IMG/VR virus record: IMGVR_UViG_2778261154_000009
Span: 1 to 7,277 of that record
Strand: one strand, 5' to 3'
Length of the DNA: 7,277 nt
Source of the DNA: a virus
Taxonomy: Duplodnaviria; Heunggongvirae; Uroviricota; Caudoviricetes
Positions within the stretch are counted from its first letter, which is position 1. The number at the start of each line of letters is the position of its first letter. Positions 1-7,277 of the stretch are shown here, in pieces. Made by a program: the position numbers and the translations under genes. Under the pieces are notes generated by a model. The model searched no databases. It was not told the origin of the DNA and was given only the letters and a program-made list of their open reading frames with translations.

Positions 1-161
1 CATCTCAGTAATACGGGAATACATTGAGATTTTCTACAATCGTCAGCGTCGTCACTCTCGTCTGGGGAATATCTCCCCGGCAGCCTTCAGGGAAAAATAT
101 CATCAGATGGCTGCTTAAAAAAAGAACAAATGGTAGTGTCCGCTATTGCCAGTACACCTCA
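1..161 (+). mobile_element. IS3-family insertion sequence, 3' (right) end only; element continues upstream of the window
   Basis: Frame-2 ORF reads to a stop at 116-118. Downstream, the reverse complement of 131-161 reads TGAGGTGTACTGGCAATAGCGGACACTACC, which has the TGA start and GGACAC core I associate with IS3-family terminal inverted repeats. Right boundary (about 161) is from memory and approximate. Confidence 0.6.
2..118 (+). CDS. IS3-family transposase OrfB, C-terminal 38 codons (5' partial)
   Basis: Translation of 2-118 gives ISVIREYIEIFYNRQRRHSRLGNISPAAFREKYHQMAA then stop. The FYNxxRxHSxLGxxSP motif is the characteristic C-terminus of IS3-family DDE transposases. Exact IS species not assigned. 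Confidence 0.8.
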   Translation: MSVIREYIEIFYNRQRRHSRLGNISPAAFREKYHQMAA

Positions 162-214
162 CCGTTAGCGGCTGCGTCACTCAGTTTAAAATAAGCATAT
201 GCTTTCATATTCAT
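162..214 (-). pseudogene. 5' stub of a prophage ORF downstream of gam, apparently truncated by the IS3-family insertion
   Basis: Minus-strand AGAGGAAATGAATATG (strong SD, ATG at 214-212 or 208-206) opens a frame encoding MNMKAYAYFKLSDAAANG that runs into the putative IS inverted repeat and stops at 145-143. Inference only. Confidence 0.3.
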
Positions 215-305
215 TTCCTCTGGTCCTGATTCAGGCGCGAGCAATCCCCTGACGCATCGCGCCATAATTAAAAGAAAGTGAATTAATTAAATATTCGTCG
301 TGGTA

Positions 306-830
306 TTAAATACCGGCATCCTGTTCAAACGGAATAATAGAAAAATCTTCAATGCCTGATTTAACTGTAATTCCGGCGACACCTGCGACTGCTTTCGGCT
401 CCAGTAAAATCGCTTCCTTGTTGATTTCCTGTTTCGTGCGAATAAAGCGTTGAAGGCCAAGACGCTCCAGTGTTTCCATCACCGCATCCACACCGCGAAT
501 ACTTACTGATGGTGGGCGCTGACGCCATGACACATCACCGGTTACCAGGTTTGCCGTCTTCACCTTGCCGCCGTTCGTCAGTTCGTCACGGTTCGCTTCA
601 CACCATCCCTGAACGCCTTTTGAAAGGGTTTCGATACTGGTTTTAAGCGGTGCAATCTGTGAGGCGTATTTCTCCGTAATCTCAGCGATAGCGTCATTCA
701 TTTCCGTTTCAAGTCGTGCTGCTTCGCGTTGCAGGTCCCCAATCCGGCGGATATCACATACCACGGCATCGCGGGATTGCGGAACATAAGCCGCTGCGGC
801 GTTCCTGATTCGTTTTGCGGGTTTAGCCAT
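306..830 (-). CDS. gam: Host-nuclease inhibitor Gam (Mu Gam / Ku-like DNA end-binding protein), 174 aa
   Basis: Full ORF with SD AGGAG 9-10 nt upstream of the ATG at 830-828. Sequence (MAKPAKRIRNAAAAYVPQSRDAV...GIEDFSIIPFEQDAGI) and length match Mu-family Gam as I recall it. Confidence 0.9.
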   Translation of the reverse strand: MAKPAKRIRNAAAAYVPQSRDAVVCDIRRIGDLQREAARLETEMNDAIAEITEKYASQIAPLKTSIETLSKGVQGWCEANRDELTNGGKVKTANLVTGDVSWRQRPPSVSIRGVDAVMETLERLGLQRFIRTKQEINKEAILLEPKAVAGVAGITVKSGIEDFSIIPFEQDAGI

Positions 831-848
831 AAATAAAGCTCCTGTTAA

Positions 849-1136
849 TTAATATTCACTGTATACAATGCCGGATACAGCACGATTGCTTAATTCCATC
901 TTTTGGGCTATCACATGAATAGCCAGCCCTTCTTTATAAAGTTCACGGCATAAATATTTGTCGTGCTCACTGACCTGGTATGCACACAACGATATTCCGT
1001 GCCTTCTGGCATGTGCCTGTAGGGCGGTTGGGGCAACTTTCAGTTTTTTCGCCATTTCCTCGACGGTCATTTTTCCGACACTGGCTTCGATAAATTCCCG
1101 GTCTTCGCGTGACCAGCGTTTACGATTACACGTCAT
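849..1136 (-). CDS. Hypothetical early protein, 95 aa from ATG 1136 (99 aa if GTG 1148), putative HTH DNA-binding
   Basis: ORF in operon orientation. N-terminal segment WSREDREFIEASVGKMTVEEMAKKLKVAPTALQAHARRHGIS has an HTH-like pattern. The upstream gene's TGA (1151-1149) abuts this start. No family assigned. Confidence 0.6.
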   Translation of the reverse strand: MTCNRKRWSREDREFIEASVGKMTVEEMAKKLKVAPTALQAHARRHGISLCAYQVSEHDKYLCRELYKEGLAIHVIAQKMELSNRAVSGIVYSEY

Positions 1137-1148
1137 TCCGGTCACCAC

Positions 1149-1568
1149 TCAGTACAACAGAGGCTCGCGCAGTGATGCCGGAATATGCCGCAGCGATAAC
1201 TGAACCGCTTTCAGGACAAGCGAGGAATAACAGCAGCGCGCCCAGCCTTTTGCCATTAACCGGTAATCGCGCCAGATACGCTGCCACATTTCACGGGCTT
1301 TCGGGTCTGACGCGCAGATGTATTCGCGGTCCATGACGTATTCCCATAAATCCACATTGAAGGCATTGCCAAACGTAATGGCGCGGAATACCGCCTCTCC
1401 GCAATAACGCGCACAAATGCTGTAATGGTCAAATGCAATCAGGTAAGTCTTTTCGCCATACCCCTCAACTTCGCGCGCACAAATAAATTCGCGCAAGTCT
1501 CCACCATTGTTATTACGCTCTTTAATCCGAATTAATGCCCGGATTTCATTTCGGATTTTGACGTTCAT
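1149..1568 (-). CDS. Hypothetical early protein, 139 aa, Cys/His-containing
   Basis: ORF with SD AAGGAA 9 nt upstream of the ATG at 1568-1566; the longer track ORF starting at 1592 lacks an SD. Contains HYSICARYC (H-x3-C-x3-C) plus further Cys residues. No recognisable family. Confidence 0.6.
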   Translation of the reverse strand: MNVKIRNEIRALIRIKERNNNGGDLREFICAREVEGYGEKTYLIAFDHYSICARYCGEAVFRAITFGNAFNVDLWEYVMDREYICASDPKAREMWQRIWRDYRLMAKGWARCCYSSLVLKAVQLSLRHIPASLREPLLY

Positions 1569-1582
1569 TGTCAGCGTTCCTT

Positions 1583-1846
1583 TCAGTGGCATGTTTTTTC
1601 AACAGCCATTTCAGTGACACGGCCACCGGTGATGACACTATCGTTTTTCAAAATCTCGATAGCTTCATGGGCTGACTCATTAATTATTTTCTGGCTTTTA
1701 TTAAGCACCAGTAACGCCACCATGCCAGCAAGTGTACCCTCATCACCGTCCAGTTCCGCACTACCGTCCACCGCAATGCTGGTGCGCAAATTCAGTCCTT
1801 TAATTCCAGATACTGTATTTTTAATTTCAATAATTACTTTTGCCAT
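1583..1846 (-). CDS. Hypothetical early protein, 87 aa, acidic
   Basis: SD GAGGAA 8 nt upstream of the ATG at 1846-1844; the track ORF begins at an upstream GTG (1861) without an SD. Stop overlaps the next gene start by 10 bp if 1592 is used, consistent with operon packing. Confidence 0.6.
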   Translation of the reverse strand: MAKVIIEIKNTVSGIKGLNLRTSIAVDGSAELDGDEGTLAGMVALLVLNKSQKIINESAHEAIEILKNDSVITGGRVTEMAVEKTCH

Positions 1847-1878
1847 TTTGTTATTCCTCACAAATAAATAAGCCGTTA

Positions 1879-2106
1879 TTAACGCCAGATAATCTGGCAG
1901 CCATTAAGGCGGGCCGTCCATACTGAACGGGCAACCCCTGATTTATGCTCCATAATCCTGACAGCGTTTCTGACCAGCTCCGGTGGTGGGCAGGTGATTT
2001 CAAGTACCGGACGCGCCACGCCGAGATATGATTCATTTACGTGACTCCCGTGCGCCTGTAACCAGTTCTGCGCATCCGTTGCCATTTTTATATTTCGTGA
2101 CATCAT
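1879..2106 (-). CDS. Small early protein in the position of Mu kil (immediately downstream of B), 75 aa
   Basis: SD AAGGA 9 nt upstream of ATG 2106-2104, 16 nt after the B stop. Kil assignment is positional only; I cannot verify sequence similarity, so no symbol is given. Confidence 0.6.
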
Positions 2107-2121
2107 GGTTTATGTCCTTTA

Positions 2122-3072
2122 CTACCAGTTCAGTAACCTGGGGTTGCTGTAAGCCTCCTTAAAAGCCGCTTTAATGTGACTTTTATTCAGGGATGTGCCT
2201 GCACCTTTTGCCGCCAGCCACGCATGATTCAGTGTGTGAGTTAATACACGCAATCCCCCGGGCTTTTCGGCTACCCTCATCAGCAGGTCCAGCTCATCTT
2301 CCTGTGTTACTCCCCATGCTTTGGCTACAGCCATCACATCGGTCTTTTTTACTTTGCGCAGTTGTTTTGTCATGGCAAAACGGCTGAACAGACGGGCCAG
2401 TTCATCAGTCCCACGACGGGTGGCATCCGCCATCTGTTTCGGGTTGCCAATTAAAACCATCCCCACGCCAGTGGCATCCTGAATGGCGCGTAATTGCTCC
2501 AGACCATCCACACTTAAGTGATCAGCTTCATCAATAATCAGAAGGGGGTTAACACGGCCACTGGTTTCTTTACCACCACCCAGTTTTCTGCGAATGGCGC
2601 GGGTTATATTCCCCTTATTTCTTCCCGGATTATTAATTTCCAGCGCATATGCTATTTCAAGGAGGCATTCCGTTACGCTCGAATGTGCCGGAGCAAGAGT
2701 CACCATCCAGGCATTAGCTGTCCTGCGACAATATTCCCGGGCAGCAAAGGTTTTTCCGACACCCGGTACGCCAACAACAACACTGATAATCCCGAGTGAG
2801 CGCACTGTTTTAAACAGTTCATGCAAATCACAAAATGTCTGGGTCTTCACAACGCCGGGGGTACCTGACAAATTCTGCCCTTTCTGCCAGACCCGATACC
2901 ATTCCTGTAATTTGTCATACATGCCTTCAACATTGCCTCTGTACTTTCCTTTACGAAGATCAGAAAGTGTTGCCGGAGACATTCCGGCTTCATCAGCAAT
3001 ATCTTCCTGAGACTTGTCGCCCTCGTTAATCAAAGCGTTAATAGTGTTGAAAACATCATCAATATCAGTCAT
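2122..3072 (-). CDS. B: Mu B-like transposition ATPase (target DNA activator), 316 aa
   Basis: Walker A GVPGVGKT and Walker B LLIIDEADHL; N-terminal HTH-like segment (DEAGMSPATLSDLRKGKY); SD GAGGAA 6-7 nt upstream of ATG 3072-3070; located directly downstream of the transposase gene. Confidence 0.9.
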   Translation of the reverse strand: MTDIDDVFNTINALINEGDKSQEDIADEAGMSPATLSDLRKGKYRGNVEGMYDKLQEWYRVWQKGQNLSGTPGVVKTQTFCDLHELFKTVRSLGIISVVVGVPGVGKTFAAREYCRRTANAWMVTLAPAHSSVTECLLEIAYALEINNPGRNKGNITRAIRRKLGGGKETSGRVNPLLIIDEADHLSVDGLEQLRAIQDATGVGMVLIGNPKQMADATRRGTDELARLFSRFAMTKQLRKVKKTDVMAVAKAWGVTQEDELDLLMRVAEKPGGLRVLTHTLNHAWLAAKGAGTSLNKSHIKAAFKEAYSNPRLLNW

Positions 3073-3116
3073 AGTATTTCCTCGGTTATTTCAAATCAGC
3101 TTTGTTTCCTTTATTT

Positions 3117-3145
3117 AACAGTCCGTTCCCGCGGACTGTTTTTTT
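3117..3145 (+). terminator. Intrinsic-terminator-like hairpin with T7 tract in the A-B spacer, oriented for plus-strand (antisense) transcription
   Basis: Perfect 9-bp stem AACAGTCCG (3117-3125) / CGGACTGTT (3132-3140), 6-nt loop, followed by a 7-T run (3139-3145). On the operon (minus) strand the hairpin is not followed by a U-tract. Confidence 0.35.
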
Positions 3146-3147
3146 AT

Positions 3148-5244
3148 TCAGGCCAGCGGATCATCTTCTTCCTGCATGGCAAAAAGTTTTTGCATCCCCA
3201 GCCGGAAATCGCGTTCAAATTCTTCGTCATGCTCTTCTTCATATTTCGGTTGCTGAACTGCCACCACATTACCAACCGGGCGATAAACATTACTCAGCCA
3301 GGGTTCAGCCTGTTTGTGTTCCAGAATCTGAATACCTTCATCTTCAGCATCACGAATTTTTTCCTCAGCGCGTTTGCGCATTCCTTTAATACGCTGCTGT
3401 TGTTTGTGATATTCAGCACTGACAGCAAAGGCTGCGCGTTTATTGCCGTTCCATATCGCCTCACAGATAAAGCTGCCGTCCTTGCGACGTACCGTAATTC
3501 GCTCGGCGTCATGAATGTCATAACTGATAAGCACTTTGCGACCGTGTTCGTCACGCAACTCCGGCGCGTAGTAAATATTGTTCAGCCACTGAATTTCGCA
3601 GCGTCTTACCGGTCGTTCCACCATTGGGCGGAACATGTCGCGCAGCTCAAGATCACTCAGCCACTCAATTTCGGTGTCTTCTTCTGCCAGGCGTTTTTTT
3701 CTGAACTCTGTCGGGCTGTAATGCCGTCCGTTCGGTTTCATCGGCAGCTCAGAATGCGGGCGGTTGTTGTACCATTCCACGCCTTCACGAATAGCCTCAA
3801 TAAGCTCCGCCCACGATGGCAGCTCGCGCATTGCCGCTTTCTGGCGGTCGTTCAGAGGCTTGTCCTGTTGCAGGGCGTTAAACGCTGAACGCAGATCACG
3901 GTTAAGTACACGCAACGATTCCCGGTCAGCACCCTTGCCAAAATAGGTGCGATACCTCCTGGCTATACGCATCGGCAGTGTCCGGTTCAGGCGTTCAATA
4001 ATGCCGCGTCCCTGTGGATTACCGGCAATACCGGTAGGGTGTTTAATCCCCAGGCGTGGCAGAATACCCACGACCTCTTTGTCCAGCATGTCAGCCGTTT
4101 CACCGGAACCGTTATCCGAGTAATACAGGAACGGTTTTCCGTGGTTGCGAATGCCGTGCTGTATCGCACCGGCAACGGCGAACACGTTTTCGGCAAGGTC
4201 AAGACTCCAGCCAACAACAAACCGTGTTCCACCATCGATCACAAACGTGACTTCCGGTGAGAATGGACGCCCGTGGATCGGATGCGCACATTTCAGCTTC
4301 ATACCGTGACCGTCACCAATCCAGACATAATTCACCGGCATAGCTGTCCAGTCGCGGCGGGTGAATCCTTCAAGCTGACGGTATTCACTGCCGGTAACGC
4401 GCCCTTTTTGTTTCACCACTTCCGGCAGTTTTTTCATGGCATACCGGACAACATCATAGGAAGGCATCACCTCCAGCATGTACGGTTCGTCCGCATGGCG
4501 ACGCTGCCATTCTGCGACAAAATCCTCGTAGGCTTCTGACATGGGTCTGCCGTTCACCTGGCGATACTGCGCCAGAAATTCAGGCAGCCAGCTGATTTCT
4601 TCCGGTTTTATTTCGTCGCGTTTTCCCGGTGCCAGTAACAGCAGCCGTTCGGCGGCGTTCTGCGACTGGTTGTATTTCAGAACCCACTGGTAAAGTGGAT
4701 CGCGGCTGATAGTACGATTAGCGCCACGTTTTGCATTGGCGTTAACTGCGGCCTGTTGCAGGCGCTCCGGCAGCTCACCTTTACGGGCTTTTTCAACAAG
4801 AAAGTTAATGGCTTTCAGTCGCCCGAGGTTACCGGCGCTTTCCAGCTTCAGCACTTCCACCACCAGCGCAGCTCTTGCTTCAGATACCCGGCGCTGGTTT
4901 TCGGTCAGCGCATTCAGGCGTTCTTCCATCAGTTGTGGAGAACCGCGATATGCTTCGATTGCCTGGACAGCGTCAGGATTGCGTGTTTTTCTGGTAACAG
5001 CTTTCACTTCAGAAACATTGTTCTCTGTAGCCACCAGCTGTTCCACATAGCGTTCACGCAGTGCCTTTCGTGTTATTTCAGGCAGACAATCAATGTGGTA
5101 CTCAATGGCTTTTGTGCCTTCCCGACGGCGACTAACGTCACCAAGATCACGAGAAAAACGCTGTAACGCCTGTCGGATGCCTTTTGTGGTGGCTGGCATT
5201 CCTGGTACGCCGAGCAGGTCATTTACGGTAACGTACGACTGCAT
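3148..5244 (-). CDS. A: Mu A-like DDE transposase, 698 aa from ATG 5244
   Basis: N-terminus (LLGVPGMPATTKGIRQ...GTKAIEYHIDCLPEITRKAL) resembles the MuA enhancer-binding winged-helix domain. DDE core candidates WIGDGHG, YYSDNGSG and GIIERLNR. Start at 5244 chosen for SD AGGAAGG; the 721-aa track ORF start at 5313 has no SD and overlaps ner. Confidence 0.9.
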   Translation of the reverse strand: MQSYVTVNDLLGVPGMPATTKGIRQALQRFSRDLGDVSRRREGTKAIEYHIDCLPEITRKALRERYVEQLVATENNVSEVKAVTRKTRNPDAVQAIEAYRGSPQLMEERLNALTENQRRVSEARAALVVEVLKLESAGNLGRLKAINFLVEKARKGELPERLQQAAVNANAKRGANRTISRDPLYQWVLKYNQSQNAAERLLLLAPGKRDEIKPEEISWLPEFLAQYRQVNGRPMSEAYEDFVAEWQRRHADEPYMLEVMPSYDVVRYAMKKLPEVVKQKGRVTGSEYRQLEGFTRRDWTAMPVNYVWIGDGHGMKLKCAHPIHGRPFSPEVTFVIDGGTRFVVGWSLDLAENVFAVAGAIQHGIRNHGKPFLYYSDNGSGETADMLDKEVVGILPRLGIKHPTGIAGNPQGRGIIERLNRTLPMRIARRYRTYFGKGADRESLRVLNRDLRSAFNALQQDKPLNDRQKAAMRELPSWAELIEAIREGVEWYNNRPHSELPMKPNGRHYSPTEFRKKRLAEEDTEIEWLSDLELRDMFRPMVERPVRRCEIQWLNNIYYAPELRDEHGRKVLISYDIHDAERITVRRKDGSFICEAIWNGNKRAAFAVSAEYHKQQQRIKGMRKRAEEKIRDAEDEGIQILEHKQAEPWLSNVYRPVGNVVAVQQPKYEEEHDEEFERDFRLGMQKLFAMQEEDDPLA

Positions 5245-5245
5245 A

Positions 5246-5497
5246 TCACGACACCTTCCTGATAAATCCATCGTTACGATACCGGCTGGGCCAGATGATT
5301 TCTGGCGGTACACCTATAGCGTCAGAAATTACGCGTTCGTATTTTTTGTTTGGTGTGCGAACTACCGCTTTCAGTGAATCCTGAGCATAACCAGCATGGA
5401 GTGAAAGCTCCCGGAAGGAAGACCACCCGTTATCTTTGAGCGCCAGCTGAATCTTCAGCGAAGGCCAATCGCGGTCACTATCTTCTCTTTGTCTCAT
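5246..5497 (-). CDS. ner: Ner-like DNA-binding protein (Mu Ner / Nlp family), 83 aa
   Basis: Contains the Ner/Nlp signature (DWPSLKIQLALKDNGWSSFRELS...PEIIWPSRY); SD AAGGAAAG before ATG 5497-5495; stop TGA is 1 nt from the A start (TGATATG). Confidence 0.85.
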   Translation of the reverse strand: MRQREDSDRDWPSLKIQLALKDNGWSSFRELSLHAGYAQDSLKAVVRTPNKKYERVISDAIGVPPEIIWPSRYRNDGFIRKVS

Positions 5498-5526
5498 CTT
5501 TCCTTTAACCTACAAAATTACCCGCG

Positions 5527-5548
5527 CGGATATCCGGTCGGATATCCG
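5527..5548. promoter_or_regulatory. Two tandem copies of the perfect 10-bp palindrome CGGATATCCG: candidate operator sites
   Basis: Exact copies at 5527-5536 and 5539-5548, 12 bp start-to-start, in the ner-repressor intergenic region just downstream of the candidate early promoter. Confidence 0.5.
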
Positions 5549-5557
5549 TATGGATAA

Positions 5558-5586
5558 AGATTAAGATACCAAAGATTCCTTGTAAA
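5558..5586 (-). promoter_or_regulatory. Candidate early promoter (Pe-like) for ner-A-B
   Basis: Minus-strand TTTACA (5586-5581), 17-bp spacer, TAATCT (5563-5558). Predicted start lies just upstream of the palindromes. Sequence-pattern call only. Confidence 0.35.
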
Positions 5587-5629
5587 GGGTTCTTTGGTGT
5601 TTTTATGGTTTATTTTTTAATTTCATTAT

Positions 5630-5642
5630 TTATCAATGAATT
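5630..5642. promoter_or_regulatory. IHF consensus match (WATCAANNNNTTR)
   Basis: TATCAATGAATTA at 5630-5642, preceded by an A/T-rich tract, between the divergent repressor and ner starts. Mu has an IHF site in its operator region. Confidence 0.4.
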
Positions 5643-5661
5643 AGATAGAAAGGAACCAAGA

Positions 5662-6225
5662 ATGAGAAAAGCACCCCAAGGTTCTTTTCCTGCCGATGGA
5701 AAAGAACCGATTATCGAAAGAATCTTTAGGTTAGTAGAACGATACCCTTCAAGAAATGCGGCTGCTCGGGCATGGGGGATCAATGAAGGCACTTTAAAAA
5801 ATTATTACAACAGGCGGGATTACGCACCGATACCACGCCCGCATCAGTTAAAAAAGATAGCAGAAAGCGAAAATGTTACCTTGGAATGGCTCATGACGGG
5901 AGAGGGTGATGTTGAACTAAAAGATTCCAAAGAACCCAAAAAAGAGAATGCGGATAATGTTGATGCTCAAATTCTAATGTTCTTGTCATTTCTTAAACCA
6001 CAAGAAAAACAACAAGTAGCTGATGTTCTTGGGAGAAAAGGAGCGGAGCAATTACTCATTCTTCTGGATGAGCACATCCAAGAGTTGCACGCTCTAGTTG
6101 GAGTTCGTAGAGCCATAGCGTTAAGCCTTGGTAATTTGCCAGACGAAAAGGTTAGAGAGATTTACGCGTTGTCCGAAGCTAAGGGCGATCACTTAAATCT
6201 ACCTCAGAAAGCAGCCAGCGCATAA
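5662..6225 (+). CDS. c: Prophage repressor (c-like): XRE-type HTH N-terminus with a Mu-repressor-like C-terminal region, 187 aa
   Basis: SD AAAGGAA 8-9 nt upstream of ATG 5662; the track ORF start at 5605 lacks an SD. N-terminus has an XRE/Cro-CI HTH pattern (SRNAAARAWGINEGTLKNYY...LEWLMTGEG). C-terminal segment resembles the Mu Repc C-terminal region as I recall it. Divergent from ner, in the Mu c position. Confidence 0.7.
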   Translation: MRKAPQGSFPADGKEPIIERIFRLVERYPSRNAAARAWGINEGTLKNYYNRRDYAPIPRPHQLKKIAESENVTLEWLMTGEGDVELKDSKEPKKENADNVDAQILMFLSFLKPQEKQQVADVLGRKGAEQLLILLDEHIQELHALVGVRRAIALSLGNLPDEKVREIYALSEAKGDHLNLPQKAASA

Positions 6226-6348
6226 CCCAGTGCAAGTGCCTAGCTGTGCTAAAATTACATTGGTTTTGGCGCTTGCACCCATCAGCGCTATAATAAACAC
6301 CTGAATCGTTTTTGAACGGTCTTTAAAGGCTATTGTAAGAACCTGTGA

Positions 6349-6483
6349 GTTATCTTGAATGTTTTATTGATATCGAACCGTTTAACATTTTTGGACTCGC
6401 TTTATCTTGAAAACCTTGAGTTCCTAACTTGTTGATTCCAATCTATTCCCGTCTTTTTTAATCTCTTCCCGGTTATCTTGAAT
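6349..6483. repeat. Three direct repeats of TTATCTTGAA in the prophage terminal non-coding region: candidate transposase end-binding sites (attL L1-L3-like)
   Basis: Core TTATCTTGAA at 6350-6359, 6402-6411 and 6473-6482; the outer two copies are identical over 12 bp (GTTATCTTGAAT). Read inward, each contains TTCAAGATAA, which carries the TTCA element of the Mu end-site consensus. Confidence 0.5.
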
Positions 6484-6500
6484 AAATTACCTAGTCATAA

Positions 6501-7118
<618 letters not shown>

Positions 7119-7122
7119 TACT

Positions 7123-7148
7123 TACCCGCAGAAATCATTCTGCGGGTA
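7123..7148 (+). terminator. Hairpin terminator downstream of astE
   Basis: Perfect 11-bp stem TACCCGCAGAA / TTCTGCGGGTA with 4-nt loop ATCA, 5 nt after the astE stop, followed by a moderately T-rich tract (TTAAGTTGCTTTCTT). Confidence 0.55.
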
Positions 7149-7188
7149 TTAAGTTGCTTTCTTATAAATTAATACAGATTAATCCTGG

Positions 7189-7277
7189 GGTGATGCTGCC
7201 AACTTACTGATTTAGTGTATGATGGTGTTTTTGAGGTGCTCCAGTGGCTTCTGTTTCTATCAGCTGTCCCTCCTGTT
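7189..7277 (+). mobile_element. IS1 left end (terminal inverted repeat plus start of insA), element continues beyond the window
   Basis: GGTGATGCTGCCAACTTACTGAT terminal repeat at 7189-7211, followed by sequence matching the IS1 5' region as I recall it. Confidence 0.9.
7244..7277 (+). CDS. insA: IS1 InsA, 5' partial (first 11 codons, GTG start)
   Basis: GTG GCT TCT GTT TCT ATC AGC TGT CCC TCC TGT encodes MASVSISCPSC, the InsA N-terminus. Confidence 0.8.
   Translation, partial: MASVSISCPSC

Follow-up and report, generated by a model that had tools for sequence, protein, structure and literature searches.

IS600 insertion interrupts the gene that follows gam in a Mu-like prophage

The X mutants of phage Mu, ascribed to work by Bukhari in 1975, are reportedly Mu prophages in which IS1 has entered gene B, in the early region. 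The locus described here resembles them in that an insertion sequence lies in a Mu-type early operon, where it would be expected to be polar on the distal early functions and to leave the prophage non-lytic. It differs from them in that the element is IS600, in that A, B, kil and gam all precede it, and in that the case is known from sequence alone. According to Hawkey et al. (2020, PMC7373316), five insertion sequences, namely IS1, IS2, IS4, IS600 and IS911, have expanded in enteroinvasive E. coli and Shigella. The element and the simple-insertion signature found here are the same as in the IS600 pseudogenes of those bacteria, but the target is a prophage early gene and not a host metabolic gene, and the insertion site was found in two contigs of one lineage only. 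SfMu-like prophage remnants are common in Shigella flexneri (Jakhetia and Verma 2015, PMC4406740). As in that species, Mu-like prophage DNA is here carried by an IS-rich enteric genome, with the gam-kil region 88-96% identical to SfMu; unlike those remnants, the prophage is interrupted and not a remnant within the part read, and its transposition/immunity module and left end are unlike those of SfMu. The insertion is of an ordinary, already known kind, routine in IS-rich E. coli/Shigella lineages.

The stretch of DNA analysed, hereafter the window, is the entire short-read contig NJNE01000126.1 (7277 bp) of assembly GCA_002467185.1. It holds the left, early part of a Mu-like prophage in minus-strand orientation and is bounded by multicopy insertion sequences, IS600 at its left end and IS1 at its right end. 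These ends are unresolved repeats, not biological boundaries, and the far side of IS600 is invisible in the window because the assembler ended the short-read contig inside the repeat. The features of the window are the following.

1-161, plus strand: right end of IS600 (IS positions 1104-1264 of 1264), with 0 mismatches to a complete annotated copy
2-118, plus strand: last 38 codons of IS600 OrfB (part of the rve-type DDE transposase), with the stop at 116-118, from translation
133-161, no strand assigned: IS600 right terminal inverted repeat, read inward TGAGGTGTACTGGCAATAGCGGACACTAC, imperfect with respect to the left repeat in the IRL/IRR alignment
143-208, minus strand: chimeric ORF of 21 codons, in which 16 residues come from the prophage, while EVYWQ and the TAG stop after it are supplied by the IS600 inverted repeat
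162-164, no strand assigned: one copy of the target-site duplication CCG, the second copy lying just before the IS600 left end
162-208, minus strand: 5' stub of an early gene (SfMu gp11 homologue), 15 codons plus 2 nt, MKAYAYFKLSDAAAN(G)
209-305, minus strand: spacer between gam and the next gene, conserved in intact relatives
216-220, minus strand: Shine-Dalgarno sequence GAGGA, 7 nt from the ATG at 208 and 1 nt from the ATG at 214
306-830, minus strand: gam, host-nuclease inhibitor, intact, 174 aa, with a Gam annotation in relatives
1879-2106, minus strand: kil
2122-3072, minus strand: B
3148-5244, minus strand: transposase A, 698 aa
5246-5497, minus strand: ner
5662-6225, plus strand: repressor
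6499-7118: host gene astE (succinylglutamate desuccinylase), inside which the prophage is inserted, with host DNA back from 6500

The order of the early region, with repressor, ner, A (Mu-type transposase), B (AAA+ ATPase), kil and gam, is that of a Mu-like phage, and the Pfam matches along the contig were, in order, PF13693, PF09299/PF02316, PF09077, PF26843 and PF07352. The last of these was given by Gam, a protein whose exact sequence was present on contigs in 227 blocks of the searched collection. The astE frame stays open between 6501 and 7118, and its called C-terminal fragment has 183 aa. In many assemblies free of the insertion, astE is also called as two genes of about 134 and 183 aa (L017, L019, L022, L025 and L026, about 9584-10552), and these two-gene calls suggest that the gene is a pseudogene by point mutation or frameshift in those strains. 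The first 89 bp of IS1 form the right end of the window (7189-7277); in the long-read assembly described below, the same IS1 is complete (768 bp) and lies in the astE-spy intergenic region, with a 9-bp duplication (TAATCCTGG).

An IS3-family element had been predicted to abut the prophage at the other end of the window. Comparison of positions 1 to 161 with annotated copies identified it as IS600, since all 161 bp were identical to a copy named 'IS3-like element IS600 family transposase' by PGAP. The C-terminus of OrfB was read in frame 2 (...EYIEIFYNRQRRHSRLGNISPAAFREKYHQMAA), and the gene caller returned a 38-aa product with a weak rve_2 match on the contig. The inverted repeats of IS600 are imperfect (IRL TGAGGTAGCC..., IRR TGAGGTGTAC...), and the element has 5'-TG...CA-3' termini. 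The four independent complete IS600 copies that were compared all finish in ...CAGTACACCTCA, each being followed by its own 3-bp target duplication (GCG, CGC, TCC and CCA). Because these copies share the same terminus, the boundary of the element was set at window position 161 (...CACCTCA), in agreement with the end near 161 expected from the earlier inspection of the letters. IS600-like sequence was present in 2910 of 5426 complete E. coli genomes.

The full element at the present site was available in L021, where it measures 1264 bp and shows 99.84% identity to IS600 over 1264 bp. It encodes an OrfA of 100 aa (PF01527, HTH) and an OrfB of 272 aa (PF00665/rve, DDE), and because both are full length, this copy of IS600 is probably still active. 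Equivalent copies carry a 'programmed frameshift' annotation, consistent with a putative -1 frameshift between orfA and orfB. The IS600 transposase reads in the direction opposite to the prophage early operon.

On the prophage side, BLAST matches to intact Mu-like prophages and to SfMu begin at window position 161 rather than 162 because the final A of IS600 matches by chance; the true IS600/prophage junction is 161|162. The DNA from 162 to 305, for which a comparison with intact relatives had been proposed, is prophage DNA: an intact prophage in E. coli FDAARGOS_943 shares 99.7% identity with it, and phage SfMu 93.5%. The gap between gam and IS600 measures 144 bp (the gam stop lies at 306 on the minus strand), very close to the 145 bp or so of the original prediction. 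A GC-rich hairpin (stem GGCGCGA...UCGCGCC in the fold) is located at 232-262 on the minus strand, within the spacer that separates gam from the gene after it, and no T tract follows it in the sequence.

The IS600/gam junction was absent from the 5426 complete E. coli genomes, in which the best coverage begins at base 161, and an exact-match scan for it returned nothing in the genome contig collection with one genome per species. The protein look-up held no record of the 40-aa junction ORF, and look-ups by the Gam and Kil proteins led only to intact prophages or unrelated remnants, with no IS600/gam junction locus among them.

The gene that follows gam had been predicted to be cut by the element, and the stub next to IS600 was indeed found to be the N-terminus of a protein of intact relatives, with exactly the residues that open the 182-aa product in L001, an intact prophage. 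Depending on the start taken, the gene located 3' of gam in intact relatives encodes 182 aa (PGAP, equivalent to 208) or 184 aa (SfMu annotation, equivalent to 214). Once restored, the protein has exactly the sequence of WP_000649298.1, a RefSeq 'DUF5420 family protein'. It has 0 matches in current Pfam and NCBIfam libraries and matches phrog_2260, of unknown function, with E=6e-56. Regarding the start codon, the minus-strand ORF with a Shine-Dalgarno sequence running into the IS is real, but its proposed start at 214 was not maintained: the ATG at 208 is more likely, because of the spacing of GAGGA (7 nt vs 1 nt) and because this is also the PGAP start in relatives. Translation from 208 gives MKAYAYFKLSDAAANG-EVYWQ as the product of the chimeric ORF. 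Its stop after 21-23 codons (from 208 or 214) would fit a complete small gene next to which IS600 had entered intergenic DNA. However, the stop and the last five codons are IS600 inverted repeat, and residues 1-16 are the same as those that begin the conserved 182-aa protein matched by phrog_2260; on these two grounds a complete small gene was rejected, and we consider it hardly credible. What the insertion did was to knock out the 182-aa protein, leaving the 21-codon stub and a 5'-truncated remainder of the gene.

The remainder of the gene was found on another contig of the same assembly. NJNE01000068.1 (25,084 bp) opens with IS600 positions 1-536 and passes from the element via ...CGTATAACCG into the rest of the disrupted gene, after which Gp11_C, GemA, Mor, endolysin, terminase, portal and Mu F follow in this order. 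The reading of the far side covers about 10.5 kb of this 25-kb contig, as far as Mu F. Beyond IS600, the DNA is 99.9% identical to intact prophages over 2.3 kb in L021 and remains colinear with them (98.7-99.8% identity) over about 10 kb in L039. The complete arrangement can be read in UGFN01000003.1 (GCA_900450175.1, labelled E. coli), a long-read assembly from the same lineage, in the order astE', prophage early region, complete 1264-bp IS600 and rest of the prophage; it differs from the window by 0 substitutions and 16 single-base indels, mostly in short homopolymer runs. The search for prophage DNA past the IS, proposed together with the original prediction, was thus answered in both the short-read and the long-read assembly.

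The trinucleotide CCG is found on either side of IS600 in L021 and also precedes the IS600 left end in NJNE01000068.1, whereas intact relatives carry a single CCG. In silico removal of IS600 and one CCG restored the exact DNA and ORF of the intact prophage. These observations bear on the possibility that IS600 mediated an adjacent deletion or rearrangement, so that the IS would mark the edge of a truncated prophage whose remaining part was lost or moved. The window alone, which stops inside IS600, would allow this, and Mu-like remnants reduced by IS600 and IS1 are present in other genomes (L028, L031, L034 and L035). Such an event is nevertheless very improbable here: the matching left junction and the rest of the gene are in the same assembly, colinearity extends over at least 10.5 kb beyond the element, and the CCG duplication with exact restoration of the intact sequence is the signature of simple insertion. 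Deletion or rearrangement was rejected on the left junction, the duplication and the restoration. The prophage had been described in the original prediction as interrupted or partly deleted; the first term holds, and the second is contradicted by the far side, the CCG duplication and the colinear prophage.

A misjoin could also have placed an IS600 tail against prophage DNA at a contig end through repeat collapse, and it has to be noted that the window is a short-read contig with both ends in multicopy insertion sequences (IS600 and IS1). On the contrary, both junctions are present in the short-read assembly, the independent long-read assembly shows the identical junction with a complete IS600 and the target duplication, and the four contigs carrying the same transposase allele all fall in the 5-10 kb size class. 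An assembly artefact was rejected on the agreement of the long-read junction, and its chance is close to nil. The locus is a simple IS600 insertion: the prophage is interrupted and not deleted, rearranged or misassembled.

A second chimeric frame is found at the left junction, where a 176-aa 'DUF5420 family protein' has been recorded (STM77120.1 / WP_249546349.1; L021 1827-2357 and L039 511-1041). The corresponding 176-codon ORF has as its start a GTG within the left inverted repeat of IS600, from which it continues in frame into the truncated gene. This GTG is not preceded by a properly spaced Shine-Dalgarno sequence, and the IS::gene chimera held in public databases is probably an annotation artefact. 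Its product was found in 2 contigs only, in a collection of 15 billion proteins. Two contigs with the chimera and 0 complete E. coli genomes with the junction indicate that the insertion is specific to one lineage.

As a whole, the locus is best explained by the insertion of IS600 into a gene of a Mu-like prophage that was interrupted by it, a reading to which we assign a probability of about 0.96. A complete, probably active IS600 of 1264 bp transposed into the first gene downstream of gam, within codon 16, generating a 3-bp CCG target duplication of the usual size, and the prophage is otherwise colinear across the element, with at least 10.5 kb on the far side.

Such an insertion may have consequences for the genes located further downstream. 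Middle transcription, and after it late transcription, depends on the activator Mor. IS600 is inserted within the long early operon and points against its direction, with the early promoter region (by ner/A) on one side of it and the distal genes gemA and mor on the other. Because early transcripts would have to cross about 1.26 kb of untranslated antisense IS600 RNA, polarity on mor could well follow, and we put the odds of such an effect at roughly even. In Mu, the middle promoter has been described as requiring Mor, which is the product of an early gene (PMC4287176). The prophage may thus retain repressor, ner, transposase A/B, kil and gam and yet fail in lytic growth through a middle/late block. 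A consensus scan, with Rho-dependent polarity outside its scope, found 4 terminator-like sites in and around IS600 vs 3.1 expected by chance, and a consensus scan across the IS revealed no outward promoter. An internal promoter for mor, which would counter polarity, may exist.

A variant of this scheme is that the insertion uncouples gemA and mor from repressor-controlled early transcription, or that IS signals drive the 176-codon chimera and the downstream genes. We regard this variant as very unlikely, since nothing points to selection, the scan revealed no outward promoter, and the GTG of the chimera has no suitably placed Shine-Dalgarno sequence; if uncoupling were true, the prophage would still express A, B, kil and gam but would be unable to lyse its host.

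Apart from the insertion, the prophage itself departs from Mu in several respects. The same prophage family is found beside different host genes (L007-L016 and L027-L036), astE being the one used here, and this variety of host sites is Mu-like. The left end of the element (window 6420-6499) reads 5'-TATGACTAGG..., in comparison with TGTATTGATTCAC... in SfMu. This type of left end (TATGACTAGG or TATGACCAAG), with the terminus ...GTCATA, is common to nine independent insertions. In two complete relatives (L041 5126-39841 and L043 2205-36833), the element extends from 5'-TATGAC to GCTTTA-3', with TA...TA termini, and has 4-bp repeats on either side, TTTC in one relative, where an empty site confirmed it, and TTCA in the other. 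Repeats similar to TTATTCAAGATAA are present at both element ends. The TG...CA termini and the 5-bp target duplication of Mu were not found in these two relatives with the same end type. The TA...TA termini and 4-bp repeats therefore set the transposition module apart from that of Mu proper, leaving the IS600 finding unaffected. The non-Mu termini and the duplication size may merit a separate study.

Similarity to SfMu DNA is confined to window positions 161-2106 (gam to kil), SfMu and Mu both matching the gam region, and positions 2122-6499 are unlike SfMu; judged from these sequence comparisons, the prophage is a mosaic. Among the matches listed for the 698-aa transposase in phage records, the closest were Yersinia phages vB_YpM_5 and vB_YpM_6 (81%), Mu-like inserts in Stx phages reached 76%, and no Mu or SfMu record was among the 15 matches listed.

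A different remnant of the same prophage family is located near rpoS/mutS in several genomes of 4.5-4.6 Mb (again L028, L031, L034 and L035). In this remnant, a complete IS600 lies between A and B, and IS1 lies directly after kil and is followed by host genes (about 7790-9052 and 10286-10981). The presence of remnants cut by IS600 and IS1 in these genomes indicates that IS-driven decay of such prophages is recurrent. With regard to annotation, the value of the present result is that the prophage can be marked as interrupted and probably defective, that the contig end is explained, and that the chimera in the databases is flagged. For the biology of these bacteria, the locus adds one more case to the prophage decay that insertion sequences drive in E. 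coli/Shigella lineages rich in them.

Follow-up and report, generated by a model that had tools for sequence, protein, structure and literature searches.

Mu is characterized by CA tips and a 5-bp stagger (PMC3562280). In E. coli O157:H7 Sakai, the Mu-like Sp18 is reportedly packaged, and its relatives reportedly move between loci (PMC2669165, PMC7430833, PMC10132054). vB_YpM_5 and vB_YpM_6, Yersinia phages of the genus Muvirus, have been isolated as infectious phages (PMC10434027). Transposable prophages of Leptospira carry non-canonical TA at both ends, and the study concerned asked whether TA-TA ends occur in other bacteria (PMC8705779). In the literature, such ends were previously reported only for these Leptospira prophages.

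We analysed a 7,277-bp stretch of DNA (the window), which is the entire contig NJNE01000126.1 of assembly GCA_002467185.1. Positions 162-6499 are almost certainly the left arm, with the early and immunity genes, of a Mu-like transposable prophage that is complete at 34.7 kb; it transposed into astE and was later interrupted by IS600 at the gene in the Mu gp11 position. A Mu-like prophage in astE is an ordinary kind of element; its TA tips and 4-bp target duplication are the unexpected part. An earlier note on this DNA had recognized a Mu-like left arm in the order gam, small ORFs, a kil-position gene, B, A, ner, a divergent repressor and a repeat-bearing end. That reading is supported: all of these features are present, with almost exact coordinates, A and B belong to the MuA and MuB families by Pfam and PHROG, and further prophage genes and a right end were found beyond the window.

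The window opens with the 3' end of IS600 (1-161, plus strand; the end of orfB and the right inverted repeat ...GCCAGTACACCTCA), which interrupts the prophage without being part of it and has megablast matches to IS600 in 2,945 E. coli genomes. IS600 stops at 161, so that the start at 162 proposed earlier is exact. Positions 162-208 (minus strand) hold the first 47 nt of the gp11-position gene (DUF5420 family), cut by IS600; the gene is uninterrupted in E. coli FDAARGOS_943, where its start is equivalent to window position 208. At the other side lies the 3' portion of astE, the host gene into which the prophage inserted (6500-7118, plus strand; AstE_AspA Pfam domains), with 100% identity from position 6500 to astE of many E. 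coli genomes. The astE homology ends at 7188 and is followed, between astE and spy, by the start of an IS1 (GGTGATGCTGCC...; 7189-7277, plus strand) that matches IS1A and is present in full at the same place in the sister assembly UGFN01000003.1.

The left arm stands alone in the window because the contig breaks at these two repeats, IS600 (1-161) and IS1 (7189-7277); the earlier statement that only the left arm is present therefore holds for the window but not for the biology of the element. The right end was recovered on NJNE01000082.1, another contig of GCA_002467185.1, and the rest of the prophage in the sister assembly. On NJNE01000082.1 the sequence reads ...GCGGAGAA up to the right junction and TAAAGCGCGC from it; the junction adjoins astE codons 1-118, the other half of the split gene, and com-mom lies beside it at the right end of the prophage. 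GCA_002467185.1 does not itself join the contigs, and completeness was read from UGFN01000003.1. This long-read, chromosome-level assembly has 0 mismatches to the window, 16 indels apart, and contains the full prophage, interrupted solely by IS600 at the gp11 position, in a span of 35,982 bp (34,715 + 1,264 + 3). The full 1,264-bp IS600 is flanked there by the 3-bp duplication CCG, one copy of which is window 162-164, and is followed by the remainder of the DUF5420 gene and the downstream early genes as far as gemA. Genes of the Mu-type late region (baseplate, tail, portal, terminase), Mor and GemA are present in the sister and related loci. Further, E. coli FDAARGOS_943 carries a complete prophage with a left arm 99.3% identical to that of the window, and insertions of this element type occur at at least 11 different, unrelated flanks.

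In the early operon, IS600 precedes gemA and mor. According to the Mu transcription map, the early operon of Mu carries mor at its far end, and an IS600 placed here, between gam and the gemA-mor genes, may be polar and block middle and late expression. We give about an even chance to a prophage that is complete in sequence yet non-lytic, in which the antisense IS600 blocks Mor and hence middle and late transcription. The ORFs of A, B, ner and the repressor are intact, and on this reading the copy could still transpose after derepression but would make no particles. On the other hand, the polarity of IS600 in this orientation is hypothetical, Mor could come from read-through or from an outward IS promoter, and the IS600-carrying copy might still be able to grow lytically. 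The lineage with the exact IS600 insertion is represented in a few assemblies only, an observation that says nothing for or against lytic growth.

A dead remnant, in which an IS600-mediated deletion removed the rest and only the left arm survived, is very unlikely. The window taken by itself would fit such a history, as it ends in IS600 after only 47 nt of the gp11-position gene and shows no late genes. However, the right junction with mom and com lies beside the other half of astE in the same assembly, with a matching 4-bp duplication. Also, the IS600 of the sister assembly is a simple insertion with a 3-bp duplication, beyond which the prophage continues over a span equal to its full length plus one IS600.

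The left end of the complete prophage (attL, 6226-6499, minus strand) has the tip 5'-TATGACTAGG, read from 6499. The termini are 5'-TA...TA-3', compared with TG...CA in Mu. The earlier note had placed the end at 6497, halting at an internal TG (6496-6497), whereas the real tip is the TA at 6498-6499. Outside it, AGAA at 6500-6503 is the left copy of the 4-bp target-site duplication, as defined from intact astE and the NJNE01000082.1 right junction. Intact astE reads ...GCGG AGAA ACCTG and has GG where the window has TA. The left junctions of 11 independent insertions all read TATGAC directly after the flank, with the next base outward differing. The duplications of four insertions (AGAA, GAAA, TTCA and ATTC) are exact over 4 bp with a non-matching fifth base, and an empty yhfX site, which equals the joined flanks with one ATTC copy (396/396 identical), confirms the 4-bp duplication.

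These junctions also make it extremely unlikely that the tips were mis-called and that the real ends are an internal TG...CA pair with the 5-bp duplication of Mu. TG does occur two nucleotides in from the left tip, and Mu has been described as having CA ends and a stagger of 5 bp (PMC3562280), but the right end, which begins TAAAGCGCGC, has neither TG nor CA near its tip. Further, vB_YpM_5 and vB_YpM_6 diverge exactly outside the tips, and a 4-bp duplication is annotated for a relative in GenBank LC727881.

Three 12-nt end repeats with the core TTCAAGATAA are putative transposase-binding sites (L1 6472-6483, L2 6401-6412 and L3 6349-6360, all minus strand). These exact copies lie within 150 bp of the tip, with none elsewhere in the window; three further copies occur in the right end (NJNE01000082.1 and H1), inverted between the two ends, and their binding is predicted. 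The earlier observation that the end repeats are unlike those of Mu is borne out, as the binding repeats differ although the left-end spacer is conserved. This spacer element (~6430-6471, minus strand) is shared with Mu, vB_YpM_5 and Kp4866-3 despite their differing binding repeats, and is a possible pac site.

The A gene (3148-5244, minus strand) encodes a MuA-family DDE transposase of 698 aa, identified by both Pfam and PHROG, with its ATG at 5244, one base after the ner stop. It matches Mu-transpos_C (PF09299; 66.4 bits, cut-off 21.7), HTH_Tnp_Mu_1 (PF02316; 30.5 bits, cut-off 23.3) and phrog_310 (E=2.8e-195), a family shared with MuA. The catalytic residues are D311, D377 and E417, of which the first two align with MuA D269 and D336, and E417, within IIERLN, aligns with the integrase catalytic E. 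The nearest named relatives are the A proteins of vB_YpM_5/6 (81% identity) and then of Sp18 and its type (76%), followed by SuMu and Mannheimia phages (42-44%), D3112-like phages (31%) and MuA (~25%). Identity to vB_YpM_5 A is 44-46% over residues 1-194, 97-98% over 195-560 and 77% over 561-698. By this comparison the catalytic core is nearly identical to that of vB_YpM_5/6 A and the element is a mosaic, in which a separate specificity/immunity cassette comprises the A N-terminus (1-194) together with ner, the repressor and the end repeats. Directly after A, as in Mu-like phages, lies B (2122-3072, minus strand), encoding a 316-aa MuB-type AAA+ ATPase and target-capture protein (Phage-MuB_C, PF09077, 83.2 bits with a cut-off of 25 bits; AAA_22; phrog_296). 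Its Walker A (GVPGVGKT) and Walker B (LLIIDE) motifs are at residues 101-108 and 177-182, and it is 41% identical to MuB and 57-58% to Sp18 B.

Upstream of A, ner (5246-5497, minus strand) encodes an early-operon regulator of 83 aa (Pfam HTH_35, 51.5 bits; phrog_769), 35% identical to Mu Ner and 53% to Sp18 Ner. The gene of the 187-aa repressor (5662-6225, plus strand) lies beside the left end, and its transcription diverges from that of ner-A-B. The protein combines a CI-type helix-turn-helix N-terminus with a Mu-c-type C-terminal half, and matches phrog_3037 (E=1.3e-43), to which the Sp18 repressor also belongs. Residues 87-184 match phrog_7148, the family of Mu c (E=1.2e-66 for Mu c itself), and the protein is 56% identical to the 'C repressor' of Pseudomonas VW-6B. 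No significant protein match to Mu c was obtained, including no N-terminal similarity, nor does the repressor resemble the A N-terminus, unlike the repressor/MuA paralogy of Mu in the strict sense. As had been noted earlier, the N-terminus departs from that of Mu; its DNA-binding domain comes from a different family and is not a MuA-like winged helix.

The divergent regulatory region between repressor and ner (5498-5661) contains three tandem 12-bp units (TATCCGNNCGGA) at 5519-5556 and an imperfect palindrome at 5560-5606, with 22-nt arms that are 77% complementary and centred on ACCAAAGA...TCTTTGGT. In addition, AAAGAACC-like motifs cluster at 5588-5724. The 12-bp units are kept in prophages sharing the Ner type and are different where Ner differs. 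We infer that the repeats and the palindrome are candidate Ner and repressor operators and a candidate enhancer. Because no sigma-70 consensus promoter was detected between repressor and ner, the regulatory layout is proposed from position and homology.

The block from gam to kil is much closer to Mu. Gam (306-830, minus strand; 174 aa) is a host-nuclease inhibitor and DNA-end protection protein (Pfam Phage_Mu_Gam E=1.9e-43; phrog_491), 91% identical to Mu Gam. The three small ORFs of the earlier note proved to be homologues of Mu gp9 (849-1148, minus strand; 99 aa, D5-like regulator family, phrog_323; 86% over the full length), gp8 (1149-1568, minus strand; 139 aa, phrog_3690; 91%) and gp7 (1583-1846, minus strand; 87 aa; 97%). 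No ORF matching Mu gp6 was found, and none lies between the gp7 homologue and kil. The gene at the kil position (1879-2106, minus strand; 75 aa) encodes a true Kil, a septation inhibitor 92% identical to Mu Kil (phrog_2743, the PHROG Kil family, E=7e-42), with PF26843 recorded for the product. At the DNA level, the gam-kil block shows 90% identity to Mu and 95% to SfMu, and it is the Mu/SfMu-type part of the mosaic.

That the element is an ordinary strain variant of Mu, D108 or SfMu is virtually impossible: the gene order and the gam-kil DNA agree, but megablast gives no match to any of the three anywhere in 2107-6499, A (~25%), B (41%) and Ner (35%) are distant, the repressor DNA-binding domain belongs to another family, and the end repeats, tips and duplication length all differ. 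The earlier description as a relative and not Mu was thus correct, with a divergence larger than it implied.

By homology with Mu, the repressor (5662-6225) would keep the divergent early operon silent, and derepression would allow Ner, transposase A and ATPase B to be made. A would then bind the three repeats of each end and cut at the element tips, B would deliver target DNA, and A would link the 3' ends to it with a stagger of 4 bp. Kil and Gam would act on the host.

Among known systems, the complete prophage belongs to the Sp18/vB_YpM_5 lineage of enterobacterial Mu-like phages, having an A at least ~75% identical, a phrog_3037-type repressor, the 4-bp duplication and the TA right tip. 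It resembles Sp18 in gene order, in A (76%), B (58%), Ner (53%) and the repressor (44%, same phrog_3037), in the 4-bp duplication (TAAA in Sakai) and in the right tip starting TA; for Sp18-like phages inserted in Stx phages (LC727881, LC727895), a GATG duplication is annotated in LC727881. However, the left tip of Sp18 is TG (TGTAACC...) whereas both tips are TA here, its end-repeat core is TTTGATAC instead of TTCAAGATAA, its immunity and Ner alleles differ, and the left-end spacer element is not conserved in it. With vB_YpM_5/6 the element shares A residues 195-560 (97-98%), the gam-kil DNA (~90%) and TA tips at both ends (TATGAAGAGG... and ...GCGCGCTTTA). Since these phages are infectious, a full life cycle is possible with TA-TA ends. 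In contrast, A residues 1-194 (44-46%), B (40%), Ner (45%) and the repressor (35%) are divergent, and vB_YpM_5/6 have TTTGATAC-type end repeats and a gp6 gene.

In comparison, Mu (NC_000929), D108 and SfMu have an identical left-arm layout, and SfMu matches positions 162-2106 with 95% DNA identity. Gam, gp9, gp8, gp7 and Kil are 86-97% identical to those of Mu, and in both, each end has three transposase sites, of which L1 stands away from L2-L3 while R1-R3 are packed together; the left-end spacer is conserved as well. The differences from Mu lie in A, B, Ner and the repressor as given above, in the absence of gp6, and in the ends, where Mu in the strict sense has 5'-TG...CA-3' termini and a 5-bp duplication (PMC3562280) and this element has TATGAC.../TAAAGCGCGC... 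and 4 bp. The Leptospira prophages share the non-canonical TA at both ends (PMC8705779), but they have B3/Tn552-type transposases and a 6-bp duplication, whereas the element described here combines TA-TA ends with a MuA-type transposase, a 4-bp duplication and enterobacterial hosts.

The gene list of the earlier note was borne out by an ORF listing and by Pfam and PHROG scans of the window. On the minus strand lie gam (306–830; detected by all three, 91% identity to Mu Gam), the homologues of Mu gp9 (849–1148, 86%), gp8 (1149–1568, 91%) and gp7 (1583–1846, 97%), kil (1879–2106, 92% to Mu Kil), B (2122–3072), A (3148–5244) and ner (5246–5497). A divergent repressor gene on the plus strand (5662–6225) and the left end, the final 274 bp (6226–6499, minus strand), complete the arm. 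Three exact TTCAAGATAA repeats occur in the left end, all on the minus strand, and none elsewhere in the window. The MuB-type ATPase B carries MuB_C and AAA domains with Walker A (GVPGVGKT) and Walker B (LLIIDE) motifs, and in the MuA-type transposase A both Mu-transpos_C and HTH_Tnp_Mu_1 exceed their Pfam cut-offs, with a further match to phrog_310 (E=2.8e-195). Alignment with MuA and retroviral integrase cores gives D311, D377 and E417 as the catalytic residues of A. PDB sequence searches returned only retroviral integrase cores for A, MuA being absent at E<0.001, and nothing useful for the repressor; an Rfam scan of the window gave 0 matches.

The proposal that the element is a relative of Mu and not Mu itself agrees with blastp against the proteins of the Mu locus, in which A is ~25%, B 41% and Ner 35% identical and the repressor has no significant match. 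Similarity at the DNA level is limited to 162/226–2106 (90% vs Mu, 95% vs SfMu). Mu gp6 has no counterpart in the window (1862–1878), the gp7 homologue following almost immediately after kil, whereas Yersinia phage vB_YpM_5 retains a gp6-sized gene between kil and the gp7 position. The phage transposases nearest to A are those of vB_YpM_5 and vB_YpM_6 (81%), followed by Sp18-type Mu-like phages (76%), Klebsiella and Pseudomonas prophages (49–56%), SuMu and a Mannheimia phage (42–44%) and D3112-like phages (31%). From the Sakai genome onwards, E. coli has been known to carry Sp18-type Mu-like prophages, and RefSeq already contains copies with 99% identity to the window prophage. Packaging and mobility are reported for relatives (PMC2669165, PMC7430833, PMC10132054), some of which exist as phage isolates (PMC10434027). 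The finding is correct, and the element belongs to a known kind and is routine as a prophage; two points go beyond the routine, namely the modularity of the left end and the TA tips with a 4-bp stagger.

The whole window is contig NJNE01000126.1 (7,277 bp) of draft assembly GCA_002467185.1, which breaks at IS copies. Because positions 1–161 are the 3' end of IS600 and astE starts at 6500, the prophage part spans 162–6499; the start placed earlier at 162 was exact, while the end at 6497 fell two bases short. The astE sequence from 6500 is its 3' part, with 100% identity to many E. coli genomes, and IS1 begins at 7189 (7189–7277). The contig starts within IS600 and stops within IS1, both multi-copy repeats and break points of short-read assembly, and the host is abundant in both, resembling Shigella or enteroinvasive E. 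coli. None of the complete E. coli genomes searched with the whole window shares its own junctions. An IS1 near astE in FDAARGOS_943, an E. coli with a near-identical, IS-free prophage, was considered as the same insertion as the window's IS1 and proved to be a different one.

The restriction of the window to the left arm reflects contig breaks at IS copies and not the biology. The right tip starts TAA, so AstE is predicted to be cut after 118 residues at the right junction, and exactly this 118-aa protein is encoded in the same assembly on contig NJNE01000082.1, in the order astCADB, astE', then ...GCGGAGAA|TAAAGCGCGCAAAATTATTCAAGATAG, then mom and com. In UGFN01000003.1, a long-read, chromosome-level sister assembly differing from the window by 0 mismatches and 16 indels, IS600 is a simple insertion bordered by CCG, and the remaining gp11-position gene and downstream early genes lie directly past it. 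The tip-to-tip span there is 35,982 bp, equal to the 34,716-bp FDAARGOS_943 prophage plus IS600 and a 3-bp duplication. A left-arm-only remnant is rejected by the right junction and this span, because IS600 is a simple insertion and the span fits a full prophage plus IS600. Both A and B are broken into several ORFs in UGFN01000003.1 (retrieved locus L043, 5557–8678); since the window differs only by indels, with zero substitutions, these frameshifts are most likely assembly errors and not pseudogenes. Given its place upstream of both gemA and mor, IS600 may keep the window prophage from completing late development.

The window illustrates the modularity of the Mu-type left end. Relative to vB_YpM_5, A is 44–46% identical over residues 1–194, 97–98% over 195–560 and 77% at the C-terminus, and B is 40% identical. 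The end repeats, the DNA-binding N-terminus of A, ner and the repressor thus form one exchangeable cassette; variation in the A C-terminus and in B is independent of it, and exchange of the A core and B is likewise separate. The gam–kil block is almost pure Mu. The earlier observation that the repressor N-terminus differs from that of Mu was upheld, as the protein is a hybrid with a CI-type helix-turn-helix N-terminus, and only its C-terminal half (residues 87–184) matches phrog_7148, the family of Mu c, in PHROG profiles. The DNA-binding part of phrog_7148 is instead matched by the N-terminus of A. In Mu, a DNA-binding domain is common to the repressor and A, whereas in the window prophage it is not shared; paralogy of the two N-termini was rejected, blastp giving no similarity between them.

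Several candidate regulatory and packaging sites accompany these genes. Three tandem 12-bp TATCCGNNCGGA units (5519–5556) sit just upstream of ner. Conserved in Sp18 and in prophages that share the Ner type, they diverge where Ner diverges and are candidate Ner operators. An imperfect palindrome at 5560–5606 is a further candidate regulatory site, and AAAGAACC-like motifs cluster at 5588–5724 (7/12 of the matches in the window). Within repressor codons 7–16 lies a perfect 11-nt inverted repeat, GGTTCTTTTCC / GGAAAAGAACC (5680–5690 / 5698–5708), which may serve as an operator or may simply result from conservation of the encoded GSFP...GKEP. A sigma-70 promoter scan of 5400–6520 found no consensus promoter between repressor and ner. 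The near-consensus match TTGGCG-17-TATAAT at 6266–6294 (+), downstream of the repressor and directed outward from the left end to the astE fragment, does not exceed what chance predicts for the region. The L1–L2 spacer element CCGGGAAGAGATT...CGGGAATAGATTGGAAT (~6430–6471) is conserved with Mu, vB_YpM_5, Kp4866-3 and STEC346 despite their differing transposase-binding repeats, and less so in Sp18. Presumably pac in Mu maps roughly to this place, and the spacer is a possible pac site.

The tips were read from the insertion junctions. Intact astE reads ...GCGG AGAA ACCTG vs ...GTCATA|AGAAACCTG in the window, and since intact astE has GG at the place of 6498–6499, the TA there belongs to the element. 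All independent insertions (11/11) read flank|TATGAC with a variable next outward base, and all right ends start TAAAGCGCGC. The target duplications are AGAA (window insertion), GAAA, TTCA and ATTC, the fifth base being mismatched in each, and at yhfX the two flanks, fused around one ATTC, reproduce the empty sites at 396/396. A 5-bp duplication, as a possible TATTT repeat in FDAARGOS_943 would give under a TG...CA model, is ruled out by three right ends, four insertions and the empty site. The TG at 6496–6497, taken as the tip in the earlier note, is rejected by the astE comparison and by the TATGAC common to all insertions. Both the TA–TA tips and the duplication of 4 bp are real at the level of sequence.

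Two further loci are less regular. In E. coli 06-00048 (NZ_CP015229.1), a window-type left end (TATGACCAAG..., with TTCAAGATAA repeats; L005, 9411–9455) accompanies a Mu-type right end (TGAAGCGGCGCACGAAAAACGCGAAA; L010, ~2090–2230), and no matching target duplication is present; the prophage is probably a recombinant of two Mu-like prophages. In E. coli O111:H2 12A (NZ_CP077479.1; L046/L047), a TA-tipped prophage of the vB_YpM_5 type has a truncated tyrR on one side and a truncated SDR-family gene on the other, and the genes found between them in the usual K-12 order seem absent. The locus looks like a prophage-adjacent deletion, which leaves the duplication unreadable.

Each end has three repeats, with L1 apart from L2–L3 and R1–R3 close-packed as in Mu, and insertion has occurred at many unrelated sites. 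By analogy with Mu, the repressor would silence the early operon, and derepression would yield Ner, A and B. The N-terminal domains of A would then bind the TTCAAGATAA repeats and A would nick after the terminal A of the tip, B would capture the target, and strand transfer would proceed with a 4-bp stagger, while Kil would block septation and Gam protect DNA ends.

Mu is described as cutting at its conserved CA and with a stagger of 5 bp, and its biochemistry was built on both (PMC3562280). A 2021 paper gives duplication lengths of 5 bp (Mu) and 6 bp (B3) and describes TA–TA ends as unusual, reported only in Leptospira B3-type prophages; as the first such report, it asks whether these ends exist in other bacteria (PMC8705779). 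Our search found published TA–TA transposable prophages only for Leptospira (PMC8705779). A literature search for a 4-bp duplication in Mu-like phages found no description, and no paper describing TA–TA tips or a 4-bp stagger in these phages was found, the sole record being the 4-bp "duplication due to insertion" annotated in GenBank entry LC727881. The window sublineage has TA at both ends, whereas Sp18, only partly in the lineage, ends in TG on the left and in TA on the right, with the duplication TAAA. In the vB_YpM_5 and vB_YpM_6 records, divergence starts exactly outside ...GCGCGCTTTA and TATGAAGAGG..., and the more distant Kp4852-3 and a D3112-like phage have TGT tips. We see an even chance that an enterobacterial MuA-type lineage (the window prophage, the infectious vB_YpM_5/6 and partly Sp18) deviates from two textbook features of Mu transposition, using TA-3' and not CA-3' transferred-strand ends with a 4-bp and not a 5-bp stagger, and that this is undescribed. 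If so, it would offer an E. coli-tractable natural variant for testing the role of the penultimate C and the determinant of stagger length in the Mu-type transpososome. Leptospira is hard to work with; a TA–TA, 4-bp variant growing in E. coli, Shigella or Yersinia would make these questions testable with existing Mu tools.

Follow-up and report, generated by a model that had tools for sequence, protein, structure and literature searches.

The gp7, gp8 and gp9 genes of bacteriophage Mu have been annotated since the 1990s as E6, E7 and E8. Annotations of the kil-gam interval in Mu (AF083977), SfMu (NC_027382) and D108 (GQ357916) all feature four consecutive genes, namely gp6 (E5), gp7 (E6), gp8 (E7) and gp9 (E8). 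The gp6 protein carried by these three phages (Mu E5, phrog_3786) is a cysteine-rich polypeptide of 73-76 amino acids with a CxxC...CCPWC signature, and Mu gp9 and SfMu gp09 are annotated as 'transcriptional regulator, D5-like' (phrog_323).

A host-modifying phenotype has been published for gp7. Silas et al. designated as gnarl2 the accessory gene orf63, corresponding to NP_050611.1 and 'Mup07' at NC_000929 4784..5047 (bioRxiv 10.1101/2023.04.06.535777; Nat Commun 2025, PMC12373910). Heterologous expression of Gnarl2 raised T5 infection by 10^5-10^6-fold, turning otherwise resistant wild E. coli into sensitive strains, and transposon disruption of O-antigen genes reproduced the phenotype (PMC12373910). 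In the wild E. coli strains ECOR1 and ECOR22, Gnarl2 expression led to a subtle downshift of the O-antigen ladder on an LPS gel performed with n = 1 according to the figure legend (PMC12373910). AP-MS yielded no clear target, and Silas et al. suggest that the small Gnarl2 protein perturbs host O-antigen enzymes, possibly limiting superinfection or re-adsorption to debris (PMC12373910). The gene was also listed among conditionally lethal genes in the preprint (bioRxiv 10.1101/2023.04.06.535777). Our literature search returned no functional work on Mu gp8 or gp9.

Here, we examined three small open reading frames, ORF-a, ORF-b and ORF-c, lying between kil and gam in a window of 7,277 nucleotides (the whole stretch of viral DNA analyzed, from IMG/VR record IMGVR_UViG_2778261154_000009). 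An earlier note on this DNA had assigned none of them to a known family and regarded their location as the most plausible place in the window for undescribed functions. The first statement proved incorrect, as all three are orthologues of Mu gp7, gp8 and gp9, each with its own PHROG, and the second finds no support in genes of Mu that have long been catalogued. We consider it very probable that the three ORFs represent gp7 (Gnarl2), gp8 and gp9 of the early operon of a Mu/SfMu-like prophage, with the roles proposed below.

The early end of a Mu-type prophage

Gene calls combined with Pfam and PHROG matches showed that the window holds the left end of a transposable prophage of the Mu type, i.e. 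its early region, in minus-strand orientation. Its features are as follows (window coordinates, strand, description):

5605-6225, plus strand: putative repressor
5246-5497, minus strand: ner
3148-5313, minus strand: transposase A
2122-3072, minus strand: MuB
1879-2106, minus strand: kil, the upstream boundary of the cassette (phrog_2743, E 7e-42; 91-92% amino acid identity to Kil of Mu, SfMu and D108)
1847-1878, minus strand: kil-gp7 spacer of 32 nt, the gp6 slot in Mu, SfMu and D108 (DNA alignment with these three phages and tblastn survey)
1583-1846, minus strand: gp7 orthologue (ORF-a), 87 aa (phrog_10252; 96.6% amino acid identity to Mu)
1149-1568, minus strand: gp8 orthologue (ORF-b), 139 aa (phrog_3690; 90.6% identity to Mu and 98.6% to SfMu)
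849-1136, minus strand: gp9 orthologue (ORF-c), 95 aa, predicted tandem tri-helical HTH protein (partial phrog_323 match; 87.4% identity to Mu and 96.8% to SfMu)
306-830, minus strand: gam, host-nuclease inhibitor, the downstream boundary of the cassette (PF07352, E 2e-43; 91-97% amino acid identity to Gam of Mu and SfMu)

The gene previously placed at the kil position upstream of the cassette is hence a true Kil homologue, and the downstream neighbor is indeed Gam. Orthology of the three ORFs is supported by the nucleotide identity of the kil-gam region to SfMu (95.1%) and Mu (90.3%), the shared gene order and the 87-99% amino acid identity of each protein; the corresponding DNA identity to D108 is about 88.7%. 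The gene order, kil-gp7-gp8-gp9-gam, is the one annotated in Mu, SfMu and D108 except for gp6, which DNA alignment with the three phages revealed as cleanly missing, the kil stop codon being followed by the 32-nt spacer and then by gp7. Intergenic gaps within the cassette range from 11 to 32 nt.

Coding capacity and expression of the cassette

All three ORFs were recovered on the minus strand at the positions initially reported, and they are real genes under purifying selection: dN/dS values computed against Mu reached 0.29 for ORF-a, 0.11 for ORF-b and 0.17 for ORF-c, to be compared with 0.11 for gam. The lack of conservation and coding signal that would have marked them as spurious was thus not what we found. 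The claim that each gene is preceded by a Shine-Dalgarno sequence held for ORF-a (GAGGA) and ORF-b (AGGA), which both display good motifs, the 139-aa ATG of ORF-b being preceded by AAAGGAA; ORF-c displays only a weak GGTG. Alternative starts were considered for two of the genes. A 147-aa version of ORF-b from the ATG at 1592 is possible, but distant homologues begin at the methionine of the 139-aa version, and ORF-c could extend to 99 aa from a GTG at 1148, four codons upstream, as annotated in D108, but most family members begin at the methionine of the 95-aa version.

Strand scans of the cassette turned up neither an internal promoter nor a terminator; nothing resembling a sigma-70 promoter was seen on the coding strand, intrinsic terminators were lacking, and an Rfam scan of the region gave no match. 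The absence of internal promoters and terminators is consistent with co-transcription of gp7, gp8 and gp9 within a long early operon, ner-A-B-kil-...-gam. From this operon position and the established biology of Mu, the three products would be made only after induction or infection.

gp7 corresponds to Gnarl2

The gp7 protein is identical to Mup07 (NP_050611.1) at 84 of its 87 residues (96.6%; 95.4% for SfMu) and matches phrog_10252 over its full length (1-87/87, E 3e-55). The Mu CDS that matches the window ORF occupies 4784-5047, i.e. the coordinates of NP_050611.1, orf63 and gnarl2, and on the basis of these alignments we assign gp7 of the window as the orthologue of Mu Mup07/Gnarl2. The two proteins share their length, their PHROG and an early-operon position upstream of gp8, and differ by three substitutions (R18L, G70S and S74G in the allele described here) and by genomic context, the gene following kil directly in the window, where gp6 is missing. 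Of the three proteins, only gp7 hence has a homologue among Mu early proteins with a characterized role.

We propose that gp7 acts as a small non-enzymatic binder that would perturb host LPS/O-antigen biosynthesis or a chain-length factor. Such an action could lower re-adsorption or superinfection by LPS-binding Mu-type particles. The description of the protein as acidic is correct to a mild degree and not beyond, with 12 D+E vs 9 K+R, a pI of 5.26 and a net charge of about -3. A DNA-mimic anti-restriction protein of the Ocr/ArdA type was also considered for gp7 and ruled out by this mild charge; searches of Pfam, NCBIfam and PADLOC returned no match to the protein.

D108 harbors a different gp7 allele (phrog_2230), which occupies the same slot and shares the N-terminal MAKVI motif and a similar length (89 vs 87 aa), but belongs to a different PHROG and displays only about 19% global identity. 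Profile alignment of the Gnarl2-type and D108-type proteins by hhalign gave a probability of 68% and an E-value of 5e-5 over 62 columns, a signal partly contributed by the shared N-terminus. The D108-type and Gnarl2-type gp7 proteins are probably alleles of one family that have diverged.

gp8 defines an orphan family

Full-length similarity to phrog_3690 (1-139/139, E 1e-92) and the same length and position as Mu gp8 (E7) and SfMu gp08 (90.6% and 98.6% identity, respectively) leave no material difference between gp8 and its annotated counterparts. No match was found in Pfam, NCBIfam, PADLOC or a PDB sequence search; a katanin hit in the PDB (E 0.25) was judged to be due to chance, as was a VHS match in Pfam (E 0.056) when all family members were scanned. 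A word-indexed search of 5.8 billion proteins retrieved only orthologues of at least 69% identity, from Mu-type prophages of Enterobacterales, along with one frameshifted copy, namely P0024, whose apparent 40% match to gp8 does not make it a distant relative. An HMM search against 1.84 billion representatives identified two true distant relatives of 105-113 aa, IMG/VR added two more, and a scan of species-representative genomes found none. All four distant relatives are located between MuB and Kil in a second Mu-like clade featuring DUF3164 instead of Gam. On this evidence, gp8 appears to belong to an orphan family confined to Mu-like phages of enterobacteria.

The combined alignment delineates a conserved core at residues 1-108, in which E8, I9, A11, L12, R14, N19, G23, F28, I29, G38, I44, D47, Y49, A53, F70, D73, W75, R92, W95, R103 and G108 are invariant; none of these is a cysteine or a histidine. 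The H-x3-C-x3-C motif pointed out beforehand in this protein is present (H48, C52 and C56) and invariant among close Muvirus orthologues (at least 69% identity), but it is not conserved in the distant relatives: in the four homologues (P0059, P0060, L057 and L058), H48 is replaced by W or R, C52 by S, Q, Y or R, and C56 by E, M or G. gp8 has six cysteines, and C30, C85, C111 and C112 vary even among close orthologues. Since no cysteine or histidine is conserved across the extended family, the motif is confined to the Muvirus subfamily and does not define a metal site for the family as a whole. An AlphaFold2 (AF2) model built from an 11-sequence alignment was unusable (pLDDT 44). Judging only from its size, its optional presence and its neighbors, gp8 may most likely be a dispensable accessory factor that binds host proteins, rather than a metalloprotein, a suggestion we make with low confidence.

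gp9, a predicted tandem helix-turn-helix protein

The length and the position before gam of gp9 are those of Mu gp9 (E8) and SfMu gp09. The phrog_323 profile comprises 319 positions, of which gp9 covers 143-244 only, and this partial match indicates that the 'regulator' annotation has been transferred from larger proteins. A profile search delineated a family of proteins of about 95 aa, with identities down to about 37%, across Escherichia, Salmonella, Klebsiella, Raoultella, Citrobacter, Pluralibacter and Mangrovibacter. The gene lies directly after kil in Klebsiella prophages and in the distant clade from IMG/VR.

The AF2 model computed from 36 sequences (pLDDT 78) features two three-helix bundles, at residues 10-45 and 57-94, whose relative orientation is uncertain (pTM 0.43). 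Two consecutive three-helix bundles joined by a linker correspond to the tandem-HTH architecture of Tc3, Myb and Cbp1-like proteins. The HTH-like N-terminus previously noted in this protein is therefore one half of a predicted tandem, and the other half is the better conserved of the two: in the 36-sequence alignment, the C-terminal half (HDxxLCRELYKEGLxIxVIAEKMELSRRxVSNIVY) is far more conserved than the N-terminal one, and the motif HDxxLCRELYKEGLxIxVIAEKMELS is found at residues 58-83 of the window protein. The domain duplication emerges from the predicted structure alone, the internal sequence repeat being not significant (191 of 500 shuffles scored at least as high), and all matches to HTH families at the sequence level fell under the curated cut-offs.

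The predicted fold resembles the DNA-binding domain of GcrA (PDB 5yiu), but the corresponding PDB profile match has an E-value of 0.91. Membership of the GcrA family (PF07750) was rejected, as gp9 gives no significant sequence match and lacks the C-terminal sigma-70-interacting region. Compared with bipartite HTH proteins (Tc3 transposase 1u78, Myb R2R3 and Cbp1 2lvs), no significant sequence similarity emerged, the E-value being 0.005 for 2lvs. gp9 is thereby predicted to consist of two GcrA/Myb-like tri-helical HTH domains, with a GcrA-like fold but outside the GcrA family. Its most likely role would be bipartite DNA binding, either to regulate early development or as an architectural factor in it, and in both cases as a function intrinsic to the phage. 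DNA binding is deduced here from the modeled fold, and domains of this HTH-like type can mediate protein binding as well.

A frameshifted gp9, annotated as a pseudogene, was observed in an otherwise similar prophage of E. coli UMNF18 (L008, 1292-1580), indicating that the gene can be lost in resident prophages.

Variability of the kil-gam interval

The distribution of the cassette was surveyed by megablast in 5,426 complete E. coli genomes, a search in which alleles below about 85% nucleotide identity may be missed: 92 genomes gave a match to the kil-gam region, 90 to gp9, 56 to gp8 and 20 to the Gnarl2-type gp7. Among IMG/VR records, architectures were counted in 44 close loci carrying gp8, and were distributed as follows:

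gp6 present, D108-type gp7: 15 of 44 loci
gp6 present, Gnarl2-type gp7: 10 of 44 loci
gp6 absent, D108-type gp7: 9 of 44 loci
gp6 absent, Gnarl2-type gp7 (the arrangement of the window): 8 of 44 loci

Overall, gp6 is missing from 17 of the 44 loci, and the arrangement of the window is also found in other E. coli genomes. Further arrangements comprise kil-gp7(D108 type)-gp8-gp9(frameshifted)-gam, kil-gp7(D108 type)-gp9-gam and kil-X-gp7(D108 type)-gp9-gam, X being a member of phrog_1518 ('host nuclease inhibitor'), and gp8 is absent from prophages such as PSS-15 and KFu019.

The kil-gam interval is hence mosaic: gp6 and gp8 are each found in some prophages and missing from others, and gp7 comes in two allele types. 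These optional genes are set apart from a near-constant gp9. Such mosaicism supports the earlier view of an accessory region; the ORFs lie in the semi-essential or accessory part of a Mu-like early operon, and the interval differs between related prophages.

A 93-aa phrog_1518 gene replaces gp6 after kil in E. coli KFu019 (L010, 537-818) and in a second locus (L058, 3375-3656), again pointing to a slot in which host-directed genes are exchanged.

Alternative interpretations

The identification of the ORFs as gp7, gp8 and gp9 with the roles proposed above was weighed against other explanations. The cassette could consist entirely of counter-defense or host-takeover factors acting on host proteins, gp9 included, in line with the expectation, voiced beforehand, of host-modulating or anti-defense genes in this region. 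The mosaic interval, with its phrog_1518 gene in the gp6 slot of one prophage, and the host-directed nature of the neighbors Kil and Gam speak in favor of this explanation, and gp7 agrees with it through the published phenotype of its Mu orthologue Gnarl2. It is gp9 that fits poorly: of the 92 E. coli genomes harboring the region, 90 encode it, and a more distant clade of Mu-like phages has it at the equivalent position, as expected of a core gene rather than of an accessory gene that comes and goes. Such conservation speaks for a role intrinsic to the phage, and the predicted fold of gp9 is that of a bipartite DNA-binding HTH protein. Moreover, in the supplementary files of Silas et al. that were searched, NP_050611.1 was the only accession of the three proteins to be found, with none for gp8 or gp9. 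We thus regard the extension of host takeover to all three genes as rather unlikely. More specific, and in our opinion somewhat more doubtful still, is a joint proposal in which gp8 and its short kil-adjacent relatives would form an unrecognized host-takeover or counter-defense family with a new fold, and gp9 would be an undescribed early regulator, for example modulating the early-to-middle switch or binding specific sites in host DNA.

Two other explanations were considered. A small zinc-binding protein could be envisioned for gp8, which has six cysteines and shows no variation at H48, C52 or C56 among close Muvirus orthologues, but these three residues are all replaced in the four distant members, the other cysteines vary even among close orthologues, so that only three candidate ligands remain, and no zinc-binding family in Pfam, NCBIfam or the PDB was matched; we judge this function quite improbable. 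As for chance or decaying frames in a defective prophage, the damage to the prophage itself, where the IS600 end at 1-160 cuts the gene after gam, the missing gp6 and the frameshifted gp9 of UMNF18 could suggest such a scenario. Conservation refutes it: the three frames are intact, full length and 95-99% identical to those of the functional phage SfMu, their dN/dS values vs Mu are 0.11-0.29, and the same gp6-less architecture recurs elsewhere, both in E. coli genomes and among IMG/VR loci (8 of 44), so that decay appears extremely unlikely. The assignment to gp7 (Gnarl2), gp8 and gp9 of a Mu/SfMu-like early operon is therefore the reading we retain.

Significance

The three genes are already known members of the Mu family and, with 87-99% identity to Mu/SfMu genes, they carry little weight as a discovery and hold nothing surprising for a specialist. 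The window nonetheless supplies a naturally occurring Gnarl2 allele that has no gp6 beside it. What interest remains concerns gp8, an optional orphan with no conserved metal site, and gp9, a near-universal predicted tandem HTH protein, both encoded by a classic model phage; should the joint proposal of a new gp8 family and a new gp9 regulator be true, it would represent new biology in the best-studied transposable phage. More broadly, accessory genes are exchanged like modules in the kil-gam interval, and it would be reasonable to mine it for further host-modulating genes.

Ends of the prophage and immunity region

The first ~160-180 bases of the window (1-160) match an IS600 element (IS3 family) at 96-99% identity; the match covers the end of the element, with the C-terminal part of its transposase encoded on the plus strand. 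Between this match and gam (161-305), the gene following gam is cut by the IS600 insertion after about 21 codons (MNMKAYAYFKLSDAAANGEVYWQ...), indicating that the prophage is interrupted or truncated just downstream of gam.

On the other side, matches to E. coli mark the end of the prophage at 6499-6509, and its left end abuts a fragment of the host gene astE, encoding succinylglutamate desuccinylase (window ~6500-7118). The fragment begins at position 75 of the catalytic-domain profile, so that the prophage appears to be inserted within astE. The putative repressor (5605-6225, plus strand) is 206 aa long and gave no Pfam match at E-values up to 0.001. Only two complete E. coli genomes share the immunity region of this prophage at high coverage, and it hence seems to be of an uncommon immunity type among Mu-like prophages.

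Follow-up and report, generated by a model that had tools for sequence, protein, structure and literature searches.

Predicted separate operators for a Ner-like protein and a CI-type immunity repressor in the control region of a Mu-like Escherichia coli prophage

The 164 bp between the divergent ner-like and immunity repressor genes of a Mu-like Escherichia coli prophage, together with the sites at its borders, are read here as a lysis/lysogeny switch of the Mu type that has two separate operator sets. The first set is an array of GATAWC hexamers that includes twin palindromes and is probably the operator of the Ner-like (Cro-like) protein. The second set consists of half-sites of the form AAAGNACC / GGTNCTTT, which would be the operators of the immunity repressor. 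We assign a probability of roughly 0.6 to this reading, both for the switch with two operator sets and for Ner as the protein that binds the array. The anatomy of the region, its conservation, the linkage of its modules and the co-variation of sites with proteins were observed directly. The switch would be an ordinary one of a known type, with newly proposed operator sequences. All positions are counted along the window, by which we mean the whole analysed stretch of 7,277 nucleotides.

The window contains, in flipped orientation, the left end of a Mu-like prophage that lies within E. coli astE. The astE homology resumes at position 6500 in nearly all of the 5,426 complete E. coli genomes compared, two of which contain the same prophage; strains FDAARGOS_943 and VL40 are among its carriers. 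Because uninterrupted astE homology starts at 6500, the prophage end is at 6499. The control region of about 165 bp is 838-1001 bp from that end, and the initial annotation, which had put it at about 840-1000 bp, was right on this point. It had also described a divergent early control region of the Mu type, and Pfam matches on both strands agree. The minus strand encodes Gam (306-830), MuB (2122-3072) and the Mu transposase A (3148-5313, true start probably 5244), whose DNA-binding domain matches Pfam PF02316 (HTH_Tnp_Mu_1, E 5e-7). The first gene of this early operon is ner-like (5246-5497, minus strand) and encodes 83 amino acids that match Pfam HTH_35 (E 1e-13). Among PDB structures the protein matched Mu Ner (1NEQ/1NER, E 6e-7) and EnrR (7F9H). 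The ner stop codon overlaps the probable transposase start (MQSY..., 5244-5248), which suggests translational coupling. Divergent from ner-A-B-gam, on the plus strand, is the gene of a CI-type immunity repressor of 187 amino acids (5662-6225, from ATG 5662). It belongs to PHROG 3037 ('transcriptional repressor', E 1e-43) and has a weak match to Pfam Phage_CI_repr. Its reading frame is open for a further 19 codons 5' of this ATG, back to an ATG at 5605 (5605-5661). The repressor starts of relatives vary, and those of loci L002 and L003 lie 3' of the inverted repeat at 5667-5688 that is described below; given these differing start points, 5662 is a tentative repressor start.

The prophage terminus reads ...GTCA and is followed by astE. 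Just inside it are three exact copies of TTATCTTGAA (6350-6359, 6402-6411 and 6473-6482) spaced by 52 and 71 bp, which are probably end-binding sites of the transposase. The end repeats of relatives differ (GGTATCAAA, AGTGCAGAA or AGTCCAGAA) and have comparable spacings of roughly 40-75 bp; Pseudomonas phage VW-6B was left out of this comparison, as its record stops about 50 bp past the repressor gene. TTATCTTGAA resembles GTTATC, which might have hinted at binding by the transposase; this idea was dropped, since loci with a common array have different end repeats. A second exact IHF consensus, AATCAACAAGTTA, is found on the minus strand at 6425-6437, between end repeats 2 and 3, and may serve left-end bending. 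Additionally, an 11-nt inverted repeat, GTGCAAGTGCC / GGCGCTTGCAC (6230-6240 / 6268-6278; 91% complementary, 27-nt loop), lies 5 bp past the repressor stop and lacks a T-run; it could function in termination or as a binding site.

For comparison, about 40 distinct homologous control regions were gathered from E. coli, Shigella, Serratia, Pantoea, Izhakiella, a Pseudomonas phage and metagenomes. The loci come from E. coli prophages, Pseudomonas phage VW-6B, bacterial genomes, viral contigs and metagenomes, and one related Mu-like element sits inside Stx-converting phages. VW-6B is a direct relative within the clade, with 68.8% DNA identity across the region, and our literature search found no mention of it. 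Conservation was read from two alignments, one of 11 and one of 20 loci. A scan of viral contigs for the exact pattern GATAACCNNNNGGTTATCC returned 108 matches, from which 80 loci were retained; three of them adjoin a Ner gene, all on contigs already in the set of loci. When relatives of the Ner of locus L113 were sought in viral contigs, L113 alone was returned, and a metagenome scan added L226 and L227 as loci of the same type.

The initial annotation had proposed an early promoter on the minus strand, TTTACA-17-TAATCT, and this element is present at 5586-5558. Here named Pe, it has its -35 hexamer TTTACA at 5586-5581, a spacer of 17 bp and its -10 hexamer TAATCT at 5563-5558, and the two hexamers match the sigma-70 consensus at 8/12 positions. 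A consensus promoter scan of 5300-5800 reported no promoter at its threshold of 9/12, so the assignment rests on positional conservation. The best sigma-70-like match within the 130 nt upstream of ner falls at the Pe position in 36 of 37 distinct loci, and some relatives reach 10/12 (TTGACA-17-TATTCT). Its position thus supports a real early promoter, with a transcript that would start near 5551. A promoter of the repressor gene was also sought in the window and none was identified. A weak pair on the plus strand, TTGTCT-18-CAAAAT (5489-5494 / 5513-5518), scores 8/12, faces Pe across the array and overlaps the first codons of ner; that it is the repressor promoter is speculation. The Mu repressor promoter faces its early promoter in a parallel way.

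The space between the Pe -10 (5558-5563) and the ner ATG (5497) contains the array. Twin exact palindromes had been claimed here, and they are indeed present: CGGATATCCG occurs at 5527-5536 and 5539-5548 and nowhere else in the window, 12 bp from start to start and with a gap of 2 bp. Allowing up to one mismatch, 0.17 matches are expected by chance in the 7277-base window, and 3/200 shuffles reach two. The palindromes are the central two of four GATAWC hexamers that follow a 12-bp phase across 5516-5559, an array that would span about -8 to +36 of the early transcript. Unit a (AATTACCC, 5516-5523) is 12 bp from unit b and is the weakest; across the alignments its form is AGTTAYCC (GTTAYC in relatives), its T31, T32 and A33 are invariant in alignment A1, and in the ner sense it reads GATAAC in most relatives. 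Units b (5528-5535) and c (5540-5547) both read GGATATCC and form the cores of the first and the second palindrome. Unit d (GGATAAAG, 5552-5559) is 12 bp from unit c, has a conserved ATAAA and overlaps both the -10 and the predicted early start. The core of unit b is invariant in the 11 and the 20 aligned loci, and the conserved forms of units b and c are GGATAWCC (5528-5535) and GGWTATCC (5540-5547). Outside the E. coli lineages, units b and c read GGATAACC and GGTTATCC and are an inverted pair, not two self-palindromes. The ner-sense order of the units is TTTATC, GATAAC, GTTATC, GATAAC, so that their orientation alternates. The hexamers are N6-spaced, the array centre at 5537.5 is 40 bp from the ner ATG, and the distance from the end of the Pe -10 to unit c is 10-12 nt across loci.

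Ner of Mu and of D108 is a Cro-like negative regulator of early and repressor transcription. Both phages have dyads (Mu 1029-1058, D108 996-1025) placed as the window array is, between the early start and the ner ATG. The Mu dyad, AGCTAGCTAAGT-ttttac-ACTTAGTTAAAT, has the form CTAAGT-N6-ACTTAG and lies just past the early start, upstream of ner. The D108 dyad, CCGTGAGCTAC-N8-GTAGCTCACGG, is centred 40 bp upstream of the ner ATG. We take these dyads to be the footprinted Ner operators (Tolias and DuBow, 1986; Kukolj et al., 1989). The window resembles them in that the adjacent gene belongs to the HTH_35/Ner family, in that its hexamer centres are 12 bp apart in a hexamer-N6-hexamer arrangement as in Mu, and in that its array has the same 40-bp distance to ner as the D108 operator. 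It differs in its hexamer, which is GATAWC instead of CTAAGT (Mu) or CCGTGAGCTAC (D108), and in the number of units, which here are four, in phase and alternating in orientation, where Mu and D108 have a single inverted pair. The proteins differ as well, with an identity of only 33% between the window protein and Mu Ner and with recognition helices that read DSLKAVVRT in the former and TTLANALER in the latter.

Three natural immunity swaps were found among the loci (the window vs. L002, L046 vs. L048/L053, and L070 vs. L071). Within each pair the Ner proteins share 97.6-100% identity and 0-4 differences separate the 62-nt stretches upstream of ner, whereas the repressors are 44-65% identical and the type of half-site changes. 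Since ner and the array remain together across exchanges of the repressor, the array belongs to the ner module and not to the immunity module. Between the window and L002, similarity is lost at 5559/5560, where unit d gives way to the -10, and this marks the point of recombination between immunity and ner-transposase modules. The type of repeat also tracks the Ner recognition helix. Every Ner with a D(S/T)L(K/R) helix has GATAAC-type repeats upstream. This includes L113, L226 and L227, which have an S24 CI-like repressor, a Ner-like gene and a CII-like gene, and are without an adjacent Mu transposase. The Ner helix of this type is DSLKTALRT, and two AGATAACCC direct repeats lie between a TAATAT -10 and the Ner start; the support from this lambdoid context comes from one small lineage. 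In these loci (L113 950-1222, L226 and L227) the Ner-family gene occupies the Cro position of a lambdoid-type immunity region. Locus L105 has a Mu-like Ner helix (STLKNALAR) and the repeats CTTAC/CTTAG/ATTAG, and L228/L229, whose helix is (N/T)TL, have CTTAG/CTAAG. In this comparison, which is qualitative and ignores phylogeny, D(S/T)L(K/R) helices thus go with G(A/G/T)TAA repeats and (S/T/N)TL helices with CTTAG/CTAAG repeats as in Mu. We infer that the array follows the recognition helix of Ner and not the transposase.

Other proteins have been considered for the array. The initial annotation regarded the palindromes as operators of the immunity repressor, where a helix-turn-helix dimer would block early transcription just downstream of the promoter. 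In its favour, a dimeric helix-turn-helix protein would fit a palindrome, and the two copies span positions of about +4 to +25 in the early transcript. The N-terminal helix-turn-helix segment of the repressor, RYPSRSAAARAWGI, is, like the palindromes, conserved within the clade, and it could recognise a conserved site. We nevertheless consider this assignment quite unlikely. The palindromes stay unchanged with ner through all three swaps, in which the repressor and its half-site type do change, and they sit at the place of the Mu/D108 Ner operators. Moreover, it is AAAGNACC that co-varies with the repressor helix and overlaps the -35 and the spacer, where repression is expected, and GATAAC repeats adjoin a Ner gene even when it is paired with an unrelated S24-type repressor. 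It is also unlikely, though slightly less so, that the N-terminal winged-helix domain of the transposase binds the array as a transposition enhancer (internal activation sequence). The transposase has the Mu DNA-binding domain PF02316, its N-terminal segment is conserved in the clade, and the array segregates with the ner-A module in 3/3 swaps, so that conservation alone would fit the transposase too. The array is also about 0.95 kb from the prophage end, a distance that resembles that of the Mu enhancer, which likewise lies about 0.95 kb from its prophage end. A BLASTP comparison of the repressor with the transposase N-terminus found no similarity, so Mu-style shared operator/enhancer sites are not expected here and an enhancer need not coincide with the repressor operators. 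Against an enhancer stand the GATAAC repeats that accompany a similar Ner without an adjacent transposase, and L105, where the first 70 amino acids of the transposase are 51-57% identical to those of clade members, inside the clade's own range, yet the CTTAG repeats fit the Mu-like Ner helix. In addition, the putative recognition segment of the transposase varies (KGIREAL, QGLRWML, QGVRYSI) while the GATAAC units are kept, loci with a shared array have widely differing transposase end repeats, and the enhancer of Mu lies beyond the early promoter, toward the repressor, instead of between promoter and ner. Decidedly improbable, in our view, is an array that serves both the oligomerisation of a monomeric Ner and, as an enhancer, the N-terminal domain of the transposase. 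If this were true, Ner and not the repressor would gate transposition as well as transcription. With a repressor unrelated to the transposase, the competition of the two for one operator/enhancer, as in Mu, would be lost.

The inverted pair might instead act as RNA, as a stem-loop at the 5' end of the early transcript that affects mRNA stability or ner translation. The sense RNA can form a 9-bp hairpin of -14.9 kcal/mol, 82.5% of cells are paired across 20 loci, and a central A/T position changes jointly on both sides. The fold is ordinary for its composition (z = -1.45; 14/200 shuffles fold as well), co-variation is seen in 1/8 pairs while 5/8 depart by mispairs only, and it is the sequence itself that is conserved, beyond pairing. 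Units a and d share the 12-bp phase and the alternation of orientation but have nothing to pair with, the direct repeats of L113-type loci cannot form a hairpin, and there is no Rfam match. An RNA element is therefore very improbable. The lowest probability, close to negligible, goes to host-factor sites such as those of DnaA. In the ner sense unit d reads TTATCCATA, an 8/9 match to TTATCCACA, which we take to be the DnaA box, and TTATCCGCA is found at unit b in several relatives. However, the aligned loci do not keep the CACA portion of the box, for which reason unit d was rejected as a DnaA box, and GATAWC is the core that is conserved. The repeats also change with the Ner helix across subfamilies, and we know of no DnaA-box pattern with a strict 12-bp phase and alternating orientation.

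Ner, our preferred ligand of the array, leaves the immunity repressor to a separate motif, AAAGNACC / GGTNCTTT, which recurs across 5571-5708. At Pe, AAAGATTCC (5571-5579, in the promoter spacer) and GGTTCTTTG (5588-5596) flank the -35 and make up a candidate operator at 5571-5596, proposed by comparison. The half-site AAAGGAACC (5649-5657, plus strand) lies over the ribosome-binding site of the repressor, and its AAAGGAAC is conserved in most aligned loci. Another candidate operator, AAAAGCACC-ccaa-GGTTCTTTT (5667-5688), covers repressor codons 2-9 and is kept in all aligned loci; this inverted repeat with its 4-bp spacer is kept even in L002 and L003, where it is non-coding. The half-site AAAAGAACC (5700-5708, plus strand) falls on the codons for K-E-P and is invariant in 11/11 loci. 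These codons are AAA and GAA for K and E in 20/20 distinct loci, compared with 61% and 58% elsewhere in the same genes, and such fixed codon use points to a constraint on the DNA itself. All four exact copies of AAAGAACC in the window are within 5588-5936, with 1.08 expected window-wide. In 17/17 loci the sequence of the promoter-spacer half-site tracks the recognition helix of the repressor: it is GGTTCTTTT in 12/12 loci with an NYY-type helix, TL(K/Q/N)NYY, and GGTA(C/T)TTTT or GTGTTTTT in 5/5 loci of the SYF type, TL(N/Q)SYF. This co-variation is clean at the promoter and mixed at the repressor-proximal operator, where L011 combines an SYF-type helix with GAAC-type sites. From this pattern the AAAGNACC / GGTNCTTT half-sites are predicted to be the immunity-repressor operators. 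Inside the repressor coding sequence, AAAGATTCCAAAGAACC (5921-5937) repeats both variants of the early-promoter half-site; it may be an extra operator or chance.

The initial annotation further listed a perfect IHF match and three AAGAT direct repeats that could be Ner sites. The exact match to WATCAANNNNTTR stands, and its coordinates are 5631-5643 in place of 5630-5642. This plus-strand consensus, TATCAATGAATTA, follows the T-rich tract tttattttttaatttcattatt and lies between the two clusters of half-sites. The window contains three WATCAANNNNTTR matches, with 0.39 expected. The best IHF match is at the same offset in most of 33 distinct loci (exact in 6, with at most one mismatch in 22), and the family consensus at this position is WTTCAATTRGATA. 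IHF binding at 5631-5643 is plausible in this phage, and the conserved element at this position could also be part of a promoter or a further GATA-type site. A GATA-type element, AGATAGAA (5643-5650), is located 3' of the IHF-like core, just before the ribosome site of the repressor. Its counterpart in relatives is GGATAAA (L003 and L004, at the aligned position), which resembles unit d, and the element could be a further Ner site that controls repressor expression. The three AAGAT repeats are present, as AAGATT (5557-5562), AAGATA (5563-5568) and AAGATT (5572-5577). They are not conserved, and the proposal that they are Ner sites is not supported; they come about where unit d, the degenerate half-site AAAGATTCC and the -10 overlap (TAATCT has the complement AGATTA).

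The layout of the region can be set beside that of the Mu operator/enhancer. Mu has the order O1-IHF-O2, and an IHF-consensus site likewise lies between the site clusters of the window. The region is about 0.85-1.0 kb from the left end, as is O1-O2-O3 of Mu, the putative repressor sites at 5571-5708 overlap Pe and extend toward the repressor gene as in Mu, and the intergenic space is close in length to the 169 bp of Mu. In contrast to Mu, whose repressor c is of the winged-helix type, the window encodes a repressor of the CI helix-turn-helix type (PHROG 3037), and the half-sites reach about 45 bp into the repressor coding sequence. EnrR, a xenogeneic regulator of Edwardsiella that belongs to the Ner family, is a monomer, two of which pack side by side on the continuous palindrome CTATAG (PMC9023278). 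Its DNA complex (PDB 7F9H) and the window share the protein family and a short AT-centred palindrome, which is GATATC in the window. The base-contacting Arg47 and Arg55 of EnrR are Asp40 and Thr48 in the window protein, so the EnrR binding mode is not simply transferable; EnrR is, moreover, a global AT-rich binder and not a phage switch protein. In the Pseudomonas Mu-like phages B3 and Fc02 a CI-type repc diverges from ner, and the promoters pC and pE are facing or overlapping; for Fc02 transcripts were mapped and promoters predicted, and the passages on these mention no operators (PMC9936078). The window shares with the B3/Fc02 immunity regions, as described there, the CI-type repressor gene divergent from ner, and differs in that operator sites are proposed for it, from comparison alone.

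The switch might then work as follows, where the pairing of proteins with sites, the number of molecules bound, the start of transcription and the directions of regulation are deduced from comparison of sequences. Leftward sigma-70 transcription from Pe would express ner, A, B and gam. The CI-type repressor would shut off this promoter by binding the pair at 5571-5596, which brackets the -35 and fills the spacer, and its binding to the sites at 5649-5708, over its own ribosome site and first codons, would allow autoregulation. A bend site of the IHF type at 5631-5643 would be placed between both clusters of repressor sites. Once made, the Ner-like protein would assemble on the array and turn down early transcription, and it might also block the repressor transcript where this crosses the region.

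The general design of such a switch is already known from Mu and D108. What is added is a map of predicted operators for a clade of Mu-like prophages that is widespread yet unstudied; its members occur in E. coli, Shigella, Serratia, Pantoea and Pseudomonas, and as Mu-like insertions within Stx-converting phages. The map separates the predicted sites of the immunity repressor from the predicted sites of the Cro-like Ner. Additionally, it leads to a proposed recognition code for the Ner family, in which D(S/T)L(K/R) helices correspond to GNTAA repeats and (S/T/N)TL helices to CTAAG repeats. This code could aid the prediction of targets for chromosomal Ner-like regulators such as Nlp/SfsB, EnrR and CdeR.

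Follow-up and report, generated by a model that had tools for sequence, protein, structure and literature searches.

Three direct repeats at the left end of a Mu-like prophage as putative sites for its own A transposase

Described ends of Mu-like phages and the prophage end in astE

That Mu-like phages carry several transposase-binding repeats at each end is textbook knowledge, and TG/CA termini together with a 5-bp target duplication are usually taken as hallmarks of Mu-like elements. In attL of Mu, sites matching the MuA consensus are found at 6-27 and 151-172, and L2, read by eye, lies at about 112-133. Putative A sites in Mu-like phages are routinely called from three repeats per end, or from two in KS10 (PMC4378225, PMC2628397), with Mu, FluMu, Pnm1, and Sp18 being cited for such repeats (PMC2628397). 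The target duplication of Mu is 5 bp long (PMC5357137), and 5'-TGT termini were described as conserved among Mu-like phages (PMC4378225).

Here, we analyzed a 7,277-bp stretch of DNA, referred to below as the window, which comprises the left part of a Mu-like prophage with the Mu gene order end-c-ner-A-B in reverse (Table 1). An original prediction, made from the letters of this DNA alone, held that three direct repeats near the prophage terminus are candidate transposase-binding sites, parallel to L1-L3 of Mu and different in specificity. In prophages identical to this one, the repressor is annotated as an HTH protein, with its start at 5662. The genes downstream of A and B (226-2106) were approximately 90% identical to phage Mu, and A and B themselves were not Mu-like at the DNA level.

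Table 1. Features of the prophage end and of the adjoining genes, with positions in the window
Feature	Position	Strand	Basis or remark
MuB-like AAA+ target-capture protein gene	2122-3072	-	Pfam Phage-MuB_C 1.2e-23, AAA_22
A transposase, Mu-family	3148-5244	-	Pfam, MuA alignment
A remainder, catalytic DDE region and Mu-transpos_C	3148-4629	-	Pfam Mu-transpos_C 2.2e-18, weak rve match
A residues ~66-205, proposed end-site recognition domain (MuA Iβ-like)	4630-5049	-	
A residues 1-65, MuA Iα-like winged helix	5050-5244	-	Pfam HTH_Tnp_Mu_1; Foldseek top hit 1tns
ner-like gene	5246-5497	-	Pfam HTH_35 1e-13; annotation in identical prophages agrees
Repressor (c-like) gene, toward prophage end	5605-6225	+	ORF; weak Phage_CI_repr match
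Innermost core copy (putative L3 equivalent)	6350-6359	-	nt 141-150 from terminus; exact match
Middle core copy (putative L2 equivalent)	6402-6411	-	nt 89-98 from terminus; exact match
L1-L2 spacer	6412-6472	-	Homologous to Mu L1-L2 spacer, by end-sequence comparison
Outermost core copy (putative L1 equivalent)	6473-6482	-	TTCAAGATAA read inward, nt 18-27; exact match
Terminal 17 bp of left end	6483-6499	-	Read inward TATGACTAGGTAATTTA; common end in five independent insertions
Predicted 4-bp target-site duplication copy AGAA in astE	6500-6503	+	Inferred from three intact relatives and LC727881; second copy beyond the window

The prophage borders the host gene astE at 6499/6500. From 6500 on, the window is 100% identical to E. 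coli astE. The uninterrupted gene reads GCGG followed by AGAAACCTG, and the window reads ...GTCATA followed by AGAAACCTG; the base preceding AGAAACC is G in the uninterrupted host gene, not A. The shared phage sequence stops at base 6499 beside five different flanks, those of the window, FDAARGOS_943, VL40, RM9088, and STEC346. These five flanks and the uninterrupted astE place the terminus at 6499 and, thus, all three repeats within the phage, 17-150 bp from its end, and 6499/6500 is the point of cleavage and joining. The possibility, raised with the original prediction, that the repeats belong to flanking host sequence in an uninterrupted astE locus is thereby settled: they are phage DNA, and astE resumes only at 6500.

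None of 5,426 complete E. coli genomes carried this exact astE insertion. Positions 1 to approximately 160 of the window, next to a gam/DUF5420 region, are a multicopy IS-like sequence that recurs at 100% identity in many Stx phages and over 2,900 E. coli genomes; positions ~7189-7277 are IS1 downstream of astE. This IS load and identical protein matches suggest a Shigella-like host. The prophage is at least interrupted, by the IS-like sequence at about position 160, and may be truncated, so that its left-end sites are possibly inactive relics in this genome.

Repeats at both ends, termini, and target duplication

A scan of the 7,277-bp window detected three exact copies of TTATCTTGAA on the + strand, starting at 6350, 6402, and 6473 and thus spaced by 52 and 71 bp, exactly as predicted, and no further copy with up to one mismatch. 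The claim that the outer two copies agree over 12 bp held as well, with GTTATCTTGAAT at 6349-6360 and 6472-6483. A functionless origin of the repeats, by chance or neutral duplication, might be considered for a region that is AT-rich and noncoding, the more so as 0.53 matches to TTATCTTGAA with up to one mismatch are expected in the whole window and at least three were present in 5 of 200 whole-window shuffles. However, clustering is a different matter: TTATCTTGAA is the only 10-mer occurring three or more times in the window, and in 1,000 dinucleotide-preserving shuffles of the window there was not a single case of any 10-mer present three times inside 150 bp. This result, together with the conservation described next, which refutes a chance origin, shows that the repeats are not accidental, and we consider the probability of the chance explanation negligible.

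Comparison of related prophage ends, proposed as a check along with the original prediction, revealed that the 9-bp core TTCAAGATA was invariant in all 27 sites of nine end sequences, diverged relatives included, and that the adjacent bases varied. The diverged relatives compared were RM9088, STEC346, 06-00048, and the IMG/VR loci L023 and L029. The outermost core was invariant in all relatives, the middle core was kept at nt 90 in the five diverged ones with differing flanking bases, and the innermost core was kept at nt 141-142 in relatives with diverged surroundings. Cores that persist in this way while spacers diverge, and that recur inverted and at the same terminus distance at the other end (see below), are not expected of neutral duplicates. 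As judged from these alignments, an invariant core amid freely differing bases around L2 and L3 is a phylogenetic footprint on the core. Only approximately 9-10 bp per site are conserved, compared to the 22-bp bipartite site of Mu.

For the opposite end, we turned to two complete E. coli genomes, FDAARGOS_943 and VL40, whose prophages sit elsewhere in the chromosome and match the left end at 100% identity over 1.2 kb, as well as to the related STEC346; these three stand in for the right end of the window's own prophage. The 49-kb region of FDAARGOS_943 contained exactly six core matches (up to one mismatch), split evenly between the left end and the mom-proximal right end, with the three at the right end inverted, and the same arrangement was found in VL40 and STEC346, as anticipated for transposase sites in the original prediction. 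Counted inward from the terminus, the cores occupy nt 18-27, 89-98, and 141-150 at the left end and nt 18-27, 40-49, and 75-84 at the right end. Hence, the outermost core is equidistant from both termini, and a distance of 22 bp separates the first two right-end cores, which is the register of the RCGAAAR halves of Mu R1 and R2 (21-27, 43-49).

With boundaries fixed by the five different flanks and by uninterrupted host genes, every TCAAGATA-type insertion had the ends 5'-TATGAC...GCGCTTTA-3', i.e., TA...TA and not TG...CA. Three intact insertions were flanked by a 4-bp target duplication, ATTC in STEC346, TTCA in VL40, and TTTC in FDAARGOS_943. Empty sites rebuilt with one copy of the 4 bp corresponded to intact yhfX and vgrG over 300 of 300 nt (STEC346 and VL40), and GenBank record LC727881 independently annotates a 4-bp duplication for phage Mu_JNE082796. 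A 5-bp duplication was also tried; no shift of the element boundaries fits it, leaving 4 bp as the sole consistent solution. The TA...TA ends and the 4-bp duplication can be seen at 6498-6503 of the window and at 13121-13130 and 47838-47845 of locus L006, 1001-1010 and 35620-35630 of L007, and 243-250 and 35488-35495 of L012.

Several further elements lie in the noncoding DNA between the repressor gene and the repeats. At 6230-6278 and 6266-6294 there are two of these, an inverted repeat GTGCAAGTGCC/GGCGCTTGCAC just past the repressor stop codon, possibly a transcript-end structure, and a promoter-like TTGGCG-17-TATAAT pointing to the prophage end. The latter is within shuffle expectation, and a scan of 5400-6560 yielded no promoters or terminators above that expectation. 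Roughly 170-195 nt inward of the terminus, at 6303-6331, lies CGTTTTTGAACGGTCTTTAAAGG (CCTTTAAAGACCGTTCAAAAACG when read inward), a sequence that has counterparts in Mu (…AGCTTCAAAAAACGTTCAAAACC…) as well as in every relative.

Comparison with other ends and covariation with the A transposase

The resemblance to Mu extends to three sites within approximately 150 bp per end that are inverted between the ends, to outermost sites equally far from both termini, to the 22-bp distance between the first two right-end sites, and to the gene order end-c-ner-A-B. Moreover, A combines an Iα-like winged helix with a domain modeled as Iβ-like, a MuB-like partner is encoded, and homology is recognizable in the L1-L2 spacer and in the outermost bases of the right end. 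In contrast, the conserved element is the 9-bp TTCAAGATA instead of the 22-bp MuA consensus, the right-end copies are all direct, unlike the inverted Mu R3, the left-end spacing is 71/52 bp versus roughly 106/39 bp in Mu, the termini are TA...TA versus TG...CA, and the target duplication measures 4 bp versus 5 bp in Mu (PMC5357137). The proposed parallel with Mu L1-L3 was therefore borne out in part: it applies to number, orientation, and distance of the outermost site but not to the exact spacing (18-27/89-98/141-150 versus 6-27/~112-133/151-172 in Mu). When both ends of the TCAAGATA-type prophage were scanned with the 22-bp MuA consensus TGNTTCAYTNNAARYRCGAAAR, no match with up to five mismatches was obtained, while the same scan recovered L1, L3, R1, R2, and R3 of Mu itself. 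That no site fits this consensus supports the predicted distinct end-recognition specificity.

The closest A proteins, those of vB_YpM_5/6 (81% identity), Mu_JNE082796 (76%; Sp18-like, PMC10132054), Kp4866-3 (56%), and vB_YpM_Tongde (55%), belong to phages of E. coli, Yersinia, and Klebsiella. vB_YpM_5, Mu_JNE082796, Kp4866-3, and Tongde have the same A lineage, a very similar terminal 17 bp, and a core that likewise starts 18 nt from the terminus. Unlike the prophage in the window, however, these Sp18-like or vB_YpM_5-like phages have the core TTTGATAC instead of TTCAAGATA, with site spacings of 95/52 or 104/42. Three left-end copies of TTTGATAC were found in all four, and vB_YpM_5 was the only one in which three right-end copies were read. 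No TTTGATAC triple was detected in TCAAGATA-type ends and no TCAAGATA in vB_YpM_5. The terminus of the TTTGATAC type is TA in vB_YpM_5 and Tongde and TG in Mu_JNE082796 and Kp4866-3. In the vB_YpM_5 record MT374853 (L010, 4655-4733), approximately 78 bp resembling packaged host DNA connect the right end …GCGCGCTTTA with the left end TATGAAGAGG…; this record is an artificial circularization of a linear Mu-type genome.

More distant A relatives were found in SuMu and Mannheimia phages (42-43% identity) and in D3112-like phages (31%). The D3112/B3-like phages of Pseudomonas and phage KS10 of Burkholderia, with A at approximately 31% identity, also have imperfect end repeats called as putative A sites, but repeat sequences and positions are unrelated to the TTCAAGATA cores, and their termini are 5'-TGT, compared to 5'-TAT and 5'-TAA here. 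With MuA, A shares 24% identity, and it has no Pfam match to the models of Mu Iγ or DDE_2.

Alignment of eight A proteins defined the module boundaries and revealed a three-module mosaic, with residues 1-65 following the immunity type, residues ~66-200 following the end cores, and the part beyond residue 200 common to the A protein of vB_YpM_5 (~97% identity to the A protein of the window). Within the TCAAGATA group, identity over residues ~66-200 is 95-100%, and it falls to 30-50% when this group is compared with the TTTGATAC group. A survey with A residues 60-210 retrieved 59 further loci, and a contig scan returned just two loci. All seven loci with a domain identity of at least 73% and enough upstream DNA carried TCAAGATA three times, and all 26 surveyed loci with a domain identity of 65% or lower carried TTTGATA(C) three times, without exception. 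Two pairs separate this segment from its neighbors: STEC346 and vB_YpM_5 have similar c (83%) and ner (96%) and the same A N-terminus, yet different cores, whereas c and ner of the window and RM9088 are only 31% identical and the A N-terminus is not common, yet the core is the same. In these comparisons, the core type tracks A residues ~66-200 and not the repressor, Ner, or the A N-terminus.

This pattern bears on whether the repeats might be operator-type sites for repressor c, Ner, or the Iα-like N-terminus of A, with a regulatory or enhancer role. The repeats are situated just downstream of the repressor gene, which ends at 6225, and the DNA-binding fold common to the Mu repressor and MuA Iα is present here too. 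Nevertheless, the core covaries with none of c, ner, and A residues 1-65, as the two pairs above demonstrate; it recurs at the right end, where no early promoter is near; and the region between c and ner contains unrelated palindromes and no core copy. Those palindromes, which comprise overlapping CGGATATCCG elements (5518-5557) and an inverted repeat of 22 nt (5560-5581/5585-5606), are likely the repressor/Ner operators, possibly also an enhancer, and are unrelated to the end repeats. We therefore regard an operator role of the cores as highly unlikely.

Packaging (pac) signals, or sites for host factors (IHF, HU, Fis) organizing the end without transposase contact, would be another explanation for repeats in this place. 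Mu has its pac near the left end. The L1-L2 spacer of our prophage (read inward, ACCGGGAAGAGATT...CGGGA...GAT.GGA, also given as ACCGGGAAGAGATT...GACGGGAATAGATTGGAATC) is homologous to that of Mu, matching Mu nt ~30-75, which we take to hold pac, and is similar to Mu although the A sites on either side are unrelated. A candidate packaging role of the spacer fits, given the shared Mu-like head and terminase genes. It is this spacer, however, and not the cores, that is conserved with Mu; pac works at one end only, whereas the core occurs three times at both ends in inverted orientation; and two different cores, which track the A segment, occur among phages that share their enterobacterial hosts and have almost the same head and terminase genes. 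Thus, the cores themselves are very unlikely to serve packaging or host-factor binding. Within the spacer, CTAACTTGT at 6424-6432 (inward: ACAAGTTAG) is a core copy with two mismatches, located exactly 22 bp outward of the middle repeat, and relatives retain a similar AAGTTAG; it could be a degenerate fourth site or else part of the pac-like spacer.

In an AlphaFold2 model, A residues 1-260 comprise a winged helix at the N-terminus (Foldseek top hit 1tns, MuA Iα), then a disordered linker, and a confident helical domain at residues ~95-205 (pLDDT of 85-93 at residues ~110-170). According to this model, the segment of residues ~66-200, which is collinear with MuA, folds like the end-binding subdomain Iβ and is its likely counterpart. 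Neither a second half-site nor a second contacting subdomain equivalent to Iγ was identified. The covariation, and a core of 9 bp short enough to leave room for a partner, would also be consistent with cores bound by another phage protein traveling with A residues 66-200, or by A indirectly, as accessory sites. However, no other gene covaries with the cores, since B and the downstream genes are common to both core types (megablast of 226-4662 against vB_YpM_5, 89.8%), and the covarying segment itself is modeled with the fold of an established end-binding domain. Either arrangement appears very improbable to us.

Proposed function and implications of the swapped module

The inverted cores at the right end, the invariance of the cores, and their covariation with A residues ~66-200 support, at the level of sequence, the original reading of the repeats as candidate transposase sites. 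Very probably, the three copies of TTATCTTGAA are left-end sites for the prophage's own A transposase and functional equivalents of Mu L1, L2, and L3. Each A monomer would recognize the 9-bp TTCAAGATA via the helical domain at residues ~66-205, the presumed Iβ counterpart, and the outermost core at nt 18-27 of both ends would place bound A to cleave at the terminal TA-3'. The inner left sites and the three inverted right-end sites might help to build a paired-end transpososome, and with this complex the MuB-like ATPase would have the ends joined to target DNA with a 4-bp stagger. Physical binding, contact of the A domain with the core, and the order of assembly are steps that we infer, and mechanistic details taken over from Mu may not all apply, considering that the MuA consensus is unmatched and the termini are not TG/CA.

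While this kind of feature is ordinary, the points of interest are the TCAAGATA recognition sequence, the swapped module, and the noncanonical termini and duplication. We found no paper on the TCAAGATA specificity, the precedents being general ones for Mu-like transposase sites or a 4-bp duplication only; a full-text literature search with the core sequences returned only unrelated papers, and the papers on a Yersinia Mu-like phage and on SuMu contain no end analysis.

On balance, we lean toward a broader proposal of a lineage with TA-3' termini and a 4-bp stagger, in which an exchangeable Iβ-like module has been swapped in nature together with 9-bp cores, resulting in at least two orthogonal transposase/end pairs, TCAAGATA and TTTGATAC, on a near-identical catalytic scaffold. 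This lineage departs from the TG/CA termini and the 5-bp duplication of Mu-like elements. For Escherichia and Shigella prophages, it provides a delimiting rule: a 5'-TA terminus, 17 bp, and the core, with a 4-bp duplication flanking the element. Two end specificities on a near-identical catalytic scaffold amount to a natural experiment, in which the specificity swap maps the determinant to approximately 135 residues and a 9-bp core, and the two transposase/end pairs are candidates for orthogonal tools that can be tested as such. If the proposal is true, specificity would be reprogrammable by exchanging these ~135 residues, and co-resident Mu-like phages of the TCAAGATA and TTTGATAC types would not cross-mobilize.
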